64,000 bases of DNA, taken from IMG/VR virus record IMGVR_UViG_3300032050_000061, positions 24,193 to 88,192 of that record, one strand, 5' to 3'. Shown in pieces: positions 1 to 64,000 of this stretch (within the stretch, counting starts at the first letter, position 1; each line of letters opens with the position of its first letter). A model generated the notes under the pieces. It was not told the origin of the DNA and made no database searches. It worked only from the letters and a program-made list of their open reading frames with translations. The DNA is from a virus. The translations under genes were made by a program, and so were the position numbers.

Positions 1-2085
1 AGTTTCCTTTGTTTCACCCTTTAATATATCAATAAGGGTTTGCCTCATAAAATCTTTGAATGATTGAGGAAACGATGAACGAACTACATCTAAACCTTTT
101 ACATCTAATCTATCTACCGGAACTCCATTTTCTGCAATAATCCATTGTGCATATCTTTTCTTTGCAATCCATAATCCGGCCCTAGCAACGAATTCTTTTT
201 TAATCTGAAAACGATGTTTATCTTTTGGAACATTTATTAATTTTTCAGATAATATATCATAAAAATTATTGAGATAATCCTGTGTTTCTCCAGCGATACC
301 ATCTACTAATTTAGCAACTTCACTATCTTCCATTTGTTTCCAATTAGGATGCCTATGGTCTAATAATGGAACTGCGGAAAAGAATACTGAATCAGTATCA
401 ATATAAATGTTGTAATCTGCTTCCTTTGTTCCTAACTCTTTATTGTATTTTATATTAGTCATATCGGCGGTGGATTTAATTACCGTTTGACCAGTAATCG
501 TAACCGCTTCCGCATTATCAATATCGTAAAAACGAAATGAAGGTAATCCTAATACACCATAAAGTGAGTTAAGAAGAATTTTTTGAACCAATTGTCTTTT
601 CTTATAAAATGCATATTTTTCTTTATCACCCGCTTCTCCAAATTGCTTTTCTAGCTTTCGGAATTCAACCCTCTTTTGAAACCATTCATCCAATATTGCA
701 GGAATACAACCGATTTTATCATTCCTATAAATTACACCATTTGAAGCAATAGAGTATCCACTATCGTTGAGAAACTCTTTGAACTTTTCTTTTGTAATTT
801 GCTTTCCTTGTATTGAATAAGAATCATCCAATCCCTTTAAGTATCTTTGTATATCCCAATTATCAACCTTACCCATTTTGGTTTCGGGTGATATATTTAA
901 GGTCATAATAATAGATGGATAAAGAGATGTTAAATCCAAGTCATATACCCAATCGTATTTACCAACGATAGGGTCTTTCACATACGCACCAATAAACTTT
1001 TCATCTTTTGCACTCTCATCGATTCCACCGGTTTCTCTCATAGAATCAATCATTCTATCTGAATCCTCTTTCTTCATTTTATTAGGTGCTACTAATCCTC
1101 TTTGGCGTAAGAAACATAAGAGTGCTCCCTCTAATGGTCGTGAAGTGAAAAAAACATCTTCATAGGCAACGTGTCCGGCGTGTGCAATACCTCTACACAA
1201 ATCGATAAATTGTAGCTTCTTATCCATATCTACAATCAACCTAACATCTTCCAAGTTATATTCGATAAACTTTTCTTTATCTTTTTCAAATAACTCATCC
1301 AAGTTTCCGGTGTATTCAACCTTACCTCTACCTAATTCAATCTTTGCGACCGTATCTAATCGGTAGTTGTCTAATTCAGTATAATTGTATTCTTTATATA
1401 GAACTAAATAATCTAATGCCGATACTCCACCAATAAACCATTTTTTTCTATAAGGTGAATAGAATACCTCTCTAATCGGAGATAATCTTTTTGCTTGTCT
1501 TTCACCCAAAAGGTTTTTCAGACGATTAAATAGATAGGGAACGTCAAAGAAATCTATATTCCATCCGGTTATAATTGTTGGGGAAATAGATTCGTATATA
1601 TCTAAAAATTTATTCAGCATCTCCTTTTCAGTATCGAATGGAGCCACTAATCTATTTCCGGATTTGGATGGTTGTATTGTTCGATTCTTGTCTAATACTA
1701 ATACATAATAAAAATCTTCAACTGAATCATGAACAGCGATTGATGTAATTTCGTTTTCTGCCTTTTCAGTATCAGGTAGACCAGAATTCATTTCAACCTC
1801 AATATCAAAAGTAAGAACTTTATGCCCTTCGGAGGGTAAATCTGAATTGGTATATAAATCTACCAATACTCTGGTTATTTCAGGAACATCAGATTCAAAT
1901 AAAGATGAATCTTCTTTTTCGTATTTAAAAACCTTTGTTAATTTATCTCCATATATGGATGTCCATTCACCGTTTACCGCAGGTTTAAAAGCGTAACGTT
2001 GATATGGCATTGTAAAGTATCCCTTTACATCATCCCATATATGGATAGTATTTGTATTTCTTTGGTAGTATATATTTTGATACAT
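1..2085 (-). CDS. Family B DNA polymerase (gp43-like), C-terminus runs off the window
   Basis: Not in the ORF track. Manual translation from ATG at 2085 gives MYQNIYYQRNTNTIHIWDD..., with exonuclease motif TFDIEV and polymerase motifs DLDLTSLYPSII, QKILLNSLYGVLG and YIDTDS. Confidence 0.95.
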   Translation of the reverse strand, partial: MYQNIYYQRNTNTIHIWDDVKGYFTMPYQRYAFKPAVNGEWTSIYGDKLTKVFKYEKEDSSLFESDVPEITRVLVDLYTNSDLPSEGHKVLTFDIEVEMNSGLPDTEKAENEITSIAVHDSVEDFYYVLVLDKNRTIQPSKSGNRLVAPFDTEKEMLNKFLDIYESISPTIITGWNIDFFDVPYLFNRLKNLLGERQAKRLSPIREVFYSPYRKKWFIGGVSALDYLVLYKEYNYTELDNYRLDTVAKIELGRGKVEYTGNLDELFEKDKEKFIEYNLEDVRLIVDMDKKLQFIDLCRGIAHAGHVAYEDVFFTSRPLEGALLCFLRQRGLVAPNKMKKEDSDRMIDSMRETGGIDESAKDEKFIGAYVKDPIVGKYDWVYDLDLTSLYPSIIMTLNISPETKMGKVDNWDIQRYLKGLDDSYSIQGKQITKEKFKEFLNDSGYSIASNGVIYRNDKIGCIPAILDEWFQKRVEFRKLEKQFGEAGDKEKYAFYKKRQLVQKILLNSLYGVLGLPSFRFYDIDNAEAVTITGQTVIKSTADMTNIKYNKELGTKEADYNIYIDTDSVFFSAVPLLDHRHPNWKQMEDSEVAKLVDGIAGETQDYLNNFYDILSEKLINVPKDKHRFQIKKEFVARAGLWIAKKRYAQWIIAENGVPVDRLDVKGLDVVRSSFPQSFKDFMRQTLIDILKGETKET

Positions 2086-2101
2086 CGTAACTTTTAATTA
2101 G

Positions 2102-2132
2102 CAAATATAATAATAATTTTTGAAATCTCCAA
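2102..2132 (-). promoter_or_regulatory. Bacteroidota-type sigma-A promoter upstream of PolB
   Basis: Minus strand TTGG-N19-TATATTTG, matching the -33/-7 (TAnnTTTG) consensus. Confidence 0.75.
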
Positions 2133-2137
2133 CTGAA

Positions 2138-2398
2138 TTAGAGATTTTCATTAATTGCATTAGTATATGCTAATTTTGATTGAACTCCACTAAATCTACT
2201 TACTTCCACACCATTTTTTTCAATAACAACAGTCGGAACTGAACGAACTCCGTATTGAGCTGCTAATTCAAAGTTTTCATCAACATCTATATCTTCGAAC
2301 TTTACATTAGAATAACCACTTTTCACTTCTTCAAAAACTGGCTTTAAGGCTTTGCATGGCCCACACCAACTTGCACTAAATTTTTTTACACTAATCAT
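2138..2398 (-). CDS. trxA: Thioredoxin
   Basis: WCGPC active site and VPT cis-Pro motif; adjacent to RNR genes. Confidence 0.95.
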   Translation of the reverse strand: MISVKKFSASWCGPCKALKPVFEEVKSGYSNVKFEDIDVDENFELAAQYGVRSVPTVVIEKNGVEVSRFSGVQSKLAYTNAINENL

Positions 2399-2417
2399 AT
2401 TATTTTATTTTAATTTA

Positions 2418-4199
2418 TTAACCTTCACAACTTACACACTCTGGATCCATTGCCTTTGCCGCTATATCACCTCTTAATACCGATTCGGTTCTCATATAGT
2501 AAAGTGTTTTAACACCTTGTTTCCATGCTTCCAAATGAACTTGATTAACCCATTTTGGTTCTGCGGTTGCAGGAAATGCTAAATTTAGAGAAACTGCTTG
2601 GTCGATGTATTGTTGTCTCACACCTGCTTGTCTTACTAAATCCAATTGATTAATTTCTTTAAATGTTTTGAATACATCTTTTACTGAACTACATCGATGT
2701 GCCCTTTCATCAATTGATACTTCTTTACACTCAACTAATTTATCACCTGAAAAACACCAATCATCTAAAAAATCCAATCCTTGTACCGAACCTCCATCTG
2801 CAAGAATTTGATCCCATACTTCTTTATTGTTTTTACCAATCTTACGAAGCACTCTTTCCAATTCAGGATTTTTTCTAATAAATGTTCCTTTTGAAGTTTG
2901 TTCGGTGAATACATTTGCTGCCCACGGCTCAATACCACTACTTACATTACCACTTAATTTTGAGTTTGATACAGTCGGTGCTACTGCTCTTAAATGTGTA
3001 TTACGGAATCCACTCTCTCTACACCAAAGAGGTTCTCCATATTCTGCTGCCAAATCTCTACTTGCACTCTCACTTTCTATTTTCATTTGTGAGAAAATCT
3101 TACGAGTTTCAAATTGGGCTTGTAATCCTTCAAATGGTATTCCCTTTTGTTGTAGGTAAGTATGCCACCCTAATACACCTAATCCTAAGGCTCTGCCTCT
3201 TTCTGCTGAACGAACTGAATTTTCAAAACCTTTCATATTCTTAGCTCTTTGTAAGAACTCCTCCAATACACCATCTAAGAAGATAGTAGATGTATAAACT
3301 AAATCAGTATCTTTCCATTCATCGTACTTTGCTAAGTTTAAGGAACTCAAACAACAAACGAATGAATGTTGCTCATCGGTATGTAATACAATCTCTGAAC
3401 AAATGTTAGTCATGTGAACTTTTAAACCATTCTTTTTGTACATTTCAGGATTTGCTTTGTTCACATTTCCTTTGTACATAATGTAAGGTTCTCCAGTTGC
3501 TTTTCTTTTCTGAAGTAATTTACCCCATTTTCTTCTTGCTTCCGGATCTCCTTCTTCTAATTTTTTCATAAACTTATCACTCACTACTACACATTGGTGT
3601 AAGTTAAGTGATTGACGGTTTACATCACCCTTTGGTTCTCTAATCTCTAAAAAATCATCAAAATCTTTATGTTCGATTTTTATGTTCACCGATGCCGCAC
3701 CTCTACGAACCGCTCCTTGATTAGTTGCTAAGATGGTAGAATCGTATATTTTTGCAAATGGTACAATACCATCGGATGTTCCATTACCGGTGATTTTAGA
3801 ACCCGCAGGTCGTATCATATTGATTCCAATACCAACACCACCACCATGCTTTGCCAACAACATCAACTCTAAATTCTTTGAACCAATCTCATAGATACTA
3901 TCACCCACATCAATACCAAAACATGAAATAGGCAATCCTCTATCAGTACCAGTATTTGATAGTACTGGTGTAGCTAAACACAACCATCCTTTCCAAATGT
4001 AATCAAAAAATTTTGTTGCCAATTGTGGTTTCTCTAATCTTTTGGCTACCGCAGTAGCAACTCTCCAATATGCATCTTTTGGTTTTTCTCCTGCCTGCAA
4101 ATATGTTTTAGATATAGTCTTTACATAAATCTCATTATTTCCCCAAGATGGAAAATCAACATCTACCTCCCAACCGAGTTCTTCGCCGTAATTCTTCAT
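2418..4199 (-). CDS. nrdA: Class I ribonucleotide reductase alpha subunit (no evident ATP cone)
   Basis: PISCF, TNICSEI, APTVSNS, KTLYY and C-terminal CVSCEG motifs. Confidence 0.95.
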   Translation of the reverse strand: MKNYGEELGWEVDVDFPSWGNNEIYVKTISKTYLQAGEKPKDAYWRVATAVAKRLEKPQLATKFFDYIWKGWLCLATPVLSNTGTDRGLPISCFGIDVGDSIYEIGSKNLELMLLAKHGGGVGIGINMIRPAGSKITGNGTSDGIVPFAKIYDSTILATNQGAVRRGAASVNIKIEHKDFDDFLEIREPKGDVNRQSLNLHQCVVVSDKFMKKLEEGDPEARRKWGKLLQKRKATGEPYIMYKGNVNKANPEMYKKNGLKVHMTNICSEIVLHTDEQHSFVCCLSSLNLAKYDEWKDTDLVYTSTIFLDGVLEEFLQRAKNMKGFENSVRSAERGRALGLGVLGWHTYLQQKGIPFEGLQAQFETRKIFSQMKIESESASRDLAAEYGEPLWCRESGFRNTHLRAVAPTVSNSKLSGNVSSGIEPWAANVFTEQTSKGTFIRKNPELERVLRKIGKNNKEVWDQILADGGSVQGLDFLDDWCFSGDKLVECKEVSIDERAHRCSSVKDVFKTFKEINQLDLVRQAGVRQQYIDQAVSLNLAFPATAEPKWVNQVHLEAWKQGVKTLYYMRTESVLRGDIAAKAMDPECVSCEG

Positions 4200-4219
4200 A
4201 AATTTAATTCTTAATTTTT

Positions 4220-5233
4220 TTAAAATATATCATCCCAATTTTCACCTTCACCTGCTTTACTATAATCAGTAGGTCTGATAGCAAAGAAATCAGTATGTGT
4301 CACACCTCCTGTTAAATGGTAGAACCAATCTAATTGAGATGCCTTTTTTTCGGTGTATTCAAAATAGCCATCGCCACCTTTAATTGGGTTATATCCTAAC
4401 TCTCCTAATTTTTCATTAATTCTTTTTGTAATGAATTCTTTTAGGTCATCTGCTTTAAGGTTTTCTAAATCACCCATTTCAAAAATCTTATCAATAAATT
4501 TGTGTTCTAAATCTCTAATTATTTCTGCTGCTTTGTAGATATCAACTTTTGCTTCTTCTAACAATTCAGGATACTCACTACACATGTGTCTGAATAATTG
4601 ACAACCCATCTTCGAATGCAGTGATTCATCTCTAACACTCCACTTCATTTGTTGTCCAATTCCTTTTAGTAAGTTTCTCATTTGGAAACTATAAAGAACT
4701 GCGAATGAAGAATATAATGCCACACCTTCTGCAAATGCCGAAAAGATGGCCAATGAACGAGCAACTTCAATTCTTGCTTTTGGATTAGTTTTTAAATCTT
4801 CCGGTGTCCAATCAGCAGTTGTATTAGTCAATAGTTCAAATCTTTCCTTCATCGCTTCATCGTGTAGGAAACCTTCGAAATCATCTAATCCTAATGTTTC
4901 ATTAAGATATGAATATGCTACTGAATGTATTGTTTCTTGCGAACCAAACGCCATTGCCATTTGTCTAATCTCATGCTTTGGAAACCATTTGGTAACCATG
5001 CCTGTCCAATAATCGGATACGGCACATTCGGTTTGAGCAAATCCTAAAAGGATGTTACCAACTAAATGTTTTTCTTCTTTTGTTAAATTTTCATTCCAAT
5101 CCTTCACATCCATCTGCATAGGGATTTCGGTATGTAACCAAAAAGCCTGCATTTGCTTCAACCAACCTTCGGTATAGTATTCTGGATATTCAAATGGTTT
5201 AAATGGAATTCTTTCGGTAAATAATTTGCTCAT
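4220..5233 (-). CDS. nrdB: Class I ribonucleotide reductase beta subunit
   Basis: ETIH...Y, EGVALYSSF and RDESLH metal ligands; C-terminal DFF motif. Confidence 0.95.
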   Translation of the reverse strand: MSKLFTERIPFKPFEYPEYYTEGWLKQMQAFWLHTEIPMQMDVKDWNENLTKEEKHLVGNILLGFAQTECAVSDYWTGMVTKWFPKHEIRQMAMAFGSQETIHSVAYSYLNETLGLDDFEGFLHDEAMKERFELLTNTTADWTPEDLKTNPKARIEVARSLAIFSAFAEGVALYSSFAVLYSFQMRNLLKGIGQQMKWSVRDESLHSKMGCQLFRHMCSEYPELLEEAKVDIYKAAEIIRDLEHKFIDKIFEMGDLENLKADDLKEFITKRINEKLGELGYNPIKGGDGYFEYTEKKASQLDWFYHLTGGVTHTDFFAIRPTDYSKAGEGENWDDIF

Positions 5234-5329
5234 CTTTAAAACTTTGTTTTGTTATTAAGGTAAGAATAAATAGGATATATACCGTAAAAAATTTTAGGTT
5301 CTTTAGAAAATTTTTTCATTAATATTTCT

Positions 5330-6388
5330 TTAGTTTTTTTTGTTAAAAATAAAGATAGGTTCGTATTTTATACCCTTCCCAGCAATACTGGATAATGCAA
5401 GTTTTATTGTTTTTTCTAATACAAATCCTTCTTCTTCCGCTACTCTAATCGTTTCACTTTCTATATCTTTATGTTTAGGAGTATTTGCTATATTTAATAA
5501 CATTTTACCCCCACTTTTTAAGCCAATATGACAATTTGCCATAGTTTGTTTTAAAAATCCATCCACCCATAAATGTGGTGTAGGGTATTTTTTATATGAT
5601 TGGGTTTCCTCATCACTATATTTTTCAGTATCGAAATAAGGTGGTGAAGTAAAACACAAATCTAATGAATCTTTTTCTGGTACGAATACTTCCGAACCTA
5701 ATTGGTGGAGTATAACATTTTTACCATAAAAATTTAGGTCTTTATTTAATTTACCTAATCCCTCATAAGTTTTACCGCTAGGATCAGTTCCTATATACGT
5801 TTTACAATTACTCGTTAGGAATCCAATTAATCTACCTCCCCATCCACAACTCATATCCCACACGGTCTCCCCACCATAGTTATTATATATCCATTTAGCA
5901 GCCGAAGGTCTGAAATTACTGACAGTTTGGTTGCCACCATATATTTTGAAATTTTGTCTTAAACGATTTAGGGTAAATTTACCATCACTATGTTTAAGAT
6001 GCCAATTCCAAGTCTTTCTAATAATTTCTTTGAACTTACTATCATCATTCCAATAATCAATTGGTTTCATTTTACTATTACCACATTGAACATCTATCCA
6101 ATGGGGAAAATAACTCCATGCCAATCCTAAACAATGCATTGTTTGGTCAATATAACCATCTTTAAATAAAGTTGATTCATCAAACTCACTTAAAGATTTC
6201 ATATCACCAATCATATTATCGGTGGTTGAATGGTAGTGAGGAAATCCTTTTTTTCGATGATACTTAAAAATTATATCTAATGCTGATTGAACATCATCTA
6301 TTTCTTTTATATTTTGAGTTATTCTTTCATACTCTAAATCTAACTCATCCCATTCTATAAACTTAGCAAAAGTATTATAGTTTATCAT
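5330..6388 (-). CDS. Amino-DNA methyltransferase (m4C/m6A)
   Basis: SAM motif DMSCGWGG followed by catalytic FTSPPY. Confidence 0.85.
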   Translation of the reverse strand: MINYNTFAKFIEWDELDLEYERITQNIKEIDDVQSALDIIFKYHRKKGFPHYHSTTDNMIGDMKSLSEFDESTLFKDGYIDQTMHCLGLAWSYFPHWIDVQCGNSKMKPIDYWNDDSKFKEIIRKTWNWHLKHSDGKFTLNRLRQNFKIYGGNQTVSNFRPSAAKWIYNNYGGETVWDMSCGWGGRLIGFLTSNCKTYIGTDPSGKTYEGLGKLNKDLNFYGKNVILHQLGSEVFVPEKDSLDLCFTSPPYFDTEKYSDEETQSYKKYPTPHLWVDGFLKQTMANCHIGLKSGGKMLLNIANTPKHKDIESETIRVAEEEGFVLEKTIKLALSSIAGKGIKYEPIFIFNKKN

Positions 6389-6680
6389 TTAACTCATCTT
6401 CAAATTTGCTTATAATAATCGGTGATATGTCTTCCCCATCGTCATTTGTAATTTTTAATCCTATTACATTGTATGAAAGGTATTCAACTGCCAATTCTTC
6501 GGAAAGTTGGTGGTCTTTTATAAGAATATCTACCATTGATTTATAATCATATATAATTTTTTTAGAATCAACATCATATCCTAATATAGCATTATCAAAA
6601 TAATCTAATATAGCCATTCCAGCACATATTTCATCAACTAATCCAATTTTATTTTCCATATTACGTTTGTTATTATCCAA
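6375..6680 (-). CDS. Hypothetical phage protein
   Basis: 101-aa ORF overlapping both neighbours in operon fashion. Confidence 0.7.
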   Translation of the reverse strand: MDNNKRNMENKIGLVDEICAGMAILDYFDNAILGYDVDSKKIIYDYKSMVDILIKDHQLSEELAVEYLSYNVIGLKITNDDGEDISPIIISKFEDELNDKL

Positions 6681-7833
6681 AAAATTTATTTACCGTTTCT
6701 TTTAATTTAGGGGTTACTTCTACTTTTTTACCTTTTTCTTCTTTGTATGGATTGCCGATTTCGTAATCTATTCTAGTCTCTGCAATTTGAAAATATTCTT
6801 TTTCTCTTTCAATGCCAATGAAGTCAAATCCACCTCTTACTGCCGCTTTACCAGTTGAACCACTACCCATAAACGGGTCAAGAGTTGTTCCACCATTTGG
6901 TGTTACTAAACGGATTAGGTATAACATTAAATCAGTTGGTTTTACGGTTGGGTGTGTATTATCACCTCCTTCATTTCTATCACCCTTTGATGCTTTCGGG
7001 CAATAAAAGAAGCGTGATGCGGCTTCATATTGTTCATCTAATATCTTACCTGCTTCTTCATCAAAGATTACATTAGCAGGAAATCTACCAGTTGGATTAT
7101 AGTTTTGTGGTTTTAACATTGAGTAATCGCCATAGATTTGGTTTGAACCCATTGTGCTACCGAAATCAGCGTGTTGGTTTTTGTTAATGCTCTCTGCTTT
7201 ATCAGCTTCACTTACAAAATCAATTCTACTATCATCTATGTTTACACCACCGACACCCCATTCTAATACATTACCTGCTACGTTACCCTTGAAAGGTTTT
7301 CTTGCCATTACTATTGGTTCGTGTGCGGGTTTTAATGCAGTTCCCCATCCCTCCCATTCGTTATTTATAATTTGTTGTGTAGTATCATTCTCTATATCTG
7401 AACTAAACATTCTACCTTTTTTATAATCAATTTGACCGGTTGGTTTATAATCGTTACCCATTCTTGCTTCACGTAAGGCCTTTGGATTTGATTTGCCGGT
7501 CTTTTCTAATGCATCTACTGCTTTACCGATGTTATGTGATTTTGGAAACCCACTACCATATATCCACATAATCTGGTCTCTAATCTCAAACCCTGCATCT
7601 TCAATCCTTACTGCCATTCTGTGATAAGTTCTACTACCTGCGAATGATAATAAGTGTCCGCCTGGCTTTAATACCCTCATACACTCTTCCCATATAGCCT
7701 GTGAGGGAACATCGTAATCCCATTTCTTTCCCATAAAGGAAAGTCCGTATGGTGGGTCTGTAACAATTGAATCAATAGAGTTATCTTCTAATTCTTTTAG
7801 TTTATCTAAACAATCTCCTAATAGTAATTTCAT
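6673..7833 (-). CDS. Beta-class amino-DNA methyltransferase (N6_N4_Mtase)
   Basis: VTDPPY near the N-terminus; HPTVKP and LDPFMGSGSTG near the C-terminus. Confidence 0.93.
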   Translation of the reverse strand: MKLLLGDCLDKLKELEDNSIDSIVTDPPYGLSFMGKKWDYDVPSQAIWEECMRVLKPGGHLLSFAGSRTYHRMAVRIEDAGFEIRDQIMWIYGSGFPKSHNIGKAVDALEKTGKSNPKALREARMGNDYKPTGQIDYKKGRMFSSDIENDTTQQIINNEWEGWGTALKPAHEPIVMARKPFKGNVAGNVLEWGVGGVNIDDSRIDFVSEADKAESINKNQHADFGSTMGSNQIYGDYSMLKPQNYNPTGRFPANVIFDEEAGKILDEQYEAASRFFYCPKASKGDRNEGGDNTHPTVKPTDLMLYLIRLVTPNGGTTLDPFMGSGSTGKAAVRGGFDFIGIEREKEYFQIAETRIDYEIGNPYKEEKGKKVEVTPKLKETVNKFFG

Positions 7834-7836
7834 AAC

Positions 7837-9198
7837 TTACCCCATATTATCTACATATTTTTTATGCAGTAGTTGTTTTTGTAAAAGTTCTCCATTCTTA
7901 GCTTCTTTACTAGCGATGATTCCATTTGGAGAATTATTTGCATATACTTCTATAATACCTTTATTAGTGTTCATCTTTGCAGGAAATGTCATACCATCTT
8001 GCCCAAATCGGTTTTTCATAATGTGAAAACGAGCCGTATCATTTAGTTTATCGGTATCCTTTCTACTAACTGATATAATTAAATCGGCATTCATTACCTT
8101 TGCGTATGAATCTGCAATCTTATCTGCCTGAATTACTTCGGAATCAATTGCACTTCTATTTGTTTGCGATGCAGTCCAAATTGGTATTTGATACTCACCA
8201 CTTAAAGCTCTTAAATCAATATAAATCCCCCCCTGCTCAGCGTAATCAGAATTATTTTTTGAATTAGTTGATACCAATAAATCTGCATAATCTATAATAA
8301 TTAAATCTGGTTGAAACTTTGTTTGCCTAACCATATCAACGTGCGCAGCAATTGTATTGGCGGTAATACCTTTTGGTGGATAGTATTTAATAATCAATCC
8401 TCCTTTTAGTTTATCTACCTTTTCTCTGATTTCATCTTTATGTTCTTTTAAATCAGCTGATGGTATAGATGTGAAAATAGTATCATATCTCTGCCCAACA
8501 TAATTTTGTGTAAGTTCCAAAGTGTAATGTAATACATTTTTACCTTGTCTTACCGCTTCCGCTCCTATATGTGATAATACCCAAGTCTTACCAACACCGG
8601 AAGGTGCTACAATAACTCCTAATTCACCTGGCCCCAATCCTCCATCGGTCAATTCATCAATAACATCCCAATTTGTAGCAACGGTTCTCCTATTTACTTC
8701 TTCAAAACGAGCTTCAAGTTCTTCTTTATAATCCAATCCCAAATCAGCAGTCTGCCCAACTTTAACGGCATCCCTAACCATTTTTTCAATCTTTTCAAAT
8801 TGACCGGTTTTTAATAATTCAACTGAATTTAGGATTACATTTTTAAAGTTTTGGTTTTTACAAAATGTTACAAATTCAGTTTTTACCCATTCTTTATCAG
8901 AATGTTGTGTGTTTTGATACACTGCCTTTAATTGCCCAACTACATTTTGTTGTAATGTATTATCGGATATTTTTTGAACTTCGGTTTTAAAGAAATCGGT
9001 AGTTGGAATGTTTTTGTATTTGTGAAAATACTTCTTTGTTAAATCAACAATCCATTTATTCGTATCTGCTTCAAAATATTTTGTTTCTAATATATCGGAT
9101 ACTTGTTCTAAAAAAGTTCTATCAACAACTAAATTAGCTACAACCTTTGTTTGGTAACTTTGACCATATTTTGATAGATTATCTACAGCTTCACTCAT
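7837..9198 (-). CDS. DnaB/gp41-like replicative helicase
   Basis: Walker A APSGVGKT, IIIDYADL, TASQTNR and KNRFG. Confidence 0.93.
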   Translation of the reverse strand: MSEAVDNLSKYGQSYQTKVVANLVVDRTFLEQVSDILETKYFEADTNKWIVDLTKKYFHKYKNIPTTDFFKTEVQKISDNTLQQNVVGQLKAVYQNTQHSDKEWVKTEFVTFCKNQNFKNVILNSVELLKTGQFEKIEKMVRDAVKVGQTADLGLDYKEELEARFEEVNRRTVATNWDVIDELTDGGLGPGELGVIVAPSGVGKTWVLSHIGAEAVRQGKNVLHYTLELTQNYVGQRYDTIFTSIPSADLKEHKDEIREKVDKLKGGLIIKYYPPKGITANTIAAHVDMVRQTKFQPDLIIIDYADLLVSTNSKNNSDYAEQGGIYIDLRALSGEYQIPIWTASQTNRSAIDSEVIQADKIADSYAKVMNADLIISVSRKDTDKLNDTARFHIMKNRFGQDGMTFPAKMNTNKGIIEVYANNSPNGIIASKEAKNGELLQKQLLHKKYVDNMG

Positions 9199-9202
9199 AG
9201 AA

Positions 9203-9233
9203 CAAATATAGAGTTTAAATTTTAAATTTCCAA
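9203..9233 (-). promoter_or_regulatory. Bacteroidota-type promoter directly abutting the helicase start
   Basis: TTGG-N19-TATATTTG, then 4 nt, then ATG. Confidence 0.75.
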
Positions 9234-9234
9234 A

Positions 9235-10269
9235 TTATTTTAATATAAGATTTCCAAATGATGTTCTCAACCAATCATTAACATCTGTCCAATTTTGAAG
9301 TATCTTATATTTCATACCCATCCCGATAAATTTCATTTTATCTAATGGCTCAACGTCTTCTCTAAATCGTTCTACAATTTTTAATTTAGTTGTCCCACTT
9401 ATATCCGGATTATCTAATTGCATTAAATCAAAGTTTCTTTCAATAATGCTTTTGCTATCTATAATTGTTTGAAAAACTTTGTATTTATCTTTTTCAGCTT
9501 CCGCTGCGCTTAATAGTTCTTCTATTGTCACTCTCTTTTCACCTTCGAAAAGAGGTAATCTTTTTTGTAATGTTTTTAATCCACACCCCTTTACTCCATC
9601 TATATTATCTGATTTATCGCCATCTAAAACCCTATACCAAATAAAGTTTTCAGGATGAATACCATATAATTCAACCAATCTTTCTTTTGTAATCCTTTCT
9701 TTTTTAAGTGGATTCCAAACATTTATATTATCGGAAACTAGTTGTAAAAAATCTTTATCAGATGAAAGTATCAATCCTTTTTCTTCTTCGGTTAAAACCT
9801 GCTTCGATAAATAACCAATAACATCATCTGCTTCGATATTATCATAAACCATAGTTGTTACAGGTAAAATGCTTAATATATTACCTAACCAACTAATCTG
9901 TCGTTTCAAACTAATTTGTTCATCTTCTTCCGTCATCAAATCATCATACTGACGGTTTACTCTGAATTTTACTTTTCTATCCGCTTTGTAATTAGAAAAA
10001 GTTTGTCTTCTTTTTTGTGAACCACCTTTGCCATCAAATATAACAACCACTCTCGTTGGATTTTCATTACGAATTACCATACCTAATGATTTTAGAAACC
10101 CAACTACACCACCTACATGCTCACCATCTTCATTCATTGTGGGGTTGGTGCTCCAACAACGAAAAAAAGTATTAAGGCCATCTACAAATAAAACTTTTGA
10201 ATTTCGGGTTCTAATTATAGTATGCTCGTTACTTATTTCATTTAATAAACTTTTATATTTTTCGTTCAT
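9235..10269 (-). CDS. 5'-3' exonuclease / T4 RNase H (FEN family)
   Basis: VDGLN, FDGKGG, YKADR, EADDVIG, SSDKDFLQL and GDKSDNIDGV motifs. Confidence 0.93.
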   Translation of the reverse strand: MNEKYKSLLNEISNEHTIIRTRNSKVLFVDGLNTFFRCWSTNPTMNEDGEHVGGVVGFLKSLGMVIRNENPTRVVVIFDGKGGSQKRRQTFSNYKADRKVKFRVNRQYDDLMTEEDEQISLKRQISWLGNILSILPVTTMVYDNIEADDVIGYLSKQVLTEEEKGLILSSDKDFLQLVSDNINVWNPLKKERITKERLVELYGIHPENFIWYRVLDGDKSDNIDGVKGCGLKTLQKRLPLFEGEKRVTIEELLSAAEAEKDKYKVFQTIIDSKSIIERNFDLMQLDNPDISGTTKLKIVERFREDVEPLDKMKFIGMGMKYKILQNWTDVNDWLRTSFGNLILK

Positions 10270-10976
10270 CTAAAATTGTTTTTGATTTGTTCAGCGATTC
10301 TATCTATTACATCACGCGTAAAATGATGGTATTCATACTCACCAATTTCAAAATAGAATTTACTTGTTTTCAGCGTATCCGATTCATCAAAATTTAAAAT
10401 ATACTTTGATAAATTAGTTTCATTTAATAACGAATGCAAACTTATTGATTCCCCATTATAATCCATATTCAAATTTTCTAATATAACAATTTTAAAATTT
10501 ATTTCATTATTATTTAAAAAATTTACAATATGGTTTAGTTGAGTAAAGAATTTGTAATAAAAATCAAATAAGTTTAATTGTATATTTTCAGCAAATACAT
10601 TGAATGATTGAATTTGCCTTTCGGTTAATTCATTTTGTAATCCATTATGGTAGTATTGTGGATGAAGAAAAAAATTATCTGAAACTGAATATAAACTCAA
10701 TTCATGCAGATTTAATTCTTTGCTTTGCCTAACATCGATATATGAAAATCTATCTAAAAAAGATAATTGAAAAATTATATAATCACCTTTTTTATATTCA
10801 CTCAAAAATCTTAATAGATTTGTAAAAATATCTGGATTACTTAATCCAGAAATAGAATGATTTTTTTGTTCTAATGTTAAGTGATTAGCTACTCTATTAT
10901 AGATAGAGAGAGGAGTTGAACCCCTCTCCCTATTATATGTTGAATATGAATCACCAAATACCCATAAGTTATTCAT
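10266..10976 (-). CDS. SGNH/GDSL-like protein
   Basis: N-terminal VFGDSY, SGLSN block and C-terminal His (YHHF). Confidence 0.55.
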   Translation of the reverse strand: MNNLWVFGDSYSTYNRERGSTPLSIYNRVANHLTLEQKNHSISGLSNPDIFTNLLRFLSEYKKGDYIIFQLSFLDRFSYIDVRQSKELNLHELSLYSVSDNFFLHPQYYHNGLQNELTERQIQSFNVFAENIQLNLFDFYYKFFTQLNHIVNFLNNNEINFKIVILENLNMDYNGESISLHSLLNETNLSKYILNFDESDTLKTSKFYFEIGEYEYHHFTRDVIDRIAEQIKNNFR

Positions 10977-12094
10977 TATTCTACTTCATTCGGCAATGCA
11001 CCATCAACTTCCATATTATCGATATCATAAGTATCTTTCTTATATTGAAGAATTGTTAGTTCGCAAATTTTCTTGTAAATTTGTTCTCTCAATTCAACAT
11101 TATCCATCATCATCTTAATGAAATCTTTTGATTGAAATTTGATTATTTCACCGGTATCGGTATCAGTATATTCATACCAAGCACCACCTTGTTTAACTAA
11201 TTTGTTTTCCTTCATTACTGTCAGCCAACTACCATAGTTATCAATACCTCTATCGAAGAAGATATCGAAATCAGCGGAACGCAATGGTGGCCCTAATCGG
11301 TTTTTAACAACTTGTGCTCTCACCGATATACCTACCACTTTATCATTACCACCAACTTTCATTTTAATCTGACCAACGTTCTTCAATCTTAAACGAACCG
11401 ATGCGTGGAATGCCAAAGCCTTACCACCACTCGTTGTCCAGGGGTCACCGAACATTACTCCTAACTTCTGTCTTAATTGGTTTGTGAAGATGACTGCGAT
11501 TTTCTGTCTACCAATTGTATTAGTAATCTTTCTCATCGCTTTGGAAATGATAATTGCCTTATCAGTTGCGTAACCATCTTTATCATAATCCGATTCCATC
11601 TCTTTTTTAGTTGATGCCGCCGCTACTGAATCCACAACAATTGTAACCAATTTTTGTGCATCTTTTTCTCTAACCTTCTCAATAATAGTTTCAATTGTTT
11701 CAAATATATCTTCAACTGTATCTACTGAAACATATAACAATTTGGATACATCTACTCCGATTGCATCAAAGAATTCTCTACTCACCGCAGTTTCAGTATC
11801 AATCAATACTGCAATACCACCTTGCTTTTGAGTTTCCGCTAAAAGATGGGCAGAGAGTAATGATTTACCACTCTGCTCCAATCCCGTTAGTTCGGTAATT
11901 CTTCCAACTGGAATACCACCATATGGTCGGTTAGAAATAGCAACATCTAACATAGCAGCTCCGGTGGATATCCAACCATTTACATTGGTTGGAGCTCCTT
12001 CGGAATCATCATCTAAGAAAAAGGCGATTTTTTGGTCTTTTTGTTTTTTGTTCAGACTATCAACCAAAATGTCTGCTAAATCTGTTTTTGCCAT
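10976..12094 (-). CDS. recA: RecA/UvsX recombinase
   Basis: GLEQSGKS Walker A, VVDSVAA, FTNQLR and GGKALAFHASVRL. Confidence 0.95.
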   Translation of the reverse strand: MAKTDLADILVDSLNKKQKDQKIAFFLDDDSEGAPTNVNGWISTGAAMLDVAISNRPYGGIPVGRITELTGLEQSGKSLLSAHLLAETQKQGGIAVLIDTETAVSREFFDAIGVDVSKLLYVSVDTVEDIFETIETIIEKVREKDAQKLVTIVVDSVAAASTKKEMESDYDKDGYATDKAIIISKAMRKITNTIGRQKIAVIFTNQLRQKLGVMFGDPWTTSGGKALAFHASVRLRLKNVGQIKMKVGGNDKVVGISVRAQVVKNRLGPPLRSADFDIFFDRGIDNYGSWLTVMKENKLVKQGGAWYEYTDTDTGEIIKFQSKDFIKMMMDNVELREQIYKKICELTILQYKKDTYDIDNMEVDGALPNEVE

Positions 12095-12102
12095 AATCTA
12101 TA

Positions 12103-12984
12103 TTATTTGAATAAATCTTCGAATGCATCTGCTACTTGTTGAGTAGTTTTAGCTACCGCCGGTTTTTCATCATCCCACGGTAATTCAGATGTTTTAGGTT
12201 GTGCCTTTGGTGCTTCTACAACATCATCTAATTGATGAGGTTTAGAATCAAAATCAAACGAATCAGCAACTGATTGTTCAGATTTAGCTACAACCGTTTC
12301 CTGAGTTGCAGATGTTTCAGTATCATCAGTTGTGTTTCCACTTAACCAATTCTCTAAAATTTTCTTTAACTCATCATAAGATAATTCAGAATAAATAGAT
12401 GTTATATCTTTTTGATTTTCCAACAACTCTCTAATTTTAGGATCTTCATCGTGCAATTTAGTAGAGTTAGGTTTTACTCTAATAGTTGTTGTTGGATACG
12501 ATGCCCCACCTTCTGGTGCAGTATAATCTACTACGATATCTCTACCATTTAATGGATGAGATAAATCACCATAATCAGGGTCTGCAAAATAACCTAATAA
12601 TTCTTGATAAACGGTTTTACCGAATCCCCAAAACTTAACTCCTTCATGCTCCAATCCTCTTACGATTACGGGTACAAAAGTTCTCAATTTTGGCTCCATC
12701 TTTTTAGCTTCTCGATAATCTTCTTTACCACCCATCCTTTTAAGTTTGTCTGCAAACTCTACGATTGGGTCAGGTCTTCCGAATGAAGCAGGTGAAAGAT
12801 AGGATTTGTTGTTAATGTTGTAGTGAAAATACAATTCAATAAAAGGAATTTCCTTGTTGAATTTGTAAGGTACTAAACGTAATTGGTGTTTTCCGACTGA
12901 GGGTTTCCATAGACTGTCGGCGGTCTTTTGAGTGCCTTGCAATTTGTTAAGGCGAGCTCTGATTGCATCAATGTTCGTTGACAT
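12103..12984 (-). CDS. gp32-like single-stranded DNA-binding protein
   Basis: LWKP...LRLVP and FWGFGKTVY...GRDI motifs; acidic tail ending AFEDLFK; next to UvsX. Confidence 0.85.
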   Translation of the reverse strand: MSTNIDAIRARLNKLQGTQKTADSLWKPSVGKHQLRLVPYKFNKEIPFIELYFHYNINNKSYLSPASFGRPDPIVEFADKLKRMGGKEDYREAKKMEPKLRTFVPVIVRGLEHEGVKFWGFGKTVYQELLGYFADPDYGDLSHPLNGRDIVVDYTAPEGGASYPTTTIRVKPNSTKLHDEDPKIRELLENQKDITSIYSELSYDELKKILENWLSGNTTDDTETSATQETVVAKSEQSVADSFDFDSKPHQLDDVVEAPKAQPKTSELPWDDEKPAVAKTTQQVADAFEDLFK

Positions 12985-13062
12985 AATTTATAGTTTTTAA
13001 AGTTTAAAATTTAAGTTTATGTGTTTTACGAATATAAATATTCGGAAATCAAAAACTTAGAA

Positions 13063-13093
13063 CAAATATATGAAATATCTTTCTAAGTTCCAA
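13063..13093 (-). promoter_or_regulatory. Bacteroidota-type promoter upstream of SSB
   Basis: TTGG-N19-TATATTTG. Confidence 0.75.
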
Positions 13094-13098
13094 ATGTT

Positions 13099-13380
13099 TT
13101 AGGATTTTTTTACGGAATATTTTTTAGTTTCCTTTCTCCTCACCTTTACCTCTTTATACTTGTCAGCTAATCTCTTTTGTTCGTTGATTTTAGCTAATAC
13201 CCAATAACCATCCATATGATTTTCATAAAGTTCTTCCCAAAGGGTTAGGTTTTCAGAATAGGTATGTGGTTGAGATTGAGCCCACTTTTTAGCGGCATTA
13301 AAACCTTTTGGAGTTGCAGGAAATTCACCTTCTTTAAAAGGGAATAACCAATTGATAATTTGGCGTAACAGGCGTGTCAT
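13099..13380 (-). CDS. Hypothetical protein (start probably MTRLLRQ at 13380 rather than 13419)
   Basis: ORF track; an ATATTTATA motif at 13405-13413 lies inside the longer ORF call. Confidence 0.6.
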   Translation of the reverse strand: MTRLLRQIINWLFPFKEGEFPATPKGFNAAKKWAQSQPHTYSENLTLWEELYENHMDGYWVLAKINEQKRLADKYKEVKVRRKETKKYSVKKS

Positions 13381-13450
13381 AAGATGGAGATAAGGAGATT
13401 CGCATATAAATATATACAAATATATTAAAACGATAATTTATTTTTTAATT

Positions 13451-13906
13451 TTACAAGTCAAAATATTCTACCACTATTCCCGCCTCTTTAAACATCTGCT
13501 CACTTCTTTTTGCGGAATCCTGCCACTTCTCATTTGTAGCTCCTCTACCCCTTCTCAACACTATTTTAGAAACACCACTATTGATAATCGCCCTCGCACA
13601 ATCTGCACAACTAATACCACACGTCATATACATTGTAGTTCCTAAAGTTGATACTCCTATTCGGGCTGCGTTGTAAATTGCATTTCTTTCAGCGTGTTCA
13701 AACCAAAAATACTTTTCAGGTCTTTCCTGTCTTTCTGCAACATTATCATCTATACCTCGTGGAAATGAATTGTAACCGGTTGATACTATTTCATTATTCT
13801 TACCAACAATAACCACACCAATTTGTGTTCGCTGGTCTTTTGATTTGAGCTTTACTTGCTCAGCTATATTAATGAAATACTCATCCCAATTCATTACTTC
13901 GCCCAT
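13451..13906 (-). CDS. dCMP deaminase
   Basis: GYN, HAERNA and SCADC zinc-binding motifs. Confidence 0.92.
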   Translation of the reverse strand: MGEVMNWDEYFINIAEQVKLKSKDQRTQIGVVIVGKNNEIVSTGYNSFPRGIDDNVAERQERPEKYFWFEHAERNAIYNAARIGVSTLGTTMYMTCGISCADCARAIINSGVSKIVLRRGRGATNEKWQDSAKRSEQMFKEAGIVVEYFDL

Positions 13907-14247
13907 TTACCTCTTTGAACTAATTGAGCGATTACACCATATACTGAAAGGTCTTCGTATGTATCTTGTATAGATTCTCCAACCTCATCTGGTTGTCCCA
14001 ATACTACTAATTGTTTTAATCTTTGAACTTTATCGTTGATTCTAAACCAAAGACCTGTAAGTGAAAGTTTTATATCATCTTTTGTTTCCAAAGGTGTTCC
14101 TACCGAAATGTTACCAGGTCCATAGTTTCTTTGCTTCTTACAAAAGGTTTCATACATTTCCGCTTGAATCTTTGCAAACTCTGCCATCGTTTCGGGATAA
14201 ACTCTTTCGCAATACTCTCTTGCGGTTTCTTCGTGGATTTCTGTCAT
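13894..14247 (-). CDS. Nucleotide modification associated domain 1 (Nmad1/DUF1599-like) protein
   Basis: KQRNYG...RINDKVQRL...ESIQDTYEDLSVYG pattern. Start moved to ATG 14247 because the GTG at 14265 overlaps a promoter. Confidence 0.8.
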   Translation of the reverse strand: MTEIHEETAREYCERVYPETMAEFAKIQAEMYETFCKKQRNYGPGNISVGTPLETKDDIKLSLTGLWFRINDKVQRLKQLVVLGQPDEVGESIQDTYEDLSVYGVIAQLVQRGKWAK

Positions 14248-14264
14248 TGTATATATTGTTTTCA

Positions 14265-14295
14265 CAAATATACGAAAAAATACTCAATTATCCAA
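14265..14295 (-). promoter_or_regulatory. Bacteroidota-type promoter for Nmad1-dCMP deaminase
   Basis: TTGG-N19-TATATTTG. Confidence 0.75.
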
Positions 14296-14300
14296 ATTAT

Positions 14301-17300
14301 TTACTTTAATAATAATAAATTCTTTGGAGGCTCAGATTCAATATGAGATGGATTTTGGTTAGTTGGTGCAGCAGTTACACAATCATTTTCATCGGGGTCA
14401 GATGTGTCAAATCCAGGATTATGATGTGGATTCATAAAACAAGGTTTACTAACGCCATCGGCTATATCATCTCTAACTTTAGTAACAACACCTTCCTTAT
14501 TTTGTGATACCTCTTCATTGAAATTACTGAATCGGGTATACAACATATCTCTATTATTAATTACCGCGGTCAAATGTAACATAGTATGATGTAATATAAC
14601 TGCTTGCTCAAATGCTTCTCTATCAGCCCCCTCACACATTGCAACATTTTTCAATGCTCCACTTAAAGTGTTTTTCGCCTGTTTTTGCCCAATTAATCTT
14701 ATCTTATCAGCCTCTTCCTGCGTAATTATGTTATTTTTTATCGCCCAATCAATCGTATCATTAAGACTTTTTTCAGCCGCAGCTATATCTTCTTTTTTAA
14801 TGTTCAATTGCCCCTTTTTATCCTTTGGATACGCTAATGAATATATAGATTGAATACCTAATAATTTTTCTTGTGTTTCAGGATTCTTATAAACTGTCTG
14901 CAAAATTTTTGAATAATTAGCAGAACCACCACCACCTTTATACTTAACACTCAATCCTCCAACGAATGTAACGGTAACGGCATAGAATTGTAAGTTCTCT
15001 GCAATAGCCTCTTCCATAGTTTGCCCATCTTTTGGCTTCACATTAAATTCATCTGGCATTACAATTATATCAGCAGTTTGAAAATTTTCTGATGCAGGGA
15101 AATAAACTTGCTTACCTTCTGATAAGAATTGTAATCCTGCTTTAATTTCCGCAAAATCTGCTACCGCATCTTTGAAATCTCTTGAATTTCCCATATCTAC
15201 TAATAGTTGATTCAATAATTTCTTATACTCCTCTCTCGCGGTTTCATCGTTTTCTAAATCACTATTAGTATTTAATTCTTTTAATTTATTTAGAGTATCA
15301 AATACTTTTTTATTTTCAGGTGTATCTGGAAGATTTTCTTTACCAAACATTTTTCCATACTCTTCCAATTCAGTTGTAAAGCGTTTGATTGCACCATCTA
15401 TTATATTATTGGCGGTTTGTTTACGGCCTTCTGGATTTGTTACATCTCCGAAATTTGCCATAGGTATTTTACCTCCTGACTCTTCACCTATTTTGGCCAA
15501 ATCACCTAATTTCTGATTATAGGCCATTGTTTGTAACGCCAATAAACGGGCCTTTTTAGCAGCTTCCTGTTGAGTGAATCCTTGCTTAACTAATTGTTGT
15601 GTAAGGCTTTCTTCATCAATTTCTTTAAATCTTTTGAATTCCTTTCCACCAATATTGACTCCATTTTTTGTTGTTGAAATTTCAACCATCATTTCCGGCT
15701 CATCAGGATTTACCGAACTCGCCATTTTCTTTGGATTCAATACCTTTTTACCAATAGCTCCTTCGGAAGATCTACCTACATTCAATCCATTTTTTAAAGC
15801 GAATGCCCTAACGGCTTCACCCATAGCTACATTCTTTTTCTTTAATTCAATACTCTTATATCCTTGTTGTGGATGCCTACCAGCTATTTTGTTAGCAACA
15901 TATATTTTAACGTCACCAGATACAGTAGTAACAAATTTAAAGACTTGATTAAATGTTTCTTTTTCACCATCTGATAAATCTTCACCATTAAAAACCTTTT
16001 CTACTAATGACTGTAAGACATCTTCTTCAATTGAAATAGGTTTCCCATCCTCACCAATTAAATTTAATTTACCATCAGTAAGCATTTGTGTAACCAATTT
16101 ACTCAAATCTTTTTTCTTCTTAGCAATAAATTCTTCACCCTTTTTTCCAGCGGTTGAACTTAATGCGGCTTTAAATGATTCGGGAGCTTCTGTTGTCACA
16201 TCTTCCGCATCCGCTTTTTGAGTTGCCTCAGGTTGATCCTCAACATCAATTGGTGTTACTCTAATTTCATCCCCACCAGGTAATTGCTTTGTAACAGTTT
16301 CTTCGAACAATAGACCTATAAACTTTTCGTTTTGGTTTTCAAATACTTCTCTTACTACACTTTCTGATTTAACATATTGTGCAGGCCCATTAGGAGTATC
16401 TGAATAATAGTTCCCCCCAATTGGATAAATTACTCCACCTTCTTTTTTGTTTGGTTCTTTTGGTTTTGGTTGCTCACCATCATTAGCATCTGCTTTCTTT
16501 GCTGCTATACCCTGCTCTTCCGCAAATTGGTTACACATTGGGATGGCATCTTTTATATCCATATCCACTACAATCACCTTCATATTGGCAGGTTTCCCAG
16601 CTTTAATAGCCGCAGATGTAACGGCTGCCCATCTATGGTGTCCATCGATTACGAATCCATCTCTACTTACATAAATTGGTGCAGTAATACCAGGATTTTG
16701 AGGGTCTTCTTCTAACGCCTTCGTCATTCCTGCTACTTTACTACCAACTAATTCACTTTGAGTTGCTTTTAATTTATCGGAAGGTAATTCGGTTTCAACG
16801 GTTTTAATACCCTTCTCCTTTAACATTTTTTTGAAAAGAGGTTCGGTATCTACTTCACCTTTACTATCTTTCGGAAGTTCTTCAGCGGGAGTTCCAGGTA
16901 AGGGTTTGCCTTTGAATTGTGGCATCTCTTCTCTCGGAATTCCTTGATTATCATCACAATATAAGTTTGTACCAGGAACTGTTACCTGGCAAAGGTTAAA
17001 ATCTTCACCCTTATTCGCTTTATCCGCCAACTCATCAATCTTCATAGAAATTTCTTCTCTCTTATCGGCAGGTATTTTATCTAAATCAGATTCTTTACTG
17101 AATACTTCTTTATCAGCATCGGGTAATTCTTTTTGTAAATTTCGTAAGGATTGGGGTTTAAAAGTTTCATCTTTTTTCTTATTTCTTTCTCTCCACATTC
17201 CAACGTGAGAATTACCCATCGTAGCAATTACAGTGTATCCTTTTTCTTCCCCTTCTTTTATTTTTCTATCTAACTCCTTTTGTCTATAATCATTAAATGC

Positions 17301-18524
17301 CTTTTGACCTTTGGATAAATCAGTTTCACCATAGTTCTGATCATCTCTATAATTAAGTTGATATAGGTCTTCTTTTTGTTCTAATGTAAGGTTATTCCAA
17401 TCTACATCACCATCAAACTCTTTACTTCCACCTTTTCTCGCTTCTCCCTTAATCCATTCTTTCGTTTCATCAGTAAGGTAATCATCGGCATCCAAATCAT
17501 CTCCCTGTCCAACCATATTTGTCCAAACCGATGCCATTGCCTTTTCTTTATTACCATCAAATGATTTGGCTATATCATCAAAAATAGGTGAATCGGAATT
17601 CCTTACATCACCATTTTCATCCCAACTCTCTTCTTTGGCATTATCAAAATGTTCTAAACACGCGTCTCTTAATTCAGCCTGCTCTCCAACAAAATCAATT
17701 TTACCATCATCACCTAAACCAACTCCACCTTCACCAACAAACATTACTTTTGCATCTTTTGGTAAGGATTTAATCTTTTCTATTGTATTCTTTGTGCTTT
17801 CATTCCCCTCACCATGCTCAACTCCGATAAGTAGAGAACCGTTTTCAGTTGTTTCAGCATCCAACATATTCCCATCACTATCCTTTTGAGATGTCAATTC
17901 TTTTGCAATCTCCTCATTTTTTTCAGTAACCTTCTTTTTTAATTCGGCTTGAAATTCAGGATCATCCTTTTGCTTTGCTTTTAATATATCCCTTTTTCTC
18001 TTTGATGAACCTGCTCTCGCTCTATCTCTCGCCGATGCATCAGGATTGTTTAAAACCTTTTCGGGTTCACTTTTAATTGCATCTTCTTTTTCTTTTTCTT
18101 CCGGACTTTTTTCTGCAGGTGGTTGTTCGGTTGGTTGTTTAGAATCAGTTGGCTCTTTTTCATCTCCTCCACCTAATTTTTTTTCAAACTCTGCTTTTTC
18201 TTCTGGAGTTACGGGTCTTAAATTACCGTTATCGTTTTTAAATTCTACTTCCCCACCTTCTTTGGATGAATAGTAACCACCCCCTAAATGAAACTTACCA
18301 GGAAAATCTTTTGATTCACCTTCACCATCACTCTGCGGCTTTTTTGGGGGTTCGGCTTCATTAATAAAAATTTCAGATATGATTCCCGCATATCGTCCAT
18401 ATCCTAACTTGTAACAACACTCTATTAGATTCTCAACCTGCACCTTTTCTTTCAACGAAGGTATAGGGTATTTTTGAGAATGCTCTAATAAAATTTCATC
18501 TATTATTTTATTAACATCAATCAT
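14301..18524 (-). CDS. Large multidomain protein with a ParB/Srx-like domain; possible TraB/ChaN-like and PD-(D/E)XK-like domains
   Basis: KATQSEL...IYVSRDGFVIDGHHRWAA (ParB-like); LLIGVEH...FVGEG...MGNSH; ADII...LSVKY; charged low-complexity linkers. Confidence 0.7.
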   Translation of the reverse strand: MIDVNKIIDEILLEHSQKYPIPSLKEKVQVENLIECCYKLGYGRYAGIISEIFINEAEPPKKPQSDGEGESKDFPGKFHLGGGYYSSKEGGEVEFKNDNGNLRPVTPEEKAEFEKKLGGGDEKEPTDSKQPTEQPPAEKSPEEKEKEDAIKSEPEKVLNNPDASARDRARAGSSKRKRDILKAKQKDDPEFQAELKKKVTEKNEEIAKELTSQKDSDGNMLDAETTENGSLLIGVEHGEGNESTKNTIEKIKSLPKDAKVMFVGEGGVGLGDDGKIDFVGEQAELRDACLEHFDNAKEESWDENGDVRNSDSPIFDDIAKSFDGNKEKAMASVWTNMVGQGDDLDADDYLTDETKEWIKGEARKGGSKEFDGDVDWNNLTLEQKEDLYQLNYRDDQNYGETDLSKGQKAFNDYRQKELDRKIKEGEEKGYTVIATMGNSHVGMWRERNKKKDETFKPQSLRNLQKELPDADKEVFSKESDLDKIPADKREEISMKIDELADKANKGEDFNLCQVTVPGTNLYCDDNQGIPREEMPQFKGKPLPGTPAEELPKDSKGEVDTEPLFKKMLKEKGIKTVETELPSDKLKATQSELVGSKVAGMTKALEEDPQNPGITAPIYVSRDGFVIDGHHRWAAVTSAAIKAGKPANMKVIVVDMDIKDAIPMCNQFAEEQGIAAKKADANDGEQPKPKEPNKKEGGVIYPIGGNYYSDTPNGPAQYVKSESVVREVFENQNEKFIGLLFEETVTKQLPGGDEIRVTPIDVEDQPEATQKADAEDVTTEAPESFKAALSSTAGKKGEEFIAKKKKDLSKLVTQMLTDGKLNLIGEDGKPISIEEDVLQSLVEKVFNGEDLSDGEKETFNQVFKFVTTVSGDVKIYVANKIAGRHPQQGYKSIELKKKNVAMGEAVRAFALKNGLNVGRSSEGAIGKKVLNPKKMASSVNPDEPEMMVEISTTKNGVNIGGKEFKRFKEIDEESLTQQLVKQGFTQQEAAKKARLLALQTMAYNQKLGDLAKIGEESGGKIPMANFGDVTNPEGRKQTANNIIDGAIKRFTTELEEYGKMFGKENLPDTPENKKVFDTLNKLKELNTNSDLENDETAREEYKKLLNQLLVDMGNSRDFKDAVADFAEIKAGLQFLSEGKQVYFPASENFQTADIIVMPDEFNVKPKDGQTMEEAIAENLQFYAVTVTFVGGLSVKYKGGGGSANYSKILQTVYKNPETQEKLLGIQSIYSLAYPKDKKGQLNIKKEDIAAAEKSLNDTIDWAIKNNIITQEEADKIRLIGQKQAKNTLSGALKNVAMCEGADREAFEQAVILHHTMLHLTAVINNRDMLYTRFSNFNEEVSQNKEGVVTKVRDDIADGVSKPCFMNPHHNPGFDTSDPDENDCVTAAPTNQNPSHIESEPPKNLLLLK

Positions 18525-18532
18525 TTTTTCTA

Positions 18533-18928
18533 TTAATTGAATTCAATCTTTTGGAATATTCTTGTCGGTATCTTTCTAATACCAGTCGCTCCGGTTAGAA
18601 TGATTGAGTTTTTAAATTTATCCCAATCTAATGAAAAATTTGTATCTAACACTCCACCATTTTCTTCTTTAATAAGTTGGTTTAAAGCGTTAATAGTATA
18701 TAGTGTGTTTGATTGTTTTTTACGATGAACTAAAATCGTATTTTCTAATTGAACCGGCGGCCTAAAATCAACATCTATATTATAAGTTATATATAACTCT
18801 TCTAACGAAGTTTTATTTTGCAGGATGTAGATATAGTTGTAAACAATTTTATAGTTTTCTCTAACTTTTTGAAGTATATCTTGTAAACTATCCGTCTCCG
18901 CAAATGTGCATAGTAACTGTGTTTTCAT
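18533..18928 (-). CDS. Hypothetical phage protein
   Basis: 131-aa ORF (QLLCTF...HRKKQSNTLYTINALN) with an upstream late-type motif variant. Confidence 0.8.
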   Translation of the reverse strand: MKTQLLCTFAETDSLQDILQKVRENYKIVYNYIYILQNKTSLEELYITYNIDVDFRPPVQLENTILVHRKKQSNTLYTINALNQLIKEENGGVLDTNFSLDWDKFKNSIILTGATGIRKIPTRIFQKIEFN

Positions 18929-18964
18929 TTAAAAATAATTAATACTTTTTCTCACATATAAGTA

Positions 18965-20206
18965 TTAAATATTTCCATAAGTCTTACTTTTTAACACTTC
19001 AATCGGAGCAATGGTTTCCAAAATTGCTTTTATTTCATCTAAAATAGCTGTTTCCCCATCATCAACATCGAATAAAAACGAATCATAGGTATATAAAACC
19101 AATTTGGTTTCTTTGTATTTAAGTAATTTATTAATCTTTTTAATTAAAAATGCATTTGTTTCGGTTTCCAGCGATTGCAAATAATAGTTAAATACCTTTT
19201 GCGGATTATGGTTATCAATTCTTTGGAAAGGAATTCTTTTTCCAACCTTTGTTTCCAAATAACCATTAATCAAAAACCTCTTATACATCTCCTTAATGAA
19301 TACATCCGTCTTTTGGAAGAATGGTATTTCTAAATTTTCTACATCTATCCCACCATATAATTGTTGGAAAGTAAGTTTCTTACTATTAAGGTAATCCTCA
19401 TCACTTAATACGGTTTTCCCAAAATATTGTTTGCCCAACCATTCATGTGCGGAATCTTCGGGTATAGATTCTCCTACTAAATTTGCTATCAGACGGACGT
19501 GGTATCCATCGAAATCGTATTGAACTAATTCACCCCTTTTAGAAACGATATAATCTCTACTGCCATCCGATTTATTTAGTGCGGAGTAGTTTACCCCTCC
19601 GAAAGTATTTGAAGGTCGCCCTGTGGTTGTAAAGTTGTTGTAGAGGGAGTATTCATATCCAAATGTAGTTGGTATTCCATTCCCCTCTATCTTTTGGAAT
19701 TCAGGTAGGACTAAATGATTGTAAAACTCATAACCCCCAACCCCCTTTGTATCCGCATACTTAATGTTTTCTTTTACAAAATCAGTTACATATTTAATGA
19801 GTGTGCTGATTGGTATAAAACTTAAATCATCTCTATTCCGATACCCCTTTGTAAAAGAATTATATATCATATCATACTCAAATGTTTTGAATTCTTTAAG
19901 ATGATACAATACATCTACACTATGTGAGTTTGGTAGGTTTAACTGATGTAGAAACCATTTACTATCAAATATAAATTTAGGTGCATCGCCCGAAGTCAAT
20001 GCTCCTAATGGTGCATCTACCACATCATTATGTCCATTCGTTAAAACATAACAATCATCACCGATAAAAACAAAAGCACCCAATAGTTTATTCACTATGG
20101 GGTGCTCTTTTCTATTTTGGAATAAGGGAAATATTACACTTTTTTTAGAAGTGTATTCTTTTAGAAATTCTTTACCGCTTTGTTTGTTCTCTACGAATTT
20201 TACCAT
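18965..20206 (-). CDS. Short, divergent family A DNA polymerase
   Basis: TTTGRPS, motif A YDFDGYHVRL, motif B KKLTFQQLYG and motif C YTYDSFLFD. Start moved to ATG 20206 because the ORF-track start overlaps a promoter. Confidence 0.85.
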   Translation of the reverse strand: MVKFVENKQSGKEFLKEYTSKKSVIFPLFQNRKEHPIVNKLLGAFVFIGDDCYVLTNGHNDVVDAPLGALTSGDAPKFIFDSKWFLHQLNLPNSHSVDVLYHLKEFKTFEYDMIYNSFTKGYRNRDDLSFIPISTLIKYVTDFVKENIKYADTKGVGGYEFYNHLVLPEFQKIEGNGIPTTFGYEYSLYNNFTTTGRPSNTFGGVNYSALNKSDGSRDYIVSKRGELVQYDFDGYHVRLIANLVGESIPEDSAHEWLGKQYFGKTVLSDEDYLNSKKLTFQQLYGGIDVENLEIPFFQKTDVFIKEMYKRFLINGYLETKVGKRIPFQRIDNHNPQKVFNYYLQSLETETNAFLIKKINKLLKYKETKLVLYTYDSFLFDVDDGETAILDEIKAILETIAPIEVLKSKTYGNI

Positions 20207-20212
20207 AGGAAA

Positions 20213-20243
20213 CAAATATACGAATAATTTTTAAGAATTCCAA
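20213..20243 (-). promoter_or_regulatory. Bacteroidota-type promoter for the PolA-like gene
   Basis: TTGG-N19-TATATTTG, 6 nt before ATG. Confidence 0.75.
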
Positions 20244-21013
20244 TACTTTTCTTGCAAAGGTTTCAATTCGATTGGCTCTCTTTTCATATGTGAACCCTGA
20301 TTGAAGTATGCTCCTTTTTTTAAGTAACCACCTAAAAAGTTTCTTCTGAATCTCTTTGAGTCATTCGCTTCTGAACCATGCACACAATGAGAATGTAATA
20401 ATACAACTTGTCCCTTTTTAAGAACTCCTTCTACTTTACGAAAATCATGTCCCTCCGGCATTACACACGGTTTACCTCTTTCGTTTCTCCAAAATGATGG
20501 GTTAGTTTTTGTTCTCTCCTCATCAACTTCAATTGGTAAGGTTGGTAATCTATGAGAACCTTCGTAATTCCATACTGCCCCATTCCCCGCGTCATGATTA
20601 TCTAAAGCCAATGCAGTATTGATAATTTCGTTGTGTCCACATCCTGTATAGAATGCATTTTGGTGCATATCTCTACCCAATTGTCCCGGTGGTTTAAAGT
20701 ATGCCCAAGTTTGCATACCAACTATCTCACCTTCCATTAAGAATTCACACGCCTCGATAATCTTTGGATGAACAAATAATTTTTCTAATTTTTCAGAAAT
20801 CTTATGTGGATATGCAAATGGATCCCACTCACCCCAATCTTTTCCTTCTGGTGTTAGTGTTCCTTTTCTTTCCTGTCTTAATCTTTCTAATTCATCGTTG
20901 ATTTCATCACACTCTTCTTCAGTTAATAAATCTAAAGTGGTGAAACCTCTATACCTCCAATCGAAGGTCATTTGTTGGATTTCTAAATCCGATAGATGTT
21001 TAAAATTTGCCAT
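20231..21013 (-). CDS. PhyH-family Fe(II)/2-oxoglutarate dioxygenase
   Basis: KPP...HQN, NGAVWNYEGSH and HGSEANDSKRFRR; the HxD acid is replaced by Asn. Confidence 0.85.
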   Translation of the reverse strand: MANFKHLSDLEIQQMTFDWRYRGFTTLDLLTEEECDEINDELERLRQERKGTLTPEGKDWGEWDPFAYPHKISEKLEKLFVHPKIIEACEFLMEGEIVGMQTWAYFKPPGQLGRDMHQNAFYTGCGHNEIINTALALDNHDAGNGAVWNYEGSHRLPTLPIEVDEERTKTNPSFWRNERGKPCVMPEGHDFRKVEGVLKKGQVVLLHSHCVHGSEANDSKRFRRNFLGGYLKKGAYFNQGSHMKREPIELKPLQEKYWNS

Positions 21014-21036
21014 ATAACTTTGTTGTTTATTTATAA

Positions 21037-21417
21037 CTATACTAATCTATGAAATTGTTTTGTATTTACCAAATATAAATTCAATTCTGGTATTATTTTT
21101 TCTCCTTCTATAATTGATAATGAATTTACAGTATGAACCGATGGGATATATTCACCATTTTCAGTATATGTATCTTCTAAATCACCGGTAATTTTCCAAT
21201 TTATTTTTACACCAACATAATAAGGAGTATCTGAATAATCAGCATATGTATCCTCACTTATTTCAAATATAGGTGCACCGGGTGTAGCTCTCATTTGAGT
21301 AAAATACCTTCTAATAAAACCTATTTCATAATCTCTATTATTTGGATTAGGGAAATATGCTTTAGGTGTTCTATTCTTAATAGGTATTGTTTTTAATTTT
21401 TTATAATTATCAATCAT
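21037..21417 (-). CDS. Hypothetical protein at the end of the baseplate operon
   Basis: 126-aa ORF tightly coupled to the upstream structural gene. Confidence 0.7.
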   Translation of the reverse strand: MIDNYKKLKTIPIKNRTPKAYFPNPNNRDYEIGFIRRYFTQMRATPGAPIFEISEDTYADYSDTPYYVGVKINWKITGDLEDTYTENGEYIPSVHTVNSLSIIEGEKIIPELNLYLVNTKQFHRLV

Positions 21418-21420
21418 AAT

Positions 21421-23520
21421 TTACTTATAAAAAGGTCTAAAATGACTCTTAACATCCGTAACCCATTGCTTACCATCAATTTTGTGGGTTATTTCTTCTA
21501 CCTGAAATGCTCCTCTTCCAATACCATATTGTGGAGGTAACCCCTTTACACTAAATAGATGACCGACTTGGAAACCACTCATACCTAATACACTAAAATC
21601 AAATCCTACTGGTAAAGTTCTTCCATTATAAACTTCACCCCCTCCGGTATATCCCAAATCTGCTTTTCTTATGTCGTTAAATTTTCTTTTATTTAAGAAA
21701 CTACCACATATCGCCCATTCATCCATATTACCATCTTCTATATCTGCAACTGAAATTATTTTGGGGTTTACTAATAATTTTATATTTCTTCGGAATTCAA
21801 TCCATTTTTGTTTAGGGTCTTCTTCCTCCGGAGTTTTTACGGTAGAATCATATGCTTCTTTATTCAATTTTCCTAATACAACATCTTTTTTAGATGAAAA
21901 TATTCCAGTCAATTCATTGGTTGATTGAACGTTATCAACTGATTTTTCCATATACACTTTACTAGCCATTTCTTTCGGAATGTCTAAATTAAAACTCGCA
22001 TTTAAAAAGAAACTATTTGTCCCAAACATATCAAATACTTCAACATTTGATCCACCATTTCCACTTCTTACATTTCTTAAATTTGCATCAGCAATTCTTA
22101 ATTTTGTTGTACCTGAATTATCTTCTAGTATTTGAAACGACCAAAGCCCTTCTACTGCTTCTTCCATTTTTTTTAAAACACCATCTAAAACTTCTTTTAT
22201 TGGAGTGGTTTGATCCTTTAATGCCTCCATTGCCATTTCATTTTCGATATAAACATCCCCAATCCAACCATGTTTACCGGCTGGCAAAGTTACCGATTGA
22301 CCTTCGAATGTCACCGTAGTAGCACCGGTCTTTGGAAATGATCTACCATTTACTGATGTATCCAATGCAGTTCCGGATGGAGCACCGGATGGATTTAATA
22401 AAATAATATCGTCCAAATAATTGTAACAAGTCGAATTAGGAATAAAAATTCTTTCATCGGTAGAAAAAATTCTAGAAAATCCACCAATATAAGTGTTTGA
22501 AATGTCTATTGAGAAATCAACATTAGCCGAACTTAACTTAATTCTAGCTGCATTCATCAATTTAATAAATGCATCAAAACTCATAAATTTACCCCCATTG
22601 ATTGGATTATCAGCATCAGCTGCTTCAAAAGATTTTCCCTTAAATGTCAAATTACCACTAAACCATCCTTCACTAGTTTCCTCCTTTGCTTCAGTAACTA
22701 AACTTTCATTATAATTTATAAAATCAGAATCATACTTAAATGTATCTTCTATTTTAAGAGTATTATTATTTCTTAATTCATCAGGTAATTGATCGTAACA
22801 ATACACCCAATTTAATTTTCTATTTCTACTTTGTTCTAATGATGCTTTACCATCCGGATGGCTTAATGGTTTTATAGGTTCGGCAGTTGTTGTCGGTGTT
22901 ACAGTTTCTCCACTTTTTCCCATTAAAATTTCTCCTAACGAAACCATCTTTACATCAACATCAAATTCTAATCCAGATATAGTTGATTCTCCTCCACCGA
23001 TTATTCCAACGAAATTATCATAACAACCTTGATTGGCCGCTCTTATACTATTTAATTCAGCTGCATTTCTATTGTATTTTTGAACAGTACCCGCACTTAC
23101 ATCAGTTGGCCCAATTGCTTTATTTGTTCTAACTGAATAATTCCAACCCCATTGAACATACACACTTATACCGGGTTCTAAAAAATTTTGTTGAATCAAT
23201 CTTAATTGCTCCGGTGTAAAACATTTTATTTTTAATGTGCATCTCCTCAACGTTCCCCTACTAGCAAAATCCACAGAGAAATCCGTTATGATGGGATTAG
23301 GTCTATATCTCCATTCAGAAGTATTACGATAAGCATCAGTTGAACTACCATCAAATAAAGTTGAATACGAATCAGTTCCTATTGAATACCTTCCTTCTAA
23401 ACTTGTTGTTGCTTTAATCCAAGGCACTAATTTTGATAGCTGAACATTATTTTCTGATGATCTAGCCCTTAACTCACTTACTATATATGAATCTATACTT
23501 TTATAAAAAGGAAACGCCAT
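21421..23520 (-). CDS. Putative baseplate hub protein
   Basis: FLEPGISVYVQWGW near the N-terminus; FQVEEITHKIDGKQWVT at the C-terminus (gp27/gp44 hub-like ending); follows the tape measure and LysM genes. Confidence 0.6.
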   Translation of the reverse strand: MAFPFYKSIDSYIVSELRARSSENNVQLSKLVPWIKATTSLEGRYSIGTDSYSTLFDGSSTDAYRNTSEWRYRPNPIITDFSVDFASRGTLRRCTLKIKCFTPEQLRLIQQNFLEPGISVYVQWGWNYSVRTNKAIGPTDVSAGTVQKYNRNAAELNSIRAANQGCYDNFVGIIGGGESTISGLEFDVDVKMVSLGEILMGKSGETVTPTTTAEPIKPLSHPDGKASLEQSRNRKLNWVYCYDQLPDELRNNNTLKIEDTFKYDSDFINYNESLVTEAKEETSEGWFSGNLTFKGKSFEAADADNPINGGKFMSFDAFIKLMNAARIKLSSANVDFSIDISNTYIGGFSRIFSTDERIFIPNSTCYNYLDDIILLNPSGAPSGTALDTSVNGRSFPKTGATTVTFEGQSVTLPAGKHGWIGDVYIENEMAMEALKDQTTPIKEVLDGVLKKMEEAVEGLWSFQILEDNSGTTKLRIADANLRNVRSGNGGSNVEVFDMFGTNSFFLNASFNLDIPKEMASKVYMEKSVDNVQSTNELTGIFSSKKDVVLGKLNKEAYDSTVKTPEEEDPKQKWIEFRRNIKLLVNPKIISVADIEDGNMDEWAICGSFLNKRKFNDIRKADLGYTGGGEVYNGRTLPVGFDFSVLGMSGFQVGHLFSVKGLPPQYGIGRGAFQVEEITHKIDGKQWVTDVKSHFRPFYK

Positions 23521-23798
23521 TAGTATTGATTTATTATATCAAATTTATTTTTCGGAATTCTTAATTGCAATCCTGCTTCTAACCCAATATTTACACCATT
23601 CAAATTATTAGCGGTAGCGATAATCCACCATAAGGAACTATCTTTATAAAATTCATTTGCTAATAAATCTAATCTATCAGTTTCTTGTGTAATAATGTAT
23701 ATATCATCATCCTTTTTGGGAATAGTTTTGGGTATAGATGTCTTTAACACCTTTTTACCATCATCCAATCTCTTTATATTTTTTAAGTTATATCTCAT
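23520..23798 (-). CDS. LysM-like baseplate wedge protein (gp53/tail X-like)
   Basis: DRLDLLANEFYKDSSLWWIIATAN...GLQLRIP. Confidence 0.85.
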   Translation of the reverse strand: MRYNLKNIKRLDDGKKVLKTSIPKTIPKKDDDIYIITQETDRLDLLANEFYKDSSLWWIIATANNLNGVNIGLEAGLQLRIPKNKFDIINQY

Positions 23799-25804
23799 TA
23801 CATTACTTTTTTACCGTATCCATAAAGATTGAAATCAGTAGTAGCTTTTGTTTCTATGAATGTAAGTGTTGTGGTTATACTTATAATTTTAGGTAATTTA
23901 TAGTTATCCATATTATAATTACCATTACTTACCTGATTTCGTTGTATTTCAGTATTTACAATATTTGAACGTTTTAAATTTTTATCATATATCTCATTTC
24001 CCTCAATTCGAGTCGCCCTAGCTGGATACACTCCAGATGCATCAGATTGAACATCTAATCCAAGTTCACTAACCTTTGCACCTTTACCATTTTCTTTTGA
24101 ATTTTCTTCACCATTTAAAGCACCACCGTAAAATTTCTTGCCAAATTCAGTATTATATGTTCCGGCTTTTGTCTTTAATAATCCACCACCTAATTCCCAA
24201 AGATTTTCTGCATCTTCTATTGAATATGATAAACTATCAACAAAACAGGCTTTTTTGTTGTAAATATTTCCATATGTAAAATATAATAAAGTAGGTTCTA
24301 CTATACCTGCATTGTATTGATATGGATATGTGCAATGAGCTAAAAATTCCAATCTTCTCCACATCATTACTAATTCAGCCTGAGACATTGAATAGGCCTT
24401 TAAGTTAAAACTTACCTTTCTTTCTATTCCGCTATAATTGTAAAAACTAAATGGTGAACCTAACATTTTTGTATTTTCCCAACTCGGAGAAAATTGTTCG
24501 TTAAATCCTGTCATTGTGGCTCTGAAAAAGACAGATGCACCATCATTTACTCTTTGAAATTTTAATGGTATTAAATCAACTTCATCTAATGTTCTACCAT
24601 TATATTTTATTGTCTTTAATTCAGATTCAGCTAATCTTCCAGTTTGATTTAAAATATCTCTATCTGAAAATAAACCTCTTCTGTTATCTAATTTATTATC
24701 ATATACTTTTTCAGTATTATTATGATATGATCTTTTAGTAGTATCAGTCGAGTACCTATCTTTTTTCCAATTATTTTTTAGTAAATAATTAGGTTTAATA
24801 AATCGTAGAATCTCATTTTCTTGAAACTTTTTCTTTTTTGCTTCATCGTTTAATTCACTAGCTTTTCTACCAAATGAATAACCCCTATCCGGTGTATTAA
24901 ACTTATCAATTAAATCTTTTTGTGAAGGCTCTCCTCTTTTTTGGTGAGATGTATTTTGAGATAATTGGAATCCATATACGATTTCTCTATTTGCAAATCT
25001 TCGCGGTGTTCCAAATAGACCCCCATCTACACTTCTATCTAATCCAAAAACAGGTGAAACTTTTGATATATCGAATGATTGTAAAGAACCTCCTAATGTT
25101 AAATCCTTCATCGAATCAGAATATGTTCCTCCGTTCTCATCTTCGAAGTATTTTTGATTAAAATTATCTAAACTTCCAGATGTTACGGGAATAACTCTAC
25201 TACCCAATAATGCACTTCTTATCGCACTCTTTGCTAAATTAATTCCTTTTCCGAATGATTGTTTAGCCAATTGATTCGGAGTTCCCGCACCAGTATCTTT
25301 CAAAAATCTACCTAATTGTGACCCTCTGGCATCTTTTCTGATTTCTGCTAAATCAATCATTTTATTAGGAGTTCTTCCTTCCTTAAATTCTTTTGTATTA
25401 ATTACATAAGTTGGAAAAACATTCTGAGGAGTTCCTAATGTTTTATTTACAAACCCAATTCCTTTTTCTATAAACTTTCCTATTTTACCTAAACTGATTT
25501 GTTGATTAGGATTTTTAGAAAGTTTCATTGCATCAACATCAGATGTTTTTTGAGTTGTAATTCTTATTATTTCAGTTCCGTACAATGTCGGTGAATTAAC
25601 TAACCTCATAGGTCTCAATCCACTCAATTCCTGCTCTAATGCAGTTTCTCTTAAAGGATCAAATCTCTTTTCAATAGAGTTTCCTAATTTGTTTTCTCTA
25701 TCAATAAGAAATTGACCTCTATCAGCAATATAAGAAGTTGCCTTATTTTGAGGTATTTGTTTATTCTCTTTAGAAGATTTAAATAATTCTAATATTGTAG
25801 GCAT
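23798..25804 (-). CDS. Putative baseplate / tail-tube initiator protein
   Basis: Between tape measure and LysM genes; FRATMTGFNEQFSPSW...YSGIERKVSF tube-like region. Confidence 0.55.
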   Translation of the reverse strand: MPTILELFKSSKENKQIPQNKATSYIADRGQFLIDRENKLGNSIEKRFDPLRETALEQELSGLRPMRLVNSPTLYGTEIIRITTQKTSDVDAMKLSKNPNQQISLGKIGKFIEKGIGFVNKTLGTPQNVFPTYVINTKEFKEGRTPNKMIDLAEIRKDARGSQLGRFLKDTGAGTPNQLAKQSFGKGINLAKSAIRSALLGSRVIPVTSGSLDNFNQKYFEDENGGTYSDSMKDLTLGGSLQSFDISKVSPVFGLDRSVDGGLFGTPRRFANREIVYGFQLSQNTSHQKRGEPSQKDLIDKFNTPDRGYSFGRKASELNDEAKKKKFQENEILRFIKPNYLLKNNWKKDRYSTDTTKRSYHNNTEKVYDNKLDNRRGLFSDRDILNQTGRLAESELKTIKYNGRTLDEVDLIPLKFQRVNDGASVFFRATMTGFNEQFSPSWENTKMLGSPFSFYNYSGIERKVSFNLKAYSMSQAELVMMWRRLEFLAHCTYPYQYNAGIVEPTLLYFTYGNIYNKKACFVDSLSYSIEDAENLWELGGGLLKTKAGTYNTEFGKKFYGGALNGEENSKENGKGAKVSELGLDVQSDASGVYPARATRIEGNEIYDKNLKRSNIVNTEIQRNQVSNGNYNMDNYKLPKIISITTTLTFIETKATTDFNLYGYGKKVM

Positions 25805-25809
25805 CTTAA

Positions 25810-28227
25810 TTAGGTTACTGGATTTTTACTTGCAACACTTGCAATTTTAGATGTAACTAATTGACCATCTATGTACACATTTCTATTTGCCATAAATGCT
25901 GCTTTTAATTCTCTTAATTCAGCAATAACTCCTTCCATAGAAGTCCCTCCACCTTGACTCACCGTATCTGCTAATGCACCTGGATTTTTTGTTGCTATTA
26001 AGAAATCATCCGGTGAAGTAGAAATTACATTACCACCTGGTGAAATAACACCATCTTGTACACTTTCAGCTTTTGTAGTAGCTCCTTCGGTTTGACTATT
26101 CATTGCAGCTGCTCCAGCCGCAATACCACCTATAATTGCAATTGCACCGATACCTAATGTTAATGCAGACATCGTACTAATTGCTGCGATGGCAGATGTT
26201 ATTAAACCTGCTGCAAATGTCCAAACTGCTGCAATACCAGCAAACAATGCTCCTAATAATCCAATAGCCAAACTAGATACGGTTGCAATTACAGTGGGTA
26301 AAATACTAATAACCCATATCGCTGCTAACGTACCAACTAATCCAACAATTGTAGCCATCACAGGCCCCATTTCTTGTAATTTTTTAACCATTCCTCCAAA
26401 ACCATCTTCTACCAATGCCTTTACGGTACCAACCAAATATCCTATCGGAGAAAAAACAGTTTTAATTAAAGAACCTATAAAATTTAATGTTGGAACTAAT
26501 ACACCTGCTAAGAATTTGGCCACTTGTGATAATCCTATTAAAAACATCGATGCCATTGGTGCAAACAAATCGGTAAATGCCGTTCCGATTGCACTCATAC
26601 TATTTTTGAGTGATCCCATAGCATCTTGCATCTTTTGTTGTTTAGCCAATCTTTCAGTTTGGGCTTCTAAATCTGCTTCACTTACATCTGCAATATCTTT
26701 ACCACTTGCAATTAAATCATTTGCCGCTGCCAATCTTGCATCATCTAAACTACCAAACTTATTATAAATTCTTTGAGTATTCATCAAAGTATCTAATTCT
26801 TGACCGGTAGCATCTACTAATGCCTGTTTCTCATATGTAGACATCTTACTGATATCTCCAACACTTGCCAATTCTTTTGTTAGTTCTTTTTGCATTCCTA
26901 ACAAATCTCCGGTAAATGCCAACTCTCTAGCTTTTGAAAAATCTAAGTTAGTTCCTAATAATGCAGATGCTTCTAATTCTTTTGATATACTTTCTTCAAA
27001 GTCTAAAAGTTTATTAGCGCTTGCGGTCATATCTTTAATAGAAGCACCCATTTTAGCTGCATAAACTGCTGCTTTTACTAATTCCTGTGGTGAACCTCTA
27101 AAATATTGATATGCTTCTCCGGCATTTTCTGCCATATCTTTGATTACCTGATCAGGAGAAACTCCAACCATATTGGACATTTCTACCGCTGTCATGGTTA
27201 ATGATGTAGCAGCTGCTTCAGAAAATCCTCCCATATTTTGGAAAACCTTATTTACTTCTGAAGCACTTTTTGCATTCACACCAAAGTTTTTACTCATTAC
27301 TGCTAATGCCGCAACAGTACTTTCTGCGGGTATTGACATCCCATCCATTGCAGTAGTAAAATCACTCATTATTTTACCAACATCTTCCGCACTAACACCT
27401 AATACTCCAAACTTATTACTAACATTTTTAATAGTGTATTCAAGTTCATGCAAATCGGCAGTAGCTAATCCTGTTGTAGTTTTAAAATCGGTTGCAGCTT
27501 TTTCCAAATCATGCATTCTATGCCATCCCAATCCAATTGCGGCACCAATGCCAATAATACCGATTGCAATAGGCCCTAACATTCCGGCAAATCTCATTGC
27601 CAATTTTCCAGCATCTCCTAATCCTGCTTTTATACCACCAAAAGTAGCCTGTGAGAAACTTTTTCCACTAACCAATGAAGATTCAAATGAACGTTTAAAA
27701 CTCATTTTAAATTTATCGGCAACTAATCCAAACATTCTTTGTGATTTTTCAGCGAATGGATGAAATGCATTTTTTAATTTTTCACCGATAAATGGTATAT
27801 CTCCTAATCCATGATCAATAGCATGAAATACATCATGAAATTTATCCTTTACACCATCTACAACACTATTTACTCTTCCTAATATTTTTGCCGCATCTTG
27901 CTGCTTTTGTAATATACCCTGTAAAGCAGTTAATTGTAATTGATAATTTTTTAATAACTTTTGATTTACACCAAAATTTTGAGAAGACATATTATTTGCA
28001 TTCTGTGTTAAAAGATTGATAGCTGCTTGCAAATCTTTCTCATTTTGTAAATCGCTAATTATATCTTTTGTAAGAGATATTTGTGTTGAAAGTTTTTTGT
28101 TTCTCTTATCGGTTTGAGAATCCAATTCTGACAGGGCATCGCTCATCTTTCCCAAAAGAGATTGAGTCATTCCAAGTAATTCATTATATTCTTGTTGTGA
28201 TTTATTTTGATGTCCGTGTTCTGCCAT
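25810..28227 (-). CDS. Tape measure protein
   Basis: 805 aa, Ala/Gly-rich, helical, with hydrophobic segments; downstream of tube and chaperone genes. Confidence 0.85.
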   Translation of the reverse strand: MAEHGHQNKSQQEYNELLGMTQSLLGKMSDALSELDSQTDKRNKKLSTQISLTKDIISDLQNEKDLQAAINLLTQNANNMSSQNFGVNQKLLKNYQLQLTALQGILQKQQDAAKILGRVNSVVDGVKDKFHDVFHAIDHGLGDIPFIGEKLKNAFHPFAEKSQRMFGLVADKFKMSFKRSFESSLVSGKSFSQATFGGIKAGLGDAGKLAMRFAGMLGPIAIGIIGIGAAIGLGWHRMHDLEKAATDFKTTTGLATADLHELEYTIKNVSNKFGVLGVSAEDVGKIMSDFTTAMDGMSIPAESTVAALAVMSKNFGVNAKSASEVNKVFQNMGGFSEAAATSLTMTAVEMSNMVGVSPDQVIKDMAENAGEAYQYFRGSPQELVKAAVYAAKMGASIKDMTASANKLLDFEESISKELEASALLGTNLDFSKARELAFTGDLLGMQKELTKELASVGDISKMSTYEKQALVDATGQELDTLMNTQRIYNKFGSLDDARLAAANDLIASGKDIADVSEADLEAQTERLAKQQKMQDAMGSLKNSMSAIGTAFTDLFAPMASMFLIGLSQVAKFLAGVLVPTLNFIGSLIKTVFSPIGYLVGTVKALVEDGFGGMVKKLQEMGPVMATIVGLVGTLAAIWVISILPTVIATVSSLAIGLLGALFAGIAAVWTFAAGLITSAIAAISTMSALTLGIGAIAIIGGIAAGAAAMNSQTEGATTKAESVQDGVISPGGNVISTSPDDFLIATKNPGALADTVSQGGGTSMEGVIAELRELKAAFMANRNVYIDGQLVTSKIASVASKNPVT

Positions 28228-28241
28228 TTATTATAAAATAA

Positions 28242-28508
28242 TTAATAGTCTAATCCTAAAAATTTTCTTACATCCGTTGGTATAGATTTTTTTACCAATT
28301 CTTTATCTCCTCCCGATATCTTTTCTATTCTATCTTTAACATCTTCTACACGCTTATCAGCATCTTCTACTGCTTTTTTTAATTCTTTATCATTTAATAA
28401 AGCACTTTTCACTCTATTTACAAAGAATTTAGCCAAAAAATTACTCTCGTTTAACCACTTACCATGAGTTTCTTTGAATAATTTCGCTTCCGTTTTTGTG
28501 ATTTTCAT
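28242..28508 (-). CDS. Hypothetical protein (start probably MKITKTE at 28508)
   Basis: ORF track; a late motif at 28530-28538 lies inside the longer call. Confidence 0.7.
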   Translation of the reverse strand: MKITKTEAKLFKETHGKWLNESNFLAKFFVNRVKSALLNDKELKKAVEDADKRVEDVKDRIEKISGGDKELVKKSIPTDVRKFLGLDY

Positions 28509-28543
28509 TTTAAAATAGTTTATCTCTTTTATAAATATCATAT

Positions 28544-28575
28544 AAAATAAAATGAGAGTTATCTATTAACTCTCA
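28544..28575 (-). terminator. Intrinsic terminator overlapping the stop codon of the gp51-like ORF
   Basis: TGAGAGTT-N7-AACTCTCA hairpin followed by TTTTATTTT on the minus strand. Confidence 0.6.
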
Positions 28576-28795
28576 CTTTAGATGGGGTTTTTGGCATTGA
28601 TGATTTTTTTACAGCTTTATTATTAGCCTCATTTTCTTTCTTTTTAGCATCTACCAATTTGTTGTAATAAAAATTTCTCAAATGTATTGGCATATTGTAG
28701 ATTTCAGATTGAGTGAATCCACCATTACCATAATAACATATATCAAAAATTTGAGAATGTAATATTACTGAATAATTAGATGGAAGGGTAAAAAA
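28559..28795 (-). CDS. gp51-like / tail chaperone 'T' ORF with no start codon, probably reached by frameshift
   Basis: Not in the ORF track. Open frame FFTLPSNYSVILHSQIFDICYYGNGGFTQSEIYNMPIHLRNFYYNKLVDAKKKENE...VNR*; the first ATG is mid-domain. Confidence 0.75.
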   Translation of the reverse strand, partial: FFTLPSNYSVILHSQIFDICYYGNGGFTQSEIYNMPIHLRNFYYNKLVDAKKKENEANNKAVKKSSMPKTPSKVRVNR

Positions 28796-29537
28796 ACCCT
28801 ACGCCCATAGGAATCGGGCGTACCTCCTTTTCTCCACTCTCGGGGTCTTCATATTCATATTCCATTACTATATCTGGCTGAAAGGTTTTTATAAACTCTC
28901 TCAAAGCTCTAGTATCTCTTGTTACGAATTTATTATTAATAAAATCTATAATACTCTTTGTATCAGTTTTTCCATCAACTTCAACTATGATGAATCTATA
29001 TCTAGTTGTTAATTCGGCACTTACTCCACTTTTATTCAACTTAGAAAGTGCTTTAATTTCCTCATCGATTTTTTGCTCATCACCATGTGATAACAACTTT
29101 ATCACTAAATTATAGCCCGATGGGGTTTTGAAATTATATCTATTATCTCTTCTTAATATTGATGTATCTATTTCCTTTGTTTGTACTTTTGATAAATCAA
29201 TTTTTACCGTTTCCTTTTCGTCTCTACTATTTAAAATCTCAACTTCATATGAAGGACCATATGCTAAGATTCTTGTTGCTAGCATAATAGCGTTTTTATC
29301 ACCAACTATGATATCAGCTGGATTAATATCCTTATCAACGATAATTGATTCGAATAATTTATCTAAAACTATTCCTTTTTTAATTAAATTTTGTGATGCT
29401 AAAATTTCTTCTTCTTTAGCAGTCATATACTTAATTTCAACCGTTCCTTTTGATAGAGGATTAGATTCGGGATAAACTTTACCTTCTGATGGTAATGATA
29501 TAACCTCCGTTGGAAAATCGTATTTTTGTTCTTGCAT
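28776..29537 (-). CDS. gp26-like baseplate hub / tail assembly chaperone
   Basis: LPSEGKVY...KYMTAKEEEIL, GDKNAIMLATRILAYG and C-terminal GFFYP; between tube and tape measure genes. Confidence 0.8.
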   Translation of the reverse strand: MQEQKYDFPTEVISLPSEGKVYPESNPLSKGTVEIKYMTAKEEEILASQNLIKKGIVLDKLFESIIVDKDINPADIIVGDKNAIMLATRILAYGPSYEVEILNSRDEKETVKIDLSKVQTKEIDTSILRRDNRYNFKTPSGYNLVIKLLSHGDEQKIDEEIKALSKLNKSGVSAELTTRYRFIIVEVDGKTDTKSIIDFINNKFVTRDTRALREFIKTFQPDIVMEYEYEDPESGEKEVRPIPMGVGFFYPSI

Positions 29538-29580
29538 AATAAAACTATATTTTGTATATAGATATATATAACGTTTTTTA

Positions 29581-29617
29581 AAAATAAAAAATAGTAGAGA
29601 TTACTCTCTACTATTTT
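29581..29617 (-). terminator. Intrinsic terminator closing the small-gene island
   Basis: Perfect inverted repeat AAAATAGTAGAGA-TTAC-TCTCTACTATTTT with a U-tract on the minus strand. Confidence 0.8.
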
Positions 29618-29642
29618 ACACATTTACTATTTTAATTCTACC

Positions 29643-29909
29643 TTATGCCGCTTCAATTAAGGAAATCGGAACGATAAACACACCCCCACTCTTTACACTT
29701 AAAGTGGCTTTGGTTCGGTTAATCTTATTAATAGATAACTCCTTACCAGCCAACTTAGGGTGATTTACCCTAACATTCATACCAACTCTCAACCCCACTT
29801 TTTTCTCTAATGAAGCAATGGTTCGTTTTTGTTTAATTAAATCCACTACTAACGAATTAATACTACGCAATTCTTCAATTGATAATTTTGATAATTCTGA
29901 ATAGTTCAT
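29643..29909 (-). CDS. Small hypothetical protein, possibly SH3/KOW-like C-terminus
   Basis: LRVGMNVRV...INKINRTKATL pattern. Confidence 0.7.
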   Translation of the reverse strand: MNYSELSKLSIEELRSINSLVVDLIKQKRTIASLEKKVGLRVGMNVRVNHPKLAGKELSINKINRTKATLSVKSGGVFIVPISLIEAA

Positions 29910-29938
29910 ATCTTTTATATTTTAAGTTTTAAATTTTA

Positions 29939-30229
29939 TTACAAATACATATTAGCTTCAGCAGCCCAATTCTCATTTACCAAATACCAATAAGCATTGT
30001 TTAAGTAAATAATAACATAACCACTATCATTCTCATCTAAACTAATGATTCCTTTTTTAACCAACGAACCCAACGCACCTCTAACACTTTTGGTTGAGAT
30101 TCCTATATCCTCACTTATATCTTTCGCATCTACATCGGAAAAACCCGGTTCAGCGTACAACATTGAAACATAAGATTCCATTACTTTAAGTTCCAATTCG
30201 GTTAATTCTACATCAATCATATTTTTCAT
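29939..30229 (-). CDS. Small winged-helix protein
   Basis: DISEDIGISTKSVRGALGSLVKKGII HTH pattern. Confidence 0.7.
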   Translation of the reverse strand: MKNMIDVELTELELKVMESYVSMLYAEPGFSDVDAKDISEDIGISTKSVRGALGSLVKKGIISLDENDSGYVIIYLNNAYWYLVNENWAAEANMYL

Positions 30230-30253
30230 AACTTATCTCTTTTGATTACATAA

Positions 30254-30291
30254 TAAAGGTAGTAAATATATTTGGATTTTCCAAGCATTTT
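30254..30291 (-). promoter_or_regulatory. Duplicated promoter, copy 1
   Basis: TTGG-N19-TACCTTTA; 29 bp (30263-30291) identical to 30636-30664. Confidence 0.75.
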
Positions 30292-30304
30292 CTCATATTT
30301 ATTT

Positions 30305-30583
30305 TTAATCTCTGGAGTAAAATTTCAAACTCATTATAACATTATCAGGCTTTGTAGCCAATACATCCTCTATATGTTTATTAGCTCTTTCTCTCGCTCC
30401 GAAGTGTCCAAACTCCATCACATCATAATAACCAAGCGTTACCTTATAGAGGTGGGTAGGGAACTTACCACTACCATAGTGTACTCTATGTTCAATGTTA
30501 CTACGTTTTACATTTGGTAGCTTCATCAACGAAGTGATTCGGTTAGAGGAAGCATTGACGGTGAAGAAATCGAAGTCGTTCAT
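30305..30583 (-). CDS. Small hypothetical protein
   Basis: 92-aa ORF with its own promoter copy. Confidence 0.7.
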   Translation of the reverse strand: MNDFDFFTVNASSNRITSLMKLPNVKRSNIEHRVHYGSGKFPTHLYKVTLGYYDVMEFGHFGARERANKHIEDVLATKPDNVIMSLKFYSRD

Positions 30584-30626
30584 ATTTTTAGGGGGTTAGG
30601 GTTATCTCTCATCTCTTATTACATAG

Positions 30627-30664
30627 TAAATATAATAAATATATTTGGATTTTCCAAGCATTTT
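30627..30664 (-). promoter_or_regulatory. Duplicated promoter, copy 2
   Basis: TTGG-N19-TATATTTA; shares a 29-bp exact repeat with copy 1. Confidence 0.75.
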
Positions 30665-30711
30665 GTAAAATATTTTTAAAAATTTTTTATTGAAAATCAA
30701 TCAGTTATGAC

Positions 30712-30743
30712 AAAAAAAGGGATACTTTTTGAGTATCCCTTTT
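30712..30743 (-). terminator. Intrinsic terminator after the tail tube gene
   Basis: AAAAGGGATACT-N5-AGTATCCCTTTT hairpin with a U7 tract on the minus strand. Confidence 0.85.
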
Positions 30744-30763
30744 GAAATGTATATTGAGAGTAA

Positions 30764-31255
30764 TTAGAATTCCAATATTGCGTAATCGTAAGTTAAAGTT
30801 ACGGTAATCATTGCCGGGTCAGTTGCATTCGCCCAATCTAATTCACCAAAGTTAGCTTGCGATATAAATGCTCCTTTTAATTTCCATTGTTCAATCTTAT
30901 CACCTACTGGCCCTAACATATAGAAATCTACATCTTTTTTGTAAAATTCAGCATATCCATCTCTACCTGTCAAAGATTCGTGAGAAGTTCTTACCCACTC
31001 CATTACCGCCTGTGCTCCTGATGGAACAATTGGGTCATAAAGAGTGATTTCTAAATCTTGCCACTCACCTTTACCTTTTAACTGTCTTTTGATGTTGATG
31101 TGGTCTAATGTTACCTTTTCAAATTGAATTGTAGGTCTGTTACCAGCCTTTACTAAATATGAAGGGATACCGTCAACTTCGAAGATGAAACGATTCTTCA
31201 TCTTTGGTTCGAAGTTCGTATAGAACATCTCGTTAAATTCTAATACTTCTGCCAT
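30764..31255 (-). CDS. Tail tube protein (gp19-like)
   Basis: FEPKMKNRF, WQDLEITLYD, EQWKLKGAF and TLTYDYA; follows the sheath gene. Confidence 0.92.
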   Translation of the reverse strand: MAEVLEFNEMFYTNFEPKMKNRFIFEVDGIPSYLVKAGNRPTIQFEKVTLDHINIKRQLKGKGEWQDLEITLYDPIVPSGAQAVMEWVRTSHESLTGRDGYAEFYKKDVDFYMLGPVGDKIEQWKLKGAFISQANFGELDWANATDPAMITVTLTYDYAILEF

Positions 31256-31295
31256 GTTATATTAATCTTTTATATAAATATTACTTTTATTCAAA

Positions 31296-33608
31296 TTATA
31301 CATTAAATGTTGCTCCTGTCGGTAGAATGTTGAAATCAATTGTAATGAATTCCGCAGTCTTTGCAGGTTGTAAGAAGATAGCTCCAGCTAAAATGTTTCT
31401 ATCTATTACATCTGGTGTATTATTTGTTTCATCCATAACCACTCTGAACGCGTATAAACCTTGTCTTTGTTGAACACTCTCTAAATAAGGGTTTACAGTG
31501 TTTAAGAATTTACTTCTAGTTTGTGCAGTATTTTGTTCGAATACTAAGAATCTTGATGTTGATGCTACAAACTTCTTTAAGTTAATTAACAATCTTCTTA
31601 CATTAATTCTATCTAATGCAGATGCTTTATCTTGTAAAGTTTTCTGTCCGAATGCACTAATACCTTGTCCAGGAAATGTTGCAATTGGGTTTACTTTACT
31701 TTCGTATAATGTATCTCTTTCAGATTGCGTTAATCTATTTACTACTTGCACAGCTCCACTAATTCCACCTCTATTCAAACCTGCTGGTGCGAACCATTCT
31801 GCACCCAATCTATCATTTTGTGCAAATGTTCCTGCCATTAATACTGAAGGTGGTACTGCTACTAATTTATTTGTATTTACATCAATTGTTTTAATCCAAG
31901 GGTAGTAAGTTCCGGCATAGTTAGTATCTTCTCCTGCTGCCTGCTCAACTACTTCAGCAATTGTCGCATCTGCTCCAGCGAAATCAGCAATATAGAATAC
32001 ATCTTCTCTCGTTTCACAAACATCAATTGCTTTAGTTGTTACATAAGGATGCCACTGTCTTATGATACCAGGTGTAATTAATAAGTTTATATCAAATTCA
32101 TCCTGATTTGAAATGGCGTTTAATGCTTTTGCATATGATACTGAGCCTGCTGCTGTTGAGGTGGAGCAATCAAATCCTTGTGTATTAGTCCCATTTATAT
32201 CTGCTCCCTTTTTAATTGTTACAGTAGGGTTTTGTCCATTAAATCCTCCCTGCAAAGCCACAACAAAGTTTCTTTCTGCGATGTGAATTGAATTATTTGT
32301 TTCCGAAGAACCTGATGTTACATTAATATTATATTCATTTGAAACTGAATTAGAACCACTACCATCTAATGCAAACACTTTATTTGAACCCGTTGTTGTA
32401 TTTGCAGGAAGAGGTTTGAAATAGTTTTTATTATTTGTAATTGCGTAATCAATACCACTAGAGAATACAGTTGAGTTTAATGATGCGGAAGTGTAAGTTA
32501 CAATTGGGAATCTAGAAGGAGTTGCCACATTAAATGGAACATCGTATCCAGCATGTCCAAATGGAATCGCGGTTAAAGGATAAGTTCCTTCATCCGCTGC
32601 CTGCACTCTTATGTATTTACTTCTATTTGAATAATTACCATTTTCAGTAATCTTTCCATTAGCATCGATTGTAATAGTTCTATCACCGATTCTTCTAGCT
32701 ATAAAGTTTGGAGAGGTAGGATCTAAATTTAGATTATTGTATTGTTCTAATACACTCTTTCTCTTATCAGTATCAGCATAAGCTCTAATCAATAAAGAGA
32801 AAGTTCCAAAATCAGTTCCATTAGATGATTTTATATTACTGATTTGAATTTTAAATCTTGTATTCTCACCTTCGCCATCTGCTAATGTATGTACTTTAAA
32901 TAAATTGTATCTATTACCATTATATGTTTGAGATAAAATCCAAGGTGTATTTGCTCCACTATATGCAGGTAAATCAGCAGTTCCACTAAAATCTTGTGTG
33001 GATGCTGATGCGAAACTTAAAGTAATTTGTGAAAGTGATGCCGCTCCAAAACTAGCACTTAGTGCAGAACCAGCTTCTCTTATATCGAAGAAATTATATG
33101 CATATAGTTTCTTTCCGAAAAATGGAGTTTCACCGAATATATCATCAATTGTATTTGAATCTGCTTTAATAACACTAGCACTCACTGCGGTCAATCCTGA
33201 TCCCGATACTCTAAAAGCTCCATTAACACCACCTTCTAATAAAGGTGCTACATCATTTGAACTTGTAGCTGGTGCCAAAATAGCTATCGATGCCGATGTT
33301 GAACCAGAAGAGGCAATTACTTCATAAGCAGTAGTTAATGAATAACCACTTACTCCCGCTACTCTTACTACGGTTACAGCACCTGCATCTCTAAGATAGT
33401 TTTGAACCGCATATCCGGTATAATAATCTTTAGGAGTTCCAAAAATAGCCTCATATTCTGCTTGTGTTTGGATTAGGGTTGGTTGGAATGCTGGCCCTTT
33501 TTCTGTCGGCCCAACTATCGCCGCACCTATTTGTGATATACCCTGTGGTAAGAAAGAAAGGTCGTTTTCTCTCGTAAAAACACCAGGTGATACAATTTTT
33601 TCTGCCAT
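31296..33608 (-). CDS. Contractile tail sheath protein (gp18-like)
   Basis: SPGVFTREND, YYPW, WFAPAGLNRG and DRINVRRL. Confidence 0.95.
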   Translation of the reverse strand: MAEKIVSPGVFTRENDLSFLPQGISQIGAAIVGPTEKGPAFQPTLIQTQAEYEAIFGTPKDYYTGYAVQNYLRDAGAVTVVRVAGVSGYSLTTAYEVIASSGSTSASIAILAPATSSNDVAPLLEGGVNGAFRVSGSGLTAVSASVIKADSNTIDDIFGETPFFGKKLYAYNFFDIREAGSALSASFGAASLSQITLSFASASTQDFSGTADLPAYSGANTPWILSQTYNGNRYNLFKVHTLADGEGENTRFKIQISNIKSSNGTDFGTFSLLIRAYADTDKRKSVLEQYNNLNLDPTSPNFIARRIGDRTITIDANGKITENGNYSNRSKYIRVQAADEGTYPLTAIPFGHAGYDVPFNVATPSRFPIVTYTSASLNSTVFSSGIDYAITNNKNYFKPLPANTTTGSNKVFALDGSGSNSVSNEYNINVTSGSSETNNSIHIAERNFVVALQGGFNGQNPTVTIKKGADINGTNTQGFDCSTSTAAGSVSYAKALNAISNQDEFDINLLITPGIIRQWHPYVTTKAIDVCETREDVFYIADFAGADATIAEVVEQAAGEDTNYAGTYYPWIKTIDVNTNKLVAVPPSVLMAGTFAQNDRLGAEWFAPAGLNRGGISGAVQVVNRLTQSERDTLYESKVNPIATFPGQGISAFGQKTLQDKASALDRINVRRLLINLKKFVASTSRFLVFEQNTAQTRSKFLNTVNPYLESVQQRQGLYAFRVVMDETNNTPDVIDRNILAGAIFLQPAKTAEFITIDFNILPTGATFNV

Positions 33609-33675
33609 ATTAATTCTAATTTAATTTCTTGAGTTAATCTTATAATAAATATTAAAATCCACAACGAAACAACAT

Positions 33676-33930
33676 TTATTCGTCTGTTGGTCTAAATTCT
33701 CCGGTTTCCAAATCTATTGTTCCATTACCATAAATTGATTTAAGTTTTTCAAATACTTCGGTTTCTTTCAATTTCAAAGATTCTAAACTCTGGTAATAGG
33801 CTAAACTCTCCCCTTCCAATTCGTTGATTTTTACCTGAATCAAACCGATGTTAGCATACAAAGTAGTGTATTCACTTCTGATTTGATTGATTTCTTGTAA
33901 CTCTTCTTGCGATAACTTTTTAACTTCCAT
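33676..33930 (-). CDS. Small coiled-coil protein
   Basis: 84 aa, helical, ending YGNGTIDLETGEF. Confidence 0.75.
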   Translation of the reverse strand: MEVKKLSQEELQEINQIRSEYTTLYANIGLIQVKINELEGESLAYYQSLESLKLKETEVFEKLKSIYGNGTIDLETGEFRPTDE

Positions 33931-34031
33931 TTTTGTGCGTGTTTATATAATAAAATGTATATGTATAAATATTAGGTTTTTTCACTAACCACATATTTAT
34001 ACCTATTTTCGGAAAATATTTCTGATTATTT

Positions 34032-35318
34032 TTATCCGTTTCCTGCTGAACCGAATGCCGTTTGTAATCCAGCGAAGTTTAACTTAGCCCTAGCATAGAT
34101 TGCAGTTCCACTTTTGTAATCGTATGTATTAGAACTATATGAAGATACGTTAGCTAAGACACTTCCAAATCCACTATCTGATGCAATTTGTATTTCATAA
34201 GAATAGTTCGCGGTAATTGCAGTTGAACCAGGTGAAGTTACTGCATTATTTGGGGAAAGAGTTAATCTTCTATAAGTTTCACCCCCAATAGTTACGGTTG
34301 ATACTGATACGGTTGGTGTGGTTGAAATAGAATACCCCGCAAATGAGTTTGCTCCCTTATTATGGGTTACGAATCCATTTACTATGTAAGTATCCACTTC
34401 TTCAACGTCTATTGAAACAACCTCTATTGTAGTGTTTTGAACGGTATTTGATACCACATTTACCTCTTCAATACTACCATCTAAATTTACTTTAATAAAT
34501 CTATCGTTTTCTTGAATTAATCCTAATGGTTTAAATTTGTAAACTTCTTCGTTTATATCAAAAACCATCATAGGGTGTTCACCATTTCCTTTCACCGAAC
34601 CGCTATCTGTTGTTACAATGTTCCATCTATCCACAAATGTATATGCCACATCTTTAACATATGAATCGACCATTATTCCACCTGCGGTATAATAAGTCCA
34701 ATCATAAAAGTTAAAATCGGTAAGGGTATCAACATGCGGTGGGTAGTAAGAACGAACTATATCACCCTCTACTAAATCACCCGCTTTCTTTGTCGTTCCA
34801 TCTGCCATTAAAACATCTTCATCTAAATGTAAACACAATCCACTCGCACCCGCATAATCATCTACATTATAAACAGTCTTATCTTTTACGGTATCATATC
34901 CTGTTGCGTGGTCATTAAATGTATCCCTAAATCTTACCGAAAGTGTTCTCGCAGTAGGTGCCGCCAAAGTAGACGAGTTTCCTATTCCATTCGCGGTTAC
35001 GGTTGGATTATATGGAGGATTTGCTTGAATTGAAAATTCTGCACCTACTGATAAAGACCAAGTAAAGTTATTAGTTACACTACCTATACGGCTTAAAAAA
35101 CGACTACCTGCATCAGTAAATCCTAATGTAAAAGTTTCACCGGTAGATTCTTTAACGTATGTAAATCCACTTATTGAATCAACCGAATCAATACCGAATT
35201 GTGACATTGCTATTGGTCCTGATGTAGTTCCTGCTGCAGAAGATAGTGAACTTGCAGCCGCTGCTGTTGCCACTTTAAGATTTCCTAATGAAAGGGTATT
35301 TCCATTTACTCTAGGCAT
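34032..35318 (-). CDS. Virion-associated protein with an internal Hint (intein-like) domain
   Basis: CLHLDEDVLMADG (block A), NGEHP (block B) and VVSIDVEEVDTYIVNGFVTHN (blocks F/G), followed by Lys. Confidence 0.85.
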   Translation of the reverse strand: MPRVNGNTLSLGNLKVATAAAASSLSSAAGTTSGPIAMSQFGIDSVDSISGFTYVKESTGETFTLGFTDAGSRFLSRIGSVTNNFTWSLSVGAEFSIQANPPYNPTVTANGIGNSSTLAAPTARTLSVRFRDTFNDHATGYDTVKDKTVYNVDDYAGASGLCLHLDEDVLMADGTTKKAGDLVEGDIVRSYYPPHVDTLTDFNFYDWTYYTAGGIMVDSYVKDVAYTFVDRWNIVTTDSGSVKGNGEHPMMVFDINEEVYKFKPLGLIQENDRFIKVNLDGSIEEVNVVSNTVQNTTIEVVSIDVEEVDTYIVNGFVTHNKGANSFAGYSISTTPTVSVSTVTIGGETYRRLTLSPNNAVTSPGSTAITANYSYEIQIASDSGFGSVLANVSSYSSNTYDYKSGTAIYARAKLNFAGLQTAFGSAGNG

Positions 35319-36324
35319 TGTATATATTTAATAATTTTGTTTTCCAATTTGTGCTATCACTAAACTTATTTATGAGTTGCGATTTTAAAGAATTGAACTC
35401 TTCAACTTTTTCCTCATAAGATAATTGTATGATACTCTTATAAATATTTACAAATTCTCTTTTACTATCAGCTCTGAATTTATAATTTATATCAACACAC
35501 CAATCCTCACTTAAAATAGGTAACTTTCCCCAATCCACATTCTGAAATATAGAATACCCAAATGGTTCAGCATTAAAAGCAGAGTGTGAAATTCCCCAAT
35601 CCATTTCATAATACCTATCACTATATTCGCTCTCAAATTGAATCTTTTTTAACTTCGAAAAATCTAAATCGTATTCCTTTTTCCAAGTTTTTTGAAAAGG
35701 TCTTATATTCGTAAACATAAAACCTTCTAATCCATCTAAATAATGTGGATTTTTTCTTACTTCACATCTTGAAGTAAATCCTATTTTATTTGAATTTGAT
35801 AACTCTTTATTTTGGATAAATTGGTAATAAGATGGTATCGAAACATATCCTTTAAACACATCTTCATGCAATTCATACAATCCTACCCACATTTTATTTT
35901 TAGCACCAACTAAAATTTTATTTTCCCATTCCTTCGAATAATGTGGTATCCAACCAAATTGTAAATCCGATAATCCACTTTGAACATAAACTTTAGATAA
36001 ATCATTATGAATTACATAACTCCATAATTTATCTAAATTTTCTTCTATTAATTCTAATGGTGTATAATGAGCATGTAGAATATTTAATCTTCTACATTCT
36101 CTAAATTTTTCTTCAAATATATCTTTATGATTCCCACTTTCATCGTTATACCAATAATGTTCTATCGGTATTTCAAAATTAAAATCAATTGGTTTGTTTC
36201 TATAAATAAGTAAAACCGGTTGAGTGTCTAAGTCTTTACTTATTTCACTCAACCAATTATTTACCCAAATATCTACTCCGGTATTGATTTTACCTATTCC
36301 TGTGGTAAAATATACATCAAACAT
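35311..36324 (-). CDS. GT-B fold (GT4-like) glycosyltransferase
   Basis: N-terminal TGV, ILHAH, IGFTSR...RKN and SAFNAEPFGYS...GKLPI. Confidence 0.75.
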   Translation of the reverse strand: MFDVYFTTGIGKINTGVDIWVNNWLSEISKDLDTQPVLLIYRNKPIDFNFEIPIEHYWYNDESGNHKDIFEEKFRECRRLNILHAHYTPLELIEENLDKLWSYVIHNDLSKVYVQSGLSDLQFGWIPHYSKEWENKILVGAKNKMWVGLYELHEDVFKGYVSIPSYYQFIQNKELSNSNKIGFTSRCEVRKNPHYLDGLEGFMFTNIRPFQKTWKKEYDLDFSKLKKIQFESEYSDRYYEMDWGISHSAFNAEPFGYSIFQNVDWGKLPILSEDWCVDINYKFRADSKREFVNIYKSIIQLSYEEKVEEFNSLKSQLINKFSDSTNWKTKLLNIYNA

Positions 36325-36327
36325 TTA

Positions 36328-39300
36328 TTATAAACCTTTTTGTTTCTTCAAATTTTCAATTTCAACTTTCATATCGTTGATTTGAATTTGCTGTTCTTTT
36401 ATACCTTCAATCAATAAAGCGACTAACTTATCATATTTAACTGCCTTATATCCACTTTCTCTTGTTTGAACTAATTGTGGTAATACTGCTTCAATTTCCT
36501 GTGCGATAACACCTACATCATTTCCTTCATAACCATGTTCTATTTTATTTTCCTCTTTCCAATCAAATGTGTTACCACTAATTCTATTAATTTTTTCTAA
36601 TGGATTTTCAATAGGTTTTATGTTATCTTTAAATCTCTTATCTGAAGATGAATAAGCCACAACATCGTTTGTTGCATCAATTCTACCAGCGGTAGCAGAT
36701 GCGGCCATCCCAACTCCTAATGAGTTAAACTGAACGTTTGATGAAGTTCCTACTGCTTGTCCAATTGAAATTGTTACGGCACCGGTTCCTGCGCTTACAC
36801 CAACTCCCGTCCCAGCTACTGCTGAAGTAACACCGGTATTTGTAATTGTTACTGCTCCGGTTGCACCACTTACTGAAATACCTGTTCCGGCAACATTAGA
36901 GGTTACACCCGCATTTGATAAAGTTACTGAACTTCCTAATGATACGGCTCCTCCACCACTTAATCCCGTTCCTGCGGTTACAGTCACCGAAGAGTTAGTA
37001 AGAGAACCATTACCTATATTTGAAAGTGTATTCGATGCTCCACTAATTGTTTTATTAGTAAGAACTTGTGCCCCAGTCAAAGTAGCAACAGTTGAATCGA
37101 TTGAAAGAGTTCTTGTTGTAGTTATATCACCCCCTCCTGTCAAACCTGTTCCTGCACTAATAGAAACCGCACTATGGTCAATGTGTCTATTCGCTTCATA
37201 TCCCGTTGTTGAGTTATGAGCCACTTGTGATGAACCACTAAATGCCCCAATCGCATTACCAATTGTTGCCGCAGTAATCGTTCCACCCAATGATGTTGAT
37301 TGCCCCGCGATTGTGATTGAGTTATTAGTTAATCCAATTGTAGGAGTTGCTCCCTCACCACTATTGTTTGAAAGAGTTATATTTGTTCCCGCTACCAAAC
37401 TTGCTACATAATCACCGGTTGTATCACTACCCAATGCTACTGAATTCGCTTGAATTGTCGCAACACCATTTGATGCAATTAAAACGTCACCACTAATTCC
37501 AGAGAAAACTTGTGAAGAACCTGATAACACATTATCAGCATTCAATTTAGTTTTTACTCTTGTATCAGTATAGTATTTGTTTGTTACACCTTCAACCAAA
37601 TCATCAGTATCTACCGATGGTAAAGTTGTTATTTGTGCTGAACCAGAGAATACACCTGTTCCACTTAATATAGTAGCCGCGGTTATACTTCCACCTAATG
37701 CAGTTGAATTTCCTGCTATTGTAATCGTATTGTTTGTGATTTGAGTACCATTGATTTGAGAAGAACCTGATACTAATGGTGTTACAGTTGAAACTATTGA
37801 TCCTGTTATCTCAGTATTTGAATTTATAGAAACTTTTGTTCCGGTATCACTAATATTACTATCTCCTAAATGTTCAGCGTTTACCGATTTTACTAATCTA
37901 TTTGTGGTAGGATATAATTCTGAACCTAAAGAATCGTATGATTGAGGCCCCATTAACAATACTGAAGAAGTAATTGATGCCCCAGCTACTGCCTGATGAA
38001 CATATATCCATTGGTCATTTATCGAATCAAATAATAATGAACCAGAAACTTGTGGTGATGACCCACTATCAATTACTGATAATCCACCAAAACGAATAGA
38101 TGGATTCAATGCATTTACTTTTACAATATTTGTCCCAACATTTAATTCAGATGAACTAATATTTTGAATTGAAGATGAACCTGCAACAACTAAATCTTGT
38201 GAAATATATAATGAACCGGTAATTACTTGATTACCCTGAAATATATTACTTCCGGTTGTTGCATAGCTTCCACTTACCCCTTCAATAGAATTTAATCTAC
38301 TATCTTGCGAAGCATTTGTTACAGCAACTGAACTACTTAATGCATTTGGTATAGCGGCAATAGATGAACTAAATGCTGAATACCCTGTTGTATTTGAAAT
38401 AGTTACTTGCGAAGAACCACTTATTACACTATCAGCATCTAATTTACTTTTAATAGTAGTGTTGATAGATGATGTGAATGAGTTTAATGAAGCAGTTGAG
38501 GTATGAATAGCACTAATATTTGTATTATTAGATGCGGTATATGAATTTAAACTTGCAGTTGAGGTATGAATCGCACTAATGTTTGTATTATTGGATGCGG
38601 TATATGAGTTCAACGAAGAAGTTGCAGTAAATAATAAAGTATTTCTACTATCCTGTGATGCAGTATAAGAATTCAAACTTCCACTTGCAGTTTCTAATGC
38701 ATTAATTCTCAAAGATTGACTATCGTTAGTTCCTGCATTAGAAGAAGTAAATGAATTAAAATCACTTCTTATACTTCCGCTCGCAGTTTCTAATGAACTT
38801 AATCTATTATTTTGTGTATTATTATTTGAATCATTAGATGCAGTATAAGTGTTTAAACTTCCCGTTGAAGTTTCCAAAGCATTTAATCTTACATTTTGTG
38901 CATTTTGTGCTATTTGTTGAGATGCAGTTGTGCTATTTACACTCGCTGAAAAACTTTCTAATCCATCTAATCTACCATTTTGTGATGTGTTAGTTGTATT
39001 GTTAGAAGATGTGTAAGTATTAAATTCATTTGCCAATACTAATCTGTCTTCGTTTCCAACTGCTCCTGCTTTCCAATAATCATTTGTAGTATCCCATAAT
39101 AAAGAACCTGATGTTGTTGTTCCACCAGTAGCATCTCTTACGATTATACCACCATTTGTAGCACCTGTTCCATTTAGGGAGATTATATTATCTCCTATGT
39201 CTACGGTTGTAGAGTTGATTGAAGTAGTTGTTCCCTTAACTAAAAGGTCTCCTTTCAATGTTACTGAAGAACCAGTAAATTCAATTGCATTTGCTACTGA

Positions 39301-40101
39301 TGAAGAAAAAGTTAATAGGCTACTACTAACACTTTCTAATGAACCTAACTTATTATTTTGAGTTGTATTAGTAGCATCGTTTGAAGCAGTATAAGTGTTT
39401 AAACTTGCTGTCGTAGCTTCGATTGCAGTTAATCTACTATTTTGAGTATTATTAGTTGTATTATTAGATGCGGTATAAGTGTTTAATGAAGAGGAATAAG
39501 TATGGAATGATTGTTCTAAACTTCCACTCTTTGTTTCTAATGAATTTACTCTTCCTATTAAAGAAGCAGTTGTAGTTTGAATACTATCTAATCTACTATT
39601 AACCGAAGAACTATATTGTTGAGCATTTCCCAATCCTGCAATTGTCGAACCACTTACTTCACCACTTACTTTAAAATCACCACTAGCATTTGATGTTAGA
39701 GTTCCAACAACTGTGTTTGTTCCTGGATTAACAATTTTGATTGAACCAGTTGAGATATAAAGGTCTCTCCACGCTTTTGTTTCACTACCTAAATCAAAAG
39801 TGTTTGTAAGCGATGGGATAATAGATGAGCTAAGGTTTGCATTTACCGCAACGGTATCCGAAGTTTGATCACCAATTGTGATGTTACCACCCAACGTTAA
39901 ATTACCATCGATTTTTGCATTTCCGGTAATGTCCAAAGATGAACCGGAAATTCCTTGTGACGATGAATTTATTAAGAGGGTTATATCACCATTATTACCT
40001 CCTATTTGTAAAGTTCCTAATGAGGTATTAACATATGGTTCTCCAAATGCTAATGAACCTGATTTATCTGCTGTTGAACCTCTTCTAAATTTAAGTGCCA
40101 T
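36328..40101 (-). CDS. Long tail fibre with C-terminal S74 intramolecular chaperone
   Basis: N-terminal KFRRG...GEP; Ser/Thr-rich heptad repeats; SSDKRFK...GVIAQEIEAVLPQLV...YDKLVALLIEGIKE. Confidence 0.9.
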   Translation of the reverse strand: MALKFRRGSTADKSGSLAFGEPYVNTSLGTLQIGGNNGDITLLINSSSQGISGSSLDITGNAKIDGNLTLGGNITIGDQTSDTVAVNANLSSSIIPSLTNTFDLGSETKAWRDLYISTGSIKIVNPGTNTVVGTLTSNASGDFKVSGEVSGSTIAGLGNAQQYSSSVNSRLDSIQTTTASLIGRVNSLETKSGSLEQSFHTYSSSLNTYTASNNTTNNTQNSRLTAIEATTASLNTYTASNDATNTTQNNKLGSLESVSSSLLTFSSSVANAIEFTGSSVTLKGDLLVKGTTTSINSTTVDIGDNIISLNGTGATNGGIIVRDATGGTTTSGSLLWDTTNDYWKAGAVGNEDRLVLANEFNTYTSSNNTTNTSQNGRLDGLESFSASVNSTTASQQIAQNAQNVRLNALETSTGSLNTYTASNDSNNNTQNNRLSSLETASGSIRSDFNSFTSSNAGTNDSQSLRINALETASGSLNSYTASQDSRNTLLFTATSSLNSYTASNNTNISAIHTSTASLNSYTASNNTNISAIHTSTASLNSFTSSINTTIKSKLDADSVISGSSQVTISNTTGYSAFSSSIAAIPNALSSSVAVTNASQDSRLNSIEGVSGSYATTGSNIFQGNQVITGSLYISQDLVVAGSSSIQNISSSELNVGTNIVKVNALNPSIRFGGLSVIDSGSSPQVSGSLLFDSINDQWIYVHQAVAGASITSSVLLMGPQSYDSLGSELYPTTNRLVKSVNAEHLGDSNISDTGTKVSINSNTEITGSIVSTVTPLVSGSSQINGTQITNNTITIAGNSTALGGSITAATILSGTGVFSGSAQITTLPSVDTDDLVEGVTNKYYTDTRVKTKLNADNVLSGSSQVFSGISGDVLIASNGVATIQANSVALGSDTTGDYVASLVAGTNITLSNNSGEGATPTIGLTNNSITIAGQSTSLGGTITAATIGNAIGAFSGSSQVAHNSTTGYEANRHIDHSAVSISAGTGLTGGGDITTTRTLSIDSTVATLTGAQVLTNKTISGASNTLSNIGNGSLTNSSVTVTAGTGLSGGGAVSLGSSVTLSNAGVTSNVAGTGISVSGATGAVTITNTGVTSAVAGTGVGVSAGTGAVTISIGQAVGTSSNVQFNSLGVGMAASATAGRIDATNDVVAYSSSDKRFKDNIKPIENPLEKINRISGNTFDWKEENKIEHGYEGNDVGVIAQEIEAVLPQLVQTRESGYKAVKYDKLVALLIEGIKEQQIQINDMKVEIENLKKQKGL
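38492..38613. repeat. 63-bp tandem repeat encoding SLNSYTASNNTNISAIHTSTA, two copies
   Basis: Near-identical direct repeat in both DNA and protein. Confidence 0.85.
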
Positions 40102-40159
40102 CTATTTTTAATTTATTCTTTTTTTATATTATATAAATATCGTTTTTGTAACTATTGAT

Positions 40160-41461
40160 TTAATTATCCAATTGTTTCCAAATACTTCCATTCCAACCAT
40201 AGAAATGAAAATCAGTTGTGTTAAAATATAACGAACCCGATTGAGGTGATAATGGAGCCGATGAATGATTTGGTAAAGTTATCATCGAACCATTTCCATT
40301 AAAATTTAATGAACCTGTTATTGAATAAGAACCTGTTAATTGTTTAGAGTTTTTCCAAAGACTTCCACTTTTTACTAATAAATCACCATACGATGCATCA
40401 GTAGAAGTATCTATTACATTATGCAATTCTTCTAGTTCCGCACCATTATCTACTCTAACATATATTGAACCATTGTTTTGTTGCACTCTTAATACCTCAC
40501 CTAATCTTACACTATGAAATGATGGTGTTGGAACAGTTGTTGTAAAAGCTCCATTTGCTCCTAAATAAATAAGTTGACCGGCAGTCATTCCTTGAGTATC
40601 AACTCCTACTAATATACCTTCGGTAATTATCATTCCAAATGCATTATTTGCAATAGTTTCAGTAGCTATTCCTAAAGTATTAGCAGAGGTTAATTCACTA
40701 TTCCAACTAGCAGTTACAATTAATGGATTATCGCCAACTGAACCTGTAATTCTAACTACCATTCCTTTATCAATTTGATATCCAGATGAGTTTTTACAAT
40801 AAACATCCGTTTGAGTAGTTCTAAATGAAAATGATGATGTAGGAACTTGTTGAGATGCACTATATGCCTCTAAAACATCTAATCGAGTATCTAATGATCC
40901 AGATGTTGTTATATATGATGAAGTAAATGTGTTAAAAGATGAAGTTTGTAAAAATCCTAAATTGACTATTTGTATAGAACCTGATACTACCCCTCCTGCT
41001 CCTCCTAAATCATTAATTCTACTATCTACCGAAGAACTGAAATTCATTACGTTTCCAATTCCTACTATACTTCCACTATATCCATTAGATGTAAATAATC
41101 CAACTAACGCATCATTTGCTACAATATATACACCATTGTTTGTTGGTAATAATTGAGATGCGCCGGTGCTGTTTGCAATCCAAGTTATTTCTCCTACCGG
41201 TGTTCCTACTAAAGGTTCGTTTTGGAAATCTAAAATATAAACTTGTGAACCCGTTTGATGGTCATTTATTGCATTGAAATCGGGTATATTGTAATCATAC
41301 CCATTATCAGGCAAACCATCATCAAATGCTATATTAGTTAATTCACTACCATCTCCTTTGAAAGCTCCGGTAAAAAATGATGCGGTTATATTATAATCTA
41401 CTTCTAAATTACTAAGGGATGCATCCGAACCACTTACAATGACTTTTTTCCAATTTGGCAT
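40160..41461 (-). CDS. Virion structural / fibre-associated protein
   Basis: N-terminus MPNWKKVIVSGS is shared with 41952-42977; SGS-rich; C-terminal GSLYFNTTD...WKQL. Confidence 0.7.
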   Translation of the reverse strand: MPNWKKVIVSGSDASLSNLEVDYNITASFFTGAFKGDGSELTNIAFDDGLPDNGYDYNIPDFNAINDHQTGSQVYILDFQNEPLVGTPVGEITWIANSTGASQLLPTNNGVYIVANDALVGLFTSNGYSGSIVGIGNVMNFSSSVDSRINDLGGAGGVVSGSIQIVNLGFLQTSSFNTFTSSYITTSGSLDTRLDVLEAYSASQQVPTSSFSFRTTQTDVYCKNSSGYQIDKGMVVRITGSVGDNPLIVTASWNSELTSANTLGIATETIANNAFGMIITEGILVGVDTQGMTAGQLIYLGANGAFTTTVPTPSFHSVRLGEVLRVQQNNGSIYVRVDNGAELEELHNVIDTSTDASYGDLLVKSGSLWKNSKQLTGSYSITGSLNFNGNGSMITLPNHSSAPLSPQSGSLYFNTTDFHFYGWNGSIWKQLDN

Positions 41462-41630
41462 TTAATACTACAATTTGAGATTAGTATCGTTGGAAAAAAA
41501 GGGTTGGATAGAATATAAGAATGACACACTATGGTGAGTACCCATTATGAGTCTTTTTAAATAAATCTTCTTCTATCGCGGTTGGTTACAATCTTTACGA
41601 ATGCCCACTTCCCTTTCGGGCCAACAATAT
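41462..41630 (-). ncRNA. Candidate structured RNA leader
   Basis: GTTGG/CCAAC stem enclosing CCC-GAAA-GGG; further stems GATAGAA/TTCTATC and ATACTA/TAGTAT. Confidence 0.5.
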
Positions 41631-41663
41631 CAACAATAAATATTATAATTATTTTTATTAGAT

Positions 41664-41695
41664 AAAAAAAAACAATAACCTTTTGGTTATTGTTT
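41664..41695 (-). terminator. Intrinsic terminator
   Basis: AAACAATAACC-N4-GGTTATTGTTT hairpin with a long U-tract on the minus strand. Confidence 0.8.
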
Positions 41696-41932
41696 CTTCT
41701 CTAAATATCTCTTTTGTAATTTAAGAATAATACTGTAAATAATTTCTAATTCAGTACCCTTAAATGTTGAGTTTTTAATTAAACTGAAGAGATACTCAAA
41801 CTCTTCTATTGTTAAATCTACTCCACCACTTTGTTTCGGTTTCTTCGGTTCAACAACTTGTTCTTCTTGTAATCCTTCCTTATTATCTAATTCCGAAGGA
41901 GTAACCTTTTGGTTTTTTGTAAAAATTCCCAT
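41687..41932 (-). CDS. Small hypothetical protein
   Basis: 81-aa ORF within the fibre operon. Confidence 0.75.
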   Translation of the reverse strand: MGIFTKNQKVTPSELDNKEGLQEEQVVEPKKPKQSGGVDLTIEEFEYLFSLIKNSTFKGTELEIIYSIILKLQKRYLEKKQ

Positions 41933-41951
41933 AACCTAATTTGTATTATTA

Positions 41952-42977
41952 TTAAACGTATATATAAATTTCTCCACTTTCAACTCTTATGTTTCCAACT
42001 TTTTGGTATGCTGCTATATCCGATGTAATTACAGATGCTACGAATGCATCGGGTACAAATGATGTTGAATTATGTTCTAATGAACCAGTGAAACCCCATC
42101 TTAATGTTGCTGAATCAAATGCGTAAGCAGAACCACTTCCGCCTCCCATATCAACTACTAAACCGGCTTCATCAGGATCAGTTGAACCACTATTTAGGAG
42201 TATAAATTTATCTTCTACTGCTAAATTGGTAACATTCAAATAAGTTAAATCACCTGTTACAGTTAAATCTCCACTAACACTTAAGTTACCTGGCATACTT
42301 ACATTTGCCCCACTTAATGTGATTGCAGTTGCATCAGTACTAGATTTAATATCATTCCCACCTACGGTTAAATCACCAACAACTTTTACATTTTCACCAT
42401 CTAATGTTAATGCAGTTGCGGTTGATGAACTAATATCATTACCATTTACTTTTATATCCCCCGCAAAAGTAGTTAAAGTATTAGCAGTTAGAGTAATGTT
42501 TGTAGCACCAGTTGATGATTTGATATCATTTCCTGTTACAGTTAAATCACCTCTAACTTCAACATTAGTACCGGTTAATTCTATCGCGGTATCAGTTGAT
42601 GAACTAATAGTATTACCACCAATTGTAATATCACCGGTGATTGAAGGATTATCAACTAAACCAATTGTTAGGGTTTGTCCACTAATTGTAGTATTAATTT
42701 CAGTATTAACACCTTGAACAGTTAAGTTTTGTGTTAATAAATCAACTGAACTAAATGTATTATCTGAACCAGTAATTCCTAAAGTGGTTACTAATCCTGT
42801 CAAACCACTTCCATCACCCTTAAACGAACCGGTAAACGAACCGGATAATTTTGTTGTCGCTTGGTCTACACCTATTTTATTGTATCCATTTGCACCAACA
42901 ACTACTGCTAATGATGCCGATACGGTATTTAGTTCTGCTATCGAACCGGATACTATGACTTTTTTCCAAATTGCCAT
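41952..42977 (-). CDS. Fibre/spike-like structural protein with about four GDLTVxGNDIKSST repeats
   Basis: Internal 28-31 aa repeats; NLAVEDKFILLN motif. Confidence 0.75.
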   Translation of the reverse strand: MAIWKKVIVSGSIAELNTVSASLAVVVGANGYNKIGVDQATTKLSGSFTGSFKGDGSGLTGLVTTLGITGSDNTFSSVDLLTQNLTVQGVNTEINTTISGQTLTIGLVDNPSITGDITIGGNTISSSTDTAIELTGTNVEVRGDLTVTGNDIKSSTGATNITLTANTLTTFAGDIKVNGNDISSSTATALTLDGENVKVVGDLTVGGNDIKSSTDATAITLSGANVSMPGNLSVSGDLTVTGDLTYLNVTNLAVEDKFILLNSGSTDPDEAGLVVDMGGGSGSAYAFDSATLRWGFTGSLEHNSTSFVPDAFVASVITSDIAAYQKVGNIRVESGEIYIYV

Positions 42978-43040
42978 CTTCTTTTATTTACTTTTTATTG
43001 GGGTCTATCGTAACACGTATAAATATATAACATTTTCAAT

Positions 43041-43703
43041 TTAACTAAAACCAAGATAAAATTCGTTTGATGAGGAAAAGAATAGTCCTCCTTCTACGGG
43101 TGGAATTGTATTCTTTTTTTCCAAAATTAAACTTCCACTTAATATAACATCACCATTTTTAAAAATAGTAGTTTGTTTGTTTACATAATCACCAAACGAA
43201 TTTCCAATTACTAATTGTGATTCCGAACTTTGTGATGTGCTTAATTTACTAAATATTAATTCACTTCCGCTTACTACTTGTCCAAATATTAATGATGCAC
43301 TTACCGATCCCGTTACCCAAAGTTTTCCGCTATCATCTAACTTTAATAAATCACTTCCACTATCAAATATTCTGAATGCAGTTGAACCATTACTAACGGA
43401 TGCAGTTACATCACCACTCGCTATTTGATTTAATTGTAATCCAACTATTCCTGCTGCAGGAATATTAACCAATCCACCTCCATTACCAAAGAAACTACCA
43501 CTAAATGAACCCGTATAAGAACCGCTGTAATCTTCTAATATATCTAATCGGGCATTTAAAGATGATGATACGGTATTAAACCCTTCACCTCTAGCTCCCT
43601 GCGGACCGGCTGCAATTACTTTTACTATTCTAGAACCACCAACTGGTTCAGAAATAACTACGGAATTTGCCTCACTATTTATAATTACTTTATTACTAGC
43701 CAT
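43041..43703 (-). CDS. SGS-rich structural protein
   Basis: GPQGARG and YSGSYTGSFSGSF; fibre operon context. Confidence 0.65.
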   Translation of the reverse strand: MASNKVIINSEANSVVISEPVGGSRIVKVIAAGPQGARGEGFNTVSSSLNARLDILEDYSGSYTGSFSGSFFGNGGGLVNIPAAGIVGLQLNQIASGDVTASVSNGSTAFRIFDSGSDLLKLDDSGKLWVTGSVSASLIFGQVVSGSELIFSKLSTSQSSESQLVIGNSFGDYVNKQTTIFKNGDVILSGSLILEKKNTIPPVEGGLFFSSSNEFYLGFS

Positions 43704-43705
43704 TA

Positions 43706-44122
43706 TTAAATTCTAGTTACTTCTTTTTTGTTGGTAATCACACCTTCTAATAATCTGTAAACTTCATCGCCACTATATAATTCTATATCATAATATGCTT
43801 CCTCAAATGTAAAATCAGCAGTTGTATCCGCATTCAAATAAACTCCTATTTGACCTTGTCCGGCTGCCGATGCTGTCCCTTCACTTCCAGTTCCAGCACT
43901 TCCGGTAAACCATAAATAACTTCCTGTTCTTGCAATTGAAGAAGTTATATCAGTTAATGTTGCGTATAAAGTATTTGAATTATCAGCATAATCAGAACGA
44001 ATTTGCATTTTCATATTATATCCCTGCAAATCAATAGCTGATCCAGAAGCATCGGTGTATTCGATAGAAAATCGATAAGTCGCTCCCTGCTCTATTGAAA
44101 ATGAATATTTACCTGCTGCCAT
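43706..44122 (-). CDS. BppU-like / fibre-attachment domain protein
   Basis: IEQGATY...IDLQGY..KMQIR...YYDIEL...RLLEG pattern. Confidence 0.6.
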   Translation of the reverse strand: MAAGKYSFSIEQGATYRFSIEYTDASGSAIDLQGYNMKMQIRSDYADNSNTLYATLTDITSSIARTGSYLWFTGSAGTGSEGTASAAGQGQIGVYLNADTTADFTFEEAYYDIELYSGDEVYRLLEGVITNKKEVTRI

Positions 44123-44188
44123 TTGAATTAATAAATTATTTAGTGTTTAACTAATATAAATATGAGAAAGAGGATATATTAAATATGA

Positions 44189-47100
44189 TTACTCTCCTGC
44201 TTCCAATTTACTAATTCTCTCCTCCAATTTTTCAATTGTATTTTGTTGCTCTTTGATTGCTTCTATTAGGAGTGCAGTAAGTTTATCGTATTTAACAGCC
44301 TTGTATCCACTTTCTCTCGTAGTAACCAATTCTGGTACAACCGCTTCAATTTCTTGTGCGATTACACCTACATCATGCCCTTCGTATCCATGTTCAATAT
44401 TTGGAATCCAATCAAATTCATATCCTCCAATTTGTTTCACTTTTTGGATAGGAGAACCTATTTGAATTATATTAGTTTTAAATCTTTTATCTGATGAAGA
44501 GTATGCAACTATATCATTTGTAGCATCTATTCTTCCTGGAGTAGCAGATGCAGCCATCCCAACACCCAATGAATTAAATCTAACATCGGAAGTAGTTAAT
44601 AGAGATTGATTTATATATGTACCAAATCCTGTGGTAGATGCTAAAGTAATTTGTGATGAACCACTAACCACACTCTCCGCATCTAATCTCGTCTTAATTG
44701 TTGTATTAATAGAAGATGTAAATGAATTTAAACTCGCGGTTGCGGTATTGAGAGCAGAAAGATTTGAATTATTAGATGCCGTATATGCATTTAAACTACT
44801 TGTTGAAGTATGAATTGCATTAATATTTGTTGTATTAGATGCAGTATAAGAATTCAAACTCGCAGTTGTCGAATGAATCGCATTTAAATTTAAGGTAAAT
44901 GATGAAGTAAATGTATTCAAACTTGCAGTAGCAGTATGAATAGCATTTATGTTCAATATATTTGATGAAGTATATGCACTCAAATTACTAATTACACCAT
45001 TGTTTGATGATGTATAAGAATTCAAACTATTCAATGTAGAATTGATTGAATTTATATTAGCTGTATTAGATGCAGTATAAGAATTTAAACTTTCAGTTGT
45101 GGAATAAATTGAGTTAATTTTTCCATCATTAGAAGAAGTATATGAATTTAAAGTTCCTCTTAATGATGTTACATCAGCATCCGATGCAAAAACCGCATCC
45201 AATGATGAAGTAAATGATTCTAATGCATTTAATCTATTATTTTGTGCGGTATTTGTGGAATCATTAGATGCGGTGTAAGAATTTAAACTACTTGTTGCAG
45301 TATAAATTGAACCAATCTTACTATCGTTAGAAGATGTGTATGTGTTCAACGTTCCTCTTAATGAAGTAACATCAGCATCAGTTGCATAAGTTGCATCTAA
45401 TGATGATGTAAATGATTCTAATGCGCTTAACCTACCATCTGCAGATGATGTATATGAATTTACTGAACTAGTGTGGGTGTGTAAAGAGTGAGTATAACTT
45501 TCAAAAGTAAATGCATCTAAAAATCCTGTTCCCGCTACGAAAGTGTTGATTCTAGCATTAAACGATGCGGAAATTTGAGATAATGATGATGTAAGTTGAG
45601 ATGATGATACAAATAAACTTGCAGTTGCAACATTTAAAGAAGCAGTTGTCGCTTCTAACGAAATTAATCTTCCATTATGAGAAGCGGTTGTTGAATTTAC
45701 TGATGATGTAAATGAATGTAAAGAACCGGTATATGTTCCAAATTCTACTTCAGATACAAAAACGGTATCCAAAGATGAACTGAAACTTTCTAAATTACCA
45801 ACTCTTGTGTTAAAAGAAGAACTTGCAACATTGAATGATGAAGTATGTGTATTAAAATCACTTCTAATACTTCCACTTTCAGTTTCTAATGATGTCAATC
45901 TTGTATTCGCAGATGATGTATATGCGTTGTAAGTTGTTCTTACGCTACCGCTTTCAACTTCTAATGAGTTTAACCTACTATTTTGAGTTGTATTAGTAGC
46001 ATCATTTGAAGCAGTATAAGTGTTTAAACTCCCTGTTGAAGTTTCAATTGCATCTAATCTACTATTTTGAGTGGTATTTGTTGTGTTATTAGATGCAGTA
46101 TAAGAATTTATAGAACTACTGTAAGAATGAAAACTTGCACTTTGTATTTCTAAATTTACTCCTCTACTATTAATAGATGAACTAAAAGTATTATACTGTG
46201 TTTCTAAAATTATTCTTTCTTCTGCACCTGCAATACCTGCTATCCAATAATCGTTTGCAGTATCCCAAAGTATAGATCCTGAATTAATTGAACCACCTGA
46301 TGCATCTCTTATAATTAAGCCACCATTTGATGCAGCACTACCATTAAGTGAAATTATATTATCACCGATATCTACTGTTGTAGAATTTACAGTAGTTGTA
46401 ACACCCTTAACTAAAAGGTTTCCTTTAATTGTTACCGCAGAACCAGTTAATTCAATTGCATCTTTTAAAGAAGATGTGTAAGAATTTACAGACGATGTAA
46501 ATGTATTTATTATAGAACCAGTTGCAATAACCGATGCACTAAATGAATTTAGTGATGCGGTTGCAATATGAATACTTTGACTTGCATTATTTAATGGGTC
46601 TAATATACTAATTATTTGAGATGAACCTGATATTACTCCGTTTGTTGAGTGTATAGAAGCAGTTACGCCACCCAATACAATTAGAGAACCTGTGATTTCG
46701 GCATTATCTTTAACAAAAAGATTATTATCAATTGTTAGAGTTGAATCATATAATCGAGTATCCGTATAAATGTATAAGTTCCTATTGAGAAAATTTTCAA
46801 CATTGAATATAGGATAATCTGTACCATTTCGCTTGAAATAAGTATAAATTCCAGCTTCCCAAACCTTTACTTTTAATGAATGTTCATCATTAGTAGAATT
46901 ATTATCATATTTTAATTCTAGATTTACACCATCTGCTTGAGTGTGATCAAAAGTTAAAGAACTGGTTACAGCTCCACTTCCAGTCACAACATTAAATTCA
47001 CCCGCAGATATTGATAAAGATCCTGTAATTTTTTGATTTCCTATAAAATTGTTACTTCCCGTTGTTGCGTATGAACCACTTACACCTTCTATACTATTTA

Positions 47101-47743
47101 ATCTATTATTGACACTTTGTGTATGAGTATTAATTATTGAATTTATAGTATTTTGAGAGGATGTATATGAATTTAAACTTCCACTAGCAGTTTCTAAATT
47201 ATTTAATCTATTATTTTGAGTTGTATTAGTAGCATCATTAGAAGCAGTATATGAATACAAACTCGAAGTTGCTCCATTTAAACTTGCCAATGATGAGGAA
47301 ATATGGGTTACATTTCCTAAATTTTCAATATGAACAATAGATGCACTATTGACAAATAATTTATTCCATTTTTTATTAGAAGCACCAACATCGTAAATAC
47401 TATCTTGATCTGGTGTTAATGAACCGCTTAAAGTTGCAATAAGATTTACAACATCAGATGTTTGGTCACCAATCTTTATATTACCACTAACAAAAACATT
47501 TCCAGCAAAATAAGCGTTAGATGCAGTTAAATCTCCTGTTATGGATAATGAACCCGAGTTTGCCAAAGAACCACTCCATTTAGAAGATGAAGTTTTACCA
47601 GTATTTAATTTAACCAAAGTTATTTCTTCACTACCACTAGCACCAAAAACTATACTTTGGCTATCAGCATTTAAGTATGGTTCTCCATACCCTAGTGTCC
47701 CTTTAGCACTACTACCACCTCTTCTTATTTGGAAAGTTGCCAT
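44189..47743 (-). CDS. Second long tail fibre with C-terminal S74 chaperone (paralog of 36328-40101)
   Basis: N-terminal QIRRG...GEPY; SLNSYTASN repeats; SSDKRFK...YDKLTALLIEAIKE. Confidence 0.9.
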   Translation of the reverse strand: MATFQIRRGGSSAKGTLGYGEPYLNADSQSIVFGASGSEEITLVKLNTGKTSSSKWSGSLANSGSLSITGDLTASNAYFAGNVFVSGNIKIGDQTSDVVNLIATLSGSLTPDQDSIYDVGASNKKWNKLFVNSASIVHIENLGNVTHISSSLASLNGATSSLYSYTASNDATNTTQNNRLNNLETASGSLNSYTSSQNTINSIINTHTQSVNNRLNSIEGVSGSYATTGSNNFIGNQKITGSLSISAGEFNVVTGSGAVTSSLTFDHTQADGVNLELKYDNNSTNDEHSLKVKVWEAGIYTYFKRNGTDYPIFNVENFLNRNLYIYTDTRLYDSTLTIDNNLFVKDNAEITGSLIVLGGVTASIHSTNGVISGSSQIISILDPLNNASQSIHIATASLNSFSASVIATGSIINTFTSSVNSYTSSLKDAIELTGSAVTIKGNLLVKGVTTTVNSTTVDIGDNIISLNGSAASNGGLIIRDASGGSINSGSILWDTANDYWIAGIAGAEERIILETQYNTFSSSINSRGVNLEIQSASFHSYSSSINSYTASNNTTNTTQNSRLDAIETSTGSLNTYTASNDATNTTQNSRLNSLEVESGSVRTTYNAYTSSANTRLTSLETESGSIRSDFNTHTSSFNVASSSFNTRVGNLESFSSSLDTVFVSEVEFGTYTGSLHSFTSSVNSTTASHNGRLISLEATTASLNVATASLFVSSSQLTSSLSQISASFNARINTFVAGTGFLDAFTFESYTHSLHTHTSSVNSYTSSADGRLSALESFTSSLDATYATDADVTSLRGTLNTYTSSNDSKIGSIYTATSSLNSYTASNDSTNTAQNNRLNALESFTSSLDAVFASDADVTSLRGTLNSYTSSNDGKINSIYSTTESLNSYTASNTANINSINSTLNSLNSYTSSNNGVISNLSAYTSSNILNINAIHTATASLNTFTSSFTLNLNAIHSTTASLNSYTASNTTNINAIHTSTSSLNAYTASNNSNLSALNTATASLNSFTSSINTTIKTRLDAESVVSGSSQITLASTTGFGTYINQSLLTTSDVRFNSLGVGMAASATPGRIDATNDIVAYSSSDKRFKTNIIQIGSPIQKVKQIGGYEFDWIPNIEHGYEGHDVGVIAQEIEAVVPELVTTRESGYKAVKYDKLTALLIEAIKEQQNTIEKLEERISKLEAGE

Positions 47744-47798
47744 TTAATATTTTATTGTTGAATTCTTTTATAAATATATAGGTTAAAAAATTGTAGTA

Positions 47799-48647
47799 TT
47801 AAGAATCATATCTCTTATCTTCTTTTTCCAAATCGTTCCCTAAAATCTGATTTCTTTTCGCATCCAATTTATCTTCCAAGTTTGTTGTTAATTTTCCATT
47901 TACATCAGTTCCCAATCCACCATTTAATACAACTTCATTACCAACAACCACTTTTCGTATTGTAAATCCTTTTTGAGTTGTAGGTTGATTTTCAAATCTT
48001 TTTGGTAATAGGTAAGCATTTACACTTAAAGTGCAGGTTGTTCTGATGATTCTTTCTGCCCCTGCACCAACTTCCTGCTGATTATCGAAATTACCTACCA
48101 ATACTCTAAACTTATACTTATCATCTTCACCCCAATACAATTCATTTGCATATTGAAATTGCTCAATAATTTTGTTGTTATGTTCGGTGAACCCTGTCCA
48201 AAATACTACCTCATAAGTAAGTGTAACATAATTCGGCATTCTTACATCATAGGCTTCAAACCTTTTTTTCAAATCCGGATTGAGCAATGAAAATCTATCA
48301 TAAGAATGTTTGTGTGAGTATTTTCTTACGGTTGGGTAGGTTAATTTTTGGTCTCTTAAAAATTTTAATGTTTCGTTGTTTTCGATTGAATTTCTTTTAA
48401 ACATTATAATTGGTAATTGAATTTTACCCAATTTATCTTTTATATACCCATCTTTTTGAGCCGATTTCCATCTTTCCGCATTTCCATAAAGTAGTGGTAC
48501 ATTAATTTGATTACCATTTTGTTCTAATACCGGTATCAAATTTTTTTCCATATAATTGGCAACAATAGTATCGACATCTATTAACGATATTTCTATCATA
48601 CTAGATTCGTTTTGTTTTACTATCTTTGAAAATTCTTTATCTGCCAT
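47799..48647 (-). CDS. Tail terminator / sheath stabiliser (gp15-like)
   Basis: VPLLYGNAERW...LPIIMFKR...PNYVTLTY; follows the neck genes. Confidence 0.7.
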   Translation of the reverse strand: MADKEFSKIVKQNESSMIEISLIDVDTIVANYMEKNLIPVLEQNGNQINVPLLYGNAERWKSAQKDGYIKDKLGKIQLPIIMFKRNSIENNETLKFLRDQKLTYPTVRKYSHKHSYDRFSLLNPDLKKRFEAYDVRMPNYVTLTYEVVFWTGFTEHNNKIIEQFQYANELYWGEDDKYKFRVLVGNFDNQQEVGAGAERIIRTTCTLSVNAYLLPKRFENQPTTQKGFTIRKVVVGNEVVLNGGLGTDVNGKLTTNLEDKLDAKRNQILGNDLEKEDKRYDS

Positions 48648-49102
48648 TATCTAGTTATTTGTTCTAAATTAATAGTTGCATTTCTGCTAATAAATGTTTC
48701 ACATATAACTGAAAACTTATTACCACCCTGTCCACCAATCCACTGATCTTCATTTACATTAAACACTTCATAATACGAACCATCCAAATAAACATAATCA
48801 CCAATTTCAGGATAAAAATCTTTTTCTATTAGAGTATGGCGATTGAATCGGAATCGAGTTGTTCTACTTGCATCCGAACCATATCCTTCATAATTAGCTT
48901 CGGTAGCATCCCTTTCTATAACACTATAAGTTTCCATTCCTTTATAGTATCTTTTGTTTAGAGATTCGCCATAAAGATTATATGAGGTTTCCGTCACATT
49001 TACTTTGAAAAGAGTTACTAATGTTTCTATCACATCATCAACTAATTCCGATGAAATCTGCTCAAAAAATTTTATATCTCTCGCTGAATTAAAACGTGGC
49101 AT
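48647..49102 (-). CDS. Neck / head closure protein (gp14-like)
   Basis: NLYGES and PEIGDYV motifs; synteny. Confidence 0.7.
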   Translation of the reverse strand: MPRFNSARDIKFFEQISSELVDDVIETLVTLFKVNVTETSYNLYGESLNKRYYKGMETYSVIERDATEANYEGYGSDASRTTRFRFNRHTLIEKDFYPEIGDYVYLDGSYYEVFNVNEDQWIGGQGGNKFSVICETFISRNATINLEQITR

Positions 49103-49103
49103 T

Positions 49104-50258
49104 TTATCCTATATAAATTGATAATGGAACTTTTTGTAACATTTCTAATTGTTGTTGAGTTTCAGCTGCTTTATTTTCGAATTGAGTTTTTCTACTTACC
49201 TCTTCCAAATTTTCTCTTAATTGTGTAATTAGATTTTCTTTTTCCGCAGTTGCCTCCGCCCTAAGTTGCGCACCATCTAAAGTGGTTTCTCCACCCGGTA
49301 TAGGAATTGTATTATATTTTTCTCTAATCGCACCCAATAACTCTTTAGAAAGTGCTAATGTATATTTTCGTATCCACTGTCTTCCAACATCATTTATTTT
49401 TCTATAAGGTATAAAACTATATCTAATGTTTGAATAATCTGAAATTACATTTGGTGTAGTTGTTATTGAATTTTTTTCAAATTCTTTTTTAACATAATAC
49501 TCAAAGAAGATTTTATGGTCAGCAGTTGGAACAGGAAAAATTTCTAATTTATTATTTACTATATTAAATGTATGCGCCGATTTTCTTATTTGGTCATTAA
49601 ACTCAATAGCTTGAATTCTTAAAAGGTCTTCATAAAACGGCATCAATACAAATTGAGTTGCAGTTGAAAAAGAACTAAATCCAAATTCTTGTGTAATGTT
49701 TAATGTTCCCATACCACTAATGGAATATGGATCAAAGAATCTTGATAATGCGGGTTTAGGTTCGAAATAAACTTTTGTAATTTCTATTCTACTTCCACTT
49801 TCATGTGTTTCCGCAAATTCTTTTAAGTCGTAGGATTGGGTATTTGCACTTGCGCTAATTGCTCCTCTTTTTATATCGGTTCTACCACCCACACCGGCCA
49901 ATGTTCCATACGCATCACTTACTCTTACTATCGTTGGTATAAATGAACCATCTACCAATTGGCCGGTATAATTTGTTGATGTGCTTTGACCGGCTACAAT
50001 TGATAAGTTATTTCTTATATTAAATTGATTTACCTGCGCAGAGTATTCGGATATACTTTCCTCAAAACACGCATAAAATTGATCATCTATTAATTCAACA
50101 TCTATAATCGGGTATCCCAATCTCCTCGCACACCAAAGTGCCACTTTTGGAGCATCATCTCCAAATATACTATCATCATCATATATTCCAAAAGGTGTTT
50201 GACCACTTTCAAAAGATGATGATCCTGGATAGTTATTTATATTTGAATTTACTGACAT
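49104..50258 (-). CDS. Neck protein (gp13-like)
   Basis: RRLGYPIIDVEL, WIRKYTLALSKELLG and PGGETTLDG. Confidence 0.85.
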   Translation of the reverse strand: MSVNSNINNYPGSSSFESGQTPFGIYDDDSIFGDDAPKVALWCARRLGYPIIDVELIDDQFYACFEESISEYSAQVNQFNIRNNLSIVAGQSTSTNYTGQLVDGSFIPTIVRVSDAYGTLAGVGGRTDIKRGAISASANTQSYDLKEFAETHESGSRIEITKVYFEPKPALSRFFDPYSISGMGTLNITQEFGFSSFSTATQFVLMPFYEDLLRIQAIEFNDQIRKSAHTFNIVNNKLEIFPVPTADHKIFFEYYVKKEFEKNSITTTPNVISDYSNIRYSFIPYRKINDVGRQWIRKYTLALSKELLGAIREKYNTIPIPGGETTLDGAQLRAEATAEKENLITQLRENLEEVSRKTQFENKAAETQQQLEMLQKVPLSIYIG

Positions 50259-50275
50259 CTAATTTATATTTGTGG

Positions 50276-50647
50276 TTATGCTAAATTAACCAATTTATAT
50301 TTTGTTGAATATAACAATTTTGCAATATTATCTAATTCGTTTTGAATCCAACTCTCTTGCAACTCATCTATTTCTCTTTCTCTTTTTAGAATAGATATTA
50401 ACTTATCAAAGTATAAAATTATATTTTCCTTTGTTGCATTATTATCAACTCCATTTACTTGTTTATATTGTATTAAACCAAATTGCCCCTGATACGCTTC
50501 TATTAAACCATCAACAAGTGGAACTATTTGAGTATAATAATCTTCTAATGCCATATGAATTGCTAATGAACCCGGACCTGAAACTCTTGTATGAAATTCA
50601 TGTGCTTGTGTTCTACTGTGTAAAAATATAGAAGCTAAGTTCTCCAT
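50276..50647 (-). CDS. Ferritin/Dps-like four-helix protein (DUF5856-like)
   Basis: QAHEFH...HMALEDYY...DGLIEAYQG...STKYKL. Confidence 0.7.
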   Translation of the reverse strand: MENLASIFLHSRTQAHEFHTRVSGPGSLAIHMALEDYYTQIVPLVDGLIEAYQGQFGLIQYKQVNGVDNNATKENIILYFDKLISILKREREIDELQESWIQNELDNIAKLLYSTKYKLVNLA

Positions 50648-50679
50648 TAAGTTTATTATTTAAATTATATCTATAAATA

Positions 50680-51348
50680 TCACTTCTGAATTAAAAAAGA
50701 ATTTGGAAATATACGAACTCTATTCTCCGAAATTCCCTCTTTTTTTATTAACTCATTCATTGCTTGTAAAACCGATGGGTAAGCATCTATATCATCTCCA
50801 CCCAAATAACCTCCTACCTTTACTCTACTCCACCAATTTTCCATATCCAATTTTACAATTTCATAGTTATGGTCTCCATCTATGTAAACAAATTTTAGTG
50901 ATTCCTCATCATACCATTTCCACATCCACCTACTATCCCCTATTTTGAGATTGATATATTCCTCTACACCACATAACCTATAATGGGCTTTTATTAATTC
51001 ATCAATTGGTATATCTTTCAATTGAGAGGAAAATCGGTATTCGAAAAACGATTTAGGATGGTCACCCCTTCTTACATCCGCATCTATCTGCCAAAGAGAA
51101 TCTATGGTATCAAAGTTTATCTTTTTACCACTTTCTTTTATTAAGGATGCCATAAAGATTGTTGATTGACCAAAGAATGTTCCTATCTCTACAATAGAAT
51201 CACCATCTTCCAATTTATCGATTATGATTTTGTATATATCTTCTGCACAACCTATCCAACCTGGCACATCTTCATAGGTTTTGATTTTACCTATTTCGTA
51301 TTTATCTTTTATTGTATGTAACCTCATAAATTTAAATATAAAAAACAC
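50680..51348 (-). CDS. Class I SAM methyltransferase (Methyltransf_24-like)
   Basis: VEIGTFFGQS, FVYIDGDHNYE and GGYLGGDD. Confidence 0.85.
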   Translation of the reverse strand: MFFIFKFMRLHTIKDKYEIGKIKTYEDVPGWIGCAEDIYKIIIDKLEDGDSIVEIGTFFGQSTIFMASLIKESGKKINFDTIDSLWQIDADVRRGDHPKSFFEYRFSSQLKDIPIDELIKAHYRLCGVEEYINLKIGDSRWMWKWYDEESLKFVYIDGDHNYEIVKLDMENWWSRVKVGGYLGGDDIDAYPSVLQAMNELIKKEGISENRVRIFPNSFLIQK

Positions 51349-51380
51349 AAAAAAAGGGAGAGTATCTCTACTCCCCCCTC
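51349..51380 (-). terminator. Intrinsic terminator after the major capsid gene
   Basis: Minus strand GGGGGAGTA-GAGA-TACTCTCCC followed by a U-tract. Confidence 0.85.
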
Positions 51381-51427
51381 TTTATTTACTCTACGCTATG
51401 TTAGAATTTAGTTACTGAATCCGAAGA

Positions 51428-53026
51428 TTACAAGTTAGCTAAGTCTTTTACATAGATTTTTCCGTAAAATTCTGGACGCACGATCTTCTTAGCGTAACGA
51501 GTCATCACACCTCTACGCGGAGTAAAGTTGTCTGGATCGTACACTAATGGAGTCATAATCAACGGCACATATGGTGCGTAAACTGCTCCTGTCTCCAAGA
51601 AGTTAGAACCTTTGAATCCTAATAAAATTTGATTAGAAGTCATGTATGGGTTCTTATAAACAGTGTATCTGTTAGAGATTGAACCTACTACTGATACTCC
51701 AGCAGCAAATTGCAATGAATCTTTCTCAGCGTTCACGTGGAATCCTGGAATTGATTCTAAAATTGTAGCTACGTCAGGAGAACATACAACGAAGTTTGCT
51801 CCACCTCTCATAGTCAATTGGTGAATCTTATTAGATACTTTGTTTAATTTAATACCCAAAGTCTGGAACCAAGTATTCTTTTGGTATGCATTTGATGCAC
51901 CACCTGTATTTACCCAAGCACCATTTACATACTCTTCACCCACAGTTGTTGACCATTGGTCAGTTGTTAATGCATTTGCTTGTAACATATCTAAAATTTC
52001 TAAATCGATTTCTAATGAAATGTATTCAGATAACATAGAAGTTAATTCAGCTTCAGCATCAATTGAGTGATAAGCATTTAAGTCTTGTGCCAATTCTGGA
52101 GTCCATACTGCTTTCAACTTACGAGTCTTAGCAACGATAGATTCACTCTTTAATTCCAAATCAACTTCTGGAATGTTCAAGTTAGTTCCACCATCTGGTC
52201 CACCTGTGATAGGATTTCTGTCTTCAAAATCACCTCTATCATAAGCAACAGGTTGTTCTTGGAATTTAACTGTTGTTAATGTAGTATCATGTGCTCCTGA
52301 AGCAAATAAAATAATGTTATCTCCAGCATAATCATGCTTTGCGAAAGCAGGATATAATTGATTAACATTAGTATCAGTTACAGAAATTAATTTAACTGCT
52401 TCAACATCAACGTTAGTTAAAGCTGATGCAGCGATAGTGATTTTCTTAAATACGTTAGGAGTAGCAGCAATTGAAGCAGATAAAGAGTTATCAAACCCAA
52501 AATCAGCCCATGATGCAGTAGTAAACGTAGCAGCTACACTTGATGCAGATGAAGTTCCTGGTAAGCTATATCCGTATTGACCTTCGCCATACAAACCACC
52601 AGATGCTGCATCAGTTCTACCGAACTTAGCACCAGTTCCACCATATAAAGAATCAGTAGTAGCTTTACCAGATTTTGCAGTACCATATTTGAAATCCATA
52701 AAGAAAATCAAACCTGAAGGTAAGTTCATTGGTTGAACTGAAACGAATTCTTTCGCTGCAATCTCACCAAAGATTCTTCTTACTAACGGTAAAGCCACAC
52801 CACTCCACTCTTCAGAGCCTGCGTTTGCACTTGTAGCAGTAGCTTCACTTAATAATTGTTGTGCTTGGTTTTCTAAAAGCACTGCCATTGAATGTTGGTC
52901 TCTATCCTTTAAGCCTTCTAACAAACCGGTTTTCTCCCATTTTGTTCTTAGACCTCTTGTTTGCTCCAACATCACGGCCTGAGGATTTTTCGCCTCTAAT
53001 AATGATTTAACATTAAAATTTGCCAT
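51428..53026 (-). CDS. Major capsid protein (gp23-like)
   Basis: LLENQ, VSVQPMNLPSGLIF, KTRKLKAVWTPELAQDL, YAPYVPL and MTRYA. Confidence 0.97.
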   Translation of the reverse strand: MANFNVKSLLEAKNPQAVMLEQTRGLRTKWEKTGLLEGLKDRDQHSMAVLLENQAQQLLSEATATSANAGSEEWSGVALPLVRRIFGEIAAKEFVSVQPMNLPSGLIFFMDFKYGTAKSGKATTDSLYGGTGAKFGRTDAASGGLYGEGQYGYSLPGTSSASSVAATFTTASWADFGFDNSLSASIAATPNVFKKITIAASALTNVDVEAVKLISVTDTNVNQLYPAFAKHDYAGDNIILFASGAHDTTLTTVKFQEQPVAYDRGDFEDRNPITGGPDGGTNLNIPEVDLELKSESIVAKTRKLKAVWTPELAQDLNAYHSIDAEAELTSMLSEYISLEIDLEILDMLQANALTTDQWSTTVGEEYVNGAWVNTGGASNAYQKNTWFQTLGIKLNKVSNKIHQLTMRGGANFVVCSPDVATILESIPGFHVNAEKDSLQFAAGVSVVGSISNRYTVYKNPYMTSNQILLGFKGSNFLETGAVYAPYVPLIMTPLVYDPDNFTPRRGVMTRYAKKIVRPEFYGKIYVKDLANL

Positions 53027-53063
53027 TTTGTTTTTTATTTTTTAATTAATTTTTAATTACCAA

Positions 53064-54125
53064 TTATTTGATAATACCAGCTAATTTTTTAAATCTGTCT
53101 GCTGCAGAATTATCTTCAGCGATAATTTGTTTTGCAGGTGCAGTAGATTGTGCTGGCTTTGATGCGTAACTTTCAGTAAGTTTAGTTGTAGTTTTTCTAG
53201 TTGCAGTTGAACCAATTTTAAATGATTCTGCAATTGTAGTGTAAACTAATTTCACTTCTCTTACATTCTTTGTTCTGTCTAAAGTTTCAACAACCTTAGT
53301 CTTTTGTTCGTTTGTTAAGTTATATCCTCTGAACAATTTGTTCACATATAATAACTTAGCGTTTAGAAGATTTACTTCGTTGATAGTTTTCTTCAAAGAA
53401 GAGATTACTTTGTACGCTTCACCTAATTCAGCTTCTTTTGCAGCTAATTCAGCAGAATGGTCTTCACCATCTTCTTCTTCAGTTACAGGAGCTTCCTCTT
53501 CAGCTTCATCTCCGTATCCCATTTCTCTTAAGATTTCATCTAAATCGATTTCCTCTTCTTCTTCAACTGGTGCTTCTACTTCAGCTTCTTCTGCTGCCGC
53601 TGGAGCCTCTTCTTCGTGCTCTTCTTCAGCAACAGGAGCTTCTTCATCAGCTTCTGCTTCCAATTCTTTGATGATTTCTTCGATGTCTAATTCATCTTCA
53701 TCACCTTCTTCTTCGTTCATTGCTGAACCAGGAGTTGCCCCTGTTACGTCTTCTTCTTCTTCTTCACCTTCGGTGATACCTGCTACCTTTTCAGCGTTTT
53801 CATCTTCTGAACCAACTTCTGCAGAAATTTTATCAACATCTGCTGCCGATAAATCATCTGTTTGTGCTGCTGAAGTGAAAACCGCTGCTGCTGGCATTTT
53901 AGTACCATCGCCTGTTCCGATTTCTGAAGATACTGCGTTCTCTTGAGTCATTTCTTCTTCTTCTTTCTCTTCTTCGCCTTCTAATTCTTCTTGTAATTTT
54001 CTAGAAAGCATAGATTGAAGTTTAGGAGTGAATGCTTCTTCAAGAGCGATTTTTGCATTAGCTAAAGCAGTTTCTCTAACGGCCTTTGCGTCTGCAATTG
54101 CTTCTTTTAACAATTTGCTATTCAT
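53064..54125 (-). CDS. Prohead scaffold/core protein (gp22-like)
   Basis: Highly acidic centre and coiled coils; ends RFKKLAGI; directly upstream of the capsid gene. Confidence 0.85.
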   Translation of the reverse strand: MNSKLLKEAIADAKAVRETALANAKIALEEAFTPKLQSMLSRKLQEELEGEEEKEEEEMTQENAVSSEIGTGDGTKMPAAAVFTSAAQTDDLSAADVDKISAEVGSEDENAEKVAGITEGEEEEEDVTGATPGSAMNEEEGDEDELDIEEIIKELEAEADEEAPVAEEEHEEEAPAAAEEAEVEAPVEEEEEIDLDEILREMGYGDEAEEEAPVTEEEDGEDHSAELAAKEAELGEAYKVISSLKKTINEVNLLNAKLLYVNKLFRGYNLTNEQKTKVVETLDRTKNVREVKLVYTTIAESFKIGSTATRKTTTKLTESYASKPAQSTAPAKQIIAEDNSAADRFKKLAGIIK

Positions 54126-54233
54126 CTTAAATTTGTGAATTTGCTTGGACTAATGAAAGTGTGTCCAAATGATATTACTTGATTATAGGGTGACCTCATA
54201 TAAAAAAGTGATGAGGTATTCGAATCAATTATA
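54126..54233 (-). ncRNA. Candidate structured 5' leader of the scaffold-capsid operon
   Basis: Nested stems TTGATT/AATCAA and ACCTCAT/ATGAGGT, then TTGGAC/GTCCAA. Confidence 0.4.
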
Positions 54234-54242
54234 TATAAATAT
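54234..54242 (-). promoter_or_regulatory. Putative late promoter motif ATATTTATA (representative copy)
   Basis: The same 9-mer recurs upstream of about 15 mostly structural genes. Confidence 0.65.
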
Positions 54243-54271
54243 AATAAAACTTTGGAAAAAACAAATTTAAA

Positions 54272-54490
54272 TTAAAAATTATTTAAATATTTATTTTTTT
54301 TAATTGCTTTTTCTTTTTCCAATCTTTTTCGAACTGAGGGTTTTAAGTATTCTGCCCTATCTCTTAATTCTTTTACTATCCCTAATTTAAAGGATTTATT
54401 TTTGAAAAGTTTTAATGCTCTTTCAAAATTTTTTTGTTGTTCATCTGAACTAGAACCTCTTGCTATTTTAATTTCAATTCTTACTGGCAT
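54272..54490 (-). CDS. rpsU: Phage-encoded ribosomal protein bS21
   Basis: FERALKLFK...GIVKELRDRAEYLKPSVRKR matches the bS21 signature. Confidence 0.88.
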   Translation of the reverse strand: MPVRIEIKIARGSSSDEQQKNFERALKLFKNKSFKLGIVKELRDRAEYLKPSVRKRLEKEKAIKKNKYLNNF

Positions 54491-54491
54491 A

Positions 54492-55091
54492 CTAACCCAA
54501 CTCTTCTATTATTTCTCTTATTAAATGTTGAGACTTACACCATTCGCCACAAACATCAGTTCCTATTCCTTCATTTAGTTGAACTTTAACTGATTCGTTT
54601 AGTGATTCCATAAATGCACCTTGTGTAGATGGGTTGGATACAAAATCCCATCCTATTAATTCAAAATCTTCTCCAACTTTTACTTTGTTTCCTCCCATAG
54701 ATTCTACTGAACCCATTCCTCTTGATGATATACCTAAACGAATACCCGCTCTTAAAAGTTCTTTAAGGATGTTTCCAGATGGGGTTGGTAGTATTTCTAC
54801 TACACCTACTACATCATCACCATTCCAAGAACACTCTCTAATGTTATGTGATACATTTTTAAGAGATACAACTGAGGATTCAGGATGGTCTAATTCCCCT
54901 AACGCTCTTTTTTCAGTAATTAATTGTTGGTATTTCTTTACTTCTCTTTCCAATATTTCTTTTGGATACACTCTACCATTTTGGTTCTGAGCATCGGCTC
55001 TTTGTAATACACCTTTAACCAAAACTACTCCATTTTCGTCTTCGTTAATCTTTCCCTCAAATAAGTGTGTTTCTATTAAAAGTGATTTCAT
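54492..55091 (-). CDS. Prohead protease (gp21-like)
   Basis: NQNGRVYP, GELDHP, GISSRGMGS and DFVSNPST. Confidence 0.95.
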   Translation of the reverse strand: MKSLLIETHLFEGKINEDENGVVLVKGVLQRADAQNQNGRVYPKEILEREVKKYQQLITEKRALGELDHPESSVVSLKNVSHNIRECSWNGDDVVGVVEILPTPSGNILKELLRAGIRLGISSRGMGSVESMGGNKVKVGEDFELIGWDFVSNPSTQGAFMESLNESVKVQLNEGIGTDVCGEWCKSQHLIREIIEELG

Positions 55092-55101
55092 TCGTTTTGA
55101 T

Positions 55102-55902
55102 TTATTTTAATAATCCAATTGCCATATCCTTAACTTCTCTTTCTGCTCCGGCTGCATATTTCTTATTACAAATTGCAATCGTATTTCCAGGTACAGGAAT
55201 CATATACATCGGAATCATTTCGGTTACGAAAGTATATTTAATACCAGCTTTTTTTAATTCAGCTCCAACTCCCATAAATGAAGATGCTGCGGTTGCCGCT
55301 GCTTCAACTTTATCTAAATCTGCATCATATTTTCCTTCTGCAATTGTTCCTTCGTTTGGATATGCTTTATCAACTGCATTAAAGAATTCTTTCTTTTTTT
55401 CATCTGAATCTAATTCAGCAGGTGAATTGATTCCAAATTTATCCATCACACCTTTGAAAACCTTTTGGTATTGAGTCATTTCTTCCTCAGTCATTTCCAT
55501 TTTGGTTCTCAATTTATTTACAGATGCCGCCAAATTCATTTTATCTAATCCGATTGCATCAATAACTCTAGCTATAATTTGTAATTTTTGTTGGTTGTTC
55601 ATCTTAACACCTTGCATCTTATCAGTTGCCTGGTCTAATTTTGATGCTACCGATGTTGGAATGTTAGCAGTATTCACATCAGATGCTGCTTCTTTATGAA
55701 TTTCTTTTAATCTTTCAGATACCCCACTCCACGCTTTTTCAACTTTATTAAAAAAGTCTTTCTTTTCATCATCGGATTTGAAATCAGCGGGTGAATCTAC
55801 ACCATGCTTTTTAAGCATTGACTGGAAAAAGGATTGATAATCTTTTTCTTCTTGAAGAACTTCACCAACTAATGCTTTTAATTGTTCCTTAGTTATTTTC
55901 AT
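55102..55902 (-). CDS. Putative internal head protein with a duplicated module
   Basis: Two copies of YQxxF..(M)xKxGxxSPAxxxSDxxKKxFFNxVxKA(W/Y). Confidence 0.65.
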   Translation of the reverse strand: MKITKEQLKALVGEVLQEEKDYQSFFQSMLKKHGVDSPADFKSDDEKKDFFNKVEKAWSGVSERLKEIHKEAASDVNTANIPTSVASKLDQATDKMQGVKMNNQQKLQIIARVIDAIGLDKMNLAASVNKLRTKMEMTEEEMTQYQKVFKGVMDKFGINSPAELDSDEKKKEFFNAVDKAYPNEGTIAEGKYDADLDKVEAAATAASSFMGVGAELKKAGIKYTFVTEMIPMYMIPVPGNTIAICNKKYAAGAEREVKDMAIGLLK

Positions 55903-55907
55903 ACAAA

Positions 55908-56360
55908 TTACTTTTTAAGATAGGTCACATTTTTACCAATTTTCGATAACCTCTCTCTTATTCTATAAATATGGTGATTAGTTCTTTTCCAAAAATTTTC
56001 ACCTTTCATAGCATTTTCTTTTTTAATCTTACCATACCATTCTAAAAATTTTTCAATTTCGTCCAATTTTCGGCGAGTTTCTCTAATACCTAATCCTATT
56101 TTTTGGTTAGGTGTAAGAGTATTATCTAATCTTAATTTATGGAATCGATTTTCAGTAAGAGATGAATAACCAGTCAATGCGGCCATTCTTTTTACATAAT
56201 CAGATGTATGTTTGCCATCTTTAGCAAATGCACGAGGAGTATCATATCCCGCAACATCACCTGTCGTTGTTACTTCTTTTTTTAACTCTTCCTCTTCTTC
56301 TTTTAATTCGGAAAGTATTTCTTTAATCTTATTTTTTAACGCTTCTAGCTGATTTGACAT
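55908..56360 (-). CDS. Hypothetical head-module protein
   Basis: TTGDVAGYDTPRAF motif; between portal and protease genes. Confidence 0.75.
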   Translation of the reverse strand: MSNQLEALKNKIKEILSELKEEEEELKKEVTTTGDVAGYDTPRAFAKDGKHTSDYVKRMAALTGYSSLTENRFHKLRLDNTLTPNQKIGLGIRETRRKLDEIEKFLEWYGKIKKENAMKGENFWKRTNHHIYRIRERLSKIGKNVTYLKK

Positions 56361-57207
56361 TTCTAATTTCCTTTAGTAATTCGTATGTAAGCATTAAAAC
56401 TGAAACTTGTTTCTCACTATTTTCTTTCAAAAAGTTATCAGATTTAAATAACTTAACCATTTCCGTTATTTTAATTTTAGTTACTTTATCGGTAATGTCT
56501 TTGGATTCCGAAATCAAAGAAGTTAATACCTTCTTTGCCTCTTCACTAATAAATTTGGAGAATGTGGAAGTATTAGAAACATTATTAATAAATTCTCTTA
56601 AAAGACCTTTTTGAGAATCATCTAAATTTGAATATTTTGAGTTGAAATTTTCAATTAATAACTTATAAGTTAGTAATCTTAAATCTTCGGATTGTTTTTT
56701 AAACTCTTCGTATAACTTATCCTGAGGTTTGTTTGAAAGTTTTTTAGTAGTAATGTGCTCTAAAATAGTATTGTTAGAATCGATAAAATCTCTAATTTCT
56801 ACTTTTCTACCGTGTATTTTACTTTCAAATATTTTGTAAATGGAAGCCAATAACTTATAGTTTTGTAAATTAGATGAAAGGAACTTTTCTAACTCATAAG
56901 ATTCCTTAATCGTTCTAATAAGATTATACTTCTCCTTTGCAAGTTTTGATTCATCTAATTTCTTTCTCTCTTCTACCACTTCTGATAAAAAGAGTTTAGC
57001 ATCATCTGAATTAGAGAATTTCTCTTTTGTTATCCAATTATATAATTTTAATTCTTTTGCTAACTCTCTTTTGGAATTAAAGAATTCTTTAATAATTTTT
57101 TCCGACAGGTTTTTATTTGTGTTGGATAACACCTCTTGTGTGATTTGTTTTACCAACAATTCAAATAAAATAGCTGTATTTTTAAACTTTGAGTGTTTAA
57201 CTTTCAT
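56329..57207 (-). CDS. Hypothetical head-module protein
   Basis: KHSKFKNTAILFELL start; immediately after the portal gene. Confidence 0.8.
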   Translation of the reverse strand: MKVKHSKFKNTAILFELLVKQITQEVLSNTNKNLSEKIIKEFFNSKRELAKELKLYNWITKEKFSNSDDAKLFLSEVVEERKKLDESKLAKEKYNLIRTIKESYELEKFLSSNLQNYKLLASIYKIFESKIHGRKVEIRDFIDSNNTILEHITTKKLSNKPQDKLYEEFKKQSEDLRLLTYKLLIENFNSKYSNLDDSQKGLLREFINNVSNTSTFSKFISEEAKKVLTSLISESKDITDKVTKIKITEMVKLFKSDNFLKENSEKQVSVLMLTYELLKEIRNVKSARSVKK

Positions 57208-57285
57208 TACAAACGTCTGTTTTACAATTATATATGTAAATATTTACATAATATAAATATCAAATAACTTAGGATTACTTAAAAT

Positions 57286-59193
57286 TTATATGTCTGTCAA
57301 TATATTTTTATCATCTAATAAAGAACCGCTATCATCATTTGATATATCGGTATCCTCATTAATCATCTTTTTACTATTATTTTTATCGTAACGTGATTGT
57401 ATTTTTTTCCTAATTGTATCTTTTATAAACTTTTCCTTTTCAGATACATTTTTTAGTTTAGATACCAATCTTTCTTTTCGTGTTTCTCTTCCGAAGTTTC
57501 TCGTAATGTCATCTTTACCCAATGGGTCTCTACCAAATGCATTATCATCAGTTCCTCTATCTCCAGCCTCTGCCGGTCTTCCACCTTTTTTACCATTCTC
57601 CGCACTTGTTTCAGCCTTATCCTTTATTACGGGTTCTCCCTCCTGCACCGGTTGTTCTTCTTGTTGAGGTTCTTCTTGTGGTTGTCCCGGTTGAGGTTGT
57701 TGTGGTTGAGCCTGTTCCTCTTCGTATGGATCAACTCCCTCATTTTCTATTTTGTTTAATCTATTCAAATCAAATGTATCAGTTACAACATCTTCTTTGT
57801 TTAAATCAATTTCTTCATCAGATAATTTGAATATGTTTTTATAAATCCAATCGTTAGAAATCATTTTTAAGGCCTTCATATCAGTTGCCAATCTAACTTT
57901 CTCCGTCCATAAGTTTATTTTCTCTTGCTCATAGATTGTAGATGGATTAGTTAATTCTAATTGGAAATCAACTACATCTCCCCCTTCAAATCCATTTGCA
58001 ATAAGGTGAGCAATTGCAACTTGTGTTAATTCCGATACTACAACTCTTTGAATTCTCTCAATCGTTCTAGCAAATCGTATATCCTCCGCCGCCAAAGTTG
58101 CTTTACCATTTATATCCTCTTCATATCCTAAGAACGCCTTTGGAACTTTTAAGGCTGCAAATAATTTTGCTTTTAAGTAATCTATATCTTCTATCGCAGA
58201 ATAATTTAGACCATTAAGGGTATCAATTTGAGTTCCACTATCTCCACCTCTCACCGGCATAAAAAAATCTTCGGTGATGTTCATCATATTATATTTAAGA
58301 TTATAATCCCCCGTCTTCTGATCTTGGAATGGGGTTTTCTTAATCTTATTTATAATTTTTTGCATATAGTTATCTACCTCTTGCGGTGGTATATTACCTA
58401 TATCGATTTTGAATATTCTTTTTTCAGGTGCTCTCATAATACGATGTATCATCATCGCATCTTCCATTAGGGTAATTTGTTTCCACAATCTTCTTGCATT
58501 CTCAATCATAGATTTACCATAAGGTAAATAATTGGTATCGGAATACAAACGGAAATGAGCCATCTCATAGTTATCGTATTCCTTTTTACCTAAATAATCA
58601 GGATCGACTGTGAATTTAATACCCGCTTCATGTCTATTGATTCTAGATGGATCGTGTGGATTTTCGGTTCTCTGTGTATGATATACCGATTGTGGGAATA
58701 CATTAACAACTCCCTCTCCCTCTACTATTTCCAAAGTTAAAAATTGGTCACCGTATTTTGCTAAGTTTCTAACCCACGGCCATAGATTAAATTCTATGTT
58801 CATTATATCATAGAATAGATTATGTAAAACTTCCTTAACATTTTGGTTTGAAGTTTTAATAGTCAATACATCTCCAAATTCATTTTTAGTTGTTGATTCA
58901 TCGGCGTATATATCTAATGCCGATGCTATAATCGGGTCTTGATCCATTGCATCGTAATCCAAAAACAACTCTCTTCTGATTGTTTGGTATGAGAGTTGAG
59001 ATTGTAATGCATTGTATTGGTAGCCAGTTTGTAGTTTATAGAATCTATCCTTAACCGTTTTTAGATTCGATAAAGCCTGACTATTTTCAGTATCAACAAC
59101 TTTCGTTTTTCCATCTTCTCTTCTAACAATAACATTAGTAGAGAACAATTTTCTCATTCTTTCGAAAAACGAATTATTATTTTTTTCTGCCAT
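57286..59193 (-). CDS. Portal protein (gp20-like)
   Basis: LMEDAMMIHRIMRAPEKRIFKIDIGN, EDFFMPVRG and LFAALKVPK. Confidence 0.95.
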   Translation of the reverse strand: MAEKNNNSFFERMRKLFSTNVIVRREDGKTKVVDTENSQALSNLKTVKDRFYKLQTGYQYNALQSQLSYQTIRRELFLDYDAMDQDPIIASALDIYADESTTKNEFGDVLTIKTSNQNVKEVLHNLFYDIMNIEFNLWPWVRNLAKYGDQFLTLEIVEGEGVVNVFPQSVYHTQRTENPHDPSRINRHEAGIKFTVDPDYLGKKEYDNYEMAHFRLYSDTNYLPYGKSMIENARRLWKQITLMEDAMMIHRIMRAPEKRIFKIDIGNIPPQEVDNYMQKIINKIKKTPFQDQKTGDYNLKYNMMNITEDFFMPVRGGDSGTQIDTLNGLNYSAIEDIDYLKAKLFAALKVPKAFLGYEEDINGKATLAAEDIRFARTIERIQRVVVSELTQVAIAHLIANGFEGGDVVDFQLELTNPSTIYEQEKINLWTEKVRLATDMKALKMISNDWIYKNIFKLSDEEIDLNKEDVVTDTFDLNRLNKIENEGVDPYEEEQAQPQQPQPGQPQEEPQQEEQPVQEGEPVIKDKAETSAENGKKGGRPAEAGDRGTDDNAFGRDPLGKDDITRNFGRETRKERLVSKLKNVSEKEKFIKDTIRKKIQSRYDKNNSKKMINEDTDISNDDSGSLLDDKNILTDI

Positions 59194-59194
59194 T

Positions 59195-59467
59195 TTATTT
59201 GTTTTCTATAATTCTGATAATCAAATTACCATTTCCTTTAATTACTCTATGAAACTTATGATTTTTTATTTCAATTTGTTTCCCTTCTATCAAATCAATT
59301 GGTAATTCATTATCTAATTGAATTTTCCAATTTTTTCCTCCTAAAACTAAAAGGGTTCTATCCCACTCATCCTGATGCCACAATAACTCCCTTTCATCTA
59401 TATCTCCTTTAAATAACCTATATCTTTTGTTTTCGTTTATGAATACATCTATATACTTTTCCTCCAT
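59195..59467 (-). CDS. Small cupin-like protein
   Basis: WHQD...FHRVIKG beta-barrel pattern. Confidence 0.6.
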   Translation of the reverse strand: MEEKYIDVFINENKRYRLFKGDIDERELLWHQDEWDRTLLVLGGKNWKIQLDNELPIDLIEGKQIEIKNHKFHRVIKGNGNLIIRIIENK

Positions 59468-59469
59468 AT

Positions 59470-59500
59470 CAAATCTATGAATAATTATTCAAATTTCCAA
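59470..59500 (-). promoter_or_regulatory. Bacteroidota-type promoter
   Basis: TTGG-N19-TAGATTTG. Confidence 0.6.
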
Positions 59501-59506
59501 CTATTC

Positions 59507-60055
59507 TTACCAATATCTATAAGCCGGTTCTGATAAACCCAACTGCTTAGCATACTTTGGTAGATTACACGCCCACCATCTTGCGGAGGTTTTATCCTTT
59601 TCGGTATCACAATTGTGTCTCGCCGCAAAAGCCTTACTCGCTTCCAAATCGTTTATCTTCACTTTAAGACCGGTTGTATCTCCCCAAGCTACTTTCTTTA
59701 CACTATCACCATCTTTAACATAAACGTAGAACTTTTTAGGCCCACCTTTTTTAGGCTCATTTAATTCAACCTCTTTTCCCTGATGTTCAGCTTCTAAAAT
59801 AGGAAAATCTAACCATACTTCCTTACCTTCATAAATTCCCTTTTCACCTAAATCAGTTTCTTTTACAAACCACTTATCTTGTGCATTTTCTAAAACTAAC
59901 TTATTCTCATTAAATAGTTCTCTTGCACTTCTAAACATTTCAAAATACTTAGTCGAACCGTATCTATAAATGGATTCGTGAATAGGAGTCCCCACTTTTT
60001 GGTGGTATCTTAACCCTTCATTTATTGTTTCTATATTTTCTGCTATAATTTTCAT
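59507..60055 (-). CDS. Hypothetical phage protein (start probably MKIIAEN at 60055)
   Basis: KKFYVYVKD...FAARHNC...WWAC; late motif at 60059-60067. Confidence 0.75.
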   Translation of the reverse strand: MKIIAENIETINEGLRYHQKVGTPIHESIYRYGSTKYFEMFRSARELFNENKLVLENAQDKWFVKETDLGEKGIYEGKEVWLDFPILEAEHQGKEVELNEPKKGGPKKFYVYVKDGDSVKKVAWGDTTGLKVKINDLEASKAFAARHNCDTEKDKTSARWWACNLPKYAKQLGLSEPAYRYW

Positions 60056-60066
60056 ACATATAAATA

Positions 60067-61653
60067 TTAGAGTAACCATCTTATATCTTCATTTCCATCG
60101 CCAATATTCATTTCATATGGATTTCCTCTCATTCTTTCGTTTGCTGAACCCATAGAAAAACCTGTTGTAGAAATAGAATTGATGGCAACTTTTGCTAAAT
60201 CCATTCTCTCTTGTCTTAAACGAAGTGCGGTATCCCTCACCCATAACCCAATTGAGAATGCCATAACTAAGTCATCGTTGTAACCCCTCATTGCTTCCGC
60301 TCTATTCGTCAGCCATATAAAAGTAAAGAGCTCATCAATCAATCTTAAGGACTGAACCACAACCTCTTTATTTCTGAAGTATTCATCTAATTTGGAAATA
60401 ATTAAAGGTCGAGTTTTAGCAGATGTTGTAAATCCAGCTACCTGCCTTCTTTCTTCCGCATTAAATTTATTTGTATATTGTTTCTCTATATCAATATATT
60501 TGTAATCCTGAGTTTGGTAATAAAGGTTTTGGTAATTTCTGTCGATTACCTGTTGAATTACCGCCCACCCAATATTTGCATTCTCTATTACTAAAAGTGC
60601 ATTATTCCAATCGGTAGCCACGCTAACTAAAAAATTACCGAAATCTTTAGTTTCCATTTTACCCCTATATTCTGCCACCTGCACATTATTCACAACATCA
60701 AAGACATGAAATGTGGAATAATCCGAACCATCGCCTCTCGCCACGTCGGCTACAACCATATATGATTTTTGATAATCTGGATACTCCCATTTCCAATAGT
60801 TTCCATCGAATCCACTTTTTTCTATCGGGTCTTTAACAAATGTTTCCTTATACCACATCAACAATTCGGGTGCAATAACGGTATCACCAGAAGAAATGAA
60901 GTCGCAATCACACTCTTGTGCCGCTAACTTTTCTCCTAATACTTTTGTTTGTTCATCTCTCCACCTTTGGTCTCTCTCAGGATGAACCGTCCAATGCAAA
61001 TAGATTGGATTAAATTCATTTGTTCCTTCTTCTGCTCCCACCCATTGTTGGTGAAACCAGTTACCCACACCATTTGGAGTAGATAATGCTATACAACTAC
61101 CACCGGTTGATAGGGCGGGAGTTGCAGATGCCCAAATTTCATTAATATCTGGAACGAATGCCGCTTCATCGACTACTAAAAGTGATAGGGCTTCAGAACG
61201 ACCTGCATCAGGTGAAGATGGGATAGCTTTTACTTGCGAACCATTTACTAATCGTAGTGAAAGTTTGTTATCTTCCTGTGTTGCAACTTTTAACCAACTA
61301 GGTAAGTTATCATACATAACTCTTACCTTCGTAACGAGATTTTTAGCAACCTCTTGCTTAATAGCGATTACCAACACATTATAATCCTGATTAAAAATCA
61401 TTTTCCACAAAGAATACCCTGCTGTCAAAGTGGATATACCTGTCTGACGTGATTTTAAAACTAAATTATATCGATGGTCTTTAAATTGTAGTAACGTCTT
61501 TTCTTGATAGGGAAACAACTCAAAACGTAGCTTTCCTTTTGTAGGATGTTGAATCTTACAGTATTTGCGCATAAAATATACCGGATCTCCGGCACATTTT
61601 TTGTATTCTTCTCTGATTACATCTTTTAATGATAATCCTTTATCTTGCATCAA
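60067..61653 (-). CDS. Terminase large subunit (gp17-like)
   Basis: KSRQTGIST Walker A, VVDEAAF Walker B, STPNG, ADVARG and DDLVMA. Confidence 0.96.
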   Translation of the reverse strand: MMQDKGLSLKDVIREEYKKCAGDPVYFMRKYCKIQHPTKGKLRFELFPYQEKTLLQFKDHRYNLVLKSRQTGISTLTAGYSLWKMIFNQDYNVLVIAIKQEVAKNLVTKVRVMYDNLPSWLKVATQEDNKLSLRLVNGSQVKAIPSSPDAGRSEALSLLVVDEAAFVPDINEIWASATPALSTGGSCIALSTPNGVGNWFHQQWVGAEEGTNEFNPIYLHWTVHPERDQRWRDEQTKVLGEKLAAQECDCDFISSGDTVIAPELLMWYKETFVKDPIEKSGFDGNYWKWEYPDYQKSYMVVADVARGDGSDYSTFHVFDVVNNVQVAEYRGKMETKDFGNFLVSVATDWNNALLVIENANIGWAVIQQVIDRNYQNLYYQTQDYKYIDIEKQYTNKFNAEERRQVAGFTTSAKTRPLIISKLDEYFRNKEVVVQSLRLIDELFTFIWLTNRAEAMRGYNDDLVMAFSIGLWVRDTALRLRQERMDLAKVAINSISTTGFSMGSANERMRGNPYEMNIGDGNEDIRWLL

Positions 61654-62320
61654 ATAATCTATTTAGAATTGGGTTATCTAAATTTTTTAGTTTAGATTCA
61701 TAAATAACTATATCTTCTTCCAATTCTTTTAATCCCTTTTCGATATTTTGAATTTCTAATTCCATATCCGCTTTCATCTCATCCATCGGTTTTGGTAGAT
61801 GCCAAATCTCAATTCTACCATCTTCCAAAATTTGTTCATAGTGTGGTTTTAATTCCTTGATACCATCTTCGATTTGAGATTTCGCTTCGGTGGCCTGAGC
61901 GACGGCTCTTCTAAATAATCTAAAGTTTTTATACTCTTCAAATATACCCAATTTTTGGGCCTCACTATCCATTTCAACATTACAATCAATACAATAGCCA
62001 GATTCTTTAATCAGAATTTTATCATTTGCACCATACTTTTGTTTTTGACAATTTGAATTGGCACATTCTTCTTTCTTTCTTAAAAACTCTCTAATTGATT
62101 GAAATACCTCGTGATTTTTTCCGGTTTTCAGAACATATCCCTCTTTTTGTTCGTATTGATATGTTTCATCTTCCCATTTTTCCCCAACCTCTCTTTTTAC
62201 ATTTGGGTTGGATTTTTCATATCCGAATGATTTGGAAGGGTCTTCACCTCTAAATACATAATCCACCAATTCGCGGCGGGTTTTATGCATTAAATCTTTT
62301 CTAAATTCTTTTTTTGCCAT
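61640..62320 (-). CDS. Hypothetical protein with possible zinc ribbon
   Basis: CANSNC and CIDC cysteine pairs; coiled-coil C-terminus. Confidence 0.7.
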   Translation of the reverse strand: MAKKEFRKDLMHKTRRELVDYVFRGEDPSKSFGYEKSNPNVKREVGEKWEDETYQYEQKEGYVLKTGKNHEVFQSIREFLRKKEECANSNCQKQKYGANDKILIKESGYCIDCNVEMDSEAQKLGIFEEYKNFRLFRRAVAQATEAKSQIEDGIKELKPHYEQILEDGRIEIWHLPKPMDEMKADMELEIQNIEKGLKELEEDIVIYESKLKNLDNPILNRLFDAR

Positions 62321-62356
62321 AACCTTTATATATGTATATATATTGAAAAATTCCCT

Positions 62357-63184
62357 TTAAGATATTTTTTTAACCTCTATCTTTATTTTTGGAGTATATC
62401 CATCTGGTAAATTTACCTTTATACCCTCAAATGATTCCACTTTATTTTCAAAATAAGATAATTGAAAAATTTTATCAGTAAGGTTTAATACTAATTGGGA
62501 TGAAGTACTCATTTTTTTAGTATCCCTCTTCATATTCAATGGGGAGTCATCCTTATAAAAATTCTTTCTCATTAAAGGCGCAATCAGATTCCAATCCTCT
62601 GCTTTATCCATTTGCTTTTCAGCACTTAATTTTCTTACGATTGAACTTTTATAATCAGGCCCATCGGTGTATCCTGCATCAGTATAATAGTGTCCATGAT
62701 TAGTTCTAACCATAGGGTGTTCTCTATTTATCAAATTTATTTTAGGATTATGTTTGGAAGTAGTTTCTACTGAGATAGTATTTTTAGGTGAACTTATGAA
62801 TGTATGACCTTTAATACCACCTTCATATTGAACTGCATATCTTATAGCTTCTTTTAAATTAGAAGAACCCAATGCTTTCCTTATTTTAGCACCATCCTTT
62901 GATGGTTTACCTTTTTTCTTTACTATCTTTTTTTCTTCCTCATCAAATCCAACCATAAGAGCAGTATTCACAATACCTATCCCATGTTCGTTCATTCCTT
63001 CACTCCAATCGGTTATTATATCATGTAAATAAACTACTTCTACTCCATCGATTAGAGTATGAATAACTTCTAATTGGGGATTGTAAGCTCTATCTCTATT
63101 TTTAGCCAATATAAATTTATCACCAATTTCTTTGGAAACAATTATACATTCACCCAACATTATTTTATCAAATAAATTATTCAT
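62357..63184 (-). CDS. N-terminal nucleophile (Ntn) hydrolase-like protein
   Basis: CIIV...LAKNRDR, EGMNEHGIGIVN and RTNH, typical of C45/C59/NRDE-like Ntn hydrolases. Confidence 0.75.
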   Translation of the reverse strand: MNNLFDKIMLGECIIVSKEIGDKFILAKNRDRAYNPQLEVIHTLIDGVEVVYLHDIITDWSEGMNEHGIGIVNTALMVGFDEEEKKIVKKKGKPSKDGAKIRKALGSSNLKEAIRYAVQYEGGIKGHTFISSPKNTISVETTSKHNPKINLINREHPMVRTNHGHYYTDAGYTDGPDYKSSIVRKLSAEKQMDKAEDWNLIAPLMRKNFYKDDSPLNMKRDTKKMSTSSQLVLNLTDKIFQLSYFENKVESFEGIKVNLPDGYTPKIKIEVKKIS

Positions 63185-63224
63185 TTATGGTCATTTCCTA
63201 TATAAATATTTTAATTCGAAACAA

Positions 63225-63737
63225 TTATTCAAAAACCAAATGTTTATTGAAACTATTTTTTAAAATTTCATTAAATTTTACCTCATTATATTTCACATCA
63301 AACAAAAAAGCTACTCTGGTAGTATTTCCATTGTTTATTACTTTGTGCTCAATTCGTTGTGAATCAAACCAATGAACAACCCCATCTTCAAACTTTATCT
63401 GATGTTCAACCTCATTTAATTTAAAATGGTTTATACATTCAGCATTTGAAATTACCGGCATTATGAATCTTCTATATTCATGTCCACCATCTTTGTGCCA
63501 AAAAAGTCCTCCATCAGGCTGCGCGAAGAAAAGAAAAATGTTATCAAACTCAACCCCGCTAAAAATAGGTAAAACCTCATTATGAAAGTATTTTAATCTA
63601 CTAAACCTACTTACATCGGTATCGAAACTTTCCATTTTTAAATTATCGTTGGAAACTGATGATGTATCATAATAACGATTTATTTCGCCTAATAATTCAT
63701 CACTATCAAATGTTAATTTAGATTTATATAACTCCAT
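63225..63737 (-). CDS. Fe(II)/2OG oxygenase (Asp/Asn beta-hydroxylase-like)
   Basis: WHKD...EHKVINNGNTTRVAFLFD. Confidence 0.75.
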   Translation of the reverse strand: MELYKSKLTFDSDELLGEINRYYDTSSVSNDNLKMESFDTDVSRFSRLKYFHNEVLPIFSGVEFDNIFLFFAQPDGGLFWHKDGGHEYRRFIMPVISNAECINHFKLNEVEHQIKFEDGVVHWFDSQRIEHKVINNGNTTRVAFLFDVKYNEVKFNEILKNSFNKHLVFE

Positions 63738-64000
63738 TATCTACTAAATGTAAAGATTCCTAAAATTTGGTTTAATGGTGCAAATGCCCCTGTCAATTTA
63801 AAAGTGTTTCCTTTGTAAGTAAATACAATACCTTCATTTGGAACTATCTTATCAAATCCTCCCAACGCTTCAATTCTTGCCAACTCAATTCCTAATTTAT
63901 CCAAATTCTTAGCATCCCCGGTAGCTCTAATTGAATTAATAGCGGTTTCCAATCTACCTACCATTTGTTGTTTAGCCGCATCAGGATTTACCGTCAATAC
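63737..64000 (-). CDS. C-terminal fragment of a phage protein with ligase-like motifs; start lies beyond the window
   Basis: EGIVF...FKLTG motif; frame open to the window edge. Confidence 0.55.
   Translation of the reverse strand, partial: VLTVNPDAAKQQMVGRLETAINSIRATGDAKNLDKLGIELARIEALGGFDKIVPNEGIVFTYKGNTFKLTGAFAPLNQILGIFTFSR

What the first reader, a model, noticed from the sequence alone, without database searches (positions are those of the whole stretch)
28559..28810. Hidden +1/-2 programmed frameshift joining the gp26-like chaperone to a gp51-like ORF with no start codon
Seen: the 253-aa gene ends GTA GGG TTT TTT TAC CCT TCC ATC TAA, with a U7 run at 28790-28796. In the +1 (equivalently -2) frame, an open frame continues from the U-run for 78 sense codons (FFTLPSNYSVILHSQIFDICYYGNGGFTQSEIYNMPIHLRNFYYNKL...) to TAA at 28559-28561 and a terminator. 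It has no ATG/GTG/TTG before the mid-domain Met, so the ORF caller missed it. Established: lambda-type G/GT tail chaperones sit between tube and tape measure genes and are fused by frameshifting, usually -1 and -2 in Mu. Inference: the T4-like gp26/gp51 pair here acts as a G/GT pair, using Phe-tRNA slippage on UUU-UUU-U in an unusual direction.
Basis: partly seen in the sequence, partly recalled or inferred. Interest (0 to 1): 0.8.

Follow-up and report, generated by a model that had tools for sequence, protein, structure and literature searches.

The report
Frameshift cassette in phage tail chaperone
A freshwater phage's tail-assembly chaperone gene very probably makes a short and a long protein by shifting into the +1 reading frame at a strictly conserved run of seven T's preceded by a hairpin, which brings the phage T4 gp26/gp51 family under the frameshift rule from which T4 is said to be the exception.

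Summary
A 253-aa minus-strand gene (29537-28776) ends four codons after TTT TTT T (28796-28790). A 78-codon +1 frame runs on to 28559. It is closed by a TAG just 5' of the run and has no start codon before its only Met.

The site is conserved. Of 111 related loci, 110 have the second ORF in the +1 frame. There are 94 distinct T7 junctions, and 50 offer no ATG/GTG/TTG. The two Phe codons are TTT in 193 of 194 cases, against 21-44% TTC elsewhere in the gene. The +1 frame shows third-position wobble. Natural single-ORF proteins of about 300 aa align colinearly with the predicted fusion.

ORF1 is T4 gp26-like, and its N-terminal domain resembles the three solved tail assembly chaperones. ORF2 corresponds to the C-terminal extension of T4 gp51. 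The gene lies between the tube and tape-measure genes, so the G/GT-like reading is supported.

A conserved GC-rich hairpin ends 3-4 nt before the T-run and looks like a terminator. A wobble-conserved GGAGG lies just 5' of it. The mechanism is open: ribosomal +1 slip (my preference) or hairpin-driven RNA polymerase slippage that deletes one U.

This scan had already noted the same family on other DNA, as -1 in T4-like marine phages and as +1 in two first-reader notes. I found no publication.

The parts
28776..29537 (-). ORF1, 253 aa (P0001). This is the short form, a T4 gp26-like (PF12322 / phrog_150) hub and tail assembly chaperone. Its stop codon TAA is at 28778-28776.
   Evidence: N-terminal domain has a TAC-like fold
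28790..28796 (-). Shift site: seven T's, read in the ORF1 frame as TTT TTT T(AC).
   Evidence: There are 94 distinct T7 junctions, all in this phase. The Phe codons are TTT in 97/98 and 96/96, against 21-44% TTC elsewhere.
28800..28822 (-). GC-rich hairpin (stem TACGCCC / GGGCGTA, 7-9 nt loop). It ends 3 nt before the T-run, and hairpin plus T-run resemble an intrinsic terminator.
   Evidence: Found. In 94 loci the 28 nt 5' of the run fold at a median of -7.0 kcal/mol, against -1.0 for other ORF1 windows. GC is 54% against 29%. The stem sequence differs between clades.
28823..28827 (-). GGAGG, directly 5' of the hairpin and 26 nt before the first T. It is conserved at wobble positions. Its role is unknown; it may be a Shine-Dalgarno-like stimulator.
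   Evidence: At this Glu codon GAG outnumbers GAA 87:1, where other Glu columns mostly use GAA. The third base of the variable preceding codon is G in 85/94. None of 26 gene starts in the window has a Shine-Dalgarno motif.
28799..28801 (-). TAG in the +1 frame. It closes ORF2 on its 5' side, so entry into ORF2 must happen between here and the ORF1 stop (23 nt).
28559..28795 (-). ORF2 in the +1 frame: 78 sense codons (P0002) plus TAA at 28561-28559. This is the extension of the long form (about 325 aa, P0003) and the counterpart of the C-terminal extension of T4 gp51.
   Evidence: in the AF2 model of the fusion this part forms helices at pLDDT 79-91
28548..28580 (-). Terminator-like hairpin and T-tract overlapping the end of ORF2.
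30764..31255 (-). Tail tube gene (gp19-like), upstream neighbour in the module.
   Evidence: In most relatives it lies about 110 nt upstream of ORF1.
25810..28227 (-). 805-aa protein, tape-measure-like by position and by a weak TMP_3 match. It is the downstream neighbour after a 99-aa ORF.
   Evidence: PF20155, E 0.005, below the cut-off. In Flavobacterium phage immuto the gene in this position is annotated as tape measure.

Best explanation
The gene is the phage's tail and hub assembly chaperone. It is expressed in two forms from one locus. Standard decoding gives a 253-aa gp26-like protein. A minority of decoding events enters the +1 frame at UUU UUU U and gives a protein of about 325 aa whose extra 76 residues correspond to the C-terminal extension of T4 gp51. 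This is the T4-family counterpart of lambda gpG/gpGT.

I favour ribosomal +1 slippage. Peptidyl-tRNA-Phe on a UUU codon re-pairs one base downstream with UUU, giving ...GVGFF-TLPSNY.... The conserved 5' elements would help it: a GGAGG that the hairpin could bring next to the shift site, as with the Shine-Dalgarno element 3 nt before the prfB shift site, and a refolding hairpin that favours forward movement.

Shown: the anatomy, its conservation, coding selection in the +1 frame, colinearity with natural fusions, and family and fold assignment.
Inferred: that a trans-frame product is made, the ribosomal mechanism, the ratio of the two forms, and the G/GT-like division of labour.
For: Conservation.
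- 110 of 111 loci have ORF2 in the +1 frame.
- There are 94 distinct T7 junctions, all in the same codon phase. 50 have no ATG/GTG/TTG before the conserved FF, and 36 have a stop directly before.
- Both Phe codons show synonymous constraint: TTT 97/98 and 96/96, against 27-44% TTC at three other conserved Phe columns.
- Codon-position entropies show third-position wobble in the +1 frame upstream of the only Met, which is itself only 86% conserved.

The fused product.
- 418 ORF2 homologues were found. About 11 of the best 150 are single ORFs, nine of them 293-318 aa, with this domain at the C-terminus. They align colinearly with the +1 product through the junction.
- The fused model folds as one unit: pLDDT 86.8, pTM 0.82.

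Family and fold.
- ORF1 matches phrog_150 at profile positions 8-231 of 282. T4 gp26 aligns and ends ...EFFELL at the junction.
- T4 gp51 fills phrog_150 to position 280. The natural fusion P0131 aligns to positions 21-277. The -1 ORF of cyanophage Syn9 matches phrog_634 and phrog_150 positions 231-278.
- The three solved tail assembly chaperones rank 1-3 of 48,161 chains for the N-terminal domain, at Z 6.7, 5.5 and 4.9. The next hit is at 3.4 (their identities come from PMC9603447).
- Gene order is tube, this gene, tape measure.

For a ribosomal slip.
- Relatives without T7 keep the +1 offset with UUU-Y or CUU-U: SP-15 has TTT TTT C, GXN1 has TTC TTT C, L101 has TTC TTT T, and immuto has TTT CTT T.
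- GGAGG is conserved at wobble positions. An RNA polymerase mechanism gives it no role.
- UUU_U is a known +1 shift site in some prfB genes (PMC5009743).
- An upstream hairpin stimulated +1 frameshifting in a yeast reporter (PMC3639245).
Against: - No product was observed.
- The 0-frame codon after the run (TAC, TGG or TAT) is neither a stop nor obviously slow, unlike known bacterial +1 sites.
- GGAGG lies 26 nt from the run in linear distance, and the phage's own genes use no Shine-Dalgarno motif.
- No conserved downstream structure was found.
- A hairpin followed by a U-tract is the classical signal for RNA polymerase, not for the ribosome.
- Every relative that lacks T7 and was checked also has a possible TTG or ATG for ORF2. 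These cannot prove a ribosomal slip.
Confidence: 0.5

Rival explanations
1. The two products are the same, but RNA polymerase makes the shift. The nascent GC-rich hairpin forms 3-4 nt behind the U-run and melts the upstream end of the RNA:DNA hybrid. The rU:dA hybrid then realigns forward, so a fraction of transcripts carries U6. Standard translation of those transcripts reads ORF1 and ORF2 as one frame. This is the mechanism described for the Roseiflexus IS630 transposase.
For: - The terminator scan calls hairpin 28822..28800 plus GGG plus T7.
- In 94 loci the 28 nt before the run fold at a median of -7.0 kcal/mol, against -1.0 for other windows. In 79% of loci this window is among the most stable 5% of that ORF1.
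- GC is 54% against 29%. The stem ends 3-4 nt before the first T in 60 of 94, so spacer plus U7 is about 10 nt, the length of the hybrid.
- Stem sequences differ between clades while the hairpin is kept.
- The homopolymer is strictly kept, including the wobble base of the first Phe codon.
- A one-base deletion gives exactly the +1 frame.
- In the precedent, the stem-loop lies 5' adjacent to the motif and yields transcripts lacking one base (PMC5009743 section 43).
- There is no slow codon and no downstream structure.
Against: - RNA-library contigs across the site carry U7 with no indel. Contigs cannot show a minority species, and DNA carry-over is possible.
- Efficient slippage by bacterial polymerase is documented for runs of 9. 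Seven is short, although the hairpin may compensate.
- The conserved GGAGG has no role in this model.
- Relatives with TTTCTTT, TTCTTTT or TTCTTTC keep the +1 offset.
Confidence: 0.35
2. ORF2 is made as a separate small protein without any fusion. This would happen by initiation at a non-canonical codon or by termination-reinitiation at the ORF1 stop. It would then associate non-covalently with the ORF1 product.
For: - One jumbo-phage relative (L027) has ORF2 as its own gene, with an ATG overlapping the ORF1 stop and in the other frame. L002 has an ATG in the overlap.
- About half of the T7 loci have a TTG or GTG somewhere in the overlap.
- Gene callers list many stand-alone ORF2 proteins.
Against: - In the window and 49 other distinct junctions no ATG/GTG/TTG exists. 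In 36 a stop lies directly before the codon that precedes FF.
- The residues FF-x-L-P-x-N-Y-S upstream of any possible near-cognate start are conserved, and the columns past the ORF1 stop show the coding pattern.
- This model does not explain the T7 and hairpin conservation.
- The TTG codons are a by-product of the frame-0 codons TTT GGG.
Confidence: 0.07
3. Ribosomal -2 frameshift, as proposed for phage Mu and shown for arterivirus nsp2TF. The A-site tRNA-Phe moves back two bases on the U-run, which gives one extra Phe (GFFFTL).
For: The -2 and +1 shifts reach the same frame. The A-site codon UUU can re-pair perfectly two bases back. -2 shifts are known in tail chaperone genes (PMC5009743).
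Against: The P-site tRNA would land on GGU, ACU or GCU. Natural in-frame fusions have two, not three, hydrophobic residues before G/N/T-L, which matches the +1 product. No downstream stimulator was found.
Confidence: 0.05
4. The hairpin plus T7 is only an internal attenuator or terminator that lowers transcription of the tape-measure and baseplate genes. On this reading the frame break is a decaying fusion gene or a sequencing artefact.
For: The cassette matches the terminator consensus.
Against: - The break is identical in about 100 loci from many samples.
- ORF2 is under purifying selection.
- A 3-4 nt non-U spacer weakens a terminator.
- RNA-library contigs run through the site.
Confidence: 0.03

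Closest known systems
Lambda gpG/gpGT and the conserved frameshift of tail assembly chaperone genes (Levin 1993; Xu, Hendrix and Duda 2004; reviewed in PMC5009743)
   Same: The gene lies between the tube and tape-measure genes. There are two overlapping ORFs with a slippery run a few codons before the first stop. A short and a C-terminally extended product are predicted. The N-terminal domain resembles the solved TACs (HK97 gp13 2OB9, YqbN 3KLU, 3FGX). The review already states that -1, -2 or +1 is used in different phages.
   Different: The protein is 253 aa with extra domains, against about 140 aa for gpG. It belongs to the T4 gp26/gp51 family (PF12322). The shift goes to the +1 frame on UUU UUU U, not -1 on X XXY YYZ. 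The cassette has a 5' hairpin and a GGAGG. The review names T4 as the exception to the rule.
Phage T4 gp26 (208 aa) and gp51 (249 aa), hub assembly chaperones (Leiman et al. 2010, PMC3004832)
   Same: ORF1 aligns to gp26, which ends at the same FF motif. gp51 has the same domain plus a C-terminal extension that occupies the profile positions ORF2 would fill.
   Different: T4 has two separate, divergently transcribed genes and no frameshift. The window protein lacks the four conserved cysteines. Direct ORF2 to gp51 similarity is not significant; it is supported only transitively.
gp26-like / 'gp51-like' gene pair of T4-like cyanophages, for example Syn9 gp12/gp13
   Same: The family and position are the same, next to large tape-measure-like genes. 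The break is at the same FF codons. The annotated 47-aa 'gp51-like' ORF is the tail of a longer start-less frame.
   Different: There the second frame is -1 and the site is T TTT TTC, a classical -1 heptamer. No comparable 5' hairpin is evident in the one example I read. Earlier notes of this scan describe that -1 form.
Roseiflexus IS630 hairpin-dependent transcriptional slippage (Penno et al. 2015, via PMC5009743)
   Same: A GC-rich stem-loop lies directly 5' of a slippage motif of about 10 nt. The outcome is a one-base deletion, which gives the +1 frame. The features are shared with intrinsic terminators.
   Different: The motif there is U5C5 with no spacer. Here it is a 3-4 nt spacer plus U7. 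No U6 transcripts have been seen.
prfB (release factor 2) +1 frameshift
   Same: The P-site tRNA re-pairs +1 on YUU_U. UUU_U occurs in some species. There is a Shine-Dalgarno-like element 5' of the site.
   Different: There is no stop codon in the A site. GGAGG is 26 nt away unless the hairpin bridges the gap. No autoregulatory logic applies.

Membership tests
T4 gp26/gp51 hub assembly chaperones (Pfam PF12322, phrog_150) | Significant match of the core domain to the family profile | tested here: met
   P0001 matches phrog_150 at E 4e-10 over profile positions 8-231. hhalign to T4 gp26 gives 90.8% probability. Homologues at up to 84% identity (P0024) carry PF12322, and P0052 (74% identity) scores above the cut-off. 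P0001 itself is below Pfam detection.
T4 gp26/gp51 hub assembly chaperones (Pfam PF12322, phrog_150) | The long form carries the gp51-type C-terminal extension | tested here: inconclusive
   Transitive evidence: ORF2 matches the C-terminus of P0131 at E 2.8e-13. P0131 aligns to phrog_150 positions 21-277, and gp51 to positions 13-280. 4 of 48 ORF2 homologues hit phrog_634, best E 0.002. Direct hhalign of ORF2 against gp51 is not significant.
T4 gp26/gp51 hub assembly chaperones (Pfam PF12322, phrog_150) | Two Cys pairs (CxxC ... CxxC) conserved in T4 gp26, gp51 and the natural fusions | tested here: not met
   In alignment A1 four Cys columns are nearly invariant, but the window protein has none of them.
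T4 gp26/gp51 hub assembly chaperones (Pfam PF12322, phrog_150) | Needed for hub assembly and absent from the virion | not testable with these tools
   This needs genetics and virion proteomics.
Lambda G/GT-type tail assembly chaperone with programmed frameshift | Gene located between the tail tube and tape-measure genes | tested here: met
   The order is sheath, tube, this gene, a 99-aa ORF, then an 805-aa TMP-like gene. The same order is seen in immuto, SP-15 and Mel-JY01 and in the IMG/VR loci.
Lambda G/GT-type tail assembly chaperone with programmed frameshift | Conserved slippery site near the end of ORF1 that leads into a start-less overlapping ORF | tested here: met
Lambda G/GT-type tail assembly chaperone with programmed frameshift | -1 shift on an X XXY YYZ heptamer | tested here: not met
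   The offset is +1 in 110 of 111 loci. The T-run is in phase XXX XXX X.
Lambda G/GT-type tail assembly chaperone with programmed frameshift | TAC fold of the G part | tested here: met
   3fgx_B scores Z 6.7 (86 residues aligned), 2ob9_B (HK97 TAC) Z 5.5 and 3klu_A Z 4.9. They rank 1-3 of 48,161 chains, and the next hit is at 3.4 (the same three lead). The Z values are modest, so this shows fold resemblance and does not prove homology.
Lambda G/GT-type tail assembly chaperone with programmed frameshift | The G part binds the tape measure, the T part binds the tube protein, and the short form is in large excess | not testable with these tools
   This needs pull-downs and quantification of both forms.
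Hairpin-dependent transcriptional slippage (Roseiflexus IS630 type) | Stable nascent-RNA stem-loop directly 5' of the slippage motif | tested here: met
   there is a 3-4 nt spacer instead of none
Hairpin-dependent transcriptional slippage (Roseiflexus IS630 type) | A fraction of transcripts lacks one base of the motif | tested here: inconclusive
   Only assembled contigs of RNA libraries were available. They carry U7 and cannot show minority species.
prfB-type +1 ribosomal frameshift | P-site codon allows +1 re-pairing (CUU_U or UUU_U) | tested here: met
   UUU UUU U is present. Variants keep UUU-Y or CUU-U.
prfB-type +1 ribosomal frameshift | Stop or slow codon in the A site, and a Shine-Dalgarno element about 3 nt upstream | tested here: not met
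   The next codon is TAC, TGG or TAT. GGAGG lies 26 nt upstream in the linear sequence.

The most novel reading that the evidence does not exclude
The T4 gp26/gp51 chaperone family carries one ancient recoding site at its conserved Phe-Phe codons, and different lineages read it in opposite directions: -1 on U UUU UUC in T4-like cyanophages, +1 on UUU UUU U here. The +1 lineages have evolved a previously undescribed three-part cassette of GGAGG, a terminator-like hairpin and U7. This cassette works either as the first natural bacterial case of a +1 frameshift stimulated by a 5' hairpin, in a host that does not use Shine-Dalgarno initiation, or as the first phage structural gene expressed through hairpin-driven RNA polymerase slippage.
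Probability: 0.3. Interest if true: 0.8.

Novelty: new variant of a known kind. Interest (0 to 1): 0.68.

Why it matters
- Programmed frameshifting in tail chaperone genes is called nearly universal in long-tailed phages 'except T4' (PMC5009743). These data indicate that the T4-type chaperones gp26 and gp51 are the two-gene version of the same short-form and long-form principle. Large groups of T4-related freshwater and marine phages still make both forms from one gene by recoding.
- This gives a testable role for gp26 and gp51, whose function in T4 has been unclear for decades.
- It corrects the annotation of a hidden gene part. GenBank records of Flavobacterium phage immuto, Bacillus phage SP-15, Microcystis phage Mel-JY01 and cyanophage Syn9 show only 37-78-aa fragments of it.
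- It offers a compact natural cassette (GGAGG, hairpin, U7) for separating ribosomal +1 slippage from hairpin-driven polymerase slippage.

Tried and rejected
- Pfam and PHROG scans of ORF2 alone gave nothing significant. The fused P0003 against PHROGs gave no hit at all, although ORF1 alone does hit. I treat this as a filter effect.
- An HMM of ORF2 against the whole T4 genome found nothing. hhalign of ORF2 profiles against T4 gp51 and the Syn9 -1 ORF gave the expected colinear alignments at non-significant E-values of 0.28-0.8 and 0.071.
- RNAalifold on 94 junctions from -40 to +130 gave no consensus structure. It missed the 5' hairpin because the stems differ between clades.
- Foldseek against the PDB found nothing. 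The ORF2 helices gave only generic helical matches at Z<=5.
- Complex prediction of the tube protein with the ORF2 domain returned no verdict, score 0.00. This is neither for nor against binding.
- The search for related loci failed with the ORF2 alignment and found few or no loci with single ORF2 proteins. A region search with the natural fusion P0158 found only itself.
The DNA of the natural in-frame fusions could therefore not be inspected.
- The sequencing runs were available only as contigs. A minority of U6 transcripts could be neither seen nor excluded.
- I considered GGAGG pairing with the CCUUCC downstream of the run. I rejected it because the partner is not conserved (CCUACC, CCUGCC, CCUGAC).
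- I considered GGAGG as a Shine-Dalgarno element for a TTG in the overlap. I rejected it because the spacing is 15 nt and the window has a TAG in between.
- Literature searches found no report of a frameshift in gp26/gp51-family genes.
Full report
**1. Observation**

On the minus strand a 253-aa ORF (29537-28776, P0001) ends GTA GGG TTT TTT TAC CCT TCC ATC TAA. The seven T's lie at 28796-28790. The +1 frame is closed by TAG at 28801-28799. It then reads GFFTLPSNYS... for 78 codons after the Gly, to TAA at 28561-28559. The first ATG/GTG/TTG in that frame is the Met in the middle of the domain. A terminator-like hairpin overlaps the end of ORF2.

Elsewhere in the window, alternative frames stay open for a median of 8 codons past a stop. 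Only five T>=7 runs lie in 57.5 kb of sense coding sequence. This one alone starts at codon position 1 and sits near a gene end.

**2. It is not an error and it is conserved**

A search with the fused product found 5,080 homologues. All 120 listed (66-100% identity) cover only the ORF1 part and are 250-253 aa, a few 267-277. An independent freshwater DNA contig and two RNA-library contigs carry the same T7 without an indel.

I fetched 21 and then 80 related viral contigs, plus GenBank phages. Of 111 loci that hold both parts, 110 have ORF2 in the +1 frame. Among them are 94 distinct T7 junctions:
- In all 94 the run starts at codon position 1 of ORF1.
- 50 have no ATG/GTG/TTG in the ORF2 frame before the conserved FF.
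- 36 have a stop directly before.
- The next 0-frame codon is TAC in 58, TGG in 32 and TAT in 4.
- The ORF1 stop follows four codons later in 81.

The two Phe codons are TTT in 97/98 and 96/96 sequences. Three other conserved Phe columns of the same gene use TTC in 27-44%, and all ORF1 Phe codons use it in 21%. In the +1 frame, conserved columns upstream of the only Met have fixed first and second positions and a free third position. The Met itself is only 86% conserved. That part is therefore translated in the +1 frame.

**3. The fused product is a natural protein architecture**

A phmmer search of ORF2 against 1.84 billion representatives gave 418 hits. Most are 55-120-aa gene calls that begin a few codons before a nearly invariant FFGL. 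About eleven of the best 150 are single ORFs with this domain at the C-terminus, nine of them 293-318 aa. They align colinearly with the +1 product through the junction. AlphaFold2 folds the fusion with a mean pLDDT of 86.8 and pTM of 0.82. The extension forms helices at 255-311 with block pLDDT mostly 79-91.

**4. What the protein is**

- ORF1 matches phrog_150 ('baseplate hub') over profile positions 8-231 of 282. Close homologues carry PF12322.
- T4 gp26 aligns at 90.8% probability and ends ...EFFELL at the junction.
- T4 gp51 has the same domain plus 48 more residues and fills phrog_150 to position 280.
- The natural fusion P0131 aligns to phrog_150 positions 21-277, that is, through the junction.
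- In cyanophage Syn9, the annotated 47-aa 'gp51-like' ORF is the tail of a start-less -1 frame. That frame opens at GCT TCT TTT TTC GGG TAG and matches phrog_634 (E 2e-30) and phrog_150 positions 231-278.
- Four of 48 ORF2 homologues hit phrog_634 directly.

ORF2 is therefore the counterpart of the gp51 extension. Direct similarity to T4 gp51 is not significant.

BFVD models named 'baseplate hub assembly protein, T4-like' match the fused model, with E-values down to 7e-20. In an exhaustive structure comparison, the three solved tail assembly chaperones rank 1-3 of 48,161 chains, both for the whole model and for the N-terminal domain alone. These are 3FGX, HK97 gp13 (2OB9) and YqbN (3KLU). Their Z scores are 6.7, 5.5 and 4.9, and the next hit is at 3.4. 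PMC9603447 identifies all three as TACs.

The gene lies between the tube gene and a tape-measure-like gene, as in its relatives. The held 88-kb record, about 46% complete, has only this one copy. Leiman et al. list gp26 and gp51 as hub assembly chaperones (PMC3004832).

**5. New elements at the site**

The terminator scan reports a hairpin at 28822-28800 (stem TACGCCC / GGGCGTA), followed by GGG and the T7. Across 94 loci:
- The 28 nt before the run fold at a median of -7.0 kcal/mol, against -1.0 for other 28-nt windows of the same genes.
- In 79% of loci this window is among the most stable 5% of that ORF1.
- Its GC content is 54% against 29%.
- The stem ends 3-4 nt before the first T in 60 of 94.
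- Stem sequences differ between clades: UACGCCC/GGGCGUA, AUCCC/GGGAU, GACCGUC/GACGGUC and GUGCC/GGCAC.

Directly 5' of the hairpin lies GGAGG (28827-28823). It is kept at wobble positions: GAG outnumbers GAA 87:1 at a Glu codon, and G is the third base of a variable codon in 85/94. None of 26 gene starts in the window has a Shine-Dalgarno motif. No conserved downstream structure was found.

**6. Mechanism**

Both main candidates yield ...GVGFF-TLPSNY....

*Ribosomal +1 slippage.* This is favoured by three observations:
- Perfect +1 re-pairing of tRNA-Phe is possible on the run.
- The conserved GGAGG could be brought next to the site by the hairpin, as with the Shine-Dalgarno element 3 nt before the prfB shift site.
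- Relatives without T7 keep the +1 offset with UUU-Y or CUU-U: SP-15, GXN1, L101 and immuto.

UUU_U is a known prfB shift site in some species. An upstream hairpin stimulated +1 shifting in a yeast reporter (PMC3639245). Against this model, there is no stop or slow codon in the A site, and GGAGG is 26 nt away in linear distance.

*Hairpin-driven polymerase slippage.* This is favoured by the terminator-like architecture. Spacer plus U7 is about the length of the RNA:DNA hybrid, the homopolymer is strictly kept, and a one-base deletion gives exactly the +1 frame. The Roseiflexus IS630 case is the precedent (PMC5009743). Against this model, seven U's is short, GGAGG has no role, and the RNA-library contigs carry U7, although they cannot show a minority species.

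My estimates are ribosomal +1 at about 0.5, polymerase slippage at about 0.35, separate initiation at about 0.07 and -2 at about 0.05. Natural fusions have two, not three, hydrophobic residues at the junction, which counts against -2.

**7. Variation in the family**

ORF2 can be fused in frame. It can be reached by +1, as in this clade, Mel-JY01 and SP-15. It can be reached by -1, as in Syn9. It can be a separate gene with its own ATG (L027), or part of a second paralogue (T4 gp51). The recoding site sits at the same Phe-Phe codons in both directions.

**8. Comparison with what is known, and novelty**

The review PMC5009743 states that G-T frameshifting is conserved in long-tailed phages 'except T4', and that -1, -2 or +1 is used in different phages. 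A frameshift in a tail chaperone is therefore a known kind of thing. Three aspects are new:
- The family is T4 gp26/gp51.
- The shift is +1 on U7.
- The cassette has a 5' hairpin and a GGAGG.

I found no publication describing it. Earlier notes of this scan describe the -1 form in T4-like marine phages, and two first-reader notes describe the +1 form on other genomes. I confirmed the -1 form only in Syn9.

**9. Verdict**

The mechanism remains open between ribosome and polymerase. I class it as a new variant of a known kind.

Noticed in passing
window 28823-28827 (- strand): GGAGG lies directly 5' of the hairpin and 26 nt before the T-run. It is conserved at wobble positions in about 90 of 94 related loci, although no gene start in the window has a Shine-Dalgarno motif. 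Its role is unexplained.
   Followed up: partly
window 29580-30743 (- strand): Three small ORFs (88, 96 and 92 aa; one is a winged-helix protein) lie between the tube gene and the chaperone gene. In most related contigs the tube gene ends only about 110 nt before the chaperone gene, so this looks like an insertion specific to a few genomes.
   Followed up: partly
window 28242-28541 (- strand): A 99-aa ORF between ORF2 and the tape-measure-like gene has no Pfam or PHROG match. Mel-JY01 has a 71-aa ORF in this position. Immuto and SP-15 have none.
   Followed up: no
window 28776-29537; alignment A1: The window protein and its close relatives have lost all four cysteines (two CxxC-like pairs) that are nearly invariant in the natural in-frame fusions and present in T4 gp26 and gp51.
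   Followed up: partly
window 28562-28585 (- strand); alignment A5: ORF2 ends in a conserved basic tail (SKVRVNR, KVRIKR, VRRR) after a variable low-complexity linker. This may be a binding motif.
   Followed up: no
L024 (MW353176) 4739-4961; L025 (KT624200) 4730-4928; L001 (PP395634) 3989-4225; L116 (NC_008296) 2202-2392: The GenBank records annotate only a 37-47-aa internal-Met fragment of the second frame (immuto, SP-15, Syn9), or start it from a TTG (Mel-JY01). None marks a frameshift.
   Followed up: yes
window 28545-28858: One contig of an RNA library (X15, record 7) joins 28858 back to 28545 ('goes back 314'), which duplicates the ORF2 region. It may be an assembly artefact and was not explained.
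   Followed up: no
window 29588-29617 (- strand): A 13-bp terminator-like hairpin with a T-tract lies just upstream of the chaperone gene, after the three-gene island. The chaperone gene may therefore start a transcription unit of its own.
   Followed up: no

Follow-up and report, generated by a model that had tools for sequence, protein, structure and literature searches.

Known Hint domains include selfish inteins, the processing domains of Hedgehog proteins, and the BIL and pre-toxin modules of bacteria. What is such a domain doing in a viral protein encoded between tail fibres and the tail sheath, and is it a parasite of the gene or a working part of its product? The question is raised by a gene on the minus strand of a 64,000-nucleotide stretch of viral DNA (IMGVR_UViG_3300032050_000061:24193-88192; hereafter, the window), which belongs to an 88-kb IMG/VR record estimated to be 46% complete. 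A first-pass annotation, made from the sequence alone, had described the product as a tail-fibre-associated protein carrying a non-splicing Hint domain. The features needed for the analysis are as follows, with positions counted from the first letter of the window.

34032..35318, minus strand: whole Hint gene, 428 amino acids plus stop
35190..35318, minus strand: residues 1–43, N-terminal segment of three short helices (predicted models)
34848..35189, minus strand: residues 44–157, putative Ig-like beta-sandwich (domain model and weak fold matches)
34836..34847, minus strand: residues 158–161, N-junction linker, the last residue of which is Leu161 (position -1; homologue alignment)
34359..34835, minus strand: residues 162–320, Hint domain of the mini-intein/BIL type, 159 amino acids (fold and profile matches)
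34833..34835, minus strand: codon of Cys162, the first Hint residue (162/162 homologues)
34575..34577, minus strand: codon of His248, the block-B histidine, in an invariant E-H-P (162/162)
34359..34364, minus strand: codons of His319 and Asn320, the C-terminal His-Asn (162/162 each)
34338..34358, minus strand: residues 321–327, Lys321 (+1) and the conserved K-G-x-N-S linker (homologue alignment)
34035..34337, minus strand: residues 328–428, FN3 domain (Z 9.3–10.5 to FN3 domains)
35311..36324, minus strand: 337-amino-acid gene, probable GT-B-fold glycosyltransferase (locus linkage and language-model clusters)

The layout described in the first-pass annotation was reproduced closely. The Hint span proposed there (34359–34835) coincides exactly with residues 162–320, and the motifs CLHLDEDVLMADG, NGEHP, and VTHN, the last followed by Lys, were all found in the 428-residue protein. 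The single codons, checked against the sequence, lie at 34362–34364 (His319), 34359–34361 (Asn320), and 34356–34358 (Lys321), and Cys162 is the sole cysteine of the protein. The flanks, which had been called rich in Ser, Thr, and Gly, contain 35% and 40% of these residues, versus 20% in the Hint. The gene had also been placed two genes downstream of an S74 tail fibre, and it is indeed the second gene after a 1257-amino-acid fibre whose C-terminal domain is Peptidase_S74 (E 8.5e-17); the 337-amino-acid gene lies between them, and its stop codon is overlapped by the ATG of the Hint gene by 8 nt.

The domain itself is real, with a clear Hint fold in the predicted structure. An AlphaFold2 model of the protein, built on 30 homologues (pLDDT 82), was compared with solved structures using VIA-align, and the Hint portion matched Tetrahymena BIL2 (6tmm; Z 19.9, rmsd 1.9 over 142 residues), a BIL domain of C. 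thermocellum (2lwy; Z 19.1, rmsd 1.5 over 134), the Hedgehog domain Hh-C (1at0; Z 18.9), and many mini-inteins (Z 16–18.6). Foldseek matched it to Hint structures at E values from 2e-9 to 1e-7, the best being BIL2. Residues 162–320 of the model run from the first to the last residue of the matched Hint domains, within alignments that span 157–327. Inteins and BILs of known structure were also reached with a profile of the family (E 1e-4 to 3e-3). In the resulting alignments, Cys162 fell on the corresponding residue of the solved inteins, His248 of the E-H-P motif on their block-B (T-x-x-H) histidine, and the final His-Asn on that of the inteins and BILs. The first reading had also called for a search against Hint models, and here the outcome was divided: the curated models missed the window protein, whereas the family profile and the fold comparison reached Hints and BILs. 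Pfam, PHROGs, and NCBIfam gave only sub-threshold matches to the window protein, including Intein_splicing in Pfam (E 0.56), intein_Nterm in NCBIfam (17.2 bits at residues 162–201, against a cut-off of 24.5), and intein_Cterm in NCBIfam (residues 303–320); PT-HINT (PF07591, gathering threshold 27.7 bits) did not match it at E values up to 1. Among 30 relatives, 15 had a PT-HINT or Intein_splicing match at E up to 0.01, nearly all of them below Pfam's cut-off, with PT-HINT scores of 27.4 bits in P0064 and 28.6 bits in P0145.

A word-indexed search retrieved 115 homologues, all of 413–446 amino acids, and relatives were encoded on 299 IMG/VR contigs. Among 162 distinct full-length homologues, with identities down to about 35%, Cys162, His248, His319, Asn320, and Lys321 were each invariant and Leu161 was present in 161, while the positions neighbouring the catalytic residues varied freely. 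The lysine that had been noted at +1 is thus a constant of the family, and in the linker that it opens, the glycine was kept in 160 and the asparagine in 159 of the 162. All Hint copies were 150–159 amino acids long and none carried an endonuclease, which bears out what was said of the window copy. Mean pairwise identity was 0.56 in the N-terminal part, 0.53 in the Hint, and 0.43 in the C-terminal FN3 part, and the divergence of the three parts was correlated (r 0.86–0.92), as is expected for any vertically inherited insert. When loci were retrieved through the neighbouring 337-amino-acid gene, and hence independently of the Hint, all 80 held the N-Hint-FN3 gene, so that the search for Hint-less orthologues or a sporadic distribution, which the first reading had proposed as a check, yielded no Hint-less allele. 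Canonical (class 1) inteins have Cys, Ser, or Thr at +1, their occurrence is sporadic, with intein-less alleles, and they often carry a homing endonuclease; here, the +1 residue was Lys in 162/162 homologues, and a Hint of near-constant length was present at 80/80 loci. Because the catalytic residues are invariant, the Hint has diverged as its flanks have, no endonuclease is present, and every one of the 80 loci is occupied, these alignments support the view that the Hint is a fixed, domesticated, non-canonical domain and not a selfish intein; the word "domesticated" in the first-pass annotation therefore seems well chosen.

All family members are metagenomic, and their source annotation is "hypothetical protein". 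Searches of 50,697 phage genomes with tblastn gave no match to the whole protein, and hence no cultured phage with the gene, and only chance-level intein matches to the Hint alone (E 0.1–0.6). In the genomes of 185,579 prokaryote species, there was a single partial match, at the end of a contig of a metagenome-assembled genome (MAG). This partial relative, in a gammaproteobacterial MAG (L163, JBMZNW010000042.1), covers residues 260–336 at 47% identity and is probably phage DNA binned with the MAG, not a reliable clue to the host.

Type-A BIL domains were reportedly described by Amitai in 2003 and by Dassa in 2004, and the phage Hint is closest to these and to the PT-HINT domains (PF07591). It shares with them the Hint fold, the N-terminal Cys, the block-B His, the C-terminal His-Asn, the lack of both a +1 nucleophile and an endonuclease, and a variable domain after the Hint. 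It differs from them in its invariant +1 lysine, in its pairing with a glycosyltransferase (GT)-like gene, and in reaching no curated threshold; moreover, the phage Hint is fixed in a conserved gene, whereas BILs are found in bacteria, in the hypervariable portions of secreted proteins or toxins. Cys1 and a C-terminal His-Asn with no +1 nucleophile define the type-A BILs (PMC4031507), and the phage Hint has all of these. The best structural match, BIL2 from the BUBL1 locus of Tetrahymena thermophila (6tmm, 6y75), is only 18% identical to it, is eukaryotic, and has ubiquitin-like flanks instead of Ig-like and FN3 ones; a zinc-dependent switch has been described for BIL2. The Hedgehog Hog domain has the same fold and uses a Cys N-S acyl shift to release or transfer its N-terminal domain, but it lacks His-Asn and has a sterol-recognition region, whereas the phage Hint has an invariant His-Asn-Lys and then an FN3 domain. 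Class 1 mini-inteins (NpuDnaB, gp41-1) resemble it in fold, size, Cys1, block-B His, and His-Asn, but the phage domain lacks Cys, Ser, or Thr at +1, is not sporadic, and does not occupy a conserved site of a host protein. The Peptidase_S74 chaperone of the fibre two genes upstream is likewise a self-cleaving module in a phage tail-region protein, and in relatives, Hint caps take the C-terminal position that S74 holds on the window fibre; the fold and chemistry are unrelated, however, S74 being a Ser-Lys dyad protease and the Hint predicted to act through a Cys thioester and Asn cyclisation. In the papers found by our literature searches, canonical inteins are reported from phage terminase genes and others like them; none deals with a Hint in a tail or fibre protein of a phage, and none describes the N-Hint-FN3 phage family. 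What is new here is a BIL-type Hint, of predicted activity, that is fixed in a phage tail-module protein, bears a characteristic lysine, and has a GT-like neighbour dedicated to it.

What the Hint separates is less specific than had been supposed. Residues 1–157, modelled alone, gave a pLDDT of 88.9, with short helices over the first 40 or so residues and then an Ig-like sandwich. The best matches of this sandwich were the Ig-like domain of T5 pb6 (Z 7.4) and that of lambda gpV (Z 6.5), both weak and generic, and its BFVD matches were to BIG2, PKD, and decoration proteins (TM 0.35–0.46); the fold search gave generic Ig-like matches only, none reaching Z 8, and assigned the N-domain no specific virion role. 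Residues 328–428 matched FN3 domains with Z values of 9.3–10.5, and Pfam fn3 matched 11 of 30 relatives (best E 6e-6). In these models, the flanks are decoration-type modules, without features of a fibre or a tip. The "fibre-tip or adhesin domain" that the first reading had envisaged as cargo therefore finds no support in this form, the matches being to generic Ig-like domains (weak, Z 6–7) and, at Z about 10, to FN3 domains. A polymorphic-toxin reading was also considered and rejected, the C-terminal domains of the relatives being FN3 or lectin-like and not toxin domains.

An exhaustive search combined with custom domain HMMs extended the comparison to wider relatives. No part of the N-module is shared more widely than the N-terminal segment (residues 1–43); this segment carries the motif G-x-T-L-S-L-x-x-L-x-x-A, in which G6, L11, L14, and A17 are invariant, and is common to Hint-less proteins too. 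The N-module occurred in three architectures: followed by the Hint and then by FN3, Laminin_G_3, or Gly-rich domains; followed by a Hint that stops 1–9 residues past His-Asn (hereafter, caps); and fused directly to other domains without a Hint (P0217, P0221, P0230). Related Hints also cap unrelated fibre-like proteins, such as P0205, in which Collar, Gp10_C, and PKD domains precede a Hint whose His-Asn-Lys stands directly before the stop. In a phylogenetic tree, the Hints of the N-Hint-FN3/LamG group formed one supported clade (98/92), and the other N-family Hints were scattered among the caps. Among 99 Hints outside the N-family, the +1 residue was Lys in 75 and Cys, Ser, or Thr in none; where the tail was a single residue, it was Lys in all six cases, and nearly all of the short tails without Lys at +1 held one further on. 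His-Asn-Lys was still kept in the cap-type relatives with 1–9 residues after His-Asn. The 7–9-residue tails of the cap-type relatives consist of the motif K-G-x-x-S/D, which is of the same type as the linker in the window. By these alignments, the +1 lysine is a hallmark of a wider, phage-borne Hint clade.

Some members of this wider set had other unusual arrangements. Seven proteins of about 800–1100 amino acids (P0169, P0173, P0181, P0188, P0204, P0220, and P0241) contained three or four tandem Hints linked by His-Asn-Lys-Gly-Gly-(Gly)-Cys-Phe, placing the +1 Lys 3–4 residues before the next Cys1; P0169 also had a Tim44-like C-terminal domain. In the Hint-less proteins P0217, P0221 (L180:7001-7795), P0230, P0161, and P0189, the N-module was joined straight to Cys-rich or other distal domains.

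The second constant of the locus is the 337-amino-acid neighbour. In the window, the Hint gene is followed by an 84-amino-acid gene, the tail sheath, the tube, a 253-amino-acid gene, and an 805-amino-acid tape-measure-like gene, and the order fibres, 337-amino-acid gene, Hint gene, 84-amino-acid gene, sheath, and tube recurred in 16 loci, with identities as low as about 36%. GT-like genes of the 337-amino-acid type were recorded on 534 contigs. More widely, a Hint-bearing ORF adjoined a gene of the 337-amino-acid type in 104 of 104 loci (80/80, 23/23, and 1/1), down to about 31% identity, and this pairing held in differing wider gene contexts. The 23 loci form a distant clade, in which the homologue of the 337-amino-acid protein is 31–38% identical and an N-Hint cap gene lies directly downstream in every case; in 15 of them, a second Hint-capped ORF stands immediately upstream, and in this clade the sheath does not adjoin the pair. 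The single further locus (L330, LR756508.1 124867-133880) is in the 484-kb genome of an uncultured phage, an unannotated record and the only one in the phage genome collection with this 337-amino-acid family; its Hint-capped ORF ends 77 nt before the homologue. Since all 104 loci hold an adjoining Hint-bearing ORF, we infer from this gene order that the two genes are functionally linked. At one Hint-less N-module gene (L180), which directly follows an S74 fibre, no homologue of the 337-amino-acid gene was found within 7 kb (n = 1). A predicted complex of the 337-amino-acid protein with the Hint protein scored 0.22, against a mark of 0.32, which speaks neither for nor against contact between the two.

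The 337-amino-acid protein had no Pfam, PHROG, or PDB sequence match, the profile of its family found nothing among PDB sequences, and Pfam found nothing consistent over the family members. In a language-model atlas, its ten best named clusters, which include AGT, Glycos_transf_1, and GT4, all belonged to the GT-B clan (0.96–0.97, with 168–190 shared features), and by this language-model similarity the protein is probably a GT-B-fold glycosyltransferase.

Several smaller features of the region were recorded. In L263–L268 and L274–L281 (e.g., L264:2974-5671), which belong to the distant clade, the GT-like gene lies between two Hint-capped ORFs, the upstream one being an ORF of another kind and the downstream one an N-module plus Hint. 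The window sheath is nearest to the sheaths of Microcystis phage Mel-JY01 and the Flavobacterium "immuto" phages; in these cultured phages, the block of 84-amino-acid gene, sheath, and tube is kept and the GT-Hint pair is absent. The 84-amino-acid gene just upstream of the sheath (33676-33930, minus strand) is coiled-coil-like, and it is this gene that Mel-JY01 and the immuto phages retain. Two long fibre genes (36328-40101 and 44189-47743, both minus strand) have repeat segments in common, as well as a C-terminal region of the S74 type, and two to four such fibres stand upstream of the GT-Hint pair in relatives. Around the Hint gene, no terminator-like sites were found, and promoter-like sites did not exceed what shuffled sequence would give.

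Taken as a whole, we assign a probability of roughly 0.7 to the reading that an accessory protein of the tail module carries the Hint as a permanent autoprocessing module, of the type-A BIL/PT-HINT kind, the membership of this protein in the virion being suggested by the position of its gene. The Hint belongs to the fixed core of this protein throughout a large clade of uncultured freshwater and marine myoviruses. From the conservation of its residues, it is very probable that the domain is active. By an N-S acyl shift aided by His248, Cys162 would then attack the carbonyl of Leu161 and form a thioester; Asn320, aided by His319, would cyclise and cut the Asn320–Lys321 bond; and the thioester at Leu161 would be resolved as the last step. 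The upstream GT-like protein may work with the Hint module. With Lys at +1, canonical transfer cannot take place, since it needs a Cys, Ser, or Thr side chain. Type-A BILs form an N-terminal thioester and cleave at their C-terminus by Asn cyclisation (PMC4031507); ligation can follow if the thioester is attacked by the freed amine, but most of the products are those of cleavage (PMC4031507, PMC7664689). In Tetrahymena BIL2, the thioester is resolved by a lysine epsilon-amine, giving an isopeptide bond, and a ubiquitin-like domain is thereby conjugated to lysines of other proteins (PMC8616854).

If the phage domain is active, three outcomes present themselves. The amine of Lys321 may take the N-terminal part, so that the Hint is expelled while an isopeptide or peptide bond keeps the Ig-like and FN3 domains together, an outcome whose chances we put somewhat short of even; plain cleavage into separate pieces would be nearly as plausible; and transfer to some other, outside acceptor seems a poor prospect. 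Were the lysine the acceptor, virion maturation would include a natural ATP-independent isopeptide or peptide ligation, of which the ciliate BUBL system is the one earlier natural case, and which might serve as a small tool for protein ligation. In its most complete form, this idea becomes lysine-directed splicing, in which the N-terminal part passes to the Lys321 epsilon-amine (in caps, to the lysine of the tiny tail), the Hint is discarded, and the GT-B-like protein is a partner, the two genes forming a maturation cassette. The complete scheme seems rather unlikely to us; if true, it would be an undescribed maturation cassette for phage tail and fibre proteins, spread across hundreds of uncultured phages.

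The tails of the caps carry most of the information on the lysine, and they do not all point the same way. Because His-Asn and the lysine are kept where almost nothing follows them, which is hard to explain by N-terminal cleavage alone, the comparison points to a chemical role for the conserved lysine, as a nucleophile or as a catalytic base. With a tail of a single Lys, ligation to that residue would achieve little, which favours a catalytic or structural role. The same tails bear on the strongest competing account, in which the Hint only cuts one or both junctions, the thioester is hydrolysed, the Ig-like and FN3 domains (or a Hint-FN3 piece) are released, and Lys321 merely tunes catalysis. 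Characterised BIL domains yield mainly cleavage products (PMC7664689, PMC4031507), and relatives that consist of the N-domain and Hint with almost nothing past His-Asn-Lys suggest a reaction concerned mainly with the C-terminus of the N-part; the domain after the Hint also varies (FN3, Laminin_G_3, or Gly-rich), as in PT-HINT pre-toxins, which release their C-terminal part. However, cleavage alone leaves the His-Asn and Lys of caps with 1–9-residue tails unexplained, given that Hedgehog Hints, which cleave only at the N-terminal side, lack His-Asn, and the N-modules fused directly to a distal domain suggest a mature form composed of these two parts. We regard cleavage alone as possible but doubtful.

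A thioester at Leu161 might instead be attacked from outside, by a lysine of another virion protein or by a glycan or small molecule supplied through the GT-like protein, so that the Ig-like part becomes tethered. There are precedents for such transfer, Hedgehog passing its N-terminal part to cholesterol and BIL2 acting on lysines of other proteins, and the GT-like gene, adjacent at 104/104 loci and absent beside the one Hint-less N-module gene (n = 1), could be read in the same way. Such covalent attachment does not by itself account for the conserved His-Asn-Lys, however, and the GT assignment comes from language-model similarity only; we consider it quite improbable. Still less probable is an unreactive Hint that merely separates two Ig-type domains. 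As a compact beta domain it could serve as a spacer, but a spacer would hardly need every residue for both junction reactions in 162/162 homologues amid freely varying neighbours, nor would the only cysteine of the protein be the catalytic one.

A selfish or decaying mini-intein, suggested by the size, the intact Cys1, block B, and His-Asn, and the frequency of inteins in phage genes, can hardly be credited for a domain with Lys at +1 throughout, no endonuclease, and no Hint-less allele in 80 loci, which sits in a linker between independent domains instead of inside a conserved active site and has not diverged faster than its flanks. Four public runs, three of them RNA libraries and one of DNA, gave no contig that skipped the Hint either, which is weak evidence since rare variants are lost from contigs. 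Parts of the gene, both Hint junctions included, were covered by contigs of the three metatranscriptome libraries, and these too are weak evidence because RNA libraries can hold DNA. Near-identical DNA was present in lake and freshwater metagenomes from at least nine studies.
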